Shown here: positions 1 through 64,000 of the stretch, piece after piece | Position numbering within the stretch: the first letter of the stretch is position 1 | Layout: the number at the start of each line of letters is the position of its first letter | Source of the DNA: Acidobacteriota bacterium | GTDB lineage: Bacteria > Acidobacteriota > UBA890 > WLXD01 | Assembly: GCA_965205505.1 (NCBI GenBank) | Contig: CBDBHB010000008.1 | Location: forward strand, 64,001 to 128,000 | Direction: 5' to 3' | DNA: 64,000 nucleotides | Translations under genes and position numbers: made by a program | Notes under the pieces: generated by a model | The model's database searches: none | Seen by the model: the letters and a program-made list of their open reading frames with translations, nothing else | Told to the model about the DNA's origin: nothing

Positions 1-2
1 CT

Positions 3-221
3 AGGGCCGGCACCCTACGGTGCGTCGAGGGGCTCGCCGCAGCGCGCTCGGTAAAGGGTATCGACGAGGTCAAGATCTCGATCCTGAGAGGCCAGGCGGT
101 AGTGCCCCTGCCGGAAGGAAATCGGTACCTGGGATTCATTTTTGCGCGGGCGGCAGAGCCATCCGATGTTGAAGCCGCGCTGCGCTGCGCACACGCCCAA
201 CTGCGCTTCGCGATTGACTAG
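3..221 (+). CDS. ATP-grasp domain protein, C-terminal end (partial; runs off the window start)
   Basis: Manual translation of frame 3 gives ...VEGLAAARSVKGIDEVKISILRGQAVVPLPEGNRYLGFIFARAAEPSDVEAALRCAHAQLRFAID*, which resembles the C-terminal domain of ATP-grasp L-amino-acid-ligase-like proteins. Absent from the ORF track because it has no start codon in the window. Confidence 0.7.
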   Translation, partial: RAGTLRCVEGLAAARSVKGIDEVKISILRGQAVVPLPEGNRYLGFIFARAAEPSDVEAALRCAHAQLRFAID

Positions 222-238
222 CGAGCTCGCTGTGCGGC

Positions 239-856
239 TTACTTTCCAGGCGAGAAGTACGGGTTTGTTCCGGACGCGTGATCGGTCGTATCGAGCACCT
301 CGAGCACGTCCGGGATCTCGTCTTTCAGAACCCGCTCAATACCCTGCTTGAGGGTCACATCGACCATGCCGCAGCCCTGGCATCCACCTCCCAGCTTCAG
401 GTAGACGCGGCCGTCTTCGTAGTCGATCAGCGAGACCCAGCCGCCATGACTGGCAACACCGGGATTGATCCGCTCTTCGAGAATCTGCTGTACCTTGGCG
501 GCCACCGGATCCTGCATCAGGGGCGGGAGGTTGGGGTTGTCGACTACGAAGCCGCTGCCGCGAACATCGTCGACGAAATCCACCTCGCTGCCTTGCATGT
601 ACATGAGCGAGAACTGATCGACGAGTAGCTCGACGCCACCTTGCGACAATACCTCGTCGCCGCCATGGCGCTCATCGAACGTAAAGCCATATTCGTAGGC
701 CGCCTTGCTGCCGCCCTGAATAAATATCCGCAGGTACTTGCCGGCAGCCTCGTCGTGCTGCGCGGCGAACTCGGTAACTTTGGTAATCGCCGCGTCCGTC
801 AACCGGACCGGCGGCGAAGTCACTTCGGCGGCACGCTGATCGGATGATTCCATCAC
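239..856 (-). CDS. nfuA: Fe-S cluster carrier NfuA (degenerate A-type domain plus NifU C-terminal domain)
   Basis: N-terminal IscA/HesB-like region (LTDAA...YGFTFD...VDF...GSGFVVDNPN); C-terminal INPGVASHGG...GGGCQGC...TLKQGIE...DTTDH. Confidence 0.88.
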   Translation of the reverse strand: MMESSDQRAAEVTSPPVRLTDAAITKVTEFAAQHDEAAGKYLRIFIQGGSKAAYEYGFTFDERHGGDEVLSQGGVELLVDQFSLMYMQGSEVDFVDDVRGSGFVVDNPNLPPLMQDPVAAKVQQILEERINPGVASHGGWVSLIDYEDGRVYLKLGGGCQGCGMVDVTLKQGIERVLKDEIPDVLEVLDTTDHASGTNPYFSPGK

Positions 857-888
857 TCCCTACCCGGGTCGGAGGCTCGTTGACAAGG

Positions 889-917
889 AGTCTAGCACCC
901 CCGAGCGGTGCTACAAT
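889..917. promoter_or_regulatory. Back-to-back extended -10 boxes for nfuA (TGcTAGACT, minus) and the NTT-like operon (TGcTACAAT, plus)
   Basis: TGCTACAAT at 909-917 on +, TGCTAGACT on - at 889-897, in a divergent intergenic region. Confidence 0.45.
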
Positions 918-1039
918 CGCGCGCCTCGGCCCGCAAGGAGCCCAGGCCCGCGAGGAGACGTGAACCTAGACCCGTTACCGATTCGCTGGCGTAGGTTTAG
1001 CGAATCCGTTGTCAGGGTGGTAGCCGAAGCGAAGACAGC

Positions 1040-3369
1040 ATGAACCCGCTGTTGGCGCTTGCTCGCTGGCTCGACGTCCGGCCGCACCAGTATCGGACGT
1101 TCTCGGTATCGGCTTTGGGCGCTTTCTTGGTCATGTCGTTCAGTATCTCCGCGCGCTCCCTTCGCGAAGCCTTCTTCATCGACGAGTTTGCGGTCGAGTC
1201 GCTGCCGTACGTGATCGTTCTCACGGCGCTCGTCAGCCTACCCTCGGTCGGCGCGTTCAGTCGCCTGATGGCTCACCACGAGCCCGAGGCCGTCTACCAG
1301 AGGCTGATCTCGATGCTCATCGCGGGCCTTGTTGTGCTCTGGATTCTCAACTCGTTGGTAAGCGAACCCGGCCCCGTCGATGTGTCTCGTCCACCCGAAG
1401 TGTCCCCCCTGTTGGACGGTCTCAGTATAGTTGCGTTCTACGTATTCACGGCGCTGGGAACGCTGCTCCTCACCTCAGGGTTCTGGGTGGTTACCTCGGA
1501 GCGGTTCGCGCTGCGTGACGCCAAGCGCCTGTTCGGAATGATCGGTGCGGGTGGAACGTTGGGCGCCTTGCTCGCGGGCATCTCACTGGGCTCCCTGGGA
1601 CGGATTGTCGGCAACAGCGGGCTCGTGCTGGGCTTGATAGTCACGCTTGGCGCTCTGCTGCTGTTGCTTCGTTGGCTGCCAGAGCCCAGCGCCACTCGGC
1701 ACCGCGCGACGTCGACAGTCCGGCGGCAAGCGAAAGCTTGGCGCTAGTCGCGCGCAACCCACATCTGCGAAACATGGCGATGATCGTGGCGGTGGCCACC
1801 TTCGCGTCGGGCCTGATCGACTACCAGTTCAAGGAGGCTGCCGGCGCCGTTTATACCGACGATGCGGACCTGGCGGCGTTCTTCGGTACGTTCTACGGCA
1901 TCAGCGGCGTGGCGGCGTTGGCGATCCAGATGCTGGTGGCATCGCGTCTGCTCAGCATCGGCGGTATCAGCGTCAGCCTGGCGGTATTGCCGATCTTCCT
2001 CCTCACCGGCTCCGCGGCGCTGTTCTTTCTGCCTGGACTGATCACCGCTACCGTGGTCCGCGGCGCCGACAACACGCTGCGGAAATCGGTTCACAGATCG
2101 GTGTTGGAGTACCTCTACGTCCCCGTTCCCAGCGGCGAGCGGCGCCAAACGAAGACGTTTATCGACTCGTTCGTCGACAGCGCCGCCGAGGGCATCGCAG
2201 CGGTGGTGATCTTCGCCTGGGTGGTTTTCGCCGGGCTTCCGTCGCGCGGCCTCGCCATCGTCGTGGCCGTGTCCGCAGTGGCGTTCCTGGTGCTGGCAAA
2301 GAGCATGGGGGCAGAGTACTTCCGCACCCTGCTCGACAGACTCAAGGAGGGCCAGGACAGCATCGAGGACTCCCTTGTGCAGACCCAGTTCGCAGGCGGC
2401 GAGATGACAATGACGGTGACGCAGTTCGACCTCAAGGCGGCGTTGACCCAGACAGGCATGACGATGCCCCTCGCAGCGAGGTCGGAGTCGGAGCACCAGC
2501 CGGCGACAGCGCTGCCCGAGCGCGCCGCTACCTCCTTGGAGCGCATCATCGGCGGCGACCCGACGGTGATCTCGGCGACGCTCGACGACGCTGACGATTG
2601 GAGCGCCGCTCATGTAGAGGCGCTGATCCGACTTCTCGCCCGTGATGCCTTCTACCGACGAGCCTGTCGTATCCTGAGCAGCCTCGGCGAGGACGCCATC
2701 GAACCTCTGGCCGAGCTGCTGCTGGATCCGGCTGCCGATTTCGTCATCCGACGGCGCATTCCCCGCGTTCTCGCCGCGATGGAGCTGCCGCGTGCCCACG
2801 ACGCGCTTCTCGACGGGTTGGCGAGCGACCGCTTCGAGGTGCGTTACCGAAGCGGCGTAGCGCTGGCGCGTCGACGGAAGAACCAGCGCGTCGCCGCTGA
2901 ACACGGCGGCGCCGACCGAGTCTGGAGCGCGGTGCGCACCGAGGTGGGCCGGGATCGACCGATCTGGGAGCTACAACGGCTTCTAGGTGATCGACCCGCC
3001 CAGGACGATTTCGTCAGCGATCGGGTATACGGTCGCGGGGAGCTTTCGCTCGAGCACACGTTCCGGCTTCTGTCGTTGGTCCTCGAGCCCGACCCGATCC
3101 GTACGGCATTTCACGGCATCGTCCTGGACGACGACAAGCTCAAGAGCATCTCGCTGGAGTACTTGGAGGTGCTCCCGCCAGACATTCGCACACGCCTATG
3201 GCCCTTCATCGGCGATCTCAGCGAGCACCAGCGGCGCGTCAGCGCGCGGGGCATGGATGCGGTTGTTGCCGCTCTACTGCGTACCGGCTCCACACTCTTC
3301 GGGGACGACACGGCGCGGGATCAGCTACGGCAGGCGCTCGAGGCGGACGATTCGATCGATGACTTCTAG
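1040..3369 (+). CDS. Npt1/Npt2 (TLC ATP/ADP-translocase-like) MFS transporter fused to HEAT-like repeats; frameshifted near 1690-1740
   Basis: ORF 1040-1747 has TM helices and FWVVTSERFALRDAKRLFGMIGAGGTLG. ORF 1672-3369 continues with LIDYQFK, RKSVHRSVLEYLYVPVP...KTFID, then a HEAT-like region (FVIRRRIPRVL, RFEVRYRSG). The halves are colinear parts of one protein. Confidence 0.75.
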
Positions 3370-4032
3370 CAGGGTTGATCTCTACTTCGACTTCGTCTCT
3401 CCATATTCGTATCTGTTGCTGGCACAGGCTGCCGAGTTCGGCGAACACCATGGCGTGGAATGGCGGCTACAGCCAGTCGTGTATGGTGCCCTGGTCAACC
3501 ACACTGGCCTGGTCGGCCCGATTGAGGTTGAAGTCAAGCGACAGTACACCTTTGCCGACATACGACGTAGCGCAGCGCTACTCGGGATTCCGTTGGTCGG
3601 CCCTCCGACGCACCCCTTTCGATCATCGAGGCGTTGCGAGCCGTGTGCCTGTATGCCGCGGACCCGCATTGCCTGGACTTGTCGACTGCCTTGGCCGACG
3701 CGTGGTGGGGTGCCGGCCGCGACCTCGCCGACCTCGGTGCGCTGGCAGACGTTGTTGCAGAAACCGGCCTCGACACCAGCAACCTGGCGGCGCGACTGTC
3801 CGCCACCGAGACGAAGAATCGGTTGCGAGAATCGACCTCACAAGCTATCGAGCGAGGCGTCTTCGGGGTGCCTACCTGTCGCCTCGGCGATGAGCTGTTC
3901 TGGGGCCATGATCGCCTACCGCACCTTGCCGCGCGGATCGCCGGTAAGATCCCGGACCCGCTCGCGGAACTCGAACAATTACTCGAGCGCCCGCGAGGCG
4001 CCGAACGCAGGCCCGGCAAGACGGGACGCTAG
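3359..4032 (+). CDS. 2-hydroxychromene-2-carboxylate isomerase / GST-kappa (DsbA-like) protein; frameshift near 3623
   Basis: MTSSRVDLYFDFVSPYSYL...KRQYTFADIRR...HPFRS, then the other frame continues IEALRAV...AIERGVFGVPT...ELFWGHDRL; one base appears to be missing. Confidence 0.8.
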
Positions 4033-4307
4033 TGCTCCTGATCATAAGTACGGTGACGTTTGCAGGAGCGAGATGCGGGCGAGATCAAGGAAGGGTGAGG
4101 AAGGCGATGCCTTAGCCATCCTCGACGAGCCCTGACGCCGAGATCGCCCGCCTATCGCTCCTGCCCTCCGGGTGGCCGCGGGACCGGCCACCTTGGGCGT
4201 CGCGGCGTCTCGACGATACACCCAGCATCGCCCTCGTCGCCGCTCCTACAATTCGCCCCGGTCGCGCGCGCCACAAACGTCACCGTACTTATGATCAGGA
4301 GCACTAG
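4029..4307. mobile_element. 279-bp MITE-like element (type A ends) with two inverted hairpin modules
   Basis: Perfect 34-bp inverted repeats CTAGTGCTCCTGATCATAAGTACGGTGACGTTTG at 4029-4062 and 4274-4307; no credible coding capacity; internal hairpins 4062-4164 and 4172-4274. Confidence 0.85.
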
Positions 4308-4351
4308 TGGCCTGTAACAGATGATCGTCGCTTATTGTGGCGAGCGCGATC
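4304..4351 (+). repeat. Truncated type C end of the same element family, sharing the CTAG of the preceding element
   Basis: TAGTGGCCTGTAACAGATGATCGTCGCTTATTGTGGCGAGCGCGATC matches 20198-20244 at 40/47 positions (manual alignment). Confidence 0.75.
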
Positions 4352-5141
4352 AGTCGCCGCGCGACACCGAGTCGATCAGTTCATCGAGCTCCTGCCGACG
4401 ACCGACGAGCTCCGCCAGTAGAGCTTCCTGGCGGCGCGTCAGCTCGTCGAAGATGACCTCGATCTGCAGCAACGGTCCACCCACGGCACGTTGCAACGCC
4501 TCCGCGTCCTTGGCATCGACCACGGCGCGCAATTTCTCGCTCAGGCGCGTGACCAGGGTAAGAGCCTCGACCACATGCTCGAGCGCTTCGCCCATACCCT
4601 GCCAGCGGTGCAGATCGTCGCTGCGCACCTCCGCCGCCGCTGCTCGCTGCTGATCCTGCGTCGTACGCAGCGCCTCGAGGCCCGCCTCGAGCTGCGCTGC
4701 CGCATGCTCTTGGACACGCTCGAGGGCCCCGCCGACCTCCTTACGCAGCGCCACGATGTCGCTTTGCAGATCGGCCAGCGCATGCTCGACCGTACCCTGG
4801 CGCTGGTCGAGCGTCGGCAGTAGATCGCCAATCAGCCAGTTGGCTAGCCAGCCTCGCAAGCCGGCGGACGGAAGCTCCCACCCTGCCCGTTCCGTGGGCC
4901 TCGCCGGCCTCGCAGTGGACGCCATCAGCGGCGCCTGCGCCGCACCTACTTTGTCTTCAGTGACGGGGGGATCGTCGGACGCATCTTCGGCCGACGCCAG
5001 CGCGAAGCGATCGAGCAGAGCGCGCAGGCTGTCGGCGCGAACCTCGAACCGGTGCATGCATTCCAGATACTCCGCCTCGACGGCGACACGCGCAGCCTCC
5101 AGGGCATCAAGCTTGGCGGCAACACGGGGCTCTTCAGCCAT
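4350..5141 (-). CDS. Hypothetical coiled-coil protein
   Basis: 263-aa ORF rich in A/E/L/R with long helical stretches; overlaps the stop of the upstream glycerate kinase gene. Confidence 0.7.
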   Translation of the reverse strand: MAEEPRVAAKLDALEAARVAVEAEYLECMHRFEVRADSLRALLDRFALASAEDASDDPPVTEDKVGAAQAPLMASTARPARPTERAGWELPSAGLRGWLANWLIGDLLPTLDQRQGTVEHALADLQSDIVALRKEVGGALERVQEHAAAQLEAGLEALRTTQDQQRAAAAEVRSDDLHRWQGMGEALEHVVEALTLVTRLSEKLRAVVDAKDAEALQRAVGGPLLQIEVIFDELTRRQEALLAELVGRRQELDELIDSVSRGD

Positions 5142-6516
5142 GCGATGGTGCTCCTACCAGAACGATCTGTAGATCCATCACGTTGGTCCTCGTAGGACCG
5201 GTACGAACGAGATCACCTAGCTCCTCGAAGAACGTATACGAGTCGTTGTCCAACAGGAAATCATCGGCATCCAACGCCCGCGTCCGCGCCCGATCGACGG
5301 TTCTACCATCAGCAAAGGCGCCGGCCGCATCGGTAGGGCCATCGGTGCCATCCGTGCCGACGGCAACGAAGGTCACCGCGTCGGTGCCCTCGAGATGTAT
5401 CGCCGCCGCCAGTGCAGCCTCCTGATTACGGCCGCCGCGCCCCGTTCCGCTCAACGTTACCGTGGTTTCGCCGCCCGCCAGCAAACAAATCGGCGCTCCG
5501 TCGGTGACGACGCATGCCGCACCGACAGCGGCCAGGCAACGTCCCACAGATCGTGCTTCCCCCTGTAGCGTCGCCGTCAGTACGAACGGCCGATAGCCGA
5601 GATCTGTGGCCTGGGCTACGGCTGCTGAGAGAGCCCGGGTATTGTCACCGACCACCACACTGCACGCGCGCTCGAAGACTGGCGAACCCGGTGCGGGCGT
5701 CTCCTGGATATCTCCACACGCGCCGCGGCTGAGGTGTTCGAGAACGGACGCCGGGAGGCGGTCACCGAGTCCGTAGCTCTCGACCACCGCGATGCAATCG
5801 GCAAAGCTCGTGGGATCGGGCACGGTGGGTCCGGAGCCGATCGCCGTGAGCTCGTTGCCGACCACGTCTGACAGCATCAGGGTCAGCAGCGCGGCCGGAT
5901 GGGCCACCTCGGCTAGCCGGCCGCCCTTTACCGCCGATAGGTGCTTGCGGATCGCGTTGACGCTATCGATCGGCGCCCCCGAGGCGAGCAGTGCTTCAGT
6001 GGTTCGCTGCAGTTGTTCGAGCCCGATTCCCGCCGCCGGTTGAACCATCAGCGCCGACGCCCCGCCCGAGACAAGGCACACGACCAGGTCGTCTTCGCCG
6101 GCGGCTGAGACCAGACGCAATAGCTCGGCAGTTGCCGTTAACCCGCGCATGTCGGGAACAGGATGGCTCGCCTCGTAGACGCGAATGTGCTGCAGTGGCA
6201 GCCTGTGCCCTTCCTTGGTAATCACCATTCCGTCGGCGATGCGCGACCCGAAAAGACGTTCCACCGCCGCCGCCATTGGCGCGGTGGCCTTGCCGGCGCC
6301 TACGACGAGCAGGCGGCCCCGCGGAAGGGCCGTCGAGCTGCTGCCAACACGCAGCAGCGAGCTTTCACCCTGCCGGCTGCCACACAACTGCAGCTGCTCG
6401 TCGACGATGCGCTCACCGTCCACCGAGGCAATCGCCGCACCGAGAATGGCGCGCGCGTGTGTCCGGTGACGGCGACAAGCTCTATGGATGCCGTCGTCGC
6501 TGCCGGCCGGAGTCAA
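5134..6516 (-). CDS. Glycerate 2-kinase (DUF4147/MOFRL family)
   Basis: VVGAGKA, ASHPVPD, LVSGGASAL, IRKHLSAVKGGRL, SDVVG...IGSGPT, GGETTV, GGRNQE, GTDGTDGPTDAAGA, TGPTRTNVMD. Confidence 0.92.
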   Translation of the reverse strand: MTPAGSDDGIHRACRRHRTHARAILGAAIASVDGERIVDEQLQLCGSRQGESSLLRVGSSSTALPRGRLLVVGAGKATAPMAAAVERLFGSRIADGMVITKEGHRLPLQHIRVYEASHPVPDMRGLTATAELLRLVSAAGEDDLVVCLVSGGASALMVQPAAGIGLEQLQRTTEALLASGAPIDSVNAIRKHLSAVKGGRLAEVAHPAALLTLMLSDVVGNELTAIGSGPTVPDPTSFADCIAVVESYGLGDRLPASVLEHLSRGACGDIQETPAPGSPVFERACSVVVGDNTRALSAAVAQATDLGYRPFVLTATLQGEARSVGRCLAAVGAACVVTDGAPICLLAGGETTVTLSGTGRGGRNQEAALAAAIHLEGTDAVTFVAVGTDGTDGPTDAAGAFADGRTVDRARTRALDADDFLLDNDSYTFFEELGDLVRTGPTRTNVMDLQIVLVGAPSHG

Positions 6517-7046
6517 TACTTCAGGACGGAGTGCACTTCGATCTCTTCGAGGTGCTTTCGCCCGTCCAGGAAGGTGAGCTCGATGAGCACCGCAACGCCG
6601 AGCACCTCCGCGTCGAGGCGACGTACGAGCTCGACGGCGGCTCGTGCCGTCCCACCGGTGGCGAGAAGATCGTCAACAACCAACACCCGCTGATCGGGGC
6701 GCAGGGCGTCGCGATGGATCTCGAGGCTGTCGGAGCCGTACTCGAGGTCGTAGTGAGCGCGCTCTGTGGCGGCCGGCAGCCGCCCTGGCTTGCGCATCAA
6801 CGCCAGGCCACAATCCAGCTCCAGCGCCATGGCGGCGCCGAACGGAAAACCGCGCGATTCGACCGCCGCGAGCATCTGCGGTCGCCGCTCGCGGAACGGC
6901 TCGCACAGCGCCTGTACCGCCACCCGGAAGGCACTGCCGTCCTTGAGCAGCGTGGTGATGTCCTTGAAGACGATCCCTGGCGTCGGGAAGTCGGGAACGT
7001 CGCGTATCAACCCGCGCAGCAGGGTGTCAGCGGCAGAAAGGTCCAT
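6513..7046 (-). CDS. apt: Adenine phosphoribosyltransferase
   Basis: IRDVPDFPTPGIVFKDIT, ESRGF, RKPGRLP, YDLEYG, VVDDLLATGGT. Start set at ATG 7046 (ORF track starts at 7067). Confidence 0.95.
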   Translation of the reverse strand: MDLSAADTLLRGLIRDVPDFPTPGIVFKDITTLLKDGSAFRVAVQALCEPFRERRPQMLAAVESRGFPFGAAMALELDCGLALMRKPGRLPAATERAHYDLEYGSDSLEIHRDALRPDQRVLVVDDLLATGGTARAAVELVRRLDAEVLGVAVLIELTFLDGRKHLEEIEVHSVLKY

Positions 7047-7100
7047 CGATGTGGAACCGATGAGCACAGCGCGGCAACCGCCGCGTCAAGCATTAAAGGA

Positions 7101-7178
7101 TGGTCGGGGCGGGGAGATTTGAACTCCCGACCTCACGGACCCGAACCGTGCGCGCTATCCAAGCTGCGCTACGCCCCG
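7101..7178 (-). tRNA. tRNA-Pro (anticodon CGG), CCA encoded
   Basis: Reverse complement CGGGGCGTAGCGCAGCTTGGATAGCGCGCACGGTTCGGGTCCGTGAGGTCGGGAGTTCAAATCTCCCCGCCCCGACCA folds as a cloverleaf. Confidence 0.95.
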
Positions 7179-7219
7179 ACACGAAAACCCCAGGCGGAAG
7201 GCGAGTGTAGCATGGACCA

Positions 7220-8221
7220 ATGTCCGACAATGTGCCGACCACCACTACCTCTCCTGGCCCTTCACCGAGCGCTTTCCCGTTGCGCGCGGCCATCGGTGGG
7301 CTCCTCATGGGGGTGGCCAACCTCGTCCCTGGCATCAGCGGCGGGACGATGCTGCTGGCCGCCGGTGTCTACGGCGAGTTCATCGACGCGGTGGCCGATA
7401 TCTCCCGATTGCGCTGGCGGCGGGCCTCCCTACTGCTGGTGCTGCTCGTCGGCGGCACGGCGGCGCTCGGCATCGCCCTCCTGGCCGGACCGGTCAGAGA
7501 TCTCGTCGTGCACCACCGGTGGATCATGTACTGCCTGTTCGTCGGCCTGACAATTGGCGGCATTCCGGCGCTGTGGCGACTTGCCCGGCCGGGATCGCTG
7601 CCACTCTGGGTGGGTGTAGCCGCAGGGGTTGGCGGCATGGCGGCGCTGGGTATCGCGCAACGCAGCGTCGCGGCGACAAGCGCCGCCGGCGGCGGATTCG
7701 TTCCGCTTGTCATCGCCGGCGCGGCAGGCGCCGCCTCGATGATCTTGCCGGGCATCAGCGGCGGCTACCTGCTGCTCGTTCTCGGTCAGTACGTGCACAT
7801 CCTGACCGCCATCGAGCGTGGCATCGACGCGGTGCGCAGCGCCGACCTCGCCGGACTCGCGGACCCTGTGGTCGGGGTATTCCTACCGTTGGGACTCGGG
7901 ATCCTGATCGGTGTTGCGTTGATCAGCAACCTGCTTCGCTACTTGTTGCACCGGCATCGTTCCGCCACGCTCGGCGTGTTGCTGGGGCTGCTCGCTGGCG
8001 TCGTTGCCGGCCTTTGGCCGTTCCAGGAGGCGGTCGAGCCGCCCCTGGGGACGAGCATCCAGGGTGTTGTGGTTACGCCGGAGAACCTCCGGCACATCGA
8101 CCGCTCCGGTTGGCCCGTCGAGTCGTTTCGGCCATCCTCGAGTCAGGCCGCCGCAGGCCTGTTGCTGGTGCTGAGTGGCACCGCTGTCACGCTCGTGGTC
8201 TCGAGGCTCGGGGACAGCTGA
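7220..8221 (+). CDS. DUF368 family membrane protein (undecaprenyl-phosphate translocase family)
   Basis: Duplicated signature GVANLVPGISGGT ... AASMILPGISGGYLLLVLGQY, multiple TM helices, C-terminal WPF. Confidence 0.88.
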   Translation: MSDNVPTTTTSPGPSPSAFPLRAAIGGLLMGVANLVPGISGGTMLLAAGVYGEFIDAVADISRLRWRRASLLLVLLVGGTAALGIALLAGPVRDLVVHHRWIMYCLFVGLTIGGIPALWRLARPGSLPLWVGVAAGVGGMAALGIAQRSVAATSAAGGGFVPLVIAGAAGAASMILPGISGGYLLLVLGQYVHILTAIERGIDAVRSADLAGLADPVVGVFLPLGLGILIGVALISNLLRYLLHRHRSATLGVLLGLLAGVVAGLWPFQEAVEPPLGTSIQGVVVTPENLRHIDRSGWPVESFRPSSSQAAAGLLLVLSGTAVTLVVSRLGDS

Positions 8222-9022
8222 TCATTCCGTCCGAAATTCGGCGTCGAGACCGGGTTCCCAGCCTCGCCGGATGCGCTCCAGGAAGGGGCGATGCGTCAGG
8301 TCGAGGTGCAGCGGGCTGATCGATACGTAGCCGCTCTTCACCGCGGTGTAGTCAGTATCCTCGGGCTGTTCCATCGCCGTGGCCTCTCCGCTACCGACCC
8401 AGTAGCTGACGCGGCCGCGCGGGCTGACTGCCTCGTGCACGACCTGATCGTAGAGGTGCTTTCCCTGACGGGTGCAGCGCACCCCACGCACTGGATTGGC
8501 CGGCACGTTGACGTTGAGCAGAATATCGTCGGGTAGTCCCTCGGTGAGTATCCGGTCAGCGATCCGCCGGGCCACCCGGCACGAAGTGTCCCAGCAGAAG
8601 GTCGCCGCACCGTCCTGCCCACCTTCCCGGCTCGCCTGCTCCACCTGCGAGATGGCTATCGAGTGAATCCCCAAGATCGTCCCCTCTAGCGCCGCGGCCA
8701 CGGTACCCGAATACGTCACGTCGTCGCCGATGTTGCCGCCACGGTTGATTCCCGACGCAACGAGGTCGGGCTTGCGCTCGAGAACACGCAGCGCCCCGAG
8801 GTAGACACAGTCGGCCGGCGTTCCATCGACCGTGTATATACCGGGGTCGATGCGCCGCAGGGCCACCGGCCGATGCAGCGTAAGGGCGTGCGAGGCGGCG
8901 CTCTTCTCGCGGTCGGGAGCCACGACCGTCACCTCGCCAAGCGGGCGCAGAGCGTCAGCGAGAGCATGCAGCCCCGGCGAGTGGATTCCATCGTCGTTGG
9001 TAACGAGTATCGACTTGTTCAC
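8222..9022 (-). CDS. surE: 5'/3'-nucleotidase SurE
   Basis: ILVTNDDGIHSPG, SAASHALT, VDGTPADC, SGINRGGN...YSGTVAAA. Confidence 0.95.
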   Translation of the reverse strand: MNKSILVTNDDGIHSPGLHALADALRPLGEVTVVAPDREKSAASHALTLHRPVALRRIDPGIYTVDGTPADCVYLGALRVLERKPDLVASGINRGGNIGDDVTYSGTVAAALEGTILGIHSIAISQVEQASREGGQDGAATFCWDTSCRVARRIADRILTEGLPDDILLNVNVPANPVRGVRCTRQGKHLYDQVVHEAVSPRGRVSYWVGSGEATAMEQPEDTDYTAVKSGYVSISPLHLDLTHRPFLERIRRGWEPGLDAEFRTE

Positions 9023-9036
9023 AACGGATCTTGTTC

Positions 9037-9083
9037 AGTCGGGGCGGGGAGATTCGAGCTCTTGGCCCACTGACCCCAGTCAG
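9037..9083 (-). repeat. Degenerate direct repeat of the 3' half of tRNA-Pro(GGG) (att-like site)
   Basis: AGTCGGGGCGGGGAGATTCGAGCTCTTGGCCCACTGACCCCAGTCAG aligns to 10303-10350 at 40/48 positions (7 mismatches, 1 gap). Confidence 0.8.
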
Positions 9084-9130
9084 TAGACTTTGGTCCTGGG
9101 CGGGCAGCGTGGAGGTGTTCTCGGTGATCG

Positions 9131-9969
9131 TTAGCTTGCGGCGCCGTGCCTTTTACTCGGCATTCTGACCTCCCGTTCCCGACCCAGATCGTGACACTCG
9201 CTCTGGATCCGTTGCGGGGGGCGGCGCATCTCGGACTCCGAGAACTCCACGCACCGGTCCGGGTTGTAACCGATGACCAGGACGTCGCGGATAGCGGGTT
9301 GCCCAGACGCTTTGGGTCTGATCGGCGACACGCCGTGCATTACGTGCGGATCCCAGAGGATGAGCGAGTCCATGGACTCCTGGAGGGTGAGGCTCTCAAG
9401 CAGACACCGGTCGTTGTCGTAGACGCCGCTGATGCCCCCTACCACGTTCTGTCGCTGGACAAGGTGGACCCATCTCCATCGTGGTGGACGCCTTCCGGCG
9501 TCGGCTCGCCGGCTTCGTCCGGCTGCCCGATGATCCGGAACAAATGGACATCGATTGTCCACGTCCGTACGGCCTTCCAGCCTGCGACCGGAAACCGGCT
9601 GAAGTCGAATCGGATGAGCTCGCGGAGAAACGGGTTAGCGATGGTCGAGTCCTCTAGGGGAGCGAATCGTCGATCGATCCCGCCGGCGTAGCCGTTGACG
9701 TCAGGCGATTGGTAGTAGAGAGCCTGGCTCAGAGAGCGAAGCCTCCCGGTGGCGGGCGTCAGCTCGAAGTAACCCATACGCCGCGTTCGGAAGGTCGCGC
9801 CGCTCTTGAGGTAGCGGTCCGGCTGGAGGTGGTCCCACTCGTTCCACAGCCGTCTCTGCTCGCCCGACAGGCCCGGGGCGATCGAGAATCGACTCGCCGG
9901 GATCCACGCGTACCGGTTGTCGCGTAGATCGCAGTATGTCTCGGAGTCGCAGCGAATCAGGTCGGTCAC
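9131..9969 (-). pseudogene. 2OG-Fe(II) dioxygenase (2OG-Fe_Oxy_2/BsmA-like), disrupted near 9470
   Basis: The 9439-9969 frame has DRYL...RTRR...YYQS...NGYAGGIDRRFAPL...VHLFRI...PTPEGVHHDG. The 9131-9562 frame continues VHLVQRQNVVGG...HGVSPI...RDVLVI. Several residues appear lost at the junction. Confidence 0.78.
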
Positions 9970-10304
9970 AGTGGATCCTATTCAGCGTGGGACGCGACAT
10001 CCGCAGGCTCACCATCTCCCTGGAAGCCCTTTCCGACCAGCCCGTGCTCGCCGTCATCCTCATTGCCCGAGGGTAACATGAGCAAAGAAGCTGCGATCCA
10101 GATGGGCAGCGTCGGAACATCGAGCCGACGATTGGAGCGATCCGCGGCGTTGGCCGGGCTCTCGAACCCGTCGTCGAGAGAATAGGCGTCTCGTTCGACG
10201 GTCGTCCGCGCGTCGCCGGGTAGAGCTTCTCGATGTGCTGGCCATGTTCGATGGCCACTCGACCGGACCCTGCCGATCCCGTGGCTGTGCGTTGAATCCA
10301 AGAG

Positions 10305-10378
10305 TCGGGACGGGGAGATTTGAACTCCCGACCCCCTGACCCCCAGTCAGGTGCGCCACCAAGCTGCGCCACGTCCCG
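10305..10378 (-). tRNA. tRNA-Pro (anticodon GGG), CCA not encoded
   Basis: Reverse complement CGGGACGTGGCGCAGCTTGGTGGCGCACCTGACTGGGGGTCAGGGGGTCGGGAGTTCAAATCTCCCCGTCCCGA; anticodon arm CCTGA-CTGGGGG-TCAGG. Confidence 0.93.
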
Positions 10379-10410
10379 AAGCGAGGTCGGCGTGGTGCTG
10401 GCCGCCCCGA

Positions 10411-10770
10411 TCAGAGCTTGTCATTGGCCTCTAGCAGGGTCAAGATCGCATCGATCTCGCGCCGAGCGTCCTCCAGCAGCGCCGCCGAATCCGGTTCTCC
10501 CGCTCCGGTCGACTCCGACCGCAGCCGCCTTCGCGCCCCGGCGATCGTGTAGCCCTCCTGGTGCAGCAGGTCGCGGATTCGGAGGATAATCTCGATGTCG
10601 TCGGGACGATACATCCGCTGACCGCCGAGACTCTTGCGGGGGCGGAGCTGTGGGAACTCATGCTCCCAGTACCGTAGGACGTGGCTCTCCAGGTCGGTCA
10701 GGCTGCACACCTCGCCCATGCGATAGAAGCCCTTGCGATATCCGGTCGCGAGCGCTGTCGACTCACCCAT
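10411..10770 (-). CDS. MerR family transcriptional regulator
   Basis: FYRMGEVCSLTDLESHVLRYWEHEFPQLRP...GQRMY...GYTIAGA; usual position after ihfA. Confidence 0.9.
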   Translation of the reverse strand: MGESTALATGYRKGFYRMGEVCSLTDLESHVLRYWEHEFPQLRPRKSLGGQRMYRPDDIEIILRIRDLLHQEGYTIAGARRRLRSESTGAGEPDSAALLEDARREIDAILTLLEANDKL

Positions 10771-11047
10771 TTATCGCCTCGAGCAAAGCAGGTGCCGGAT
10801 GGAAGGAGACGGCTCGACGTGCCGGAATGAGCATGCTCTGCCCCGTGACCGGATTGACGCCTCGGCGTGGGGCGCGCTCGGCCACCTCGAAGGCGCCGAA
10901 GTTCGTGATCATGACCCTGTCGCCACGCTCGAGGCAACGCCGCAAGACGGTGAACACTCTGTCGACGTGTCTGACCGCGTCACCGACCGAAATCGCGGGC
11001 TCCGCGGCGTGGATGGCGTGGGCGATCTCTCGCTTCGTGAGCGTCAT
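10763..11047 (-). CDS. Integration host factor alpha / HU family protein
   Basis: MTLTKREIA...VMITNFGAFEV...RRGVNPVTG...IPARRAVSFHP. Confidence 0.88.
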   Translation of the reverse strand: MTLTKREIAHAIHAAEPAISVGDAVRHVDRVFTVLRRCLERGDRVMITNFGAFEVAERAPRRGVNPVTGQSMLIPARRAVSFHPAPALLEAING

Positions 11048-11088
11048 GACGCCTTGGGGATGTATCTTGACCCTTGTTACGACGGGGA

Positions 11089-12450
11089 TTATAGCTCACC
11101 TTCCGTGTCCTTCTGGCGACGGTCCTTGGTACGGCGAATCCAAACGCGTACGGGCGTTCCGCTGAAATCGAACTCGTCGCGCAAGCGGTTCTCCAGGTAT
11201 CGTTTGAAGTTGTCTGGAAGCTTCCGGCGTCCCCCACTGACGAACACTACGAAGCTCGGCGGCCCGACTCTGGCCTGCGTCAGGTACTTCAGCTGCGGCG
11301 AGCCCGGCGGGCCCTGTGCCCCACGCTGCTCCAGGCGTTCGAACAGGGCGTTGAGGGTTGCGGTGGGGACGCGCCGCATGCGGTTCCGCTGAACGCGGTC
11401 GATGCGTGCGAACAAGCCGTCGACAGCGCGCCCGGTCTTGGCGGAGGTGAACGCAACATCGGCGAACCCGATGCGTCCCATTCGGTTCCGTAGCTCGCGC
11501 TGCCAGGCGTCCGCCCTTCCCGTTTGGCTGGTCACCAGGTCCCACTTATTGACCACCACGATGACGGCGCAGCCCGACTCGCCCGCCTCTGAAGCAATGG
11601 TGACGTCTTGCCGGGTGAGCCCGACAGTGGCGTCGACAACCAGCAGCGCCACATCGGCACGCTGCATCCGCCGTCGAGCTATCGTGACGCTCACCATTTC
11701 GACGAATCCCTCGCGGCGTCCGCCGCGCCGAATTCCGGCGGTATCGATGAGCAGATAAGGACGCTCGTCGCGCACCATCAACGTGTCGATGGCATCGCGC
11801 GTAGTTCCCGAAACCTCGCTGACGATCACCCGTTCCTGACCCAGCATGGCGTTCACGAGAGACGACTTGCCGACGTTGGGTCGCCCGACAACAGCGACCT
11901 TGATCGTCCCTTCGGGAAGCGGGTCGGGCTCGGCATCAGACGCCGGTAGCCTGGCGATGATGGCGTCGAGCAGGTCCGCCACCCCATCTCCGTGCTCCGC
12001 CGCGATGGTGAACACCGGCTGCACACCCAGCTCATGGAACTCCGAGGCGCTCGCCGCAGCGATCTGTTCGGTATCGCACTTGTTGACAACCAGCAGCATC
12101 AGGATGCCGCGGCGGCGCAATTCCATGACGATGCGCGCCTCGATGGGCACCATGCCCTGGCGAACATCGACCAGAAAGAGCACCAACTGGGCGTCTTCCA
12201 CCGCGTACAGGGCATGATCCTGGATCTTCCGCAGCAGCTCATCGGCCGACTCCCACTCGACTCCACCGGTATCGTTGAGCAGGAAATGGCGCCCCCCCCA
12301 CTCCGCCGCGGCGCAATGGCGGTCTCGAGTGAGACCCACCTCGGCGCCTACGATCGCCTGCCGGCGACCCAGGATGCGGTTGAACAAGGTCGACTTGCCG
12401 ACGTTCGGACGGCCGACGATTACGACTTCGGGTAGGCGATCTTCGGCCAT
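11089..12450 (-). CDS. der: Ribosome biogenesis GTPase Der (EngA)
   Basis: Two GRPNVGKS P-loops, DTGG/DTAG, NKCD/NKWD, C-terminal YLENRLRDEFDFSGTP. Confidence 0.95.
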   Translation of the reverse strand: MAEDRLPEVVIVGRPNVGKSTLFNRILGRRQAIVGAEVGLTRDRHCAAAEWGGRHFLLNDTGGVEWESADELLRKIQDHALYAVEDAQLVLFLVDVRQGMVPIEARIVMELRRRGILMLLVVNKCDTEQIAAASASEFHELGVQPVFTIAAEHGDGVADLLDAIIARLPASDAEPDPLPEGTIKVAVVGRPNVGKSSLVNAMLGQERVIVSEVSGTTRDAIDTLMVRDERPYLLIDTAGIRRGGRREGFVEMVSVTIARRRMQRADVALLVVDATVGLTRQDVTIASEAGESGCAVIVVVNKWDLVTSQTGRADAWQRELRNRMGRIGFADVAFTSAKTGRAVDGLFARIDRVQRNRMRRVPTATLNALFERLEQRGAQGPPGSPQLKYLTQARVGPPSFVVFVSGGRRKLPDNFKRYLENRLRDEFDFSGTPVRVWIRRTKDRRQKDTEGEL

Positions 12451-12549
12451 CGTTGGGGGCTCGGGCACGACCTCAGCGGCAGGTCTTAAAGACTATGCTA
12501 AGCTTCGGTTCTCTTCACTCGAATCGGCCCACTCGACCCTGAAAGCTGC

Positions 12550-12828
12550 ATGATCAAGGCAGATATCGTCGAGCGCATTGCCGCCGCCACCGGCATCCCG
12601 AAGATCCAGGCGGAGCGCGCCGTCGACCGCATCCTACAGGCGGTCAAAAACTCCCTCGCACGCGGGGAACGCATCGAGCTCCGGGGGTTTGGAGTGTTCG
12701 ACGTACGCCCGCGCAAGAGCGGCATCGGACGGAACCCTCGTACAGGAGAAGAGGTCGTTATTCCGTCGGGCAAGACGACTCGCTTCAAGCCCGGCAAACA
12801 CCTGTCGAATCTCCCTGTCGACCTCTGA
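12550..12828 (+). CDS. HU/IHF family DNA-binding protein
   Basis: MIKADIV...GERIELRGFGVF...GRNPRTGEEV...FKPGK. Confidence 0.92.
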   Translation: MIKADIVERIAAATGIPKIQAERAVDRILQAVKNSLARGERIELRGFGVFDVRPRKSGIGRNPRTGEEVVIPSGKTTRFKPGKHLSNLPVDL

Positions 12829-12845
12829 CCCGCGCAGCGAACCTC

Positions 12846-13880
12846 TTGCAACGCGACGATTCGTCCGCTCCGCCTCCCGGGCCCAGGCAATCTCCAGATT
12901 GGCCGTCGCCCGACCCGTCAGGTGAGCCGAGACCTCACGGCGACTACGGCACCGATCCCCAGACGACGCTGGAGCTGCCCGCACTGTCGCCCCCGCGTGG
13001 CCGACGACATACGGTGCTGTTCGTGTTGACCGTCCTGACCACAAGTTACTGGGGCTTCATCCAATATCAGATCTACTACCTCGATGACCTCGTCACGCTC
13101 AATCCCTTCTCCGAGCCCATGCTCTGGCTCGCCGGCCTACCGTATGGGCTCGCTGTCATCGCGTTTCTCCTTGCACACGAGATGGGCCACTACCTGGCTT
13201 GCCGGTACTACGGAATAGGTGCGACCCTGCCCTACTTCATTCCGATCCCGTATCTACCGGGGTTGGTGCTTCTGCCCGGCACGATGGGAGCCGTAATCCG
13301 CATTGTGTCGCCGATCAAGAGCCGTCGCGCGCTATTCGACATAGCCATCGCCGGACCGCTCGCCGGCTTCGTCGCGGCGCTCCCCATACTTGCAGTCGGG
13401 CTGGCGCAATCGCGAGTCGTGAACCTACGAGACCTCGGTGCCGGCACTATAACCATGGGCGAACCGCTGATCTGGGCGCCGCTGACTACCATCTTCGCGC
13501 CGCCGTTGGGCCCCGAGCAGACCCTGCTGGCACATCCGCTGGCCTTCGTTGGGTGGTTCGCACTGCTGGTGACCGCCATGAACCTGCTGCCGGTCGGGCA
13601 GCTGGACGGCGGGCATCTGCTCTACGCGATTACTCCCCGCCTACACCGCGCCATATCTCTGCTGATGGTGCTGGCGATGGTCGTTGCTGGATTCCGCTAC
13701 TTCAGCGGCTGGTTGGTCTTCGCGTTCCTGGTGCTGTTCGTGCTCGGAACACGCCACCCTCGCCCGTTGACCTTCGAGGGAAATCTCGGCCTGACCCGAT
13801 CGCTGTTGCTCATGCTGGCCATCCTCGTCTTCATGACTTCGTTTACGCTCGTGCCGGTGACGATCGACTTGAGCTTTTAG
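12846..13880 (+). CDS. Site-2 protease (M50 family) membrane metalloprotease
   Basis: HEMGH zinc motif, DIAIAGPLAG, NLLPVGQLDGGH; start uncertain. Confidence 0.9.
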   Translation: MQRDDSSAPPPGPRQSPDWPSPDPSGEPRPHGDYGTDPQTTLELPALSPPRGRRHTVLFVLTVLTTSYWGFIQYQIYYLDDLVTLNPFSEPMLWLAGLPYGLAVIAFLLAHEMGHYLACRYYGIGATLPYFIPIPYLPGLVLLPGTMGAVIRIVSPIKSRRALFDIAIAGPLAGFVAALPILAVGLAQSRVVNLRDLGAGTITMGEPLIWAPLTTIFAPPLGPEQTLLAHPLAFVGWFALLVTAMNLLPVGQLDGGHLLYAITPRLHRAISLLMVLAMVVAGFRYFSGWLVFAFLVLFVLGTRHPRPLTFEGNLGLTRSLLLMLAILVFMTSFTLVPVTIDLSF

Positions 13881-13919
13881 TCCCCTGAGTCGGGCTTGGG
13901 GCCACTAGCAGGCCGTGGT
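13877..13919. repeat. Eroded ends of the CTAG element family
   Basis: CTAGCAGGCCGTGGT (13905-13919) equals the first 15 nt of the type B end at 35671; the adjacent ...GGCCACTAG read on the minus strand is CTAGTGGCC, as at 4304 and 20363. Confidence 0.6.
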
Positions 13920-14106
13920 TGGCTCCCTGGATTCCGAGGCTAGCGATCAGGTGCAGGATGCGCAGCTTCGTCTCGATCGCCGGGTCGATCACCGAGGGCG
14001 ACTGCAGCCCGTCACGCAGGGTCTCGTCATTGAACTCGACCGGCAGCGTCTTCGTCGACGTCCGCGCCCCGTTCCAGTCGTATATGAGGTCGCTCTCCTC
14101 GAGCAT
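13909..14106 (-). pseudogene. Truncated 2-isopropylmalate/homocitrate synthase (LeuA/DRE-TIM family), about 65 N-terminal residues only
   Basis: LIYDWN...DETLRDGLQSPSV...KLRILHL...LGI motif, then recognisable sequence stops; full-length family members are several hundred residues. Confidence 0.8.
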
Positions 14107-14957
14107 CAGCTGTAGTCGTAGAAGCCGCGCCCGCTCTTGCGACCGTGGTGTCCTGCAAGCACCATGCGCTTGAGCAATGGCGGCGGCGCGAACTGCGGTG
14201 TCCTGAACTCGTCGAACATGATGTTGGCGATGTAGTACGTCGTGTCGAGCCCCACGAAATCGAGCAACGTAAGCGGGCCCATCGGGTACCCGCAGCCAAG
14301 CTTCATAGCGTTGTCTATGTCCTCGGCCGACGCCAGCCCCTCGTCGAGCACGCGTATCGCATCCAGCATGTAGGGCACGAGCAAGCGGTTGACAATGAAG
14401 CCGGTGCGATCTTTGGCCACGACCGGAGTCTTGCCGATGGACTCGCCGAAGGCTCGCCCTGCCTCGACGACCACCGGATCGGTCAGCAGCGTAAAGACCA
14501 CCTCGACGAGCTTCATCAGTGGCACGGGAGAGAAAAAATGCAACCCGATGAACCGATCCGGCCGTTTGGTGATCACCGCCATCTCCGTGATGCTCAACGA
14601 AGACGTGTTGCTGGCGAAGATGGTGGATTCCTTACAAGCCTCGTCGAGGGCTGCATAGGTCTGACGTTTGATCTCGATGTCCTCGGTAACCGCTTCGATC
14701 ACCAGGTCGCAAGCGGCCATGTCGCCCAGCGTTGTAGTTCCTGTCAGCCGCCCCAGAACCTCGTCGACATCATCTTGTGTTGCCTTACCACGCTCGACTG
14801 CCTTGGCGAGGAAGCTGCGGATCCGATCCAGGCCCTTCTCGACGAGCTCCTCGTTGACTTCGCGGACGACAGTCTCGTAGCCGGCCTGGGCGCACACCTG
14901 CGCAATACCGCTGCCCATGAGACCGCATCCGACAACCCCGACCTTCTCGATTGACAT
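14106..14957 (-). CDS. 3-hydroxybutyryl-CoA dehydrogenase
   Basis: GCGLMGSGIA, IEAVTE, ASNTSSL, GLHFF, GFIVNRLL, YPMGPL...VGLD, GRKSGRGFY. Confidence 0.93.
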   Translation of the reverse strand: MSIEKVGVVGCGLMGSGIAQVCAQAGYETVVREVNEELVEKGLDRIRSFLAKAVERGKATQDDVDEVLGRLTGTTTLGDMAACDLVIEAVTEDIEIKRQTYAALDEACKESTIFASNTSSLSITEMAVITKRPDRFIGLHFFSPVPLMKLVEVVFTLLTDPVVVEAGRAFGESIGKTPVVAKDRTGFIVNRLLVPYMLDAIRVLDEGLASAEDIDNAMKLGCGYPMGPLTLLDFVGLDTTYYIANIMFDEFRTPQFAPPPLLKRMVLAGHHGRKSGRGFYDYS

Positions 14958-14975
14958 TCCTGTCTCCCGTAACCG

Positions 14976-16157
14976 TCAGTCTGCCTGCAGGCACATAGCA
15001 ATTCCTTGGCCGCCGCCGATGCAGGCGGTCGCCACCGCCTTGCCTCCACCGCGGCGCCGGAGCTCACGCAGCGCGCTGTAGGTGATCCGTGTGCCAGTCG
15101 CCCCGAGCAGATGGCCGAGCGCGATGGCGCCGCCGTTCACGTTGACCTTATCTCGGTCGAGGCCCAGCTCCTTCTCCACCGCGAGATACTCGCCGGCGAA
15201 CGCCTCGTTGACCTCGATCACGTCGATGTCACTGAGCTGCCATCCGGCCCGTTTCAGAGCCAGCTGGGTCGCTGGAACCGGACCGATTCCCATGATGCTG
15301 GGGTCCACGCCCACAGTCGCCCACGACATGATCCTCCCAAGCCCCTCGTGCCCGCGCTCGCCTGCCCAACCGGCCTCGGCAACGACGATTGCCGCCGCCC
15401 CGTCGACCATGCCGCTGGCGTTGCCGGCGCTAACGAACGACTCCTGGCCGAACGCTGTTGGCAAGCCGGCCAGGCCTTCCAGCGTGGTCTCCGGGCGCAG
15501 ATGGTCGTCGGCATCGATTGCCATCGACTTGCCGCGCTGCTTGATCTCGACCGGAACGATCTCCTCAGCCAGCCGGCCCGCCTGTTGCGCGGCATGGGCC
15601 TTCTGCTGACTCTGCAGCGCGAACTCATCTTGTTGCTTGCGGGTGAAGCCGTACTTACGCGCCAAGTTGTCTGACATCATCGACATCGTGCAGCCGCAGA
15701 ATGGATCCATGAGGGACTCGATCAAGGAGTCCTTCATCTCGGCAGCCTGCATGCGGAACCCCTGGCGCGCCCCGCACACCACATGTGGCGCCATGGTCAT
15801 GTTCTCCATGCCGGCGGCAACGCCGCAATCGATCTCCTTGGTAAGGACCAACTGCGCGATGGAGATGATCGACTGGATGCCGGAGCCGCAAAGGCGATTG
15901 ACCGTGACCGCCGGAGTGGTCTCAGGAAGGCCGGCGTTCAACGCAACGTGACGCGCACCGTACAGCGCATCGGTCGACGTCTGCATGGCGTTGCCGACAA
16001 CCACGTGTTCGATATCTTCCGGAGCGACACCGGCGCGCTCCACCGCGGCGCGCGTGGCGACGCTACACAGATCGATGGCGGAGGTTCGAGCGAAGTCGCC
16101 GAGAAAGCGTCGCATCGGTGTGCGCGCGCCTTCCAGGATCCACAGGTCGCGGCTCAT
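14976..16157 (-). CDS. Acetyl-CoA C-acyltransferase (thiolase)
   Basis: NRLCGSG, GNASG..DGAA, EVNEAFA, NVNGGAIALGH, CIGGGQG; SD AAGGAG upstream of ATG 16157. Confidence 0.93.
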   Translation of the reverse strand: MSRDLWILEGARTPMRRFLGDFARTSAIDLCSVATRAAVERAGVAPEDIEHVVVGNAMQTSTDALYGARHVALNAGLPETTPAVTVNRLCGSGIQSIISIAQLVLTKEIDCGVAAGMENMTMAPHVVCGARQGFRMQAAEMKDSLIESLMDPFCGCTMSMMSDNLARKYGFTRKQQDEFALQSQQKAHAAQQAGRLAEEIVPVEIKQRGKSMAIDADDHLRPETTLEGLAGLPTAFGQESFVSAGNASGMVDGAAAIVVAEAGWAGERGHEGLGRIMSWATVGVDPSIMGIGPVPATQLALKRAGWQLSDIDVIEVNEAFAGEYLAVEKELGLDRDKVNVNGGAIALGHLLGATGTRITYSALRELRRRGGGKAVATACIGGGQGIAMCLQAD

Positions 16158-16310
16158 CGAGTTCTCCTTCGTTATCGGCCGAGGACGCGCTTGACGCACG
16201 AAATCACGATCGGGTCCAAGCAGGTGGTCGCCGATTCGATCCAGCGAGTACCGGCGCCGTAGCGGTGACGGCGCGGCTGGCGGCGGGCGCCGAGACACGG
16301 CTATGTCCGG

Positions 16311-16700
16311 TCACCGACTTCGATTGTCCCACACGCCCCAAAGGCCGGCAAACGATGCCCAGACCAGCATCGTAACGACCGTCGTTGCCCCAACAACATC
16401 GGCAATCCAATCGTACAGTGAGGGTTCACGGCCGGGGATAAAGCTCTGATGAAACTCATCAGAGAAGCCGTACAGCGCCGCAAGCATCACCGCGATCACA
16501 CCGCGTCTGCGTGCTGCATGCGCCGCCGGCAGTCTGCTCCCGAGACCAAACCAGAGGGAGAGCGCCAGGACGCCGTACGCGAAAGCATGTTCGAGCTTGT
16601 CGATGCCCGACCCGGGCGGATCGAGAGAAGACTGGTGCGAGAGCCAGAAGATGCCGCTTGCTATCGCCACCGCCGGCAGCCAGCGCGCCACGCCAGTCAC
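16311..16700 (-). CDS. VanZ family protein
   Basis: IFWLS, DKLEHAFAYGVL, SDEFHQSFIPGR...DWIAD. Confidence 0.88.
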   Translation of the reverse strand: MTGVARWLPAVAIASGIFWLSHQSSLDPPGSGIDKLEHAFAYGVLALSLWFGLGSRLPAAHAARRRGVIAVMLAALYGFSDEFHQSFIPGREPSLYDWIADVVGATTVVTMLVWASFAGLWGVWDNRSR

Positions 16701-16704
16701 TCGC

Positions 16705-16875
16705 TTACAGCAGCACGAAGTACATCATCCACGACATCAGGTAGGCGACACCCACCATTCCGGCAGCGATCCAGCCCGCCAGCACTGCCGCGTCGCGAGG
16801 ATCGTGTCGCAACATCGCCCCGAGAACGAGACCCACCGCCAGGCAAAAAATAGTGAGGAACAGGAAGTGAATCAC
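16705..16875 (-). CDS. Small two-TM membrane protein (56 aa), not in the ORF track
   Basis: GTG at 16875 directly follows the upstream stop; MIHFLFLTIFCLAVGLVLGAMLRHDPRDAAVLAGWIAAGMVGVAYLMSWMMYFVLL* fills the gap to vanZ. Confidence 0.75.
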   Translation of the reverse strand: MIHFLFLTIFCLAVGLVLGAMLRHDPRDAAVLAGWIAAGMVGVAYLMSWMMYFVLL

Positions 16876-17340
16876 CTACCGGCGTCCGATCGCGACATCG
16901 AAGGCATCGAGCACGACAAGCAGGTTGAGCAGCCCTGCAACAAGCGTAAACGTGTTGCCGTACTCGAAGTATGCGCCCTCGAGGTTGCCGTCGGCCCCGC
17001 CCACGGCGTGGGCGACCGCGAACGGGATGCCCACACCAGCGGCACCAAGCGCCGCCAGGTATGTCAGGGGCTCACCAGAGATGGGCCTGTACACCTTGCC
17101 CTCGAGTGCGATTCCGCCAACCAGCAAGGCGAGTACCAAGGATCCGAACATGAGTCCACGCCGCCAGCGGCCGAGGAACATGTGACCGGCTCCGGGCACT
17201 GCCCAGGCGAGAACGCAGCCGAGCACGACGCTCGGCGGCGCCACCGGCTCATCGCGGGCGACCGCCTCCGGCGCTCCGGTTTCTTCCGCGTCGCCAGCGA
17301 TGGATCCGTCCATAGAGATTTCGTCTGGGGAGTCGGTCAC
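16876..17340 (-). CDS. Membrane protein, DUF6677-like
   Basis: WAVPGAGHMFLGRWRRG...FEYGNTFTLVAGLLNLLVVLDAFD; SD GGAGG upstream. Confidence 0.75.
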   Translation of the reverse strand: MTDSPDEISMDGSIAGDAEETGAPEAVARDEPVAPPSVVLGCVLAWAVPGAGHMFLGRWRRGLMFGSLVLALLVGGIALEGKVYRPISGEPLTYLAALGAAGVGIPFAVAHAVGGADGNLEGAYFEYGNTFTLVAGLLNLLVVLDAFDVAIGRR

Positions 17341-17424
17341 ACTTTCGTCCCTCCTGCCGGGCTGATCGTAGACGTCGCCATCTATGGGCGCAAACAGCGG
17401 CCTGCTGGTCTCCCGCGCGGGATA

Positions 17425-18765
17425 TTAATCCGCGTTCCTGCGCACAACGGCGGTCAGGCGCTCGACCGCCGACATGGCCTCTGTTCCCGATACCAACGCC
17501 AGCAGATCGAAGGTGCCGTCGTCATCGGGCAACAAGATGCGCAACCCGACCACGGCTTGCACGGGTCGATAGAGAAGGTGCTCCGGTGGAGGATCGTCGA
17601 GCGCCGGCCGCGGAGCATCGGCCGCTGCTCCGATCAGCTCGAGCACTCGGTAGCAGGCCTCCACCAACATGCTTCGGCGTACCTGCATCTGAGGGAAGAA
17701 GTCATTGTTCTGGTAAACGTCGAGGACACCCCAGGACACCATGCGCTGCACGAATGGGGTCGACCAGCGTGCTCCGACATCCGCAACGATCACGCCGCGG
17801 CGCTCTTCGGCGCGACCCTCGAGCATTTGCAGATTGATGGCGAGCAGTGCCGCGAGCTCCTCGCGGGTAATCACTGACTTGGTCGCCAGTTCTCGGTATT
17901 CAGCCGGCAGTGAATCCCGTTCGTACAGGTCACGAGCTTCTCGCGCCAGATCCGCAATACGCGGATCGTCGGGGAGCGCATCGGCCAGCCGTTGGAAAAC
18001 ATTGTTCGAGTCGGCGTACCGTTGCGCGCTGCGATAGAGCATGCCGAGTCGTCCCAGGATCAACGGGCCGTCGCCGGTGCGTCGGCGGGCATCGCTGAGG
18101 ACCCGAATCGCCGCCTCGATATCGCCGCGCTCTTCCCGTAGCGCGGCGATGCGCAGGTACGGCCCCTCCAGCTCCGGGGCAGCAGCAATGGCCTCCTCAT
18201 AGGCAGCTACGGCAACCTCGGCATCGCCGCTGTTGGCGGCCATCTCGGCACGCATGAGCAGTGGTCCCACGTCACCAAGCCTGAGCTGTCGCAGCTCCAG
18301 AACGGCACGCGTCAACCCAGCATCCGCCTCCAGCGCAGTTTCGAACCAGCCTCGCGCCAGTTCTGGGCGCTGCTGCAGCACCGCGACCAGACCCATCCCG
18401 TATGCCGCCTCGGCCAACGGTTGTCCCGACCCGAGCGCCAGTCCAAAGGCATCGCGCGCAGCCGCAAGATTTCCCTGTCGCAACGCCGAAAATCCGGCCA
18501 CTGTCCTGCCGATCGAGCTCGCCGCTTCTTCGGAAGTGAGTCCCGCCAGCGCGCCGCCCGGCGTTACATCGCGCACGGCGTCCCATGCCTCGCTCAGCGA
18601 GACGGAGACAGCGGCAGGAGGCGGCGGTACTCGTGCCGGATCGAGCACGACGGCGGTGCTCGGCCGCAACTCTGGCGCCACCGTCGTGGCGGCACAGCCG
18701 CCCAGCACGACGAGCGCCCAAATAGCCACAGCTCTAAATCGCCTACCTGCGTTCATCGCGTCCAT
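17425..18765 (-). CDS. TPR-repeat lipoprotein with C-terminal SLH-like domains
   Basis: Lipobox LVVLGGC, TPR-like helices, C-terminal ITREELAA...ADVGARWSTPFV...GVL...FFP and VSGTEA; start uncertain. Confidence 0.72.
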   Translation of the reverse strand: MDAMNAGRRFRAVAIWALVVLGGCAATTVAPELRPSTAVVLDPARVPPPPAAVSVSLSEAWDAVRDVTPGGALAGLTSEEAASSIGRTVAGFSALRQGNLAAARDAFGLALGSGQPLAEAAYGMGLVAVLQQRPELARGWFETALEADAGLTRAVLELRQLRLGDVGPLLMRAEMAANSGDAEVAVAAYEEAIAAAPELEGPYLRIAALREERGDIEAAIRVLSDARRRTGDGPLILGRLGMLYRSAQRYADSNNVFQRLADALPDDPRIADLAREARDLYERDSLPAEYRELATKSVITREELAALLAINLQMLEGRAEERRGVIVADVGARWSTPFVQRMVSWGVLDVYQNNDFFPQMQVRRSMLVEACYRVLELIGAAADAPRPALDDPPPEHLLYRPVQAVVGLRILLPDDDGTFDLLALVSGTEAMSAVERLTAVVRRNAD

Positions 18766-19792
18766 TGTGACTCTCGGGTCGCGACGCGGCAACATCGTGT
18801 CGGCCGGCAGTCCGCGCCTTGTCGGTAAGCAACTCGCGCGCCAGACGAACAGCGCGCTGACGCTCCATCTCGCCGCCAGGATCCTCGCCGGACTGATGCT
18901 CCAGCCAGCAAATCTGCGGCCAGCGCCGGTACCAGGCGAGCTGACGCTTGGCGTAACGGCGTGTGGCACGCACGATCTCGTCCCGAGCCGCGCCAAGGTC
19001 GAGCTCGCCAACACAAACGCGCGCCAGCTGGCGGTAGCCGATGGCCTGCAGGGCGTGCGCCTCGGCCGGCACACCCGCGGCGAGCAGTCCGTCGACCTCA
19101 TCGACCCAGCCGCTGGCGAGCATCTCGTCTACGCGGCGCTCGATGCGCTCGTACAGGAGAGGGCGCGGCCAGGTGACGCCGAGCCAAACCGCGTCGGGTG
19201 CACATGGCCCGGTACCGGTACTGGCCTCTGCTAACTCGCTCATCCGGAGGCCGGTGCGAAAGATCACCTCCAACGCACGGAAGATCCTCTGTGCATCGCG
19301 ACTACCGAGCCTCGCCGCACAGTCAGGGTCGAGGCGGCGCAACGCGGCGTGCAGCGTCTCGATGCCGTAGCGTTCGCGGAGTCTGCTCAATGTCTCGCGC
19401 CACGCCGCATCGCTCGGCGGAGCCTCGTCGAGCCCCTCGACAACCGCCTGCACATAGAATCCGCTGCCGCCCACCAAGATCGGTTGCTTGCCTCGCGCCC
19501 GGACTTGGTTGATAGCCTGCCACGCGATCGCCGCGTAAGCGCCCGCCGAACAACGTTGCACTGGATCCAGGTAGTCAATGCAATGGTAGGCACAGCGTGC
19601 CCGTGTGGAGGCGGTCGGCTTGGCGGTACCGATGTCGAGTCCTCGGTACACCAATAGCGCGTCGGCGGAAACGAGCTCGCCCGTGAGGCTCTCGGCGAGC
19701 TGCTCCGCTATCGTCGACTTGCCAGCCGCGGTCGGCCCGACAACCACGAGCAAGGGTGGTCCGGCGCCGTCGTGCCCCCTGATGGGGCTCAC
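18743..19792 (-). CDS. miaA: tRNA dimethylallyltransferase
   Basis: VGPTAAGKS, SADALLVYRGLDIGTAKP, VGGSGFY, RIFRALEV, AIGYRQ, TRRYAKRQ. Confidence 0.95.
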   Translation of the reverse strand: MSPIRGHDGAGPPLLVVVGPTAAGKSTIAEQLAESLTGELVSADALLVYRGLDIGTAKPTASTRARCAYHCIDYLDPVQRCSAGAYAAIAWQAINQVRARGKQPILVGGSGFYVQAVVEGLDEAPPSDAAWRETLSRLRERYGIETLHAALRRLDPDCAARLGSRDAQRIFRALEVIFRTGLRMSELAEASTGTGPCAPDAVWLGVTWPRPLLYERIERRVDEMLASGWVDEVDGLLAAGVPAEAHALQAIGYRQLARVCVGELDLGAARDEIVRATRRYAKRQLAWYRRWPQICWLEHQSGEDPGGEMERQRAVRLARELLTDKARTAGRHDVAASRPESHNGRDERR

Positions 19793-20193
19793 TGATCCAG
19801 TGGCACCATGGGCAGTGAGATGCCCTCCGCGCCACCCTTTCGCAGCGCGTCGATCACCCGCACCCAGGTGCCCAAGTCGATTGACCGGTCGGCACGCACG
19901 GTGATCTTGGTCCGATCCTCGTCACTGAGTGCCGCCACTCGTTGTTCGAGCCCGTCGGCGGTCAGCACCTCTCCATCCATGCGAATCTCACCGGAACCGG
20001 ATATCTCGACGACGATCGGAGCAGCTGTCGTGGAAAGTGCGGTACTGGATTCGGGTAACTCCAGGTCCATGCCCGACTGCTCGAGGAACGTCGTGGTCAC
20101 CGCAAAGAAGATCAACAGCAAGAACACCACGTCGATCAGCGGCGACATATCGACGCTGGCGCGGCGCTGCCGCTGCCGTGTCTCGGTCAACAT
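19789..20193 (-). CDS. Biopolymer transporter ExbD/TolR
   Basis: DMSPLIDVVFLLLIFFAVT, VRAD. Confidence 0.92.
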   Translation of the reverse strand: MLTETRQRQRRASVDMSPLIDVVFLLLIFFAVTTTFLEQSGMDLELPESSTALSTTAAPIVVEISGSGEIRMDGEVLTADGLEQRVAALSDEDRTKITVRADRSIDLGTWVRVIDALRKGGAEGISLPMVPLDQ

Positions 20194-20196
20194 CAG

Positions 20197-20366
20197 TTAG
20201 TGTCCTGTAACAGAGGTTCGTTGCATATTGTGGCGCGCGCGACCGAGGCGGATCCAAGGAGGCCCGACGACGGCGATGCCATGCGTATCGCAGAGGCGGG
20301 CCGACGCCGGAGGCGGCCGGTCGCGCTCCCCACAAACGTCACCGTACTTATGATCAGGAGCACTAG
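20197..20366 (+). mobile_element. 170-bp monomeric member of the CTAG element family (type C end, one hairpin module, type A end)
   Basis: 20330-20371 is identical over 42 nt to 4271-4312; the left end matches 4305-4351; the internal hairpin 20230-20333 matches the module consensus. Confidence 0.82.
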
Positions 20367-20412
20367 TGGCCCGAGCTGTCTTCGGCGCAGCATCGCCGGC
20401 GAGTCGCGTCGA

Positions 20413-21048
20413 TCACGACAGTTCGTCGCCCGGCGTCTGCTCAGGCCGACGCTCGACGATCAACTTGATCATCGCCAGCGCGAGGCGCTCCATTTCCAAC
20501 ACCATGCCCTCGGCTTTGCCGACGTAATAGTTGTAGCCGGCCAGCGTCGGGATGGCGATTGCCAACCCCGTAGCGGTGGTGATCATCGCTTCGGAAATGC
20601 CCCCCGAAAGGGCGCCAGCCTGTCCCACGCCCTGGAGCGAGATTACCGAGAACACCTGGATCATACCCAACACCGTCCCGAGCAACCCGAGCAACGGCGT
20701 GATGCTGGCGACCGTTCCCAGAACACCTAGGTAGCGCTCGAGCTCCGGAACCTCCTGGCGGCCAGCGTCGCGCACTAGCTCACGAATGAACTCCCGCGGC
20801 TCCGCCCGTGATTGCAGCGCGGGCAAGAGAACGTTGTTCAACGGGCCAGGTCGGCTTGCCGCGTACTCCTCGGCACGGACGAACTCACCCCGATCAATCA
20901 GCGCATGAATATGCGCCACCTCAGCAGGCGGAAGCACCTTGACATCGCGGAGATTCCAGAATCGCTCGGCTATGATGGCCATCGCGAGCACCGAGCAAAT
21001 CCCCAGCGGGATCATTATCGGCCCGCCGCTCCGCAACACCTCGATCAT
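20413..21048 (-). CDS. MotA/TolQ/ExbB proton channel protein
   Basis: GGPIMIPL, PLLGLLGTVLGMI, GISEAMITTATGL. Confidence 0.93.
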   Translation of the reverse strand: MIEVLRSGGPIMIPLGICSVLAMAIIAERFWNLRDVKVLPPAEVAHIHALIDRGEFVRAEEYAASRPGPLNNVLLPALQSRAEPREFIRELVRDAGRQEVPELERYLGVLGTVASITPLLGLLGTVLGMIQVFSVISLQGVGQAGALSGGISEAMITTATGLAIAIPTLAGYNYYVGKAEGMVLEMERLALAMIKLIVERRPEQTPGDELS

Positions 21049-21082
21049 GCGTTGTTTAAGCTCCGGTCTGACAGCAGGCGCG

Positions 21083-22102
21083 CTAGCGCTTGTCGGGAAA
21101 CGTCACGTCGGCCGTGCCCATGTTGTAGATGAACCCCAAGCGACCGTTGATATCGTCGTACGGATAGTAGTCCGGTATCGGTGGCAGAGGATCCGATAGC
21201 TGTAGCGCGAACTGCGCTCCGGCATCGTAGGCAGGCTGTCCCGAGGGCCAGGTTCGCTCGATAACGATCCGCGCCACCTCGTTGCCGTTGGCGTCGGTCT
21301 GCCGACGGATGGACAGGGCGACGAATGTGGCACCGCTTATCCCGGTACGGATGAGCGGCGGCATATTGGCTCGCCAGTGACCTTCGATACGCCCAATTAT
21401 CTCGTTCAGGTAGGCGCCAAGATCGTAGCCGTGCGTGTCGAATTGAGCTAGTCCTTCCGAACCATCGACACCACCTTGTCGATTCTCGTACACCTGCGGA
21501 TCGACAAACGACTCCAGTCTCGTCAACTGACTTCTCAAGCTGGGCCGCCGAGGTGGAATGGTCACTGTCTCGGCGGCGTCGTCGGTGGTCTCAGCGGGCT
21601 CCTCAACCGGCTCGGTCTCCGCCTCGGCGACCTCGGTATCCGACGCCTCCGGCGCCACCTCGGGCGCATCGGCGACGCGCTCCGGGGCTTCCGGACGCTC
21701 CTCCGGGCGCGCCGGCTGCGGTTCCGGTGCCGGCGGCTGCGGCTCGGCGGCAGGCGTCTCGATTGGTACCGCAGCGGCCCGAAGCACCTGCGCGGCCGTG
21801 TTGCCCTCCGAGAACGGCAGCGGCTGGTCATCACGCGGCGAGGTATCCGCGGCGACGCGATCGATGTCCGAAGCCGCCGAGTTGTCGGGCGGCTCCGGCG
21901 GCGGCTCGCTTTCCGGCGTGTCCACGAAGGTGAACTGGAGCGGCGGCTCTTCCGTCTGGGCAACCGCCGGGCGCGGAAACAGGAGCCCGGGCCACCAAGT
22001 CACCAGGACACCGAGCAGCAGGTGCAGCGCGATAGCCAATACGACCGCGCGTCTGAGGGTAAAACCCCGCTGACGAGCCTGGTGCCGGCTGATATCAGTC
22101 AT
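21083..22102 (-). CDS. TonB/TolA-like energy transducer
   Basis: N-terminal TM helix with ALH, long Pro/Glu-rich linker, C-terminal YL..I..RI..HW...SG..YD..A...PLPP domain; upstream of exbB/exbD. Confidence 0.8.
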   Translation of the reverse strand: MTDISRHQARQRGFTLRRAVVLAIALHLLLGVLVTWWPGLLFPRPAVAQTEEPPLQFTFVDTPESEPPPEPPDNSAASDIDRVAADTSPRDDQPLPFSEGNTAAQVLRAAAVPIETPAAEPQPPAPEPQPARPEERPEAPERVADAPEVAPEASDTEVAEAETEPVEEPAETTDDAAETVTIPPRRPSLRSQLTRLESFVDPQVYENRQGGVDGSEGLAQFDTHGYDLGAYLNEIIGRIEGHWRANMPPLIRTGISGATFVALSIRRQTDANGNEVARIVIERTWPSGQPAYDAGAQFALQLSDPLPPIPDYYPYDDINGRLGFIYNMGTADVTFPDKR

Positions 22103-22271
22103 TTCACCTTGCGCGCTCGCAGGTAACCGCCGGGATGCATGACCGTGACGGGGATCGGGACCGGCATGGCGTCTGCGCGTCCAAACCCCAGGTACCCTTC
22201 AGGTTACGCGCCCTCGCAACCCCTCGAGAATGAGAATAGCACGCCGTTAACGGCGCCAGCACGGCGAACGG

Positions 22272-23072
22272 TCAGCGACGAAGCGTATGGCGCCGATCGC
22301 TGTAGAGCTTCTGGTGACGGACAGCGGCAACCCGTTCGGCCCGGCTCAAAGATCCGATCCGTGGGGTCAGGCCGAGGGCCTTCGCTACCGCTCCCGACAG
22401 CGTGCTGGCGATGGTTCGCCGACTCGGACGTCCGGCAAGCAACTCGTAGAGTCCAACCGACTCGCTCGCCGCGCCCACGCCGGTGCTGCCGAGCGCACTC
22501 CACAGTGCCGGATCGGGCGACCAGAGCGGCAGGGACCCATGTTGCAGCACGCGGCCGGCCACCCGCCGTTGGGCGCTGCCGAGTAGCTTGCGCCCTTCGG
22601 CTGTCACCTCGTGCAGGGCACGGGCGGCGAAACAGGCTCCAGGCTCATCGCGGGATCGGCGTCCACGTGCGCGCTCGAGACAAACATCGGCGCCGAGGAG
22701 CCGTAGCCCAGCCACCATGCCGTCGGAGATCACCTGGTAGGTTGGCAGGACGCCACCGGCAAAGGGGCCTGCCGCGGCCGGGCCGACAAGCGCATAGGTG
22801 AGCTCGCCAGAGTGGAGCACGGCACGTCCGCCCGTACGTCGCCGGACCAAGTCGACACCCAGACGACCGGCAACTCGAGGGTCGAAACCGTCACGCCATC
22901 GTTGCGCGTAGCCAAGCGAGACGGTAGGGCGCGCCCACGAGTACCAGCGCATGCTGTATTCGTGCGCCGAGGAGCCGCCCAGCAGCGCATCGTCGATAGC
23001 CATATTGGCCGCCCCCGAAAGCTCCCCATCGAGCAGTACCCGGAGTGTCGAAGAGTGACGTTCGGAGCTCAT
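22272..23072 (-). CDS. Lipoate-protein ligase A family (LipM-like octanoyltransferase)
   Basis: NMAIDDALL, PTVSLGYAQ, RRRTGGRAVLH, ACF, KLLGSAQRR, LQHGSL. Confidence 0.88.
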   Translation of the reverse strand: MSSERHSSTLRVLLDGELSGAANMAIDDALLGGSSAHEYSMRWYSWARPTVSLGYAQRWRDGFDPRVAGRLGVDLVRRRTGGRAVLHSGELTYALVGPAAAGPFAGGVLPTYQVISDGMVAGLRLLGADVCLERARGRRSRDEPGACFAARALHEVTAEGRKLLGSAQRRVAGRVLQHGSLPLWSPDPALWSALGSTGVGAASESVGLYELLAGRPSRRTIASTLSGAVAKALGLTPRIGSLSRAERVAAVRHQKLYSDRRHTLRR

Positions 23073-23090
23073 TCCGGCGGGCTCTGGCTG

Positions 23091-24203
23091 TCAGAGAAGC
23101 TCGTCCAGCAGCGTATGGGCGCGCCCCTGCGAAGCAGCCACCGGAGCACAGGTAACGTGCCCCTTGTAGGTGTTGACACCCAGTGCCAGGGCTGGATCGC
23201 GTCGCAGGGCAGCCTCGACGCCGATGTCGACGAGCTTCACCAGGTACGCAGCCGTCACGTTGGTGAGTCCGAAGGTAGACGTACGCGGCACCGCTCCAGG
23301 CATATTGGTTACGCCGTAGTGCAATACCCCATCGACGAGGAAGGTGGGCTCGCGATGCGTCGTGGCGCAGGTTGTCTCGATACAACCGCCCTGGTCAACC
23401 GCCACGTCGACGATGACCGCGCCGTCCTTCATCTTCGACACCACCTCGCGTGAGACAACGTTCGGAGCTGCTGCGCCGGCAATCAGCACCGCGCCCACTA
23501 GTAGATCAGCCCGTACGCACCACGCCTCGACGGTCGTAGTGTGCGACATGATGGTGTTCACGTGGCCACCGAAGACGTCGTCGATGTACTGCAGCGTGCG
23601 AGCGTTGGTGTCGAGGACGGTGACGTGGGCGCCCATCCCGTAGGCGACGCGCGCGGCGTTGCGGCCAACGATGCCGCCGCCAATCACCACCACGTCGGCG
23701 GGATTCACACCGGGCAGGCCTCCCAGTAGCACCCCTCGACCGCCCTGGGCCTTCTCGAGGAAGTGGGCCCCGACCTGTACCGACATGCGTCCGGCGATCT
23801 CGCTCATCGGGACGAGCAGCGGCAGCGAGCCATCCGGAAGCTCAACCGTCTCGTAGGCGATGCTCGTCACCTGGTTTTCAAGCAGCGCATCGGTCAACTC
23901 CGGCAATGGCGCCAGATGTAGGTACGTGTAGAGAACCAGGTCCGGCCGCAGGTAGCCGTACTCTGCCGCCATCGGCTCTTTGACCTTGATGATCAGATCG
24001 GCCTCCGCCCAGACCTCCTGAGCGCTGTCGATCAGGCGCGCACCGGCCGCCGCGTACTGGTCATCAGGAAGCCCACTTCCAATGCCTGCACCAGACTCGA
24101 CGAGCACCTCCGCACCGGCGGCGGCAACCTGTCGAACACCGGCCGGGACCAAGCCGACGCGGTGCTCCTGCGGCTTTATTTCCTTGGGGACGCCGACCTT
24201 CAT
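23091..24203 (-). CDS. ald: Alanine dehydrogenase
   Basis: VGVPKEIK..EHRV, KVKEP, YLHLA, PMSEIAGR, DVAVDQGGC, NMPGAVPRTST. Confidence 0.96.
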   Translation of the reverse strand: MKVGVPKEIKPQEHRVGLVPAGVRQVAAAGAEVLVESGAGIGSGLPDDQYAAAGARLIDSAQEVWAEADLIIKVKEPMAAEYGYLRPDLVLYTYLHLAPLPELTDALLENQVTSIAYETVELPDGSLPLLVPMSEIAGRMSVQVGAHFLEKAQGGRGVLLGGLPGVNPADVVVIGGGIVGRNAARVAYGMGAHVTVLDTNARTLQYIDDVFGGHVNTIMSHTTTVEAWCVRADLLVGAVLIAGAAAPNVVSREVVSKMKDGAVIVDVAVDQGGCIETTCATTHREPTFLVDGVLHYGVTNMPGAVPRTSTFGLTNVTAAYLVKLVDIGVEAALRRDPALALGVNTYKGHVTCAPVAASQGRAHTLLDELL

Positions 24204-24562
24204 TCGGGAGCTTTTCCCCCCGCCCTGTCAGTGGCCCGCATCTCCACGTTGCCTTCGAAGACCGCCCCCTCGGCAAAGACGACCGAGGGCGCGCGGATAT
24301 CGCCGGTGACCTGGCCCGTGGCCCCTACCTCGACCTTCTGTATTCCGCTGGCGTCACCCTCCAGGTAGCCGTCGACCGTGATTCGATCACCACACAACGT
24401 GCCCTTGGCGCGACCACGCTCGCCGATCACCACCTCGCCATCCAGGGTCACCGTACCGGTGACGCTGCCATGACACTCGAGCGACCCGCTGCCCCGAATG
24501 TCCCCGTCGAAAACACAACCCGGGCCCAGGTAGGAGCGCGTTCTATTCGCTTTGTCCGACAT
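24200..24562 (-). CDS. Bactofilin (polymer-forming cytoskeletal protein)
   Basis: SYLGPGCVFDGDI...G.V.G...VVIGERG...VTGDI...EGAVFEG beta-helix pattern. Confidence 0.88.
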   Translation of the reverse strand: MSDKANRTRSYLGPGCVFDGDIRGSGSLECHGSVTGTVTLDGEVVIGERGRAKGTLCGDRITVDGYLEGDASGIQKVEVGATGQVTGDIRAPSVVFAEGAVFEGNVEMRATDRAGGKAPE

Positions 24563-24610
24563 AAGTGTCCTCGGTAGTTTGGGCAGTATCTGTTCGCCAC
24601 CGACGTCAAG

Positions 24611-24683
24611 AGCGGGTAACGGGGCTCGAACCCGTGGCCTTCGGCTTGGGAAGCCGACGCTCTACCAACTGAGCTATACCCGC
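24611..24683 (-). tRNA. tRNA-Gly (anticodon CCC), CCA not encoded
   Basis: Reverse complement GCGGGTATAGCTCAGTTGGTAGAGCGTCGGCTTCCCAAGCCGAAGGCCACGGGTTCGAGCCCCGTTACCCGCT folds as a cloverleaf. Confidence 0.95.
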
Positions 24684-24783
24684 GTCGCGGCCTCGATACC
24701 GACGCCGCCCGACGATGACTGTAGCAACGCCGCGCCAACAGGGTCAACGATACGCGGTACCCGCGGGCGAGCGCCGGCGGCCT

Positions 24784-25950
24784 TCAAAAGGCCGACAGCC
24801 CGGTGAGCGCCTGGCCAATGATCAGGGTATGCACTTGATGCGTTCCCTCATAGGTGTACACGGTCTCCAAGTTAACCAGATGGCGGAACACCTGGTACTC
24901 GTCGAGGATACCGTTGCCACCCAGAATCTCGCGGCAGCGGCGGGCGGTCTCTAGCGCCATGCGCACATTGTTGCGCTTGGCCATCGAGATCTGCGCCGGC
25001 TTCGCCTTGCCGGCATCCTTGAGCTGGCCTAAGCGCCAACACAGCATCTGCGCCTTGGTGATCTCAGACGCCATCTCGGCGAGCAACTCTTGGATCAGCT
25101 GTTTCGAGGCAATCGGCGCGTCGAATACGATGCGATTGCCGGCGTAGCGCAGGGCCTCGTCGAGACACGCCTGCGCCGCGCCGATACTGCCCCAGGCAAT
25201 CCCGTAGCGCGCCTGGCTGAGGCACATGAGCGGCGACTTGAGACCGCCGCTGCCAGGTAAGACAGCGTCCGCCGGTACCCGCACGTCGTCGAGCACGAGC
25301 TCGGCGGTGTCGGAGGCTCGCAGCGAGTACTTGCCCTTCACGTGGAGCGCCTGGAAGCCCGGCGTGTCAGTGGGCACGATGAACCCGCGAATGCCGTCAT
25401 CTGTCACAGCCCAGACGATCGCGATATGTGCCATTGTGCCGTTGGTGATCCACATCTTGACGCCGTTGAGCACCCAGTCGTCGCCGTCGCGTACCGCCCG
25501 CGTGCGCATGGCACCGGGATCGGATCCGGCATCGGGCTCGGTGAGACCGAAGCAGCCGATCACCTTCGCCGTAGCCATGTCGGGCAGCCAGCGCCGGCGC
25601 TGCTCCTCGGAGCCGAACTCGAAGATCGGATACATACACAACGCGCCCTGCACCGAGACGAACGATCTGATCCCTGAATCGCCGCGCTCCAGTTCCTGCA
25701 TGATGAGACCGTACGTGCTGCTCTCGAGACCGGCGCAGCCATACTCCTCGGGAAGGTTGGCTCCCAGCAGGTCGAGCTCCGCGAGAGGCCCGATCAGCTC
25801 GGTCGGGAACTCCCCTCTTGCCTGATGCTCCTCGATGATCGGCAGGCAACGGTCCGATATGAACCGCCGGACGGTGTCGCGAATGAGCCTCTGCTCGTCC
25901 GAGAGAAGCTCATCTAGGGCGTAGAAATCGAGCGCTTCGAACTCGGACAT
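24784..25950 (-). CDS. Acyl-CoA dehydrogenase, glutaryl-CoA dehydrogenase-like
   Basis: ELERGDSGIRS, GCFGLTEPDAGSDP, KMWITNG, SLRAS, ARYGIAWG, LETVYTYEGT. Confidence 0.88.
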   Translation of the reverse strand: MSEFEALDFYALDELLSDEQRLIRDTVRRFISDRCLPIIEEHQARGEFPTELIGPLAELDLLGANLPEEYGCAGLESSTYGLIMQELERGDSGIRSFVSVQGALCMYPIFEFGSEEQRRRWLPDMATAKVIGCFGLTEPDAGSDPGAMRTRAVRDGDDWVLNGVKMWITNGTMAHIAIVWAVTDDGIRGFIVPTDTPGFQALHVKGKYSLRASDTAELVLDDVRVPADAVLPGSGGLKSPLMCLSQARYGIAWGSIGAAQACLDEALRYAGNRIVFDAPIASKQLIQELLAEMASEITKAQMLCWRLGQLKDAGKAKPAQISMAKRNNVRMALETARRCREILGGNGILDEYQVFRHLVNLETVYTYEGTHQVHTLIIGQALTGLSAF

Positions 25951-26087
25951 GGGGCCCCAACCTCGCGGAGGGCATTGCGGCGGCTGACTATGCATCAACG
26001 GACGTCGGCCAATGAGGCTACCACGCGACTCGCACGGTGGTTCAGCGCCGTCTTTTGCGCCCCGAATGGGCGTGGCATGCTCCCAGG

Positions 26088-27245
26088 ATGGAGAGTCGCC
26101 GCGTGTATCTGGACTACAACGCCACCGCGCCACTGGCCCCCGAGGTCAGGGCCGTCATGGAGCCGTGGCTCGCCGACACCGCTGCCAATCCATCGAGCAT
26201 CCACCGCGACGGCCAGCGAGCGCGCGCCGCCGTGGAGGCCGCCCGGCAGCAGGTTCTGAAGCTATGTGGAGGCCACGATTTGGTGTTCGCCAGTGGCGGG
26301 ACGGAGGCCGACAATCTGGCCCTGAACGGGTTGTTGGGTTGGCCGCCTCGCGGTCATCTAGTGGTCTCGGCTATCGAGCACCCTGCCGTGCTGGAGCCCG
26401 CCGACGCGCTCGCCGCGTTCGGAGTCGAGACCACCCGGGTGCCGGTCGATGTTGAAGGACGCGTTGATCCGAACGCGGTTGCCGCAGCGCTGCGCGACGA
26501 TACCGTTCTCGTATCGATCATGGCGGCCAATAATGAAACCGGCACCATCCAGCCAGTGCGCGAGGTTGCTTCCATGGCGCGACGCCGCGGCATCCACGCG
26601 CATTGCGATGCCGTGCAGGCCGCTGCCTGGCTAGATCTGGATGATCTCCTGGGAGACGTCGACATGGTGAGCTTGTCTGGCCACAAGATCGGTGGACCGC
26701 CGGGCATCGGCGCCCTGGTGCTGCGCCGACCCTTGGATCTCACCCCGATGCTGCGCGGCGGCGGGCAGCAGCGGGGAAGGCGCGGCGGCACTGAGCCCAC
26801 TGCCCTGATCGCCGGCTTTGGTGCCGCCTGTAATCGCGCTCGGACGCGTTCTCGAGTCGAAGCGGAGCGTGTTGGCGGCTTGGCCAGCAAGCTCACTGCC
26901 CAGATCGTCGACTTGGCGCCGGACGTGCACGTGACCGTACCCGCTGCGCCACGATTACCGAACACGGTCCACCTGTGCTTCGCCGAGTGCCCGGGCGACC
27001 TGTTGGTAGCATGCCTGGACATGGAGAATATCGCGGCGTCTGCCGGCTCGGCGTGCGCCAGCGGTGTGGCGCATGCTTCACATGTGCTGGAGGCGCTCGG
27101 ATTGCCTAGGCGTTATCAGACCGGAGCGCTACGGCTGTCCCTGGGCTACGGTACCGATCATGAGCAAACTGCAGGGCTCGCGGAGCGCATCGTCCGGTGT
27201 GTTGTGGCCGCGACCGAGGGCAGCTTGCCCGCGGTGAGAGCCTGA
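26088..27245 (+). CDS. Cysteine desulfurase (IscS/NifS type), likely sulfur donor for MnmA
   Basis: YLDYNAT, NPSSIH, SGGTEADN, IEHPAV, ANNETG, HCDAVQ, SGHK, SAGSAC. Confidence 0.92.
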   Translation: MESRRVYLDYNATAPLAPEVRAVMEPWLADTAANPSSIHRDGQRARAAVEAARQQVLKLCGGHDLVFASGGTEADNLALNGLLGWPPRGHLVVSAIEHPAVLEPADALAAFGVETTRVPVDVEGRVDPNAVAAALRDDTVLVSIMAANNETGTIQPVREVASMARRRGIHAHCDAVQAAAWLDLDDLLGDVDMVSLSGHKIGGPPGIGALVLRRPLDLTPMLRGGGQQRGRRGGTEPTALIAGFGAACNRARTRSRVEAERVGGLASKLTAQIVDLAPDVHVTVPAAPRLPNTVHLCFAECPGDLLVACLDMENIAASAGSACASGVAHASHVLEALGLPRRYQTGALRLSLGYGTDHEQTAGLAERIVRCVVAATEGSLPAVRA

Positions 27246-27246
27246 G

Positions 27247-28347
27247 ATGGGGCGCGTCGCCATAGCGATGAGCGGAGGCGTAGATTCGAGTGCCGCCGCA
27301 GCCATCCTGCGCCAGGAGGGGCACGTCGTCGTCGGTCTCACGCTACAGCTGTGGGACTACGGCGACATCAACAGCGCGCGTGGACTCGGGCGGTGTTGTT
27401 CCCCGGCCGACATCGCCGATGCTCGGGCAGTGGCTGCGCAGCTCGACTTCCCCCACTACGTTTTCGATCATACTGCCGCATTCCGGGCGGAGATCGTCGA
27501 GCCGTTCCTCGACGCCTATGCCGCCGGCGAGACTCCGAGCCCGTGTATCCGATGCAACCGGAGGGTGAAGTTCGGATTGCTCCGGCGACTGGCGCGGAGC
27601 CTGGGCGCCGACTCGCTGGCGACGGGCCATTACGCCCGCCTCGGCGAGCGGGCCGGCCGGCCCCTGCTCCGCAAGGGGGTCGATGCCGATAAGGACCAGT
27701 CGTACTTCCTCTTCGACGTGCCGGCGGAGCAGCTTCGCCACGTCCGTTTCCCCATTGGACACCTCAGCAAGGACGAGGTCCGCGACGAAGCCCGACGATT
27801 GCATCTACACGTCGCTGACAAGCCTGAGAGCTACGAGCTTTGCTTTATTCCTGACGGCGACAAGAACGCGTTCATCGAGCGCCACCGACCGCAGAGCTCG
27901 GAAAGGCCCATCGCCCTACGCCACGCCGACGGCCATCCGCTCGGGCAGACCAACGGCCTGCATCGCTTTACGATCGGCCAGCGGCGAGGGCTAGGCATCG
28001 CCGCGAGCGACCGGCTGTACGTGCTCGACATCGATGCCCACGCTGCTAGCGTTACCGTCGGTCCACGCCAAGGCCTTGAGAGCTCTACCTTGCTCGCTGA
28101 ACGCTGCAACTGGCTGGCGATTGACGCTCCGGAATCTCCGCTGAGGGTCAGCGCACGCATCCGTCACCGACATCGCGAAGCCGAGGCCGTCGTCACCCCG
28201 ATGCGAGGAGGCCGCTACCAGGTTGCGTTCAGAGAGCCTCAGCATGCGGTTGCCCCCGGGCAGGGCGTGGCATTCTACGATGGCGACGTGCTGCTCGGCG
28301 GCGGTTGGATCACCCGCCAGCAAGCCAACGGGGCCGTCACCGAATGA
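27247..28347 (+). CDS. mnmA: tRNA 2-thiouridine(34) synthase MnmA
   Basis: AMSGGVDSS, TPSPCIRCN, ATGHYA, KDQSYFL, TIGQRRG, APGQ. Confidence 0.95.
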   Translation: MGRVAIAMSGGVDSSAAAAILRQEGHVVVGLTLQLWDYGDINSARGLGRCCSPADIADARAVAAQLDFPHYVFDHTAAFRAEIVEPFLDAYAAGETPSPCIRCNRRVKFGLLRRLARSLGADSLATGHYARLGERAGRPLLRKGVDADKDQSYFLFDVPAEQLRHVRFPIGHLSKDEVRDEARRLHLHVADKPESYELCFIPDGDKNAFIERHRPQSSERPIALRHADGHPLGQTNGLHRFTIGQRRGLGIAASDRLYVLDIDAHAASVTVGPRQGLESSTLLAERCNWLAIDAPESPLRVSARIRHRHREAEAVVTPMRGGRYQVAFREPQHAVAPGQGVAFYDGDVLLGGGWITRQQANGAVTE

Positions 28348-28367
28348 TGGGCGGTGCGGAGAAGTAG

Positions 28368-29123
28368 CTATTCAGCCACCTCGCGCGACTGCTTCAAAAG
28401 CGGCTCCAGCAGCATCCGCGCCGCCACTTGCTCGGCGCGCTTCTTGGTACTGCCTTGGCCTACGGCCCGCTGATCGTCGCCAGCAGTCACCTGGACGCGG
28501 AACGTCTTCGCGTGATCGGGGCCCGCCTCATCGACAACCTCATACGAGGGCAGCGGTAGGCCGGCAGCCTGCACATGCTCTTGGAGCGCCGACTTGAAGT
28601 CACGAATAGGGGCTGAGTGATCAGCGGCCGGGCTGATAAGCGGTTCGACCCGCGCGAGGATGAACTCGCTAGCGCAATCGAGTCCGCCGTCCAGGTAAAG
28701 CGCAGCGATCAGCGCTTCGAACGTATTCGCCAGGATCGAGCTCTTGGTGCGACCCGCGGTCTTCTCTTCGCCGCGGCCCAGGAAAACGCACTGCCCCAGC
28801 CAGAGATCATCCGCAAGCTTGGCGAGCGTCTCCGCCGATACCAGGAACGACTTGAGCTTCGACATCTGTCCTTCGTTGAGCGACGGATGTCGACGACACA
28901 GGAGGTCGCTGACGATCAGACCCAACACCGCGTCGCCAAGGAACTCGAGGACCTCGTTGTCCTCCGCACCGCTGCCCCGTTCGTTGGCATACGAGCGGTG
29001 TGTCAGTGCGCGAACCAGCAGCGCACGGTCGTCGAAGCTGTAGCCGACCCGCTGCTCTAGGGGAGCGAGCGCGCCGCCGTCAGGCTCGGACTGCGAATCA
29101 CCGATCCTGCGATCAGTTTGCAC
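28368..29123 (-). CDS. rnc: Ribonuclease III
   Basis: ALTHRS, NEVLEFLGDAVL, FEALIAALYLD, dsRBD FKSALQE...GPDH; start set at GTG 29123. Confidence 0.95.
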   Translation of the reverse strand: MQTDRRIGDSQSEPDGGALAPLEQRVGYSFDDRALLVRALTHRSYANERGSGAEDNEVLEFLGDAVLGLIVSDLLCRRHPSLNEGQMSKLKSFLVSAETLAKLADDLWLGQCVFLGRGEEKTAGRTKSSILANTFEALIAALYLDGGLDCASEFILARVEPLISPAADHSAPIRDFKSALQEHVQAAGLPLPSYEVVDEAGPDHAKTFRVQVTAGDDQRAVGQGSTKKRAEQVAARMLLEPLLKQSREVAE

Positions 29124-29820
29124 CTGTCGGCAACTCCATCGACGCGCGAATCGCGACCGCCGCCGCCACCGGGTCGTCGGCCTGCAGAATTGGGCGCCCG
29201 ACAACCAGATAGTCGGCCCCGGCTACCACCGCCGCCGACGGGGTGGCCACGCGGACCTGGTCGTGCGCATCAGCGCCGGCCGGGCGAATCCCCGGCGTAA
29301 CGAGAAGAAACTCCGGCCCCCACCGGGCGCGGATTGCAGCAGCTTCTCGAACCGAGGTTACCACACCGTCACAGCCGCTATCGTGGGCCAGCTGGCAGCG
29401 TCGTTCGACTACCGAGGCCGGGGCGTCGTGGACGCCGACGGTCGGCAGATCCTCGGCCGAGAGGCTGGTGAGCAGGGTAACGCCCAGGAGTCGCGGGATG
29501 GGCTGATTCGAGCGCGCCGCCACCGCCGCTTCGAGCATCTTGCGCCCGCCACTGGTGTGCAGCGTAAACAACTCCACCTCGAGCTCAGCGGCGGACCGCA
29601 CGGCACCGGCAGCGGTCGCCGGAATGTCGCATATCTTGAGGTCGAGGAAGATCCCCCATCCCATCGACATGAGCTCACGCACCAGGCCTGGTCCCTGAGC
29701 GATAAACAGCTGAAGGCCGACCTTGAGGACGTCGGCGTGCCCTTGCAGTACTTCCGCAACCTGGAGGGCGCGTTCGGCGGTGGGTACATCGAGTGCGACG
29801 ATCAGTCGCGGCCGGCTCAA
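29113..29820 (-). CDS. pyrF: Orotidine-5'-phosphate decarboxylase
   Basis: LIVALD, KVG, FLDLKICDIP, VTLLTS, TPGIRP, DQVR, VVGRPI. Confidence 0.95.
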   Translation of the reverse strand: MSRPRLIVALDVPTAERALQVAEVLQGHADVLKVGLQLFIAQGPGLVRELMSMGWGIFLDLKICDIPATAAGAVRSAAELEVELFTLHTSGGRKMLEAAVAARSNQPIPRLLGVTLLTSLSAEDLPTVGVHDAPASVVERRCQLAHDSGCDGVVTSVREAAAIRARWGPEFLLVTPGIRPAGADAHDQVRVATPSAAVVAGADYLVVGRPILQADDPVAAAVAIRASMELPTGAN

Positions 29821-30278
29821 TTCATTCGCTCAATACGCACTCGGGCGACTCCCTCGTCGACCATCACCAGCGCCCTCGCGGCGCCCAAAGACAAGTCCAG
29901 ATCTCGGCCCTTGATGAACGGTCCACGGTCGTTGATCTTCACCACGACAGAGCGCCGGTTGCCCGGGTGTGTGACTCGCAGTCGCGTCCCGAACGGCAGA
30001 GTTTTGTGCGCCGCCGTCAACGCGTGCATGTCGAAGACTTCGCCGCTCGACGTCTGGCGTCCATGGTACTTGTGTCCATACCAGGATGCGACCATTACCG
30101 AGACCTTCGATCCAGGTCGAGCTGCAGGACGAAGCTGCGCCGCGCAACCGCTTGCCGCCAGGAGCATCGCGCCAATAGCGATCGCCGCCGGCAGCCTGCT
30201 CAGCGCCCTTCGAGAGCTCTCACGGCTCGTCCAACTGTAGTGTCCCGATAACTTCGCGTACCGAGGGAATCTGTTCAT
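29817..30278 (-). CDS. RlpA family lytic transglycosylase lipoprotein
   Basis: Lipobox LAASGC; ASWYG...GRQTSSGE...TAAHKTLPFGT...INDRGPF...DLS; start uncertain. Confidence 0.88.
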   Translation of the reverse strand: MNRFPRYAKLSGHYSWTSRESSRRALSRLPAAIAIGAMLLAASGCAAQLRPAARPGSKVSVMVASWYGHKYHGRQTSSGEVFDMHALTAAHKTLPFGTRLRVTHPGNRRSVVVKINDRGPFIKGRDLDLSLGAARALVMVDEGVARVRIERMN

Positions 30279-31158
30279 CGCAACACCATCTCGCCAGCTC
30301 ATCGACCAAACGCTGTGACGCGGTCGGATCGTAAAAGTTCGCCGTGCCGATCTGAACTGCTGTTGCACCCACTATCAAGTACTGGAGCGCATGATCAAGC
30401 TCACATACGCCACCTATACCTATCAAAGGCAATGACGAGACAAGAGATACCTCGTAAAGTAAGTACAGGGCGATCGGAAATAGGACAGGACCAGAAAGCC
30501 CACCGTAAATCGTGGCCAGGAGCGGCCTGCGGCGTCCTACATCGACAGCCATCCCCCGGATGGTGTTGACCACCGAGAGCGCGTCGGCGCCGGCTTCCTC
30601 GGCAGCGCGAGCCATCACACCGATGTCCGTCACGCCGGGCGCAAGCTTCACCCAGAGGGGCTTTTCGGTGGCGGCACGGGCCGCCGCCGTGACCGCGTGG
30701 ATCTGCACGGGATCAGTGCCGAAGCTGATCCCGCCTTCCTTGATGTTCGGGCAAGAGACGTTGAGCTCGAGCGCATGTACTCCGTCGGCCGCGTCCATGC
30801 GGCGAGCGACGCCCACGTACTCCTCCACCGTCCTGCCCCAGACGTTGGCGATCACCTTGAGGTCGAACTGTCTGAGGAACGGAAGCTTGTCCCGCACAAA
30901 TGCGTCGGCTCCAACGTTTTGCAGGCCGATAGAGTTCAGCATGCCTCCCGGAACCTCGGTGATTCGCTGAGGCGTGTTGCCGCGCTCGGGTTCGAGCGAC
31001 AAGCCTTTGACCACGATGCCGCCGAGTCGGTTCAAATCGATGAGCTCAGCCATCTCCTCGCCGTACCCCACCGTTCCGGACGCCAGCAGCATCGGATTGC
31101 TCAGCTCGATGTCACCGACCTTCACCGCGAGATCGGGCTGCCCCTCAGGATCGCTCAT
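30220..31158 (-). CDS. pyrD: Dihydroorotate dehydrogenase B, catalytic subunit
   Basis: ASGT, GMLNSIGLQN, ELNVSCPN, VKL, NT, GGLSG, IGIGG, VQIGTANF. Confidence 0.93.
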   Translation of the reverse strand: MSDPEGQPDLAVKVGDIELSNPMLLASGTVGYGEEMAELIDLNRLGGIVVKGLSLEPERGNTPQRITEVPGGMLNSIGLQNVGADAFVRDKLPFLRQFDLKVIANVWGRTVEEYVGVARRMDAADGVHALELNVSCPNIKEGGISFGTDPVQIHAVTAAARAATEKPLWVKLAPGVTDIGVMARAAEEAGADALSVVNTIRGMAVDVGRRRPLLATIYGGLSGPVLFPIALYLLYEVSLVSSLPLIGIGGVCELDHALQYLIVGATAVQIGTANFYDPTASQRLVDELARWCCDEQIPSVREVIGTLQLDEP

Positions 31159-31964
31159 CGCCAGCCCAAGGTGGCCGCGTCGAATACCGGACCCTCGCGA
31201 CAGATGCGCTGATAGATCCAAGCATCACCGCGATCGACTGGAACGACGCACGACAGACACACGCCGATTCCACAGGCCATCGGGGCTTCGAGGCTCACCT
31301 GGTGATCACACCCATGGCGAACGGCGAGCTCGTCGACCGCCCGCATCATCGGCGTTGGCCCGCAGGAGTAGATGCGGGGGCGGCCCGCCGCGCGTCGCAA
31401 GTGAGCCTCGAGTGCGCCAGTTACAAACCCGTGGTGCCCGGCCGACCCGTCGTCGGTGGCCAGGTGAACCGGAACGTCCAGCTCTGCAAAGTCGTCCAGG
31501 CACAGCAGGTCCTCTCGGCTTCGCCCTCCGACGAATGCCCGCACCCGTGCGCCGCGGCTTGTGAGTGTCTCCGCCAGCAGGGGAAAAGGCGCCGCGCCGA
31601 CCCCACCCATCACCAGTAGATCCTCCTCATCATCCAGCACGCCCGCCGCTGGCAGACGGAATGGGCAACCGAGTGGGCCGAGAACGTCCGCCTCGTCGCC
31701 GGCCTTGGCGCGCGCCATCAACGTCGTGCCGCGGCCAGTGCGCTCTACCAATAGCGTGAACCCCACAGCGGCACCCGCCTCACGAACGATCCGGTAGATC
31801 GCCATCGGCCGACGCAGCAAAGGATCGATTCCGTCACCGACCGAGATCATCACGAAGTGTCCCGGGAGGGAGGCAGCAGCGATGTCCGGACAGCGGTATT
31901 CGAGCACGAAACAACGGCGCGCGAGAGTGTGGGTTGACTCCAAGTCGAGCCGCCGTTCAAACAT
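31155..31964 (-). CDS. pyrK: Dihydroorotate dehydrogenase electron transfer subunit
   Basis: PGHFVM, LRRP, GPLG, GGVGAAP, TDDGS, CGPTPMM, MACGIGVCLSC...CREGPVF. Confidence 0.92.
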   Translation of the reverse strand: MFERRLDLESTHTLARRCFVLEYRCPDIAAASLPGHFVMISVGDGIDPLLRRPMAIYRIVREAGAAVGFTLLVERTGRGTTLMARAKAGDEADVLGPLGCPFRLPAAGVLDDEEDLLVMGGVGAAPFPLLAETLTSRGARVRAFVGGRSREDLLCLDDFAELDVPVHLATDDGSAGHHGFVTGALEAHLRRAAGRPRIYSCGPTPMMRAVDELAVRHGCDHQVSLEAPMACGIGVCLSCVVPVDRGDAWIYQRICREGPVFDAATLGWR

Positions 31965-32019
31965 CGGCCGCAGGCTAGCATGGGGTCCGGCAAGCCGGCA
32001 AACTGCCGGCATCTTGTGA

Positions 32020-32814
<795 letters not shown>

Positions 32815-32824
32815 GAGGGGGGCA

Positions 32825-33838
32825 ATGACGATGGATCCGATAACCACCACACTTCTCGATGACGCAGCAATGGTTCGCGCGCCGCCCGAGCAGAGCATCG
32901 TATTTCCGAAGAACCTCGTCGGCATCCGGCCACTCGAATCCGAGCAGATCGGACTCGTGCTGGACACAGCGGAGCACTTCAGAGCGATCTCCGAGCGTCC
33001 CATCAAGAAGGTGCCGGCCCTTCGCGGCAAGACAGTCGTGAACCTGTTCTTCGAACCATCGACCCGGACCCGGACGAGCTTCGAGATAGCCGGCAAGCGG
33101 CTCTCGGCCGACGTCCAAAGCGTTTCAGCGTCAACCAGCAGCGTGGTCAAAGGAGAGACCCTTCTGGATACCGCTCGCAATATCGAGGCGATGCTCCCCG
33201 ATATCCTGGTGCTGCGTCACGCGTGCGCCGGAGCTACCGACTTCCTCGCGCGGCACTGCTCAGCCGCCGTGGTCAACGCCGGCGACGGAGCCCACGAGCA
33301 CCCGACCCAAGCGTTACTCGATGCCCTCACGATCCGCCGCAGCAAGGGCAGCATCGCCGGGCTGCGGGTGGTGATCGTGGGCGACATCGGCCATAGCCGG
33401 GTGGCGCGATCGAACATCCTGTGCCTGCGCAAGCTGGGGGCCGACGTTGCTGTGGCAGCGCCGCCGACGCTCATGCCCGTGCAGGTGGAATCGCTCGGCG
33501 TGACTGCCCACCACCGAATCGAGCCGGCGCTCGAGGGCGCCGATGTGGTCATGATGCTGCGTATCCAAGCAGAGCGTGGCGGCAAGCTCAACGTGCCCAG
33601 CGCGGCGGAGTACTTCAAGCTGTTCGGCCTCACGGAGAGCCGCCTGGCGCTTGCCCGCGACGATGCCATCGTCATGCATCCGGGACCAATGAACCGGGGC
33701 GTCGAGATCGCTTCGGATATCGCCGACGGGCCCCGATCGATGATTCTCGAACAGGTTACCAACGGGCTAGCGGTTCGGATGGCGATCCTCTATTTGCTGG
33801 CAGGAGGAAATCCGAAGAATGTCGATTCTTCTGCTTAG
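32825..33838 (+). CDS. pyrB: Aspartate carbamoyltransferase catalytic subunit
   Basis: [45 protein letters not shown]. Confidence 0.96.
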
Positions 33839-35099
33839 GGGCGGCCGCCTGATCGACCCGACGAATGGCGTAGATACGGTCGGCGACTTGCTCGTCGTCG
33901 ACGGCGTCATCGAGAAGACGGGAACCAAGATCGACGCTACCGCCGCCGAGACGATCGAGTGCGGTGGCATGATTGTCGCTCCCGGTTTCGTTGACATGCA
34001 CGTTCACCTTCGAGAGCCGGGCTTCGAGCACAAGGAGACGATCGCCACGGGGACCATGGCAGCCGCTGCCGGCGGTTTTACCGCTGTCGCCTGCATGCCC
34101 AACACCAGGCCGGTGAACGACCACCGCGCGGTGACGGAGTTCATCGTCGAGCGGGCCAACCTCGAGGGGCACGTCCGGGTCCATCCGATCGGAGCAGTGA
34201 GCATCGATCAAGCCGGCGAGGCGTTGGCGGAGATTGGCGAACTAGTCGCAGCGGGCTGCGTGGCCGTCTCCGACGACGGGTATCCGGTGGCCACCGCACA
34301 GCTCATGCGCAAGGCGCTCGAGTACAGCCGTATGTTCGATATCCCGGTGATCGATCACTGTGAGGAGCGCTCGATGACCACCCGGTCTGTGATGCATGAG
34401 GGTGCGGTTTCTACCGCCCTGGGGATGCGTGGCTGGCCGGCGGCCGCCGAAGAGATCATCGTCGCCCGCGATCTATTGCTGGCCGAGGCGACCGGTGGAC
34501 GGCTGCACCTGGCACATCTTTCTACAGCCGGATCCATGCGACTCGTGCGCGACGCCAAGGAACGCGGCGTCGACGTAACGTGCGAGGTAATGACGCACCA
34601 TTTCTCGCTCACCGACGAGGCCGTGCGTGGCTTCGACACCAACACCAAGATGAACCCGCCGCTGCGCGCCGAGTCGGACCGTCAGGCGCTGCTCGAGGCG
34701 ATCGGCAACGGCACGGTCGACGCCATCGCCACCGACCACGCTCCGCATCATCGAGACGAAAAGCTGCTGGAATACGACCAGGCGCCGTTTGGCATCGTCG
34801 GCCTCGAGACTGCGATCCCACTCGCTTGCACTCACCTGCTGCGTACCGATGTCGTCGACGTCGCCCGGCTCGTGGAGCTCATGTCGGTCAACCCGAGCAG
34901 GATTCTCGGAATCGACGGCGGGACCCTGACCACCGGGGCGCCAGCCCACCTCACCGTCATCGATCCAGAACGCCAAGCAACGATCGACGCTTCGGCGTTT
35001 CACAGCAAGTCCCGAAACACCCCCTTCGATGAACAGACCCTCTACGGCTGGCCCATGCTGACCGTCGTCGACGGACAGATTGCCTGGCGTCGAACGTGA
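33819..35099 (+). CDS. pyrC: Dihydroorotase
   Basis: [47 protein letters not shown]. Confidence 0.95.
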
Positions 35100-35674
35100 G
35101 CCCAGCGCCCAACGTCCGCGCCCTGTTGCTCGACAGCGAAGCCCTGCTGGAGGGTCACTTCGCGCTCTCCTCGGGCCGGCATTCGGACCGCTATCTACAA
35201 TGTGCTCGCGCCCTTCAGCATCCGGACGTCGCCGAGCGACTCGGAGCGGAGCTCGCCCAGCTCTGCCGCGACGAGCTGACAGAGGCCCCCGAAGTGGTTG
35301 TGTCTCCCGCCCTCGGTGGTCTGATCATCGGACATGAAGTGGGGCGAGCCCTGGGGCTGCGAGCGTGCTTCACGGAGCGCGTCGAAGGTGTTATGGAGCT
35401 GCGGCGTGGGTTCGCACTGACCCCTGGCGAGCGTGTGTTGATGGTGGAGGATGTCGTTACGACCGGCCTCAGCAGTCGTGAAACGCTGCAGGTAATCCGC
35501 CAGCACGGCGGCCATCCGGTCGGTGCCGCCTGCATCGCCAATCGCCTCGGGGCCGCGGAGGTCGACGAGCTGCCGCTGCTGGCTCTCTTGATGCTCGATG
35601 CGCCGGTTTGGGAGCCGCATGAGTGTCCGTCATGTGCCGCCGGGAGCACGGCGATCAAGCCAGGGAGTCGCTAG
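35096..35674 (+). CDS. pyrE: Orotate phosphoribosyltransferase
   Basis: LLEGHFALSSGRHS..YLQC, PALGG, LRRGF, VEDVVTTG, CPSC...KPGSR. Confidence 0.93.
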   Translation: MSPAPNVRALLLDSEALLEGHFALSSGRHSDRYLQCARALQHPDVAERLGAELAQLCRDELTEAPEVVVSPALGGLIIGHEVGRALGLRACFTERVEGVMELRRGFALTPGERVLMVEDVVTTGLSSRETLQVIRQHGGHPVGAACIANRLGAAEVDELPLLALLMLDAPVWEPHECPSCAAGSTAIKPGSR

Positions 35675-35949
35675 CAGGCCGTGGTGGAAGTGTGGCGGGT
35701 CTGGTTACGGCGAGTTGGGGCCAGATGCAAGGCGGCCTGACACTGGCGATGCCCTAGCCATCGTCGAGGAAGGCCAACGCCGCAAATGGCCCCAAATCGC
35801 CGTAACCCTTCGGGCGACAGGGGGTTGCGCACGTATGCTGCGTCGTTCCTCGTCAACGATGGGGTAACCATCGCCTCCTCCTCCCTCCTTGCCTCCGCCT
35901 CGCAAGACCCTGTCGCCAGGCCCGCCACACTTCCACCACGGCCTGCTAG
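35671..35949. mobile_element. 279-bp MITE-like element (type B ends) with two inverted hairpin modules
   Basis: 34-bp inverted repeats CTAGCAGGCCGTGGTGGAAGTGTGGCGGG(T/C)CTGG at 35671-35704 and 35916-35949 (1 mismatch); hairpins 35703-35807 and 35813-35917 flank CCCTTCGGG. Confidence 0.85.
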
Positions 35950-35950
35950 G

Positions 35951-37705
35951 TCAGTGACGCCCGAGTTGGCGTTCGATTGAGCGGTGATCGAGCCGCAGCA
36001 TGATCGGACGCCCGTGTGGACAGCGGGTCGGCGACTCACACTCTCCAAGCTGAGAAATCAGGCTCGCCATGACCTCCCGTGTCAGTGGCTGATTCGCCTT
36101 GACAGCCGCGTGACACGCGATCGAAGCGGCAACCTGATTCTGGATCTGTTCAGCCGCTTCGCCGCCACGCTCATCGGCCAACGACGCGAGCAGGGCGCGC
36201 AGCGTCGGCGCACCGCGCCGCGCCCCCAACACCTCCGGAACAGTGCGCAGTGTCCAGGTTTGTCCCCCGAACGGCTCGATCTCGAAACCGAACGTGGCCA
36301 GCAGCTCTTGGTGTTGCTCGGCCGCCGCCACCTCTACGGCAGTCAGCTCCACGGTCTCGGGTACCAGCAATCCTTGCACCGGGACGCGGCGACGTCGACG
36401 TTGCTCCAGCACCTGCTCGTAGAGGACCCGCTCGTGCGCCACGTGCTGATCGATGATCAGCAGCCCGTCGTCGTCGACGGCGAGGATGTACGTGTTGGCG
36501 TACTGCGCGATCGCCTGGACGGCGCCGGGGGTGCCCCCAATCGGTGCTGCGACCTGGCTTTCGCGGATATCCCCTCCGATCCCCGAGCCACCGATCGACA
36601 CCCAGTCGCGCAGGGGCAGGCTGGGCGCCCACGGCGCGCGCACTGGGATTCCCGAGGTACCGTCAGGGGCATCTCGAACCACCCCGTCGGACATCGGCTG
36701 TGGCCATGCGCTCGGTGGCGGCAGCCGACTCGCGAGCGACGTCGCCACGGCTCGCCGCAGCACCGCGAAGACGCGGCCCGGCTCGACGAAGCGCACCTCG
36801 GCCTTGCGCGGATGCACGTTCACGTCTACCTCGGCGGGATCGAGTGCAAGAAACAACACCGCCACCGGGAACCGCCGGCGTTCCAGCAGCGAATCGAAGC
36901 CCGACACGACCGCATGTGCCAGGCGACCATCGCTGACCACCCTGCCGTTCACGAACAGGTGGATGTGGCGCCGGTTGGATCGCGTATGCTCCGGGCTCGT
37001 CACGCCTCCGACCACACGTATTTCGCTGCCGCCCTCGACCAGCACCCAGCACTCGGCGACCGCCGCGCCGAGCACCTGATGGATGCGTTCGTCGAGCGCC
37101 GCGACCGGAGGAGCCACGAGGCGCTCGCGGCCGTCTACGGAGAGCGTCAGACCGATGTCCGGCCGCAACAACGCGAAGTCTTCGACCACCGCAGCAACGT
37201 GCCCGGTCTCGGTGGCGTCGGTACGCAGGTGCTTTAGCCGCGCCGGCGTGTTGTAGAAGAGTTCGTGCACGCGCAGACGCGTGCCGCGCGGGCCTACGGA
37301 CGTGCGTACGCTCGGCCTTTCACGCTCTCCGACGCGAATCTCGGCACCAACCCCCTCGCCTGTGCCGGTATGCATCTCGACGCGAGCCACCGCGGCAATG
37401 CTGGCGAGAGCCTCGCCGCGGAAGCCGAGCGTGCGTATGTCGTCGAGATCCTCGACCGTCGCGATCTTGCTCGTCGCGTGTTGCCGGAACGCCAAGACCG
37501 CATCCTCGGACGTCATCCCGTGGCCGTCGTCGTCAACTTCAATCAGCCGCCGGCCGCCGGCCTCGATACGAACATCGATGCGGGAGGCACCCGCATCGAG
37601 AGCGTTCTCGATCAACTCCTTGACGACAGAGGCGGGGCGCTCGACGACCTCCCCTGCCGCGATGCGATCGATGACGGCACCATCGAGCATGTGAATGGCG
37701 TTCAT
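35951..37705 (-). CDS. mutL: DNA mismatch repair endonuclease MutL
   Basis: IAAGEVVERPASVVKELIEN, HATSK, GFRGEAL, DVNVHP, DQHVAHE, ACH, CPHGRP. Confidence 0.96.
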   Translation of the reverse strand: MNAIHMLDGAVIDRIAAGEVVERPASVVKELIENALDAGASRIDVRIEAGGRRLIEVDDDGHGMTSEDAVLAFRQHATSKIATVEDLDDIRTLGFRGEALASIAAVARVEMHTGTGEGVGAEIRVGERERPSVRTSVGPRGTRLRVHELFYNTPARLKHLRTDATETGHVAAVVEDFALLRPDIGLTLSVDGRERLVAPPVAALDERIHQVLGAAVAECWVLVEGGSEIRVVGGVTSPEHTRSNRRHIHLFVNGRVVSDGRLAHAVVSGFDSLLERRRFPVAVLFLALDPAEVDVNVHPRKAEVRFVEPGRVFAVLRRAVATSLASRLPPPSAWPQPMSDGVVRDAPDGTSGIPVRAPWAPSLPLRDWVSIGGSGIGGDIRESQVAAPIGGTPGAVQAIAQYANTYILAVDDDGLLIIDQHVAHERVLYEQVLEQRRRRRVPVQGLLVPETVELTAVEVAAAEQHQELLATFGFEIEPFGGQTWTLRTVPEVLGARRGAPTLRALLASLADERGGEAAEQIQNQVAASIACHAAVKANQPLTREVMASLISQLGECESPTRCPHGRPIMLRLDHRSIERQLGRH

Positions 37706-38493
37706 AGGTGAATCTTATTCGACGCCATCCAGCGCGAGTTGCTAGTGTCGCGCAGGCGCTGCATGACGCGCAGCGAGCGCGGCGTGCGGTCGAGGTGCCC
37801 GACGATGAGGACTCGGGTTATCGCGCCCAGTCCGCGCACGGCGGCCGGGTCGGGATGCTCCGCCACGAGCCTGCTGGGTGCCTCTCGCAGAATCGCCGCC
37901 AGGAGATGCCTCGCCTCCGGCGCCAGGCGGCGCCGTGCGATTACCTGTCCACAGTTGCGGCCACAGAGGAATCCCAGCGTCACATCCGATACCCAGATCT
38001 CCCCGCCAAGCTGCCGGCCGCAGTTACTACATTCCTCGACGCCGGGGAGCAAACCGGCCAGACGCAGCATCCAGACCTCGAAGTAGCGCATCAGCGCATC
38101 TGGGGCGCCATCGATCTCAAGGCAGTCGAGACAGGCACCAATCAATCGATAAAGCGTCGGTGAGGCGTCGTGCTCGGGGGCGAACCCGATGATCAGCTCG
38201 GCCAGATACGCCGCCAGCGCAGCTTCCTCGGGCTTTCCCAATGCCTCGAAGTACGAACGCTCGAGCTCGCATGACGACAAGCGACCCAGGTCGTCCTTCT
38301 CGCGCTGGAAGTAAACGATGCGCGACCTAGTAAAAGGTTCGAAGGCGCTGCCGAAACGACTCTTGATGCGTCGCGCCGACTTGGCCACGGCGCGTACCCG
38401 ACCATACTCACGGGTGAAGAAGTCGGCGATCAGATCGGCCTCTCCCAGCGGTCGCGTACGAAGCGCATATCCGCTCGCCTGCTTGATTGCCAC
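37702..38493 (-). CDS. recO: DNA repair protein RecO
   Basis: LGEAD..FFTREYG.V.AVAKSARR.KSRF..AFEPF; zinc finger CSNC...C..NC. Confidence 0.9.
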   Translation of the reverse strand: MAIKQASGYALRTRPLGEADLIADFFTREYGRVRAVAKSARRIKSRFGSAFEPFTRSRIVYFQREKDDLGRLSSCELERSYFEALGKPEEAALAAYLAELIIGFAPEHDASPTLYRLIGACLDCLEIDGAPDALMRYFEVWMLRLAGLLPGVEECSNCGRQLGGEIWVSDVTLGFLCGRNCGQVIARRRLAPEARHLLAAILREAPSRLVAEHPDPAAVRGLGAITRVLIVGHLDRTPRSLRVMQRLRDTSNSRWMASNKIHL

Positions 38494-38494
38494 G

Positions 38495-39865
38495 TCAGGA
38501 CACGACGAGGAGGCTGGCGATGCTGAAATACGCGACGATGCCCAAAACGTCGATCGCCGTCGTGACAAAAGGCCCGGTGGCGATTGCCGGGTCAACACCG
38601 AACCGCTTGAGCAGAATCGGGGTCGACGCACCGACGGTGGCGGCCAGCACCATGCACGAGACCAACGATAAGGCAACCACCGCCGCCAGCGCCGGGATCT
38701 CGGGGTTCCGAAAGTAAACCGTAATACCCAGCAAGGCCCCGAATACCAGGCCTAACGTGAGCGCCACTCGTAGCTCGCGCAGCACAGTCACCATGCGCTG
38801 CCCGGCGACCAGCCGTCCAGTGGCCATCCCGCGCACTACAATCGTCGCCGCTTGCGTACCCACGTTACCGCCCATACCGACGATGATCGGGATGAACACG
38901 GCCAGGACGATCAGTTGCGACAACATGTCCTCGAAGTGCTCGATGACCTGCGCTGCAACGATGCCGCCGATCCACGCAGCGAACAGCCACGGCAGACGTA
39001 AGAGCACGTTGCGCCACAGCGGTGCGGTCAGCACTTCTTCCTCGTCCTCGCCCACGCCGGCCATAAGCAGGATGTCCTCTGTTTCCTCCTCCCGCATGAT
39101 GTCGATGACGTCATCGACGGTAACCATACCCGTCAACTTGTTGTCGTGGTCCACGACCGGCAACGCCAGATAGTTGTAGCGCGCCACCAAGTTCGCAACC
39201 TCCTCCTGGTCGGTATCGACACTCACCGCAACCAATCGCGTTTTCATGACGTCTCTCAAGCGCTCGCTGGCGCCGCGAAGCAGCAGATCGCGCAGCGAGC
39301 ACACGCCCATCAGGTGACCATGCTCGTCGACCACGTACAGGTAGAACGCCATCTCCAGGTCCTCGGAGCGGGATTGCCGCAGCGCCTCGATGGCCTCGGC
39401 GATCTTCGAGTCCTCGTGCAGCGCGAACACCTCTGGGCTCATGATTCTGCCGGCGGTGTCCTCGTCGTAGCCGAGCAGGCCCTCGACCTCTTCGTGTCCG
39501 GTTCGCTCGAGCTGCGCGAGCACGCGCTCGGCGACATCCTCGGGTAACGCGGTTACCAGGTCAGCGGCGTCGTCGGCACCCACCTCCGACAGGATCTTGG
39601 CGATCTCGGTATCAGGCCGCCCCTGCAGTAGCCGCGCCACGTCGGAGGGCTCCAGCTCCGCCAGCACCTCGCCGGCGCGTCTTGGCGCATCGGCGAGAAC
39701 CAGGCTGAACACATCGGTACTCTCATCCTCGTCGAGTCGCCAGATCAGCCGGGCCACGTCGGCAGCATGCAGCTTGGAGACGAAATTCTCCGCGTGAGCA
39801 CGCGCGCCGCGGTGCAGTAATCTCCGCAACGGCTGCACCATCAGACTGACGCGTTGGTGATGCAT
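38495..39865 (-). CDS. mgtE: Magnesium transporter MgtE
   Basis: ADDAAD, TAGRIM, CBS pair, RLPWL, GMGGNVGTQ, DPAIATGPFVTTAID. Confidence 0.95.
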   Translation of the reverse strand: MHHQRVSLMVQPLRRLLHRGARAHAENFVSKLHAADVARLIWRLDEDESTDVFSLVLADAPRRAGEVLAELEPSDVARLLQGRPDTEIAKILSEVGADDAADLVTALPEDVAERVLAQLERTGHEEVEGLLGYDEDTAGRIMSPEVFALHEDSKIAEAIEALRQSRSEDLEMAFYLYVVDEHGHLMGVCSLRDLLLRGASERLRDVMKTRLVAVSVDTDQEEVANLVARYNYLALPVVDHDNKLTGMVTVDDVIDIMREEETEDILLMAGVGEDEEEVLTAPLWRNVLLRLPWLFAAWIGGIVAAQVIEHFEDMLSQLIVLAVFIPIIVGMGGNVGTQAATIVVRGMATGRLVAGQRMVTVLRELRVALTLGLVFGALLGITVYFRNPEIPALAAVVALSLVSCMVLAATVGASTPILLKRFGVDPAIATGPFVTTAIDVLGIVAYFSIASLLVVS

Positions 39866-40791
39866 CAGGTGATCTCCATCTCGTCGAGCAACCGGGCCTG
39901 CTGCCTCCATTCCGGCTTCACCTTGACCCATAGCTCGAGCACCACGTGCCGACCGATGAGCTCCTCGATCTGACGGCGAGCCGCCGTGCCTACCCGGCGC
40001 AACATCGATCCGCCCTTGCCGATAACGATGGGTTTCTGCCCGTCGCGCTCAACGTAGATCGTAGCGCCGATCTGGACAGTACTCTCACCATCATCGCTCT
40101 CCTCCCAGCGATCTACGGTCACCGCCGTCGTGTAGGGGAGCTCCTCGCGAGTACGGTGCAAGAGCTCCTCGCGCACCATCTCTGCGACCATGAAGCGCGC
40201 CGATCGATCCGTAGTGGTTTCGTCGGGATACAGCAACGGACCCGGCGGAAGGTGACGAAAAACGGCGTCTAGGAACGCGTCCAAGTTGTCGCCCGCGACA
40301 GCAGAGATCGGGATGATATCGGCAAAATCGTGCCGCCGTTGGAACCAGTCGATGGTCGGGAGCAACTGTGGCTTCGCGATGCGATCGATCTTGTTGAGTA
40401 GCAGAACGGTCGGAGCAGCGACGGTGCCCAGAGTGTCTATGAGATAGTCGATGCCGCCGCCTCGCCGCTCGCTGGCATCGACGATCACTGCTACCAGATC
40501 GACGTTGAGCATCGCCTGGCGAGTCGCTCGCATCATGCGACGGTTCATACGGTAGTGGGGGCGGTGCACCCCCGGCGTATCCACGAATACCGCCTGACCG
40601 CGATCCTCCGTCAGAACCCCGCTGATGCGATGCCGCGTAGTTTGCGGCTTGTTCGACACAATGGAGATCTTGGTGCCGACCAGCCGGTTCAGCAGAGTCG
40701 ACTTGCCGGCGTTGGGCCGCCCGACGAGGGTTACCGTGCCGCATCGAAACCCATCAACCGGGGACGTAGTATCGGAAACTATAGTGTCCAT
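39865..40791 (-). CDS. era: GTPase Era
   Basis: GRPNAGKSTL, KPQTTR, DTPG, NKID, EELPY, KH domain IVIGKGG. Confidence 0.95.
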   Translation of the reverse strand: MDTIVSDTTSPVDGFRCGTVTLVGRPNAGKSTLLNRLVGTKISIVSNKPQTTRHRISGVLTEDRGQAVFVDTPGVHRPHYRMNRRMMRATRQAMLNVDLVAVIVDASERRGGGIDYLIDTLGTVAAPTVLLLNKIDRIAKPQLLPTIDWFQRRHDFADIIPISAVAGDNLDAFLDAVFRHLPPGPLLYPDETTTDRSARFMVAEMVREELLHRTREELPYTTAVTVDRWEESDDGESTVQIGATIYVERDGQKPIVIGKGGSMLRRVGTAARRQIEELIGRHVVLELWVKVKPEWRQQARLLDEMEIT

Positions 40792-40824
40792 GAAAATCCG
40801 GTGTTCTCAACGCCGTCGGCTAGC

Positions 40825-42051
40825 TCAGAGTGTCGTGATGCGAATCCGGTGAATGCGCCGTTCGTCGGCGTCGAGGACCTCGATATGTAGACCCTCGAAG
40901 TCGAAGCGCTCCCCGGCTTCGGGGACGCGGCCGAGGTGTGTGAAGACCATACCGCCGATGGTATGGAACTCGCCCTCTCGTATGGGGCGGCCAATGGCCT
41001 CTTCAACATCCTCGATCTCGGCCTTCCCGGCAACGATCGCACCGTCGGCGCGGATCTCGACCAGCCGCTCCTCGGGCTCATCCTCATCCTGGATCTCACC
41101 GACGATCTCCTCGAGCACGTCCTCGAGCGTGGCCAGACCGGCCGTCCCTCCGTACTCGTCGACGACGATCGCCATTTGCTCCCGTCGATGCTGAAACTCG
41201 GCCAGCAACTCGTTGACGTGTTTGCTCTCGGGAACGAAGAAAGCTGGGCGCGCGATGCTGGTTACGGGCTCTTCGTCGAGCTGGCCCTGGAGCGCGGTAA
41301 GGAGGTCCTTCAGGTTCACCAGCCCGACGATGTTGTCCAGATCATCGGTGACGACGGGAATACGTGAGAATCGGTGCTCCGCGATCAGCCGCCGTAGTTG
41401 GACAAGGCTCTCCTTGGCGTCGATGGCGATCACGTCGACGCGCGGTGTCATCACCTCGCGGACAATTGTCTCATCGAAGTCGGCCACGCCACGCAGTAGC
41501 GCTTCCTCGGACTCGCTGACCAAACCCTCTTCTTCCGCCAGGTCCAGGAATGCCCCCAGGTCGTCGCGCTCCGCATCATCCGTGTTGGCCAGGTTGCGAG
41601 CTCGGGCGCGGTCAGCCGTACGCGAGAGATAGGCCGCGAGGGGACCGAACACGAGCCGCACCAAACGGGACCACGGCGCGCCGGCCCGGAGCACCCGGTC
41701 TGAGCCGACAAGCGCGACTAGCCAATAGGGCAGCAGCTTGTCGACGATCAGATATGCCGCGATGGTGACAACCAGCGGGGCGACCAGCCATGGCTGCCAC
41801 GCATGGCGCACGCCATGCACGGCAATCTGTACCGACAGGCCGACCAGCAGCAACTGCCGGGCCACGCCCATCGACACGAACGCGATTTCGACCGCCGAAG
41901 ATCCCACCTCGTCGACCTCGTCGGCCAGGGTTCCACTGGCCCATTCGCGCCGTTGCAAACGGCTCAGGCTGCGTCCGGCGACGGTCACTGCCGCGGAGAT
42001 CGCCAAGAGCACGCCGGTCCCGATGAGCGCAGCGACCTCCCCAGCTGTCAT
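40825..42051 (-). CDS. CNNM/CorC (hemolysin-family) CBS-domain protein
   Basis: N-terminal TM helices, VREVMTPR, FSRIPV, FVPESK, VVDEYGGTAGLATLED, CorC C-terminus. Confidence 0.9.
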   Translation of the reverse strand: MTAGEVAALIGTGVLLAISAAVTVAGRSLSRLQRREWASGTLADEVDEVGSSAVEIAFVSMGVARQLLLVGLSVQIAVHGVRHAWQPWLVAPLVVTIAAYLIVDKLLPYWLVALVGSDRVLRAGAPWSRLVRLVFGPLAAYLSRTADRARARNLANTDDAERDDLGAFLDLAEEEGLVSESEEALLRGVADFDETIVREVMTPRVDVIAIDAKESLVQLRRLIAEHRFSRIPVVTDDLDNIVGLVNLKDLLTALQGQLDEEPVTSIARPAFFVPESKHVNELLAEFQHRREQMAIVVDEYGGTAGLATLEDVLEEIVGEIQDEDEPEERLVEIRADGAIVAGKAEIEDVEEAIGRPIREGEFHTIGGMVFTHLGRVPEAGERFDFEGLHIEVLDADERRIHRIRITTL

Positions 42052-42515
42052 GTTGGTGTCCCTGCAGACACGCACCGCGGGCGCAAAGCGCGCTCCAGCC
42101 GCGACATCGTGCCGCCGTCGCTCGTGTGGTCGTATCCGAACAGATGCAACACCCCGTGCAGCGCCAACACGTTCAGCTCGTAGAGGTACGGATGACCGAG
42201 CTCCCGAGCCTGACGGGCCGCCTGGTCGGTACAAATCATCACATCGCCCCAATACTCTGGGTCGCCCGCATCTGGCCGCATCGCCTTCGTGTCCAGCAGC
42301 GCTCCATCGTTCACCGGAAACGACAGCACGTCAGTGGTGGTGTCCTTGCCGATGAACCGGCCGTGATGATCAGTCATGAGCGCATCGTCCACGAATGCGA
42401 AGGCGATTGTTCCCGTGCCCCGGTCGCCGCAAGCGCGGGCGACTTCCGCCACCCGGCGGAGATTCGATGCCGCCAGCACCGGTCGAAGCTGATAGTTCCG
42501 CACGACTACGTTCAA
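42048..42515 (-). CDS. ybeY: rRNA maturation endoribonuclease YbeY
   Basis: TDVLSF, GDVMI, HGVLHLFGYDH. Confidence 0.93.
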   Translation of the reverse strand: MNVVVRNYQLRPVLAASNLRRVAEVARACGDRGTGTIAFAFVDDALMTDHHGRFIGKDTTTDVLSFPVNDGALLDTKAMRPDAGDPEYWGDVMICTDQAARQARELGHPYLYELNVLALHGVLHLFGYDHTSDGGTMSRLERALRPRCVSAGTPT

Positions 42516-44833
42516 TTGGACGCCGCCGGCGCGCGGGATTGGACGTCAGCCGGGCCTGCCGCCTCCGAGTCCAATGGCTCGGCAGGCTCCGAGCGGTCCT
42601 CGGGGTATTCGATCCGATAGTGGTGCATGCCCGACAGTACCCCGACGAACGCCTCGGTGACCTTCGACAGATCGGCGAGGGTCATGTCGCACTCGTCGAG
42701 CTGGCCGTCATCAAGGATGTCGCGAACGTTCTTGCGAATCATCTCACGGAGCTTGACCTCGGTCGGCTCGTCGATGAGGCGTGACATCGCCTCTACCCCG
42801 TCGGCGAGCATGATGAGCGCCGCCTCCCTGCTTTGCGGTCTCGGCCCCGGGTAGCGGAAGTCCTCTTCGCGCACCTGGCTCCTTTCGTCCCCTGCCTGTT
42901 GCTTGGCGCGTTCGTGGAAATAATGCATGCATCTCGTGCCATGGTGCTGCGGCACGATGTCGATGAGTGGCTGCGGCAGCCGGTGCTCCCTGGCGTACGC
43001 GATACCGTCTTTGACGTGGCGTACGAGGATGAGGGCGCTCATGTGTGGCGCCAGCCCATCGTGCGGGTTCCGCCCATCCTTTTGATTCTCGACGAAGTAC
43101 TCCGGCTGACGCATCTTCCCGACGTCGTGGTAGTAGGCTGCGACGCGCGCGAACAGCGGGTTGGCTCCGATCGCCTCCGCAGCTTTTTCGGCCAGCGTGC
43201 CAACAACAACACTGTGGTGATAGGTCCCTGGAGCAACGACCGCCAGCTGTTTGAGCAACGGCAGGTTCATGTTCGACAGCTCGAGAAGCTTGATGTCGGT
43301 GAGCGTGTTGAATACGGATTCGAGCGGTGGCAAGACAGCCATCGCCAGCACCGCGACCTGGATACCACCGAATAGCGCCAAGGCGCCCTCGAAACCGGTG
43401 AGTGACCAGGGAGGCGCTGGCTGGGCCAGCAGTGCGAAGCCGAGTACGACCAGAACGTTGACCAGGCCGACCACCACGACCGTCCGCGCCATGGCCGTCC
43501 GCTGGCTGTACCGCACCAGCGCGAACACCGCGGCGAACGAGCTCAGCAACGCATACAGCGCCAGCTCCAGACTGCTCGTCATGACGCCCAAGATCACCGC
43601 CTGAACCGCCGCATAAATCCACGCCACATCGGCGTCAACGAGTAGCACCACCAGCAGCGCGCCGGCGGCTACCGGCAACGCGTAGGGATAAGCCTCCGCC
43701 ACGTTGTAGGGGGCCTGGGCAAATGAACGCGCTACGGCATCGCCGACAAACAGCAGGATGCGTGTGGCCATTGTCGAGCCCACGAGCAGCACCAACAGCA
43801 GGTGATGCAACCTCGCGACCCGAATCACACGATTCCGGCGCCGGTAGTAGCGCACGTAGCGCCACATTGCGACGACTGCCAACCCCACCAGCAACAGAAT
43901 GCCCCCGGTCGCCGTACGAGACCCGCCCGGCGCCCCTTGCTGTCGGAAGGCTGCCAGCTCGCGGAGCACGCGATCGGTAACGGCATCGCCCTCACGGGCG
44001 ATGGTGCGACCCCTCTTCACCTGATAGAAGACCTGGTCGACAGCACTGGCAGCGCCCTGTCTACGCGACTGTGTCTCGTTGCTGTTGTACGTCAGGTTCG
44101 GCCGCAGCAGCTGGCCGAGCAGCGCCGCCAGCCCCTCTTCCATTGCGACATCGACGTCGAGCGTCTCCATCGCCTGACGTCGTATACGACCGCGGGCAGT
44201 TTCGAGGTCGACAATATTGCTCAAGTCGTCGAGCACACGCTCTTGCTGATCGGCGATGTCCCGTATGCGAATGGCGTTGTTACGGCCAAAGCTCAGCACC
44301 TGCGTCGTGCCGAGTAACGAGTGCTGCACCTGGTTTCGAAGCAGCCTCTCCGCCGCCAGCTCGGTTTCGGCGGTGAAGCCTTCGTCCCAGGCGATGCCGA
44401 CGAGATCGTCGGGCAGCATCAACCCCACGAGCGCGTCCGCCTCCGAGGTCACCTGCGTGCCACGATCGCGCTCCAGCTCTGACCAGGGACCAGCATCGAG
44501 AACCTGCTCGCGACCCCAGGCAAACAAAGCATTCAACGATGCCACCGGCTCGCGCCACGCGAACGGATCGAAGTCGTAGACGTCGAGCACAGCGGCACGC
44601 GCTTCGTCGCGCCTACGCCCGGTAGACTCCGGGTCTGGCACGCGCAGCTCGATCGGCGCCGCAATGTCGGCCTCCACTACATCGCCGGCCGAGTAGTCGT
44701 AGGTGCGGATGCTCTGCTGGCCGCTGATCAGAAACACGATGGCCAGACCGGCGATCACGGACCAGAGATGTTCGCGATCCAACAAGCTCTCGAGCTGACC
44801 GGCTTTGCGCGTTCGGCCGGTCCCCTCAGTCAT
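42512..44833 (-). CDS. 7TM-HD membrane phosphohydrolase (PgpH-like, putative cyclic-dinucleotide phosphodiesterase)
   Basis: Extracytoplasmic domain, multiple TM helices, then LLELSN...APGTYHHS, YYHDVGK, YFVENQ, QHHGT, FRYPGPRP, MLADGVEA, HYRIEYP. Confidence 0.88.
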   Translation of the reverse strand: MTEGTGRTRKAGQLESLLDREHLWSVIAGLAIVFLISGQQSIRTYDYSAGDVVEADIAAPIELRVPDPESTGRRRDEARAAVLDVYDFDPFAWREPVASLNALFAWGREQVLDAGPWSELERDRGTQVTSEADALVGLMLPDDLVGIAWDEGFTAETELAAERLLRNQVQHSLLGTTQVLSFGRNNAIRIRDIADQQERVLDDLSNIVDLETARGRIRRQAMETLDVDVAMEEGLAALLGQLLRPNLTYNSNETQSRRQGAASAVDQVFYQVKRGRTIAREGDAVTDRVLRELAAFRQQGAPGGSRTATGGILLLVGLAVVAMWRYVRYYRRRNRVIRVARLHHLLLVLLVGSTMATRILLFVGDAVARSFAQAPYNVAEAYPYALPVAAGALLVVLLVDADVAWIYAAVQAVILGVMTSSLELALYALLSSFAAVFALVRYSQRTAMARTVVVVGLVNVLVVLGFALLAQPAPPWSLTGFEGALALFGGIQVAVLAMAVLPPLESVFNTLTDIKLLELSNMNLPLLKQLAVVAPGTYHHSVVVGTLAEKAAEAIGANPLFARVAAYYHDVGKMRQPEYFVENQKDGRNPHDGLAPHMSALILVRHVKDGIAYAREHRLPQPLIDIVPQHHGTRCMHYFHERAKQQAGDERSQVREEDFRYPGPRPQSREAALIMLADGVEAMSRLIDEPTEVKLREMIRKNVRDILDDGQLDECDMTLADLSKVTEAFVGVLSGMHHYRIEYPEDRSEPAEPLDSEAAGPADVQSRAPAASN

Positions 44834-45842
44834 GTCGGCCTTTCGACAAACTGGAACCGCCCTTACTATTCCGCTGATCGTGTGTCTCGTACGCTCGGAC
44901 GATTTGTTTGACCAGCTCGTGGCGCACCACATCACCGCGACTGAACTCGACGTGGGCGATGCCCTCGATTCCAGCAAGCACTTCACGCGCCTCGACGAGA
45001 CCGGAGAGCTGATCACCGCGCAGATCCGTCTGGGTCACGTCGCCGTTGACCACCGCGCGCGAGTTCAGCCCGAGGCGAGTCAGCAACATCTTCATCTGCT
45101 CTGGCGTGGTGTTCTGTGCCTCGTCGAGAATTACGAAGGCATCGGACAGCGTGCGGCCGCGCATGAAAGCCAGCGGCGCGATCTCGATCTGATCCCGCTC
45201 GATCAGGCGATTGGCTCGATCGAAGCCGACCAACGAGTAGAGGGCATCGTAGAGTGGACGCAGATACGGGTTGACCTTCTCGATCATGTCGCCCGGAAGA
45301 AACCCCAACCGCTCGCCCGCCTCGATGGCGGGTCGCGCCAGTACGATGCGGCGTACACGGCGCATGTTGAGCGCCTCGATCGCCATGGCCATCGCCAGGA
45401 ACGTCTTACCAGTGCCGGCCGGCCCCACCGCGAAGACGAGATCATGCGTCCGAATCGCCTCCAGGTAGAGCCTCTGGTTCGGCCCCTTGGGTCGGACCGA
45501 GCGCCCCTTGTACGTCGGAATCTCGATATCGGTGAAGAAGTCCTCGAGCGATAGCTCCGGCTGTTCGGTCGCCACCTGGATCGCCGTTCGAACTTCCGCG
45601 GCTTTGATCTCGTGGCCTCGTTCCGCCAGTCGGCCGAGTGTCGTCAAGATGCGAGCTGCGGTCTCGACGCGCTCGGAATCGCCTTCGAGAAATATGTCCT
45701 GATCGCGCGCCGAGATCTGCACCCCGAGCTCCTGCTCGAGCAGTTGCAGGTTCTCGTCGTGGATGCCGAAGAGCGCCTGAGCGGCGCGCTCTGCAAGCTC
45801 GATCCGGCGTCCGGGCTCGGCGCGCAGCTTACCCTGCGTCAT
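44826..45842 (-). CDS. PhoH family ATPase
   Basis: GPAGTGKT, RPAIEAGERLGFLPGD, PLAFMRGRT, DEAQN, GDVTQ.D, VVRH. Confidence 0.93.
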   Translation of the reverse strand: MTQGKLRAEPGRRIELAERAAQALFGIHDENLQLLEQELGVQISARDQDIFLEGDSERVETAARILTTLGRLAERGHEIKAAEVRTAIQVATEQPELSLEDFFTDIEIPTYKGRSVRPKGPNQRLYLEAIRTHDLVFAVGPAGTGKTFLAMAMAIEALNMRRVRRIVLARPAIEAGERLGFLPGDMIEKVNPYLRPLYDALYSLVGFDRANRLIERDQIEIAPLAFMRGRTLSDAFVILDEAQNTTPEQMKMLLTRLGLNSRAVVNGDVTQTDLRGDQLSGLVEAREVLAGIEGIAHVEFSRGDVVRHELVKQIVRAYETHDQRNSKGGSSLSKGRHD

Positions 45843-47622
45843 CCGGCCCACCTCCGGCTACGGCGGTCGGTAGCCCCCGCACGCATATGTGTAACTCCTC
45901 GAGTTGCTCGTCAGAAGCCGGCCCGGGTGCCTCGGTCAGCAGGTCCGAGGCGCGTGTCGTCTTGGGAAACGCGATCACCTCTCGCAAGCTGTTCCTGCCA
46001 GCCATCATCATCACGATACGATCGAACCCCAGGGCAACGCCACCGTGGGGGGGTGCCCCGTAGCGGAGCGCACGGAGCAAGAAACCAAACTTCTCCTTGG
46101 CCTCGTTCTCATCGATGCCGAGCACAGCAAACACGCGCTCCTGAAGATCGCCATGATGAATTCTGATGCTGCCACCGCCCAGCTCAACACCGTTGAGCAC
46201 CAAATCGTATGACTGCGCCTTGACCGACAGCGGATCGCTTTCGAGCAAATCGACGTCCTGCTCCACCGGCGCCGTGAATGGATGATGACGCGCGGCCAGT
46301 CGACCGGCGTCGCCAGCAGCCTCCAGAAGCGGGAACTCGTTGACCCAGAGAAAGCGCAGCCCGGGGCCAACCCAACCCTCGGACTTGGCCAACGATATAC
46401 GCAAGGTCCCGAGGGTCGTAGCGGCCACTTCCCACTCGTCGCCGACCATCACCACTGCATCCCCGTTCTCGAGCGCCGCGACGTCGGCCACCGACTCCAA
46501 AAGGCCGGCCTCGAGAAACTTCGCGATCGGTGAGCTGACCTCGCCGTCGGCCCGCTTGGCCCAAACCAGGCCCTTGGCACCGCACTCCCGCGCACGCTCG
46601 GTAAGCTTGTCGAAACGAGCCCGCCCCCAGCTCGCCGCACCCGGGATACGCAACGCCTTGACCGCTCCGCCGCCGGAAGCCACATCGGCGAAAGCGCGAA
46701 AGCCGCGGTCGGCAAAATGTTCCGTAACGTCGACGAGCTCGTATCCGTACCGCATATCAGGACGATCCGAGCCGAAACGATTGATCGCCTCGCGGAATTC
46801 CAGCTGCGGGAACCCCGGTTCAACCTCGTGACCACTGATCGCCAGCAGCCGCATCATGAGCGACTCTGCAAGCACACGCACGTCGTCGGCGTCGACGAAG
46901 CTCATCTCGATATCGATCTGGGTGAACTCGGGCTGTCGATCGGCGCGCAGATCCTCATCGCGGAAGCAACGCACGATCTGAAAGTAACGATCGAACCCCG
47001 ACACCATCAGCAGCTGCTTGAACAGCTGGGGGCTCTGAGGAAGCGCGTAGAAGCAACCGGGCTGCACACGGCTAGGCACCAGATAGTCGCGCGCGCCTTC
47101 CGGAGTGGAGCGCGTCAACATCGGCGTCTCGATCTCCAGGAACCCTTGCTCATCGAGCAAATCGCGCGTCGCCATCGCCAACCGGTGTCGTAGCGCCAAC
47201 GCTTCCTGCAAGGGCGGCCGCCGCAGGTCGAGGAAGCGCTCGCGCAGGCGTAGCTCCTCCGAGGCTCTGCCGTCCTCCTCGATGAGAAACGGTGGCGTCT
47301 CGGCGGTCGACACCGTCATCACGGTTTCGACGCGGACTTCGACATCACCGTTCGGCATGGCCGGATTGACCGTATCGGCCGAGCGCTCGACGACGACGCC
47401 TCGCACCTCGACGACATACTCCGGTCGCCAATCGCCAGCAATCATGTGTGCTTCGGCTGCCTGCTCCGGGTTGAGCACACACTGGATCGACCCCGCGCGG
47501 TCACGTAGGTCGACGAATATCAGACCACCGAGGTCACGACGGTGCCAGACCCACCCCTGGAGGCATACCTGTGCTCCGACCTGCTTGCCTGAGATCTCGC
47601 CACAACGATGCGTTCTGCGCAT
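45829..47622 (-). CDS. aspS: Aspartate--tRNA ligase
   Basis: RRDLGGLIFVDLRD, STPEGARD, LPQSPQ, FRDED.RADRQPEF, HHPFT, GAPPHGG. Confidence 0.96.
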   Translation of the reverse strand: MRRTHRCGEISGKQVGAQVCLQGWVWHRRDLGGLIFVDLRDRAGSIQCVLNPEQAAEAHMIAGDWRPEYVVEVRGVVVERSADTVNPAMPNGDVEVRVETVMTVSTAETPPFLIEEDGRASEELRLRERFLDLRRPPLQEALALRHRLAMATRDLLDEQGFLEIETPMLTRSTPEGARDYLVPSRVQPGCFYALPQSPQLFKQLLMVSGFDRYFQIVRCFRDEDLRADRQPEFTQIDIEMSFVDADDVRVLAESLMMRLLAISGHEVEPGFPQLEFREAINRFGSDRPDMRYGYELVDVTEHFADRGFRAFADVASGGGAVKALRIPGAASWGRARFDKLTERARECGAKGLVWAKRADGEVSSPIAKFLEAGLLESVADVAALENGDAVVMVGDEWEVAATTLGTLRISLAKSEGWVGPGLRFLWVNEFPLLEAAGDAGRLAARHHPFTAPVEQDVDLLESDPLSVKAQSYDLVLNGVELGGGSIRIHHGDLQERVFAVLGIDENEAKEKFGFLLRALRYGAPPHGGVALGFDRIVMMMAGRNSLREVIAFPKTTRASDLLTEAPGPASDEQLEELHICVRGLPTAVAGGGPDDAG

Positions 47623-47651
47623 TCATTCCTCGCCGATGCCTGCTGCGCCGT

Positions 47652-48929
47652 TCATCCCGACGTGCCGCCCGCATCGGACAGTAGCTGTGCAACCTTGGTG
47701 GGCAGTCCGGAGGCGGCGATCTCTACGCGCTCACCGTCGGCGATCCGCCTAAGAGTGTATCGGCCGGCGGCGATCTCATCCGGCCCCACGACGAGCTGCC
47801 AAGCAGCCCCCGAACGTTTGGCCGCCCGCGATTGCGCCTTCTTGTTGCGAGCGTCGTATGCTGCGCTGAGCGTACGCACCCCAGCGGCCCGGAGTCCGTG
47901 CACCAGGTCGTGGGCGACCTCGGTTGAATCCTCATCGAACGCCACGACAAAAACGTCCACGGCGCTACTGTCGGCCTCGTCCGGCATGGCAAGCAAGATA
48001 CGTTCCACGCCAGAGGCGAATCCCGTGCCGGGGCGATCATCTCCTCCCATTTGCGCTACGAGCCCGTCGTATCTACCGCCTCCCAGCAGCGAGTCCTGTG
48101 CACCGAGCGCCTCCGAGGTGATCTCGAAGACCGTCTCCCGATAGTAGTCAAGCCCGCGCACAAGCCGCGGATCGAGGTCATAGTCGACGTGCCAGAGATC
48201 AAGCAGCTGTTGCACGCGTTCGAAGTGTTTGGCCGATCGCGACGATAGCGAATCGTGGATGGTCGGCAACTGGTCGAGGATTGGTTGGCACTCCGGAACC
48301 TTGCAGTCGAAAACCCGCAACGGATTGGTCGCATGGCGCCGATGACAGTCCTTGCATAGACCGTCGAGGTGCTCCGCTTGGGCCCGCACCAGCTCCGCCA
48401 AGTATGTGGCCCGCGTTTCCTGATCGCCCACCGTGTTCAGCGTGAGGCGTGGCCGGCACACGCCGAGCTCGTGTAGCCAACGCATGGCCATCTCCATGAT
48501 CTCGGCATCAACGCGCGGCGACCCCGAGCCGAGCGCCTCGACGCCGATCTGATGGAACTGCCGGTAGCGACCCTTCTGAGGACGCTCGTAGCGAAACATC
48601 GGGCCCACGTAGTAGAAACGGTCCATGGAGAGACCCTGCCCGAGGCCATGTTCCAAGTAGGCGCGAATGACCGGTGGGGTCCCTTCGGGACGAAGCGTAA
48701 GGTCGTTTCCACCGAGATCCTCGAAGCGGTACATCTCCTTCTGCACGATGTCGGTGGCCTCACCGGTCCCCTTCAAGAACACCGCACTGTCCTCGAAGAT
48801 CGGCGTGCGCAATTCCCGGAAGCCGTAGAGCGCGAACGTCTCGCGTGCAGCAGACTCGACGCGTTGCCAGCGCTCGACCTCGCCGGGCAGGATGTCCCTA
48901 GTGCCGCGGATCGCCTTCAGGCTCACCAT
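47652..48929 (-). CDS. hisS: Histidine--tRNA ligase
   Basis: RGTRD, KEMY, LRPEGT, FRYERPQKGRYRQF, LVRGLDYY, GGGRYD. Confidence 0.96.
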   Translation of the reverse strand: MVSLKAIRGTRDILPGEVERWQRVESAARETFALYGFRELRTPIFEDSAVFLKGTGEATDIVQKEMYRFEDLGGNDLTLRPEGTPPVIRAYLEHGLGQGLSMDRFYYVGPMFRYERPQKGRYRQFHQIGVEALGSGSPRVDAEIMEMAMRWLHELGVCRPRLTLNTVGDQETRATYLAELVRAQAEHLDGLCKDCHRRHATNPLRVFDCKVPECQPILDQLPTIHDSLSSRSAKHFERVQQLLDLWHVDYDLDPRLVRGLDYYRETVFEITSEALGAQDSLLGGGRYDGLVAQMGGDDRPGTGFASGVERILLAMPDEADSSAVDVFVVAFDEDSTEVAHDLVHGLRAAGVRTLSAAYDARNKKAQSRAAKRSGAAWQLVVGPDEIAAGRYTLRRIADGERVEIAASGLPTKVAQLLSDAGGTSG

Positions 48930-49759
48930 CGCCTCCTTACCCGGATCAGCTCCCCGACCTCGACTTCGTGGGTTCGGCCATCGACAACGACCCTGAGTCC
49001 GCCGCTCGAGGAGAGACCCGCACAGCGGCCATGGAGCAGGCCATGGTGAGTACAAACGTCGACCAGGCTGCCCACCGCCGACGGCGCCAGCATCAGCCAG
49101 CGATCGATTACCGCCGGCAGGCCGGCATCACGAGCAATGTCGTCCCAGCGTTGCATACCGGTCATGAGCCGTACCAGCAAGCCCTCGCGATCGATCGAAT
49201 GGCCAGCCAGGAGTCGTGCGCTGGTGGCACCGCTCAGCTCGTCGGAGAAATCGGCGCGTCTCTGGTTGACGTTGACGCCGAACCCACACACGAGGAAATC
49301 CAGTTCCGGCCCTATCGCCTCGCCCTCGACAAGCACTCCGGCGATCTTCTGACCGAGGCAATAGCAGTCGTTCGGCCAGAGAAGCTCCGCGGCGTGCGGC
49401 TGGACGTGCGCAAGGGCTTCAGCAACAGCGATGCCGGCGGCCAACTGCACCGCGGCAGCGTAGTCGACCGAAGGCGTCGGCGGACGCAGCACCACCGACG
49501 CGTAAAGCCCCAACCCCGCGGGAGACTCCCAATGACGCCGACGGCGGCCACGGCCAGCCGTCTGCTCCTCGGCGAGTACCAGAGTTCCATCACCGGCGCC
49601 GGCGCGGCCGAGCTCACGTGCCACGGTGTTCGTCGACGCTACCGTCTGGTGAGCCACAACATCGCGAGCCATACGGGACGGCGCCGCCAGGTCCCGAAAC
49701 CGCGCCACGTCCAGGGGTCGGCTGGTTGGCGCGCTGGCCGTACTCATCGCAACCCTCAC
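48923..49759 (-). CDS. birA: Biotin--protein ligase
   Basis: STN, EEQTAGRGR, W.SP, WPND, KIAGVL, GVNVN. Confidence 0.9.
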   Translation of the reverse strand: MRVAMSTASAPTSRPLDVARFRDLAAPSRMARDVVAHQTVASTNTVARELGRAGAGDGTLVLAEEQTAGRGRRRRHWESPAGLGLYASVVLRPPTPSVDYAAAVQLAAGIAVAEALAHVQPHAAELLWPNDCYCLGQKIAGVLVEGEAIGPELDFLVCGFGVNVNQRRADFSDELSGATSARLLAGHSIDREGLLVRLMTGMQRWDDIARDAGLPAVIDRWLMLAPSAVGSLVDVCTHHGLLHGRCAGLSSSGGLRVVVDGRTHEVEVGELIRVRRRW

Positions 49760-52434
49760 CCGCCGATCGCGGAGAGGCGCTCTTCGAGCCGCTGCCGCTC
49801 GGCAATTAGCTCGGCCTGTCGTTGCCGCGACTTCGCCACCACCTGCTCCGGCGCCTTGGCCAGGAAGCCCTGATTGGTCAGTCGCCCGTCGATCCCCGCA
49901 AGCTCGCCGATGGCCCGGTCCAGTACCTTCTTGAGGCGCGCTCGCTCGCGTGCGAGATCGACATCCTCGAGAGGAATCAGTACCTGGATGTCGCCGACCA
50001 CACCAACGACGCGGTCAGCGACCGGATCATCATCGGCAACAATGCGAACCTCCTTGCAGCCCGCCAAGCTGCGGACCAACGACTCCGCCGCTGCGAGCTC
50101 GTGGCGACGCTCTTCGGACTCCGCGATCAGCACCAGCTGAATCTTCTTCCGTGGCTCGACACCGATCTCGGCGCGCAGCCGGCGCACCTCGGTCACGACA
50201 CCCTGCACCGTACGAACGGCCGCTTCCACGTCGTCGTTGCGCCACTCATCCTGGGCCGCAGCAAATGGCGCGAGGGCCAGTAGATCTCGGTCTCCCGGCA
50301 ACCGGCTCCAGAGCTCCTCGGTAAGAAACGGCATCACTGGATGGAGCGCGCGCAGCACGATCTCGAGCGTTGCCAGGAGGGTCGCCCGCGTCTCGCGTCG
50401 AGCGTGAGGCTCGTCAGCATTGAGTGCCACCTTTGCCATCTCAAGGTACCAGTCGCAGAACTCGTGCCAGATGAACTGGTAGAGCCCTTGCGCCGCCTCA
50501 TCGAAACGGAACTTGGACATATCGCGCTCGAAGCGCTCCACGACGCTGACGGTGCGCGACAGGATCCAACGATCCGGCAAGCTCGTGGCGCTCGGGTCCG
50601 CGGCATCGGCGCTCGCTTGCAACGCCCCTGCACCGTCACCGAGATTCATCAGGCTGAAGCGCGTCGCATTCCATAGTTTGTTGGCGAAGGCGCGATAGCC
50701 GGCAACGCGCTCCTCGGAAAAGACGAGATCAGTGCCGGGCGTCGTCGAGGCCACGAGCATGAAGCGCAACGCGTCGGCACCGTACTTGTCGACGATCTCC
50801 TGCGGATCGACGCCGTTGCCACGCGATTTGCTCATCTTGACGCCATCGGCGTCGCGAATCAGCCCGTGCAAGAACACGTCCTTGAACGGCGGCTCACCCT
50901 GGAAATGAAGCCCCATCATCACCATACGAGCGACCCAGAAGAAGAGGATGTCGTAGCCGGTGACCAGCACGTCGGTCGGGTAGTAACGGCGCAGATCGAC
51001 GGTGTCCTCAGGCCAGCCCAAGGTGGAGAAGGGAAACAGCCCAGAGGAGAACCAGGTGTCTAGAACATCCGGATCCTGGCGTAGGCCGAGGGCGGGATCG
51101 GGCTCCTCGAGCGTGACGATGATCTCGCCGGTGGCATCGTTGTGCCAGGCCGGGATGCGATGGCCCCACCAAAGCTGGCGCGAGATGCACCAGTCGCGGA
51201 TATTGGTCATCCATTCGCGAAATACTTTGAACTGGCTCTCGGGGTGAAATCGCACCCGCCCGTCTTGCGCCGCCGCCAGCGCCGCCTCGGCAAGCGGTGC
51301 GGTCTTTACGAACCACTGGGTCGATATCTGTGGCTCGATGACGGCCCCGCTACGCTCGCTGTGCCCCACAGCATGCCTGTGGGCGCGCTCGCCCATCAGC
51401 AGCGAGTGCTCGCGTAGATGCTCGAGGATACGTTCACGAGCCTCGAAGCGGTCCATCCCCGCATACGGACCGGCGCTATCGGTCATGCGGCCGTCGAAGC
51501 CGATGACCTGAATGCTCTCCAGCTCGTTGCGCTTGCCGATCTCGTAGTCATTGGGATCGTGGGCTGGCGTTACTTTCACCACGCCCGTACCGAACTCCGG
51601 ATCAACGACCGTGTCCGCAATGACGCGAATCTCACGGCCGAGTAATGGCAGCACAGCCGTACGACCGACGGCGGCGGCATAGCGAGCGTCGCTGGGGTGG
51701 ACCGCCAACGCGGTGTCGCCGAGCATGGTCTCTGGCCGCGTCGTCTCGACCTCCAGCCAGTCGCGCCCCTCACCCTCGGGATCGGGTGTCAGCGGGTAGC
51801 GGATCTTCCACAGCTTCCCGTCGACCTCTTCGTGCTTCACCTCGAGATCGGAGATCGCCGTCTGGTCGTGCGGACACCAGTTGACCATGTACTCGCCGCG
51901 ATAGATGAGGCCCTGTTCGTAGAGGTCCACGAACACCCTCCGTACGGCTTTCGACATGTCCGGGTCGAGGGTGAAGCGTAGTCGCGACCAGTCCACCGAG
52001 AGTCCCAAGCTCCGCATTTGATCGAGAATCCTGCCGCCGTACTGCTCCTTCCACTCCCAGACACGCTTCTCGAAAGCGGCGCGTCCGATCGAGCGCCGCT
52101 CGACACCTTCACTCAGCAGTGCCTTCTCGACCACGTTTTGGGTGGCGATGCCTGCATGATCGGTGCCCGGGAGCCAGAGCACGTCAAGCCCGTGCATGCG
52201 CTTCCATCGCGCCATGACGTCCTGAAGAATCTGATCGAGCGCGTGCCCCAGGTGCAGGACCCCGGTAACATTGGGCGGCGGTATCACCATCGAGAACTTG
52301 GCCGCCCCGGAGTGGGGATCGGCGCGGCCGATCTCGGCCTCCTCCCAGGCGACTCGCCAACGCTCTTCGACCGCCTCAGGCTCAAAGCCCTTCGGCATGT
52401 CTTCGCTGATCGATGGTGCAGCTGTCCTGTCCAT
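49756..52434 (-). CDS. valS: Valine--tRNA ligase
   Basis: PPPNVTG.LHLGH, DHAGIATQ, TTRPET, DWCISRQLWWGH, DTWFSS, KMSKS, C-terminal coiled coil. Confidence 0.96.
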   Translation of the reverse strand: MDRTAAPSISEDMPKGFEPEAVEERWRVAWEEAEIGRADPHSGAAKFSMVIPPPNVTGVLHLGHALDQILQDVMARWKRMHGLDVLWLPGTDHAGIATQNVVEKALLSEGVERRSIGRAAFEKRVWEWKEQYGGRILDQMRSLGLSVDWSRLRFTLDPDMSKAVRRVFVDLYEQGLIYRGEYMVNWCPHDQTAISDLEVKHEEVDGKLWKIRYPLTPDPEGEGRDWLEVETTRPETMLGDTALAVHPSDARYAAAVGRTAVLPLLGREIRVIADTVVDPEFGTGVVKVTPAHDPNDYEIGKRNELESIQVIGFDGRMTDSAGPYAGMDRFEARERILEHLREHSLLMGERAHRHAVGHSERSGAVIEPQISTQWFVKTAPLAEAALAAAQDGRVRFHPESQFKVFREWMTNIRDWCISRQLWWGHRIPAWHNDATGEIIVTLEEPDPALGLRQDPDVLDTWFSSGLFPFSTLGWPEDTVDLRRYYPTDVLVTGYDILFFWVARMVMMGLHFQGEPPFKDVFLHGLIRDADGVKMSKSRGNGVDPQEIVDKYGADALRFMLVASTTPGTDLVFSEERVAGYRAFANKLWNATRFSLMNLGDGAGALQASADAADPSATSLPDRWILSRTVSVVERFERDMSKFRFDEAAQGLYQFIWHEFCDWYLEMAKVALNADEPHARRETRATLLATLEIVLRALHPVMPFLTEELWSRLPGDRDLLALAPFAAAQDEWRNDDVEAAVRTVQGVVTEVRRLRAEIGVEPRKKIQLVLIAESEERRHELAAAESLVRSLAGCKEVRIVADDDPVADRVVGVVGDIQVLIPLEDVDLARERARLKKVLDRAIGELAGIDGRLTNQGFLAKAPEQVVAKSRQRQAELIAERQRLEERLSAIGG

Positions 52435-52615
52435 GAATCTCGATCGAGGGTCGGGCGGGGGAACCGCCTGGAGGTGTGCGAACTGGGGCCTGGCAGGCCA
52501 TACCGGCGATTCAACTGAGATAGGCAATCAAAGCGCGACGTCGGCGACCTGTCAATGTACCCACAGCGGTGCGCCTGGCAGGTCGGCGGCCGCCGAGCCC
52601 CCTATAATCCGGCCG

Positions 52616-53407
52616 ATGGTGATCGCCAAGAAGAAATGGGGGCAGCACTGGCTGGCGAACGACGCCCTGGCCGAGACTCTCGCGACGGCGGTCAGTGTGC
52701 GTCCTGGCGAGACCTTCCTCGAGATCGGGCCCGGAACCGGGCGCCTCACCGGCGCGCTGCTGCGCCACCAAGCAAGGGTGGTCGCGGTCGAGGTAGACCC
52801 TGAGTGCTGCGAAGAGCTGCGGCAGCGCTACGCTGGCGCAGCTCTCACCTTGATTCAGGGCGACGCGCTGGCGATCGATGTGGAGTTACCGTGGCAAACG
52901 AACCCGCTACGCCTGATCGGGAACCTGCCCTACAACCTCAGTGGACCCTTCTTGCGGTGGACGGCGACGCATCGGACCGACATCGTTGATGCTCACTACA
53001 TGCTGCAACGTGAGGTTGCTGATCGTGCCGCAAGCGCGCCGGGAACCAAGTCCTACGGCGTGCTGTCTGTGCGTACGCAATGGGAGTTCGAGGTCAACGT
53101 GGTCAAGCGTTTGACCGCCGGCTCCTTTCGCCCGATGCCGAAAGTCGATTCGGCCTTCGTACGACTGACCCCGCGCCCCCTCTCGGAGGCACCGAAACCA
53201 TCGGAGCACGAGATGCGAACGCTGCAAGCGGGGTTCGCGCATCGCCGCAAAACACTCGTGAATGGGCTGGTGCACGCCAGTTGGAACGCCGAGGCGGTCG
53301 CCGAGGCATGCCTCCAGATCAGCCTACCCAGCGGTGCGCGCGCTGAAACGCTCGCACCTCACCAGTGGCGCTCGCTCGCCGCGACGCTGCCGTTCCTGCC
53401 ACGATGA
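52616..53407 (+). CDS. rsmA: 16S rRNA m6,2A1518/1519 dimethyltransferase
   Basis: KKKWGQH, LEIGPGTG, VEVD, GNLPYN, MLQREVADR, F.P.PKVDS, HRRKTL. Confidence 0.93.
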   Translation: MVIAKKKWGQHWLANDALAETLATAVSVRPGETFLEIGPGTGRLTGALLRHQARVVAVEVDPECCEELRQRYAGAALTLIQGDALAIDVELPWQTNPLRLIGNLPYNLSGPFLRWTATHRTDIVDAHYMLQREVADRAASAPGTKSYGVLSVRTQWEFEVNVVKRLTAGSFRPMPKVDSAFVRLTPRPLSEAPKPSEHEMRTLQAGFAHRRKTLVNGLVHASWNAEAVAEACLQISLPSGARAETLAPHQWRSLAATLPFLPR

Positions 53408-54210
53408 GCGCCACCGGGCCGGCGCTGGGCACTGCCATCCTCCTCGGGATCCTCCAGGGCCTGACCGAGTTCTTGCCGATATCCAGCAGCGGTCACCTGG
53501 GAGCCGCACAACTGCTGTTTCCCGACACGGCGTATCCCGGTGTCACCCTCGAGCTTGCCACCCATCTGGGAACGACGGTCGCGGTGTTGTTCTACCATCG
53601 AGAACTTGTTTCAGGCTTGTTCCGTCACCGGCCGGGGGCAGCCCTCCTGGGCATCGAGCGCTCGCAGTGGTGGCTCCTACTCCTGGTTGGCAGCTTGCCG
53701 ACCGCCATGCTCGGACTCCTGTTACGCGATGCCGACTACGCTGCGTTCGGCAGCCTGCATGCGATCGCCGCGGCCTTCTTGGTGTCCGGTGCGTTCTTGA
53801 TGGCCTCGCGTCTGCAACCACGCACCGATCGACAGATCACCTGGAGAACTGCCCTATTGATGGGCATCGTGCAGGGGTTCGCTATCTTCCCTGGCCTTTC
53901 GCGTTCCGGCTTGACGATCAGCGTGGCGCTGCTGGCCAAGGTGCGGCCGGCGCATGCGGTCACCTTCTCGCTTCTCATGTCAGTCCCGGCGATCCTGGGA
54001 GCGACAGTGCTCGACGCTGTGCAATCGAGTCTCTCGTCGGCCCCCGCCGCGCTCTTGTCCAGCCATATACTCTTTGCTACTCTTGCGGCCGGGCTCGTTG
54101 GTTACTTTTGCATCGGGTTCGTACACCGCGCTGCCCGGGTTGGCTGGTGGTACCGTTTCGCATGGTACTGTTGGCTCGGAGCGCTGGTGTTGCTCGCGGC
54201 CGCGCGTTAG
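53404..54210 (+). CDS. uppP: Undecaprenyl-diphosphate phosphatase
   Basis: QGLTEFLPISSSGHL, HLGT, PGLSRSG.TI, FSLLMSVPAILGA. Confidence 0.93.
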   Translation: MSATGPALGTAILLGILQGLTEFLPISSSGHLGAAQLLFPDTAYPGVTLELATHLGTTVAVLFYHRELVSGLFRHRPGAALLGIERSQWWLLLLVGSLPTAMLGLLLRDADYAAFGSLHAIAAAFLVSGAFLMASRLQPRTDRQITWRTALLMGIVQGFAIFPGLSRSGLTISVALLAKVRPAHAVTFSLLMSVPAILGATVLDAVQSSLSSAPAALLSSHILFATLAAGLVGYFCIGFVHRAARVGWWYRFAWYCWLGALVLLAAAR

Positions 54211-54256
54211 GGGCGAAAGCCGGCCGAGACCGACGTACTGACATCGAGGTCAGACA

Positions 54257-56665
54257 TTGGCTCGGACACGCACGGCTCAGACACAGGCGGCTCGCGCTAC
54301 CACGGCCCGTAAGCGAGCGACACGCAAAGCGCGCCGATCCCACGCCAAGAGTCGGCATCCGAGCCGCCGAGGTGAGTTCCTCGGCATGATCATGCTCGCA
54401 GCGACCACCTTCCTGCTCGTGTCGCTGTACTCATACGACGCCGCCGACGGAGACCTGTTCATCCACATCGCCGGCGACCCGCCCAAAAACCTCGGCGGCA
54501 CCGTTGGCGCTACGTTCGCGGCGCTCGCTTTCCAGATGTTGGGCATCGGCGCGTGGGTCGGAGTCGCGACTTGCGGAACCCTGGGCTGGTGCCGCATTCG
54601 AGGGGAACACATTCCCGCAGTGATCACCAAGACCATCGGGTTGGTCACATTCGTAGGCTTCGGTTGCATTCTGGCGCACTACGGACTCGGGGATGTTTGG
54701 CTCGGTGGACGCCCCTCGCCCGCTGGCGGGTTGCTCGGCGTATCTGGTGGCCATACGTTGCTGGGGGCGTTCGGATCGGTTGGGGGTCCGCTGGTGGCCG
54801 CCACGGCATCGCTGTTGGCGCTGATCGCCGTTACCAAGCTATCGCTCGCTCGCGGCGCGGTCGTGCTGTGGTCGACATGTACGGCCGGCATCAGGCAGGC
54901 GCGTACGACAACAGCGCGCTGGAGGGAACGGCGCCGCAAGACACGTCAGCGTCGCACGGTGATCAAGAAGTACGCTGCCCGGCACGTCGACGAAGAGATC
55001 GAGACAATATCGACAGTCACCGACTCGGGTGCTCTGCTGACATTGCGCGTCCCGGTCAATGCCACCCGCCTGGGAGCACCGGTTCCTGAGCTCTTGCTCG
55101 ACCCCGACGCCGGGCTTGAAGCCAACGCCGATACCGGCATGCCGCGAATCGAGCTCACCGAGCCGAGCGCGTCCGCGGCGCTGCCGTTCGAACAGCCGGC
55201 CGGCCCCGATGGCGACTACGCCCTACCGGAAACCGAGCTACTGAATCAGTCTGAAGCCGGCCAGGCAATCGACCAGAAAGAGCTGATGGAGAAGGCCAAA
55301 GCCATCACCTCCAAGGCGGCTGAGTTCCGCGTCACCGGCGAGGTGGTAGCGATCCACCCCGGCCCGGTGGTGGCCACTTTCGAGTTCCGGCCTGGCACCG
55401 GCGTCAAGTACAGCCGCATAACCAACCTTGAAGATGACCTCAGCCTGGCGCTCAAAGCCGAGTCGATCCGTATCGCCCGTCTACCCGGCAAGGCCACTGT
55501 CGGCATTGAGGTGCCCAACAACGACCGCGCCACAATCGGTTTCCGCGACATCATCGAGTCGGCCGAGTTCCAAGGCTCTAAGTCAAAGCTCACGTTAGCG
55601 CTCGGCAAGCAGATCCACGGTGAGACGACGGTCACCGACCTCGCACGCATGCCGCACCTGCTTATCGCCGGCACGACCGGTGCCGGCAAGAGCGTGGCGC
55701 TCAACTGCATGCTGTTGAGCTTGCTCTACAAGGCCACGCCCGACGAAGTGAAGGTCGTGCTGATCGACCCCAAACGCCTGGAATTCGGTCTCTACAAGGA
55801 CATCCCGCATCTGCTCACGCCCGTCGTTGTCGAGCCCAAGTTGGCCGCCAACGCGCTGGCCTGGGCTGTGCGAGAGATGGAGCAACGCTACAAGCTGCTG
55901 GCGGAGTACGGCGTACGTAGCGTCGATCAGTTCAACCTGATCCTCAAGCGCGGGGGCCGGGAGCTAGGCGACATAGACGAGGCTGCCGAAGAGCTCAAGC
56001 CCCTCCCCTACATCGTGGTCATCATCGACGAGCTCGCCGATCTCATGATGACCTCTTCGAACCTTGTCGAGGAAGCGATCATCCGACTGTCGCAAATGGC
56101 GCGAGCGGTCGGCATTCACCTGATTCTGGCTACTCAGAGGCCCTCCGTTGACGTGCTCACCGGCGTCATCAAGAACAACCTGCCGGCGAGAATGAGCTTC
56201 CGCGTCGCTTCACGGATCGACTCGCGAGTGATTCTCGACACGCACGGGGCCGAGACCCTGCTCGGGCACGGCGACATGCTCTTCCTGGCACCCGGAACGT
56301 CCCGACTGTCTCGAGTACACGCCGCTTTCGTTACCGAGCAGGAGGTAAAGTCGGTAGTCGCCTTCTGGCGCGATCAAGCGCGTCCGACCTACTCGACTGA
56401 GGTTACCCAGGCACCCCCGGCGTCGGCTGGCAGGGGCAAGGGCGCAGATCCGTCGGCGCGCGACGAGTTCTTCGCTGACGCCGTGCGCGTCGTGGTAAAT
56501 GCCGGCGAGGCCTCAGTCTCCAACATTCAGCGCAAGCTCAGTCTCGGATACGCGCGCGCCGGTCGCATCATGGACATGATGGAAGTGGAAGGAATCGTCG
56601 GACCGCCGAGTGGCTCGAAACCCCGCAGGGTGCTGGTGGACTCGAGCTATCTGGCGTCTCTCTAG
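54257..56665 (+). CDS. ftsK: DNA translocase FtsK (4TM)
   Basis: N-terminal TM domain, GPVV, MPHLLIAGTTGAGKS, IIDELADLM, ATQRPSVDV, gamma domain IQRKLSLGYARAGR. Confidence 0.95.
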   Translation: MARTRTAQTQAARATTARKRATRKARRSHAKSRHPSRRGEFLGMIMLAATTFLLVSLYSYDAADGDLFIHIAGDPPKNLGGTVGATFAALAFQMLGIGAWVGVATCGTLGWCRIRGEHIPAVITKTIGLVTFVGFGCILAHYGLGDVWLGGRPSPAGGLLGVSGGHTLLGAFGSVGGPLVAATASLLALIAVTKLSLARGAVVLWSTCTAGIRQARTTTARWRERRRKTRQRRTVIKKYAARHVDEEIETISTVTDSGALLTLRVPVNATRLGAPVPELLLDPDAGLEANADTGMPRIELTEPSASAALPFEQPAGPDGDYALPETELLNQSEAGQAIDQKELMEKAKAITSKAAEFRVTGEVVAIHPGPVVATFEFRPGTGVKYSRITNLEDDLSLALKAESIRIARLPGKATVGIEVPNNDRATIGFRDIIESAEFQGSKSKLTLALGKQIHGETTVTDLARMPHLLIAGTTGAGKSVALNCMLLSLLYKATPDEVKVVLIDPKRLEFGLYKDIPHLLTPVVVEPKLAANALAWAVREMEQRYKLLAEYGVRSVDQFNLILKRGGRELGDIDEAAEELKPLPYIVVIIDELADLMMTSSNLVEEAIIRLSQMARAVGIHLILATQRPSVDVLTGVIKNNLPARMSFRVASRIDSRVILDTHGAETLLGHGDMLFLAPGTSRLSRVHAAFVTEQEVKSVVAFWRDQARPTYSTEVTQAPPASAGRGKGADPSARDEFFADAVRVVVNAGEASVSNIQRKLSLGYARAGRIMDMMEVEGIVGPPSGSKPRRVLVDSSYLASL

Positions 56666-56719
56666 ATTCCCGCAAACGGAGGTTCGTTGCGTATTGCCGG
56701 GGCGAGATAGCGCGGGCAA
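56662..56719 (+). repeat. Degenerate type C end of the CTAG element family at the ftsK stop
   Basis: CTAGATTCCCGCAAACGGAGGTTCGTTGCGTATTG versus TTAGTGTCCTGTAACAGAGGTTCGTTGCATATTG (20197); shared GAGGTTCGTTGC.TATTG, followed by CCGGGGCGA as in the module stems. Confidence 0.65.
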
Positions 56720-57160
56720 TCAGCCGTCGTTGCTTTCGGCAGACAGGCTCTTCACCAACGAGATACACGTGCCCCCACCGTCCGGGAACGAGAAGCTCAC
56801 CTCGTCCATGAACTGGCGCATGAGGTAAACGCCGCGACCGCCTTCGCTGAGCAGGTTCTCGGCCGACAAGGGGTCGCCCAGTGCTCCTGGGTCGAAACCC
56901 TCGCCTTGATCGCACACCGATATCTCGACGCGGCCGTCGCCGAGCCGATAGTCCACGCTGACGGCGGTATCGGGGCGCTCCTTGTTGCCGTGCAGGACAG
57001 CATTCATCACTGCCTCCCGGACCGCCAGGACTGGCCAGTACGCCTCCTCGTCGTCGAAGCCGGCCATCGTGAAGATGCGCTCGGAGAACGCCTGCAGAGG
57101 ATCGATCCACTCGCGCCGGCTGCCGCATCGGACTGTCACGTTCATTTTCTTGACCGCCAT
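56720..57160 (-). CDS. Anti-sigma factor Ser/Thr kinase-like ATPase (RsbW/SpoIIAB type)
   Basis: LAVREAVMNAVLHGN, DQGEGFD, EGGRGVYLM...MDEV, GT. Confidence 0.88.
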   Translation of the reverse strand: MAVKKMNVTVRCGSRREWIDPLQAFSERIFTMAGFDDEEAYWPVLAVREAVMNAVLHGNKERPDTAVSVDYRLGDGRVEISVCDQGEGFDPGALGDPLSAENLLSEGGRGVYLMRQFMDEVSFSFPDGGGTCISLVKSLSAESNDG

Positions 57161-59391
57161 TGTCCTCCGGTCTCCGTTGGTGAGCGATCGGCGTTGCCGG
57201 GATCGGCGACAACCACCACGACCTTCCCGGCGCTGCGATTCAGCGCCGTGTCAGTCACCTGAACGACCACCGTATGCTCACCGGGAGTAAGGTCTCCGAT
57301 GCTGAATTCAATAGCCTCGATCGCCGAATCGGCAGCACCATCGGCGGGTAATACTGTATGCCAAACTGCACCGTCCACAGAATACCGGAGCTGCCGCAGA
57401 AGCGATGTGGCATCGTGAACGCGGCCGGAAACGCGCACCTCGTCACCATCGATAGTAGCGTTCAACGCATCGAACACTGGCGCCGTGTTGTCGACGGTGA
57501 AGGCTCTTGACGTCGCGCTCCCCGACTTGGCCAAAAGCTGCGGGTTGGACGGGCGATCGCTCGCGGATACGCGCACTGCATACCTGCCGTCGGCCAGGCG
57601 GGCCGTATCGAAGGTGAACTGCGTTGTGTCGAGCTGCTCGGCGAGCGGTTTCCAGGTCGTTTCCTCCTCGCCGCGGAACTCGAGGGTGTATTCGAGCCCG
57701 TCGCCGTTGGGGTCGCTCGCTTCCCATGTGAAGGTGCGCAAGCCGTGCATGTAAAGCGGCCGGCCGAGGAACGGGCGGGCGGCGCTGACGGAGGTCGACG
57801 AATCCATGCTACGAAGCGCCTCGGCCACGGACGGTGGGATCTGCGCGAAGGGCAGGCCATCCTCGAATGCGGCGGTCTGGCGATAGATCACTCCGGCCGG
57901 ATGAACTTGAAGCTCGTCGAGCCTAGGGGGGAGATTACCGGGAACGTAGGCGATCTCGACGCGATACAACGTCGGAGTCCGCCCGCCGTCGGAAGTCACC
58001 AACTCGGCGCGCCACTGCAGGAAGCGCGCCGCCGGCGAGGCAACCCCACTGGCGTTCGTATCGCCCGGCGGCCTCGACCACGCACTCCACGTATCATCAG
58101 GCGTGCCGGTATTGCCGCTGCGCGTGTAGAGCCGCACCGCCGTTCCATCCGGAGTCTCGGCCCGCCAACGGAGCGTTCCCCACGTGGAGGTCGTGCCGGT
58201 GTCCTTGACCTGCGAAAGGTACTCTCCCTGGGCGCGATAGGACGCTTCCAGACAGTGTACACGCCCGATGTTGCTGGTCGCGGCCAACGTCACCGAGCTG
58301 TTTACTCGTACCAACTCCACGACCTGTTCCGCGTCGAGCTGGCTCAGCAACGTCGCGCTTCGATCGGCGCCGACGCGGTAGACGTGCCCACCGGGCCCCG
58401 TGCCCGCAAGCACACCGCCCGGTGCCGTCGCGAGCGCGTAAACACCCTCGCTAGCGCTCTCCCAAACCGTCTGTGCGAACCCGTCCGCATCAAGTCGATA
58501 CACCGCTCCCGATGCCTTGGCCGCCCCGTCTGCGGGAGCAGACAGCGACACACGCCCGCCCAACGGCGCCTCTGCGTCCGAGCCTGCGTTGCCGTCGGCC
58601 GTTCCGAACGCACCGACCCACACCGATCCATCCGCCAGTAATATGTCGGTAATTTCGGGCAACGGGGCATCGTAGAGAACGAACACCTCGCCGGACTCCG
58701 AGATGCGATACACGTAGCCGTTGCCGTCGGTGCCGGCGACAACCCCACCGGCAGCGTCAACCGCGACCGTCGTTACGTTGGGCTCCGCTGTCTCGTACAA
58801 ACGCTCTAGACGGCCGTCCTCGATGCGGACGATGCTTGCGGCGCCGCCGGTAGCGGCGACCAAGCGGCCCCGCGGATCAACGGCCAGATCCCAAACATAC
58901 GCCACGTCGAGCTCGGCCCAGGCCTCCAGCTCGTCGCCCGCGTAGTCGTCGGGTACCCGATATATGGAGCCACGCGGTCCTGCAGCCACGAACAGATGTC
59001 CGTCGGGGGCCCAAGCAATGGCCTGAACGAGTCCCTCGCCAGGGACGGTGAAGAACACCTCGGCCTCGGCATCTGGCCGCACTCGCGTCACACTCCCCTG
59101 TTCGCCCGCGGCGACGAAAACGCTGCCCGCGCCATCGGTCGCAACTCCCCAGATACGCGGCCGATCAGCGTCGAACACTGTGGCGATCGATGGCGCCAGG
59201 CGGAGAGCACCGTCCGCCGCAATCGAAACCCCCAGCGGCTCGCCGGCCGAGAAGTCTTTGGCGCCAGCCTGCAACCACACAGCCGGGCCGCTACCCAGCC
59301 CCGCGCCGGCGATCACCAGTGCAGCCGCAGCAACCCCAGTGGCAGCCCTGCTATGCAAGCTTCCTCCATGTCGGGGCCAGGCACCAAGCAC
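57142..59391 (-). CDS. Secreted beta-propeller plus FN3-like domain protein
   Basis: Signal-like N-terminus, repeated GxxGxVYR/LYD blades, TRSGNTGTPDDTWSAWS, WEASDPNGDGLEY, DGRY.VRV.ASD, VDNTAP. Confidence 0.72.
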   Translation of the reverse strand: MLGAWPRHGGSLHSRAATGVAAAALVIAGAGLGSGPAVWLQAGAKDFSAGEPLGVSIAADGALRLAPSIATVFDADRPRIWGVATDGAGSVFVAAGEQGSVTRVRPDAEAEVFFTVPGEGLVQAIAWAPDGHLFVAAGPRGSIYRVPDDYAGDELEAWAELDVAYVWDLAVDPRGRLVAATGGAASIVRIEDGRLERLYETAEPNVTTVAVDAAGGVVAGTDGNGYVYRISESGEVFVLYDAPLPEITDILLADGSVWVGAFGTADGNAGSDAEAPLGGRVSLSAPADGAAKASGAVYRLDADGFAQTVWESASEGVYALATAPGGVLAGTGPGGHVYRVGADRSATLLSQLDAEQVVELVRVNSSVTLAATSNIGRVHCLEASYRAQGEYLSQVKDTGTTSTWGTLRWRAETPDGTAVRLYTRSGNTGTPDDTWSAWSRPPGDTNASGVASPAARFLQWRAELVTSDGGRTPTLYRVEIAYVPGNLPPRLDELQVHPAGVIYRQTAAFEDGLPFAQIPPSVAEALRSMDSSTSVSAARPFLGRPLYMHGLRTFTWEASDPNGDGLEYTLEFRGEEETTWKPLAEQLDTTQFTFDTARLADGRYAVRVSASDRPSNPQLLAKSGSATSRAFTVDNTAPVFDALNATIDGDEVRVSGRVHDATSLLRQLRYSVDGAVWHTVLPADGAADSAIEAIEFSIGDLTPGEHTVVVQVTDTALNRSAGKVVVVVADPGNADRSPTETGGQWRSRK

Positions 59392-59396
59392 GACGC

Positions 59397-61238
59397 CTAG
59401 CGATTCCGTACTTGCACTTCGATCTGGTGGGAGCCGCTGACCACGTAGTCAACTGGCTGCACGATCTCGAGGATCAGCGCACGATCAAGCCGAACCACGT
59501 CGCCCTTTGCCTGCTCGGAGCTCAACACTTGCAGGACCGAGGGAGGCAACGCCGGCAGCGTCTCTCCGTTCAGCAGCGCTCCCGTGGCGGCGCGCGTCGC
59601 CCGCATGTACAGCCGATCACTGCGGCGGAGATTGTTCAACAACCGAATCACTTGAGCGAGATTCCGCGGTCGGTTGGAACTCTGAATCGCGGCCGCCTCC
59701 CGCTGCTCGATCGACGCGGCATCGCCGACCACGAGCGTCACCGGGCCGGGCGGCGTGCCCGGCGGCACGGTGAACTTCAGCTGCTCGAGAACCTCCGGCC
59801 CCCGAAATGGCTTCAGCGCCACCGTCACCGTCACCGTCTCGCCCGGTCTGACGCTCGCCCGGTCGTACCAAATGCGGCTGATCGTCGCGCTTCTGCGATC
59901 GTGCCGCAGGTTGATGGACAGCTCGATCCCCTGCACCTCGACCGGCTCAAACGCGTTGTCGTAGAGCGCCCCGAATAGACCGGCCAGGGCCGACGACAGC
60001 GACAAGATCGCCTGGTTGGGAGACGAGAACAGGTTGTCGAAACGCACCGGATCGAGCCCGTCACCAAGTTCGATCTGTGCGTCGACCTCAATGGAGCCCT
60101 CGCCGAAGGTACGGTCGAGGCTCTGAATACCGCTGACCAGGCCGAAGAACAGATACAGCGGTGTGATGAGCCGGTCGGCGACGATCTCGAAATCAAGGCG
60201 CTCCGTTCTTCCCGCCGCTTCGATCCGCGTACGCACCGGGACCATCCGCGGCTGTGCGCCGATGATCCCCAGGATCGCGGCTTGCCGGTCCTGCCGAACG
60301 GCACCCACCACCTGATCTCCGGCAACCGCGAGCTTGGAGGAAGCTTGCGAGCTACTGAGCACAGTCACGACCTGCGCCGCGACCATCGGAAAATCGACGT
60401 TGCCCCCGTGCAGGAACGGGTGTCCAAAAGCGAGGAGCCGATCTCCATCGCGATAGGTAACCGTCCCGGAAGCGGTGATGTTGATGTCCCCTCGGACGAG
60501 TTGAACGGCAACCATGCCGCCGGGCTCGAGATTGGCCTCGATCTCCATCGAACCGGCGGTTCCGCCAAGCGTGGGCGTCCACCCGAGCAAATCAAACAGC
60601 GGAGCGAGGCGCCCGACGAGCGTCGGCGCCAATCCCCCGATGGCGATCGGTGTCGAGATCGGCCGTACCCCTTGCATGGCACCGTGTAGCGGCAGCAGCG
60701 CCTCGGCACTGCCCGCGCCGGTCAACAGATCGGCCGCAGCCTGCAAGACAAGCTCCGGCGAGACATCCACTGCCACCGACGTCCCCGGGCCGCCGGATTC
60801 GAGCGCCGACACCTGCAACATTTCTTCGATGGACACGATCCCGGCGACCGCCTCGTGCCCGAAGTTCACCAGCCGATAGGCCACGGCGCCCAGGAGGCGG
60901 CCGTCGATGTACACCGGACTGCCGCTCATCCCAGCCAGCACGCCAGCGTGCTCGAGACCCAGCCCGGTGAGCCGCGCGACGATCAGATCGTGCTTCGGGA
61001 ACACGTTGTGCAGCACACCGAGCACCTCGGCGCTGAAGCTCTCGGGCTCCGTACCACGCACGACCGTATACCCGGTGCCCACCATGCCAACGCGGACCTC
61101 CGAGAAACTCATCAGCTCGGGTGTCGTCGCCGCGCTTGCCTGCGCTCGCGGCGCCGATCCCAGCGCCGGGCCGCCAGCCACGACGGCGAGCGCAAGGGCC
61201 CCGAGAAATGGTCTGAGAAGATGGGCAGATCGGCTCAT
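59397..61238 (-). CDS. SpoIVB-type peptidase S55 domain protein
   Basis: Signal peptide, GYTVVRGT...F..EVLGV, GVLAGMSGSPVYIDGRLLGAVAY, GTVT...AFGHPF, QDR. Confidence 0.85.
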   Translation of the reverse strand: MSRSAHLLRPFLGALALAVVAGGPALGSAPRAQASAATTPELMSFSEVRVGMVGTGYTVVRGTEPESFSAEVLGVLHNVFPKHDLIVARLTGLGLEHAGVLAGMSGSPVYIDGRLLGAVAYRLVNFGHEAVAGIVSIEEMLQVSALESGGPGTSVAVDVSPELVLQAAADLLTGAGSAEALLPLHGAMQGVRPISTPIAIGGLAPTLVGRLAPLFDLLGWTPTLGGTAGSMEIEANLEPGGMVAVQLVRGDINITASGTVTYRDGDRLLAFGHPFLHGGNVDFPMVAAQVVTVLSSSQASSKLAVAGDQVVGAVRQDRQAAILGIIGAQPRMVPVRTRIEAAGRTERLDFEIVADRLITPLYLFFGLVSGIQSLDRTFGEGSIEVDAQIELGDGLDPVRFDNLFSSPNQAILSLSSALAGLFGALYDNAFEPVEVQGIELSINLRHDRRSATISRIWYDRASVRPGETVTVTVALKPFRGPEVLEQLKFTVPPGTPPGPVTLVVGDAASIEQREAAAIQSSNRPRNLAQVIRLLNNLRRSDRLYMRATRAATGALLNGETLPALPPSVLQVLSSEQAKGDVVRLDRALILEIVQPVDYVVSGSHQIEVQVRNR

Positions 61239-61335
61239 GGTGCTCAGAGAAAAGACGCGCCTAGTTTCATGCTAGCAGGGGCCGCTCGCGGCGCACAACG
61301 CGGCCACATTGAGCTGGTTGCGTGCGTCTCGCGAC

Positions 61336-63082
61336 TCAATCGCCCTGCGGCACCCAGCCCGTGTCTCCCATCAGCTTCGGGACGCCGCTGGCGATAACCG
61401 CGGGGCCGTCGCCGTCGAGCGCGTACAGCATCCAGCCGCCATCGGTGTGGCGCAGCAGCGCATCGGCTTTGCCGTCGCCGTTGAAATCGGCGATCGAGAC
61501 AATCTGGAAGCCAAGGTCGGTACTCATGGCGAGCGCCCCTTCGCTCAGGATCGTCCGGCCGTCCAGCGAGTAGAGGAACCAGGTGCCATCCACGTTTCGC
61601 AACAGTGCATCGGCCTTGCCGTCGCCGCTGAAATCGGCGTGTGACTGCAGGGTGAAGTCGGTATCCGCCGAAATCCCCGGGTCGCCCTTCCGACGGACTT
61701 TCGCTCCGTCGAGCAGGTAGAGGAGCCACTTGCCACCGGCATGACGCACCAGCACGTCGGTGAAACCGTCGCCGTCGAAGTCGGCCAAGGCCTGGACGGT
61801 GAACTTCTGGCTCCTGGCGATCTTCGGCTTGTGCAGGGTCGATCCGCCGTCGCTGTCGAGCACGTACAGCAGCCACGTACCGTTGGCGCGTCGCACCAGC
61901 ACGTCGGCGCGGCCGTCGTTGTTGAAGTCGGCGGTGCCCACGAGGTGTGTCGGTCAGGCTGGTGCTCAAGTCGAGGGCAAGCTCCGACTTCACCGTCTGG
62001 GCCTCGAGCAGATAGAGCCGCCAGCGGCCATCGACGGCGTTGCGTAGCAGCACGTCGGCCCGGCCATCGCCGTCGAAATCAGCGGTCGAGATCAACTTGA
62101 AGTCAGCATCGGCGGTGAGGTCGACAGCACCGTCGGAGATCACCTTCCTACCAACCAGGGTCGCCAGGCGCCACCGGCCGGCGGCTACCGTGCCTCCAGC
62201 GATTGCCGTACCTACGGCGCCGGCCGATCCACGCGATGGCGCGGCCATCTCGCGGAGCAACACGTCGGGCTCGCCATCACCGTCGAAGTCGCTGCGCGAG
62301 ACGGTTTTGAACGCCGCATCCCGGGTCAGGCGAACTGACCCCTTCTGCTCGATCTCCACCGCGTCGCCATCGAAGCGGAGCTTGTACGAGAACCAGCGCC
62401 GGTCGCGACTACGGCTCAACAGCACGGAAGGGGTGATCGCCGTCACGTCAGAGGCCGAAAGCGTGGTGAAGACAAGGTTCTCCCGGCGGATCTCGTTCGG
62501 CGCCGTGTAGTTGATCAGCGGCAAATCGGAGAAAACCCCGCCCGCGTTGAAGATCGGAACCGCCGCGATCGCGTCGACCACCGCCATGCCGGAACCTATC
62601 ACTCGGCCGAAGACGGTGAAGCCGCCGTTCTGCCCATCGAGGGCGGACGCGTTGTTGGCCAGGTTGATGAACCACTGGCTGGTGGCGTTGTTCGGGTCGC
62701 CACCCACCTTCGCCATGGCAATGGTTCCCCGCAGGTTGGAGCGGTTGAACTCGTTCACGATCGGTGGAGCCTGCGCCACCTCGCCCGTGATGGCATCGGC
62801 GTTGAAGGTGAATCCCCCACCCTGGATCACGAACCCAGGCACGCTGCGGTGGATAAAGGAGTCGGTGAAATCGCCGTCGGTGACGTACTCGAGGAAGTTG
62901 GCGACGGTCACCGGGGCGACGTCTGGGAACAGCTCGAGCTCGAAGCTACCGAGCGGCGTGTCGACGTGGACGATGGCCACAACGTCTGCCGCTCGCGAGA
63001 TCGGCGCGGCCGCCAGACTCGCGATTACCAGAAGAGAAACCAGGAAGGCTCGCGGCCGGATGGGGTGCCTACGCTTATTCAC
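61336..63082 (-). CDS. Secreted cyclophilin-type PPIase fused to FG-GAP/VCBS repeats; frameshift near 61945
   Basis: Signal peptide; APVTVANF, IHRSVPGFVIQGGG, GTIAMAK, SQWFIN, FTVFGRV; six D-F-x-x-DG-x-x-D-[VA]-L repeats split between ORFs 61244-63082 and 61336-61941. Confidence 0.8.
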
Positions 63083-63287
63083 TCTCGAGCTCTCGTTTTC
63101 AGGGGTGGTTTCGCGTCGTCCGGAGCGGCAGACCCGAGCGCGTCCCGAGATCCGGAGCGTCGGGAGCGGATCGCGCCCTGCTCCGAGGTTACGCTATCGC
63201 CTGGCGCGAGTAACGTGCGCCTTAGCCCGCCAACCCGCACGTTGGCGGCCTTCGAGAGCCCCGTCATCGCGACCCCGCATATACGGG

Positions 63288-64000
63288 CTACATGCGCTCG
63301 GGGAGCGGAATCCCGAGCAGGTGGAGGATCGCGGACAATCGCTTCTGGAAGGCGTAGGCAACCAGAACGCGGAGCGCGCGGTCGTCCTCGTCGTTGGCCT
63401 GCAGGATCGGGTAGCCGTGGTAAAAGCGGCTGAAGTGCTGCGCCAGGGTAAAGGCGTAGCGCGCCAGGCTCGAGATCTCAAGCGAGCTCGCTGTCTGGCT
63501 CAACACCTCCCTGTAGCCGCCCAGGGCAAGCACCAGGCCCCAGAGCTGCCCGTCGTCCGCCTGTAGGCGTGCACCGATAGCGGCGCGATCGATGGGCAGC
63601 GCGCTCTCGTCGCCCCTCAACGCTGCTTCGAGTGCCTCGGACACGTCCGTACCCAGTCGCTCCGAGAGCTTGTCGAAGATTCGCGCCGCGCGCACCGCCG
63701 CATACTGGATATACGGCCCGGTCTCACCCTCGAAGTTCAGTGCCTCGTTGAGGTCAAAGACGATAACCGTGTTCCGCGCGTATCGGAGCAGTAAGTAACG
63801 GGCCGCCCCGATGGCAATCTGGGCGCCGAGAGCTGCCTGCGCATCCGGCGCGAGGTGCTCGTTGCGGCTAGCCACCTCCGCGGTAGCGCGACGCACCAGC
63901 CCATCGAGCAGATCGTCCGCCTTGACCCCGTATCCGCGCCGACCGGACATCTCGATGAATTGCCGATCTTCGCCGCCCGCTCCGGGCTCAGGCGCTACGA
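63288..64000 (-). CDS. argS: Arginine--tRNA ligase, C-terminal part (partial)
   Basis: MSGRRG, GAARY, FEGETGPYIQYA..R, FSRFYH, LGIPLPERM*. Confidence 0.92.
   Translation of the reverse strand, partial: VAPEPGAGGEDRQFIEMSGRRGYGVKADDLLDGLVRRATAEVASRNEHLAPDAQAALGAQIAIGAARYLLLRYARNTVIVFDLNEALNFEGETGPYIQYAAVRAARIFDKLSERLGTDVSEALEAALRGDESALPIDRAAIGARLQADDGQLWGLVLALGGYREVLSQTASSLEISSLARYAFTLAQHFSRFYHGYPILQANDEDDRALRVLVAYAFQKRLSAILHLLGIPLPERM

Follow-up and report, generated by a model that had tools for sequence, protein, structure and literature searches.

The window analysed here, the whole stretch of 64,000 nt of Acidobacteriota DNA with a G+C content of 64.7%, holds two full two-module elements of 279 bp each, A at 4029..4307 and B at 35671..35949 (no strand assigned to either), both of which start and finish with CTAG. 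Element A is composed of end repeats at 4029-4062 and 4274-4307, a left module at 4061-4165 (plus strand), a right module at 4171-4274 (minus strand) and a central mini-hairpin at 4164-4172; in element B the corresponding parts are the end repeats 35671-35704 and 35916-35949, the left module 35703-35807 (plus strand), the right module 35813-35917 (minus strand) and the central mini-hairpin 35806-35814. The module scores under the covariance model described below are 99.8 and 74.0 bits in A and 111.3 and 85.2 bits in B. The first 34 nt form terminal inverted repeats that match at 34/34 positions in A (1.00) and 33/34 in B (0.97), and at offset +135 both elements carry a 9-nt mini-hairpin, CCCTCCGGG from 4164 in A and CCCTTCGGG from 35806 in B, so that the CTAG boundaries, the 279-bp length, the 34-bp repeats and the hairpin position given in a preliminary description of this DNA are all confirmed. 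The left CTAG of element A holds the TAG stop of an upstream DsbA-like ORF (3634-4032), the left CTAG of element B holds that of pyrE (35096-35674), and mutL (35951-37705, minus strand) ends 1 nt to the right of element B.

The preliminary description counted too few elements, overlooking a third element and a remnant. The third element, at 20197..20366 (no strand assigned), is a one-module chimera of 170 bp with an A2-like left end (28/33 positions shared with the 4305-4337 remnant), a module at 20230-20331 (plus strand, 70.0 bits) and a type-A right end (29/29). It sits inside an operon, between tolR/exbD-like and tolQ/exbB-like genes, and its left end lies 3 nt from the tolR-like ATG (20193-20191, minus strand), so that the end repeat supplies the sequence where the ribosome-binding site is expected. 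The remnant, at 4304..4353 (plus strand), consists of a solo end of a third type, A2 (CTAGTGGCCTGTAACAGATGATCG...), and the beginning of a module stem; it has its CTAG in common with the right end of element A and is missing at the orthologous locus L015. The window also contains an RNase III gene (28371-29222, minus strand; TIGR02191, E 3e-73). The tetranucleotide CTAG is rare throughout, with 55 occurrences observed and 208 expected from base composition, an under-representation of about 3.8-fold.

As the preliminary description held, the end sequences of A and B differ: only 15 of 34 positions are alike, and four of these are the CTAG. The interiors (positions 35-245) have an ungapped identity of 0.50, to be compared with a mean of 0.279 (sd 0.031, maximum 0.403) over 20,000 random window segments, and are related beyond chance. 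Both elements fold far more stably than their shuffled versions (A, -171.8 kcal/mol, z -12.0; B, -182.3 kcal/mol, z -13.3). A scan of the window with the module covariance model returned exactly five strong matches (E 2e-14 or better), two in A, two in B and one at 20230-20331; these five sit within the model's 19 training sequences, so that recovering them is circular and the informative part is the lack of any further strong match in the window. Each element holds two head-to-head modules, as stated earlier. The weak matches reached 39.2, 25.2, 15.3 and 13.4 bits; three of them are the same modules read on the opposite strand and the fourth lies at 18051-18143 (E 0.86). Apart from the four cores within A and B and the one at 20272, which belongs to the third element, the remaining single-core motif matches in the window fall under the calibrated model cut-off (E<=1) and were treated as chance; two of them that were read, at 24709 and 38662, are ordinary sequence.

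All four half-elements of A and B carry the core GGCGATG-N8-ATCNTYGA, on which a palindromic two-core pattern with a free gap of 70-100 nt was built and used for a genome scan. The pattern was found at no fewer than 44 loci, every one of them within four Acidobacteriota MAG assemblies. The core-to-core span is 130-133 nt in all of these loci, and on most sides a CTAG stands 74 nt outside the cores, a distance that the pattern did not impose; the best match over a 30-nt end was 25-30/30 in 42 of the 44 measured copies, the exceptions being L023 (23) and L027 (19). Elements A and B belong to a MITE-like family present in at least four other Acidobacteriota genomes. One of the assemblies, CAXWPH01, has at least 35 copies on its contigs, beside unrelated housekeeping genes, and a search of a plasmid collection (blastn 'distant', each element as query) gave no match. 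The scan pattern selects two-module copies with intact cores, the cores being conserved by construction in the 44 loci; the only elements that escape this bias are the A2 copy of L025, the chimera in the window, the second copy of L033 and the deletion derivatives.

After boundary refinement the set of full copies numbers 46, made up of 42 loci, the two window copies and two extra copies from end matching, with L028 and L040, cut by contig ends, left out. Their lengths are 279 bp in 34 copies, 280 in five, 278 in three, 283 in two, and 277 and 273 in one each, and the shared 279 bp of the two window elements is thus no coincidence. Independently of the pattern, two full copies (278 and 279 bp) and one L025 copy (~3655) with a decayed right end were found, as were shorter derivatives of 209 bp (L017), 194 bp (L004) and, in the window chimera, 170 bp. 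The first of these (L017, 451-659) is an internal-deletion derivative broken at a repeated GGCGATGG core; the second (L004, 3928-4121), also an internal-deletion derivative, has ends of yet another B-like variant, in which each change at one end has its match at the other. Two solo ends were considered as possible ends of an autonomous element and rejected: that of L025 (3656) belongs to a further non-coding copy, decayed at its right end, and that of L017 (2693) is a remnant beside a sigma-factor gene. The centre of the element varies, being CCCTTCGGG in 34 of the 46 copies, CCCTTTGGG in six and other sequences in six; the UNCG hairpin, present at +135 in both window elements as previously described, does not hold as a feature of the family.

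When 16 copies from all lineages were folded together with RNAalifold, a three-way junction was obtained, formed by a 34-bp end stem, two inverted hairpin modules of ~105 nt and the central 9-nt mini-hairpin, and 55 of its 92 pairs show double-sided changes. When 19 modules, taken from the two halves of nine full copies and from the chimera, were aligned, double changes were seen in 19 of 29 pairs, and 88.8% of the cells are paired, against 68.9% in shuffles (0/500 as high), controls that overstate significance for related sequences, and against 30-50% with slid partners, which keep the relatedness. The apical hairpin GGCGATG-N7/8-CATCGTCGA (helix 5; GGCGATG / CATCGTC) never covaries and keeps its sequence, one position being a G:T in 17/19 modules; its core is also present in the A2 copy of L025 and in the window chimera, neither of which was chosen by the scan pattern. 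The internal-loop motifs AAGG and AACGCC are likewise conserved across modules, and among 38 B copies the substitutions per column amount to 0.80 at paired and 2.17 at unpaired positions. The apical hairpin looks like a sequence-specific site carried on structurally maintained stems.

Such covariation might also be a by-product of palindrome homogenisation, that is, of templated correction within hairpins, with the interior conserved by descent only. Every covarying helix is in fact a DNA inverted repeat, compensatory changes in a palindrome can arise by templated hairpin repair without selection, and the copies are related by descent, which is what inflates the shuffle comparison. This account, however, has to face a length held at 278-283 bp across lineages that are 30-50% diverged, the conservation of the unpaired AAGG, the apical hairpin and AACGCC as well, and the fall in pairing when partners are slid with relatedness kept; we consider it rather unlikely. 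The protein-coding reading of the element was rejected, as judged from the alignment, in which the only frame of type B with a Shine-Dalgarno run and an ATG is stopped after 25 codons in the B' copies. In the window (35853-35895, minus strand), as in every type-B copy, that frame starts where a strong Shine-Dalgarno-like run on the right module's purine-rich strand is followed by an ATG, and it extends for ~66 codons to the terminal TAG; being broken by a stop in B', it is probably no gene, though gene callers will be drawn to it. The ORFs listed within A and B are short and, as read from the sequences, the elements have no conserved ORF.

Five lineages can be recognised by end type. Type A comprises the window copy and L024; type A2, the copy at 216-493 of L025 and several remnants; type B, the majority of copies, mainly those of CAXWPH01; type B', the copies of DASWHK01, whose ends are near those of B and whose interior has diverged; and type C, that of OZ244217.1, with 283 bp. 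A single genome can carry several types: A, B and A2 remnants occur together in the window, B and A2 in CAXWPH01, and A and B in CBDAMQ01. Inside a lineage the interior is less well conserved than the ends: the window A copy and that of L024 are identical at 68/68 end positions (1.00), with modules at 0.88-0.90, and finding no difference in 68 positions at 11% divergence has a probability of ~6e-4; B and B', in turn, share 0.91 of their ends and 0.60-0.74 of their modules. The end sequence is thus under selection, and the earlier suggestion that geometry matters more than end sequence finds no support within lineages. Between lineages, instead, the ends drop to chance level (0.24-0.45), with the modules at 0.45-0.71, which upholds the proposal of a conserved structured interior common to elements with unrelated ends. 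Ends that are conserved within lineages and unrelated between them point to replacement as blocks, and the chimera at 20197-20366, with its A2-like left end, single module and type-A right end, is consistent with recombination inside homologous modules. Furthermore, within B the left module is further from the right one (~51%) than either B module is from its counterpart in C or B' (0.59-0.74), so that the two-module element must be older than these lineages; the same comparison rules out an origin by independent deletions of different parent elements.

The preliminary description took the elements to be non-autonomous and mobile and proposed a search for empty sites, which was carried out and proved positive. 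The loci L007 and L015 are orthologous to window stretches at ~88-92% identity. L007 matches 57490-59395 and 59397-61301 at ~91% identity and bears a 279-bp type-B copy where the window has a single CTAG, the empty target site 59397..59400 (no strand assigned), in which the ORF 59400-61271 (minus strand) has its TAG stop. In this presence/absence polymorphism the one CTAG of the window corresponds to a CTAG on both sides of the L007 copy, that is, to a target duplication of 2 to 4 bp, and the family is mobile between closely related genomes. L015 matches 2123-4032 and 4343-6279 and holds a type-B copy where the window has A, at the same CTAG and hence at the stop of the same upstream gene. Considering the window A copy, the A2 remnant that abuts it and the type-B copy of L015, the CTAG of element A has been struck at least three times. 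Two copies, in L026 and the second of L033, are nested insertions: their flanks (...GGCGATGCCCTAG; L026 ~2205-2290, L033 ~3225-3246) are the loop CTAG of another type-B copy's core hairpin, and the family is consequently a target for itself. Relative to the empty window site, L007 has eight extra bases (CTAGTGGC; region 1919-1930) ahead of its type-B copy, and A2-type end fragments abut the B copies of L009 (on the left), L037 (on the right), L006 and L034; these extra bases and fragments are either scars of excision or what is left of A2 copies that had entered the same CTAG before.

The association with stop codons seen for A and B extends to the family. The terminal TAG closes a long ORF (>=100 codons) in 26/46 copies with GC3 >=0.70 and in 28/46 with GC3 >=0.68, compared with 27/182 and 33/182 of the other CTAG sites in the same DNA (Fisher p ~3e-8), and at the strictest setting for TAG as ORF stop the counts are 20/46 and 30/182. 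Insertion leaves a CTAG at each end and regenerates the stop, so that copies on TAG stops are tolerated and survive; a TA within the rare CTAG of a GC-rich genome thus offers a harmless insertion route, which puts many copies on TAG stops.

As regards the moving enzyme, the boundary tetranucleotide over 92 ends has C in 85, T in 90, A in 91 and G in 89, and no target consensus extends beyond CTAG in these ends. Where the outer C or G deviates it mostly does so at one end only, as in L039 (TTAG..CTAG), L016 (ATAG..CTAG) and L035 (CTAG..CTAA), and this independent variation at the two ends favours a duplication of TA. IS630-family elements duplicate TA on insertion, and IS630 is reported to prefer the TA within 5'-CTAG-3' (PMC2170065, with the titles by Tenzen and by Ohtsubo cited there). 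No transposase domain was detected among 67 long window ORFs (NCBIfam, E<=1e-10), in agreement with the preliminary description, nor was a transposase found among 132 ORFs of at least 200 codons from the 44 loci (Pfam), and a cognate IS630-family gene between matching ends was not encountered in the 64-kb window and ~176 kb of loci. Directly beside a type-B copy, L013 has an ORF with an IstB_IS21-like ATPase domain (2232-3077, plus strand; E 8e-12), the only mobile-element-like match in the 132 ORFs, with no IS21 transposase adjoining it. The IS630 assignment is drawn from the target site. The preliminary description had thought of two transposase superfamilies, IS630-type for A and IS5/IS1182-type for B; these are not indicated, and the CTAG boundary and geometry common to all end types point to enzymes of a single kind whose specificity for the ends has diverged. 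We infer that a transposase of IS630/Tc1-mariner type, acting in trans, moves the elements, and the mechanism of movement is probably ordinary.

The explanation that we favour, and regard as likely though well short of settled, is that A and B are copies of a miniature, non-coding, cut-and-paste MITE family of Acidobacteriota moved in trans by IS630/Tc1-mariner-type DDE transposases. According to this model, insertion at CTAG would duplicate the TA within it; the transposases would bind the 34-bp ends, with one specificity for each end type (A, A2, B/B' and C); and end types would be swapped as blocks through recombination in the homologous modules, the A2/A chimera at 20197-20366 being a putative example. 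The conserved module would be required for propagation: its apical hairpin could be bound, as an inner site additional to the ends, by the transposase or by a host factor, and the covarying stems could keep the two ends together as a foldback. A standard DDE MITE requires only its ends; the MITE model alone leaves the strong constraint on the interior unexplained. A different emphasis, to which we give a rather small chance, is that the ~105-nt module, and not the inverted ends, is the persistent selected unit, gaining new sets of ends by recombination as a cargo that changes vehicles. If so, the module, combining structure and sequence in an apical hairpin of conserved sequence set on covarying stems, would be read by some protein or as a single strand, would persist by gaining ends again and again, and would ride whichever transposase is active in the genome.

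The elements could be of this same non-autonomous kind and yet be moved by another DDE family, one that targets CTAG with a duplication of 3-4 bp. Subgroups of the IS5 family, with their YTAR/TNA targets, are the candidates, and CTAG does stand at both ends of nearly all copies; L005, with TTAG at both ends, fits a 4-bp duplication, and the comparison of empty and filled sites accommodates 2 bp and 4 bp alike. The deviating ends, however, are usually unlike each other and, as read from the listing of ends, call for ~3 extra mutations under the TA model and ~6 under the CTAG model; no target-site data for the IS427 group were found in the literature searched. This enzyme choice appears improbable, and the duplication of TA by an IS630/Tc1-mariner-type enzyme is retained in the preferred model.

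We give little credit to a REPIN/BIME-like origin, in which a Y1/HUH (RAYT-like) enzyme would recognise the modules and move a hairpin repeat in single-stranded form, the left CTAG belonging to the target and the right one to the element, with no duplication. The inverted hairpin modules, their conservation at the level of structure, the sequence-conserved apical hairpin and the slower change of paired than unpaired columns are all in keeping with such an origin, and the single CTAG at the empty site also fits insertion beside a target tetranucleotide. Against this stand the perfect 34-bp inverted ends, which keep their sequence within lineages, as is typical where double-stranded ends are bound; the ends themselves, which consist of CTAG followed by lineage-specific sequence with no GTAG or CGTC tag; the size of the elements, about three times that of a REPIN, with palindromic units of ~105 nt; the equal variation of both boundary tetranucleotides; and the 240 kb of window and loci, among whose ORFs no HUH gene was found.

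A functional structured RNA kept by the host, for example a 3'-UTR stabiliser or a processing site, with the inverted ends serving only as a closing stem, seems similarly improbable. The folds are very stable and covary, the elements lie straight after stop codons and are in this way co-transcribed, the long perfect stems of co-transcribed copies would be natural RNase III substrates, and a gene for this enzyme is present in the window. Among B copies, which are not independent, G:T mismatches exceed A:C (48 vs 27, p=0.02), an excess located mostly in the ends (27 vs 10) rather than in the interior (21 vs 17). Relative to the incoming gene neither orientation prevails (11 vs 13-15), an argument against an RNA role tied to one strand; conservation does not extend to the UNCG loop, and presence/absence polymorphism and nested copies show selfish spread. 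No Rfam family matches either element: at the gathering threshold the window gives only three tRNAs, and a permissive search with both elements gives sub-threshold miRNA-precursor-like matches only (best 33.7 bits, threshold 168). The structured cargo of the preliminary description has been retained as a structured interior, its RNA nature being unproven and a strand-specific role being opposed by the orientation counts. The MITE model with a constrained interior remains the one that we prefer.

Considered as a MITE family, these elements offer a natural case in which the interior is under stronger long-term constraint than the ends, and the block-swapped ends, together with the chimera, allow what a miniature element needs beyond its ends to be tested. 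The role of the conserved module is the interesting part of the family. In the annotation of Acidobacteriota MAGs the 279-bp repeats account for spurious small ORFs and for breaks between contigs, and they flag hot spots where insertions of different element types recur.

Several known repeats resemble the family in part. The Correia elements of Neisseria are inverted repeats located close to gene ends at TA targets; they are co-transcribed, RNase III can cleave their long stems, and end variants exist. They measure ~100-150 bp, are without a two-module junction, and have end variants that are related to each other. The elements described here are like them in their inverted-repeat nature, in the TA targets near gene ends and in the existence of end variants, and differ in the two-module junction and in having end variants that are unrelated. 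Nearest in kind are the bacterial MITEs derived from IS630/Tc1-mariner elements, with which the family has target and architecture in common; RUP of pneumococcus and Nezha of cyanobacteria are among them. REPINs and BIMEs are inverted doublets of hairpin-forming repeats, a feature shared with our elements, and behave as a replicating unit whose structure is maintained (PMC3116915). GTAG or CGTC are the defining tags of REPs (PMC3733652), and, unlike REPs, which have 20-40 bp, these tags and a RAYT partner, the present family has no tags, 34-bp ends and modules of ~105 nt. The bcr1 repeat of the Bacillus cereus group also comes close: it is a MITE-like repeat with a cruciform-like structure, and compensatory changes maintain its fold as they do here; bcr1 is, however, ~155 bp long with 5-bp direct repeats, and the review passage on it reports no CTAG targeting or exchange of end types (PMC3184786). 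In the literature searched, which included text passages of a prokaryote-wide MITE census that lists MITEEc1 as an IS630-type MITE (PMC11602168), no earlier description of the 279-bp family was found, and the elements are apparently a real, mobile and undescribed MITE family. Their unusual traits are the fixed geometry, the covarying junction, the turnover of ends and the landing on stop codons. Like the MITEs derived from IS630/Tc1-mariner elements, they are short and non-coding, have terminal inverted repeats and a TA-containing target, and occur in many copies that are polymorphic between relatives. Unlike IS630-type MITEs, they have no autonomous partner identified, their interior is a conserved three-way junction with covarying stems, their lineages combine a common interior with unrelated ends, and even deep lineages keep the same fixed length of 279 bp.

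Follow-up and report, generated by a model that had tools for sequence, protein, structure and literature searches.

What is a covarying, purine-rich hairpin doing five times over in 64,000 nucleotides of an acidobacterial genome, and what kind of molecule does it form? The window, by which we mean the whole 64,000-nucleotide stretch analyzed (G000:C8:64001-128000), comes from a source genome, G000, of 5.98 Mb, 64% G+C and 96.29% completeness. The original prediction was that five units, U1-U5, represent a structured RNA motif with compensatory helices and purine-rich, possibly kink-turn-like internal loops. When the window was re-read, all five units were present, with the letters as they had been given. 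A pattern for the core that tolerates at most one mismatch finds U1-U4 in the window, with 0 matches expected from 100 dinucleotide shuffles, and U5, which is one base shorter than the others, was recovered by a covariance model (Table 1). The inner 5-bp helix is paired in U1-U4 and unpaired in U5, as described. The strand-specific fold at the center of the RNA-motif reading stood; the kink-turn did not, and the membership of the hairpins in a mobile element had been overlooked.

The hairpins are modules of a mobile repeat

Inspection of the window sequence revealed that 35671-35949 is a 279-bp near-palindrome with CTAG at each end, whose outer inverted arms (47 nt, 85% complementarity) enclose two inner hairpins. 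It belongs to a family of non-coding mobile repeats bounded by CTAG (MITEs), so that the hairpin is a module of a known kind of element, not a free-standing RNA gene. In module A the core runs AGG-C, 5-bp helix, GA.C.AC-N, GG with capping helix and 7-nt loop, TC, GA.G.GA, helix and A-ACG. Both neighboring ORFs end at the element: the left one stops within its CTAG, and the stop of ORF 35951-37705 (-) lies one base beyond the right CTAG. We read the ORFs listed across 35671-35949 as by-products of the palindrome. Folded whole, the element takes the shape of a Y: its base is made by pairing of the terminal repeats, arm A folds well and the complement of arm B folds poorly; the z-score of this fold is -13.3 as RNA and -12.5 as DNA. 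An intrinsic terminator (GC-rich hairpin and T run) was ruled out, as 35400-36200 holds 0 terminator-like sites; promoter-like sites in this interval also number 0.

Table 1. Positions in the window of the studied element, its parts and the two further elements that carry the hairpin
Feature	Position	Strand	Remarks
Complete two-hairpin MITE copy, A-B type	35671-35949	.	Between convergent ORFs 35096-35674 (+) and 35951-37705 (-)
Left CTAG, supplying the TAG stop of ORF 35096-35674	35671-35674	+	
Left terminal inverted repeat (TIR), TIR1 type, ~34 nt, ends TCTGG	35671-35704	+	
Hairpin module A (U4)	35703-35807	+	Outer stem arms 35703-35728 and 35782-35807
Module A conserved core	35730-35779	+	Covariance model, 85.7 bits
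Central mini-hairpin CCC-TTC-GGG between modules A and B	35806-35814	.	
Hairpin module B (U5)	35813-35917	-	Outer stem arms 35813-35829 and 35901-35917
Module B core, variant class with further purine-purine blocks in place of inner helix	35841-35889	-	Covariance model, 51.8 bits
Right terminal inverted repeat, ends in CTAG	35916-35949	-	
Second two-hairpin MITE, C-D type, TIR2 ends	4030-4308	.	U1 core 4088-4137 (+), U2 core 4198-4247 (-)
One-hairpin element (U3)	20196-20367	.	Core 20257-20306 (+); TIR3-like left end, TIR2-like right end

Elsewhere in the window, a truncated TIR3-type end (4305-4355) follows directly on the right CTAG of the C-D element, with this CTAG in common.

Architecture of the core

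The conserved core occupies ~50 nt of each ~105-nt module, on one strand only. On the motif strand, AGG and A/C are followed by a 5-bp helix, G-A-S-G-A with one extra base, G-G and a capping helix of 5 bp closed by a 7-nt loop; the 3′ half continues with T-C, G-A-S′-G-A, the return strand of the 5-bp helix, G/A and A-C-G. Set antiparallel, the two halves form three tandem G·A/A·G blocks, consisting of AGG[A] opposite [G]ACG and two GA pairs that flank S-S′, and the three blocks are parted by Watson-Crick pairs. Judged by their letters, the G·A oppositions are probably sheared pairs.

How these positions vary is informative. Among 331 genomic units, S-S′, inside the purine loop, is CG in 185 and GC in 117, making it a covarying Watson-Crick pair. 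The non-Watson-Crick position beside the inner helix is A..G in 173 units, C..A in 146 and something else in 12, and a change from A·G to C·A is tolerated within one isosteric class of non-Watson-Crick pairs. Under the capping helix the opposition is G·T in 267 units, A-T in 38 and G-C in 22, the wobble being mostly kept. In a recurrent variant class, represented by module B and by L008, L018, L033 and L072 (loci are numbered with L, genomes with G), the GA-N-GA periodicity continues instead of the inner helix. Matches made with the model, free of the pattern, include L082, in which the five capping pairs are kept and three of them swapped with compensation, and the L084 group, with a six-pair capping helix of different sequence; both retain the flanking GG..TC and the GA blocks. 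The capping helices of L082 and the L084 group are ATG-free, which rules out GGCGATG as a Shine-Dalgarno-plus-ATG or mini-ORF.

The proposed kink-turn failed on inspection of the alignment described below (A1): there is no 3-nt bulge in the right strand order, and the single unpaired base between GA block and capping helix (column 29) lies on the wrong strand. We also looked by eye for loop-loop kissing of the two modules and found no consistent complementarity.

The fold covaries and is carried by one strand

Covariation was scored over 24 pairs. Alignment A1 (38 sequences) combines units of this window with 33 loci from other genomes. They were collected with a pattern that fixes AGG, GA, GGCGATG, YATCS, GASG and ACG, so that invariance there is built in, and that leaves the helices and the 5′ member of the S-S′ pair free. 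In A1, 87.1% of cells are paired (69.2% after shuffling), 155 cells are changed on both sides (shuffled, 62) and the covariation score is 0.444 (shuffled, 0.160), a value that 0 of 500 shuffles reach; when partners were slid by 1-3 columns, the score fell to 0.08-0.13. Alignment A2, whose 75 sequences were fitted to the covariance model and are hence biased towards it, has 90.5% of cells paired versus 68.5%, 342 double-changed cells versus 123 and a score of 0.502 versus 0.150, again with 0 of 500 shuffles as high, and 20 of the 24 pairs change on both sides. The compensatory helices claimed for five units therefore held in larger alignments. Shuffle controls ignore the relatedness of the copies, whereas slid controls keep it; for A1 and A2 together the slid controls score 0.06-0.13 against 0.44-0.50.

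One strand carries the fold. With the structure held fixed, G·T oppositions outnumber A·C both in the outer stem (42 versus 9) and in the inner helix (5 versus 1), and in the 331 genomic units the counts are 196 versus 56 and 55 versus 16, respectively; this supports the claim that the hairpin is not a plain palindrome. These counts supersede the total of G·T in folds of the two strands (110 versus 81), which is an unclean test. Among 40 representatives, the motif strand also folds better than its complement in 36 under RNA parameters (mean -8.3 kcal/mol) and in 32 under DNA parameters (-2.1). The folded molecule could be RNA or single-stranded DNA, as both fit the same sequence data.

At the gathering threshold of Rfam 15, only 3 tRNAs pass in the whole window. 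When hits with E up to 10 were admitted for 35600-36000, the best was MIR1437, at 33.7 bits versus a threshold of 168, and no Rfam family was matched by the motif. A full-text literature search found no description of the motif or the MITE. The fold is real, strand-specific, conserved across phyla and uncatalogued.

Copies and families in the source genome

A profile built from 38 diverse units has 353 matches in G000, of which 331 span the core. Most of these modules (250 of 331) lie in 125 head-to-head pairs, defined as a + unit and then a - unit within 130 bp; tail-to-tail pairs within 130 bp number 0 in this genome. The modules fall into about a dozen sub-families, which are combined into composites with at least three kinds of terminal repeat, and full-length copies of the A-B type number 52. 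In all families of the genome the order is terminal repeat, hairpin, CCC-N3-GGG mini-hairpin, inverted hairpin and terminal repeat, with the hairpin beginning immediately past the terminal repeat. CTAG precedes 234 of 319 TIR1 matches.

Several smaller features of these copies deserve mention. The spacer between modules is CCC-TNC-GGG in all families (CCC-GNA-GGG on the other strand), and all four bases occur in the middle. About 10 copies are nested, a TIR1-type element sitting at a CTAG within the capping-helix loop of another family's hairpin, and this composite has itself been copied. A few mini-palindromes of ~50 bp consist of two TIR1 ends alone, without hairpins; they are far rarer than the hairpin-bearing form. 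In another genome, G004, a one-hairpin relative with ~14 full copies (L133-L148) has a less conserved segment of ~40 nt at the place of the first hairpin, which differs among sub-families and not from copy to copy. In the L035 type the hairpin stands beside the other end with its polarity reversed. A guide-like variable segment in L035-type elements was considered and dropped, as it varies by sub-family and not per copy.

Where do the elements sit? Among 89 two-hairpin elements with CTAG at both ends, 40 close an open frame of 150 codons or more on one side or on both, compared with ~5% per end for control frames. As a result of these stop-codon fusions, the sense module would be the first thing transcribed after many genes.

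Copies turn over while the core is constrained

We examined 40 element sites from two species of the same genus (G074 and G123), of which 24 were resolved against G000 and 16 were unresolvable. Of the resolved sites, 18 are empty in G000, 1 is filled in both genomes and 5 are ambiguous. Empty orthologous sites have a single CTAG where readable. At L114 the empty site is one CTAG, which fits TA duplication, CTAG duplication and insertion beside CTAG alike. With 18 of 24 sites empty and a single one shared, individual copies are not retained for the sake of the host, and such fast turnover makes a locus-specific host role unlikely. At the only site filled in two species (L120 and G000:C9:2720824-2723322) identity is 97.1% (272/280) for the element and 89-93% for the coding flanks, a difference for which gene conversion, re-insertion or constraint may each account.

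The variants that copies share tell of constraint among lineages. The 52 A-B copies have 1.4 shared variants per site in the core, 1.8 in the TIR and 3.6-5.3 in stems and loop; across six families they are 0.141 in the core versus 0.33-0.43. Private variants per site in the A-B copies are 0.31, 0.41 and 0.30-0.33 for core, TIR and stems/loop, with the outer stem at 0.33, and in the six families 0.214, 0.30 and 0.67 for core, stems and loops, figures that are confounded by a profile search favoring intact cores and by a possibly high mutation rate in loops. A lineage-level constraint on the core is clear, and the rarity of shared variants there would be expected equally if the core were needed when the element spreads or if it had an RNA role. 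The hairpin modules are a selected part of the element, not of the host.

The module is widespread in Acidobacteriota

A search with the exact pattern, one genome per species, gave at least 73 loci, from many Acidobacteriota MAGs including Thermoanaerobaculia; among the exact-pattern matches listed are also Gemmatimonadota, Brocadiaceae and one MAG labelled Patescibacteria, whose copy (L048) has AT-rich flanks and an intact core. With the covariance model, at E up to 1e-5, the module was found in 42 of 151 sampled Acidobacteriota genomes and 32 of 105 genera, a count that takes in G000 and the unpublished G054 and for which at most 31 candidates were scored per genome. In low-copy genomes the module again sits in an element of this type, whose terminal repeats differ from those described above, and genomes with 1-9 copies retain the fold. 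The plasmids, phages and viral contigs searched gave no match.

Transposase links

What moves the elements? In sister families, TIR2 and TIR3 can be aligned with the termini of IS630-type (DDE_3) insertion sequences, two in G000 and one in G044, which are themselves without the hairpin. The TIR1 ends of the studied copy resemble neither IS630-type element of G000, and no insertion sequence matching them was found. Three inward-facing pairs among the 319 TIR1 matches, 0.4-5 kb apart, enclose ordinary genes and no transposase, and no module pair in G000 faces inward at 0.5-4 kb. Y1 transposase (PF01797) has 0 matches in G000, the control being positive in 6 of 14 genomes. An IS5/IS1182 origin gained no support: PF05598 (DUF772) has 0 matches, and the lone DDE_Tnp_1 element has unrelated inverted ends.

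In the Acidobacteriota sample, a DDE_3 match is present in 23 of 42 motif-bearing genomes versus 34 of 109 others, a comparison in which relatives are not independent and G054 is included. The other 19 motif-bearing genomes, among them the high-copy, nearly closed G074, G007, G060 and G117, gave no DDE_3 match, and neither did G001-G005. That one core recurs behind unrelated ends, and that insertion sequences with matching ends lack the hairpin, suggests a partner common to many hosts and not one transposase.

What reads the fold?

One possibility, which we tentatively put first, is that the hairpin is a transcribed 3′-end module that keeps insertions harmless. The element lands at CTAG, often the TAG stop of a gene, and would then be transcribed as the start of the 3′ untranslated region; the head-to-head layout would place a sense copy of the motif first in the transcript from either side. 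The reader of the folded RNA might be a host factor with wide conservation: RNA polymerase, an RNase or an exonuclease for which the fold forms a barrier, for example. If insertion were thereby harmless to the neighboring gene, through 3′-end protection or insulation, lineages that keep the fold would go on spreading. The data show the fold, its restriction to one strand, its conservation across phyla, the MITE setting, the stop-codon fusions and mobility; we infer RNA as the acting molecule, its binding by a host factor and the nature of the benefit. The stop-codon fusions in 40 of 89 elements, including the left end of the studied copy, argue for this reading, as do the 125 head-to-head and 0 tail-to-tail pairs and the recurrence of one core behind unrelated ends, together with its presence in 32 of 105 Acidobacteriota genera and in Gemmatimonadota and Brocadiaceae MAGs. 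However, orientation offers it no help. The one-hairpin elements of G004 meet an incoming gene in sense in 4 cases, antisense in 3, both in 1 and neither in 6 (n = 14), and neither the canonical nor the variant module is preferred (6 versus 5 for A-B, 4 versus 8 for C-D and 1 versus 2 for E-J, all small numbers). It is also at odds with the 18 of 24 empty sites, with private mutations that are only mildly rarer in the core (0.214 versus 0.30) and with the lack of any promoter- or terminator-like site in 35400-36200. Two metatranscriptome runs (X2 and X3) contain short contigs like parts of the element, such as one of 177 nt that lies wholly inside it, but these derive from related copies, are strandless, come from libraries that can hold DNA and leave unique flanks uncovered.

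Although we tentatively favor a transcribed 3′-end module, a somewhat less likely alternative is that the fold acts as single-stranded DNA, a cis handle for spread that would form on the lagging-strand template, in a transcription bubble or during transposition. By analogy with REP hairpins, IS200/IS605 ends and attC sites, such a handle could be bound by a mobilizing enzyme or a host DNA factor. Sheared G·A pairs, G·T wobbles and GNA triloops are stable in DNA too. The hairpin abuts the terminal repeat in all G000 families, pair polarity is fixed (125 versus 0) and the core is conserved among lineages as the TIRs are (1.4 and 1.8 shared alleles per site versus 3.6-5.3), all of which would suit a handle. 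Decay and turnover of individual copies, with no orientation bias to host transcription, would suit it as well, and the genomes without a DDE_3 match (G074, G007, G060, G117 and G001-G005) leave room for another mover of TIR1-type elements. Against a handle, inverted repeats with a CTAG at either end make the termini look like those of cut-and-paste DDE elements; TIR2 and TIR3 match the ends of IS630-type elements that have no hairpin, and no Y1 transposase was found in the 96%-complete G000. The L035 type, with its hairpin at the other end and in opposite polarity, speaks against a strict end architecture, and one core behind unrelated ends argues against an element-specific enzyme.

It is also conceivable, if unlikely, that the GA-block hairpin is the handle of a hairpin-reading mobilization system, acting through folded single-stranded DNA or through an RNA cofactor made by the element, that moves TIR1-type CTAG elements in the many genomes where their copy number is high and polymorphic and no IS630 transposase is present. 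If this were true, hairpin-reading mobilization would be a new way to move miniature elements, with a cross-phylum nucleic-acid fold at its center.

Could the transcribed copies instead act jointly in trans, either titrating an RNA-binding protein as a decoy or sponge, or forming a small-RNA pool? A single genome holds 331 modules, the purine-rich core has AGGA- and GAGGA-like words and element-like contigs occur in two RNA libraries (strandless, and of a kind that can hold DNA). We consider this improbable, since selection for a trans benefit would not act on the core of every lineage that propagates, and genomes with 1-9 copies retain the fold.

There is similarly little chance that the fold has no selected function and that covariation reflects common descent together with templated repair within palindromes. 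Palindromes can self-correct by template switching, the copies are related and the shuffle controls ignore this relatedness. However, templated repair would erase the purine-purine mismatches, and the three blocks are kept, with fixed spacing, across phyla. In addition, the slid controls, which keep relatedness, score far below the real pairings, G·T exceeds A·C on one strand, and L048 has retained the core within AT-rich flanks.

Finally, a host cis-regulatory RNA for the neighboring genes, riboswitch-like or an attenuator, can be dismissed almost entirely: the hairpin is structured and adjoins genes, but the neighbors are unrelated, 18 of 24 sites are empty in species of the same genus, the elements lie 3′ of genes and copies number in the hundreds.

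Relation to known repeats

RUP and Nezha are examples of bacterial MITEs derived from IS630/Tc1-mariner elements. The present element resembles this group in being short and non-coding, in having TIRs and a terminal CTAG on either side, in numbering tens of copies per family, in its polymorphic insertions and in that TIR2 and TIR3 of its sister families match the ends of DDE_3 insertion sequences in G000 and G044. It differs in its two long internal hairpins with a covarying cross-phylum core and in a TIR1 without an insertion-sequence match. Correia/NEMIS, ERIC and BOX are MITE-like repeats that are co-transcribed with neighboring genes, and their transcribed hairpins affect mRNA. These repeats are confined to a genus or family and are not known to possess a cross-phylum core like that of the present element, and we know of no description of the GA-block architecture for any of them. 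Integron attC sites and IS200/IS605 ends likewise combine strand-specific hairpins, conserved unpaired or mismatched bases and covarying stems, but neither a cassette array nor a Y1 transposase accompanies the hairpins described here.

REP sequences and REPINs, which depend on RAYT (Y1) transposases, are also imperfect one-strand hairpins in inverted doublets with hundreds of copies (PMC3733652). They measure 20-40 nt compared with ~105 nt for our modules and have a GTAG/CGTC tag that the latter lack; our elements have TIRs with CTAG, and G000 has 0 matches to Y1_Tnp. The TwoAYGGAY RNA motif, found with REP arrays in Pseudomonas, is likewise multi-copy, structured, often in doublets and tied to repeats, and its doublets are mostly divergent (bioRxiv 10.64898/2026.09.22.753630). 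Here doublets are always convergent, sequence and fold differ, and the Rfam scans gave no match to TwoAYGGAY.

MITEs are usually seen as ends plus filler, and what would count as filler in this one is a defined nucleic-acid fold, whose letters hardly change behind unrelated ends in more than a quarter of the sampled Acidobacteriota and in other phyla. The fold must have a reader that these bacteria, or the elements, have in common, and this reader, once found, would explain how the repeats spread or stay harmless at gene ends. The hairpin would add an uncatalogued structured motif to the repertoire of RNA or DNA, and its covariance model separates these repeats from genuine regulatory RNAs in the annotation of soil metagenomes.

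Insertion sequences at the element ends

In G044, a 1.21-kb IS630/DDE_3 element (L163-L169) has at least 24 matches, and 4 of 7 fetched copies directly adjoin a two-hairpin MITE at its CTAG. It seems that new targets for this element arise from the MITE ends. In G000, outside the window, an insertion sequence of ~1.43 kb, assigned by eye to the IS110 family from its ORF, has at least 30 copies (G000:C8:403802-405239 and G000:C7:50315-52008), and its left junction falls in a TIR3-type MITE terminus. By analogy with the IS110 members that target REP sequences, this insertion sequence appears to target MITE ends.
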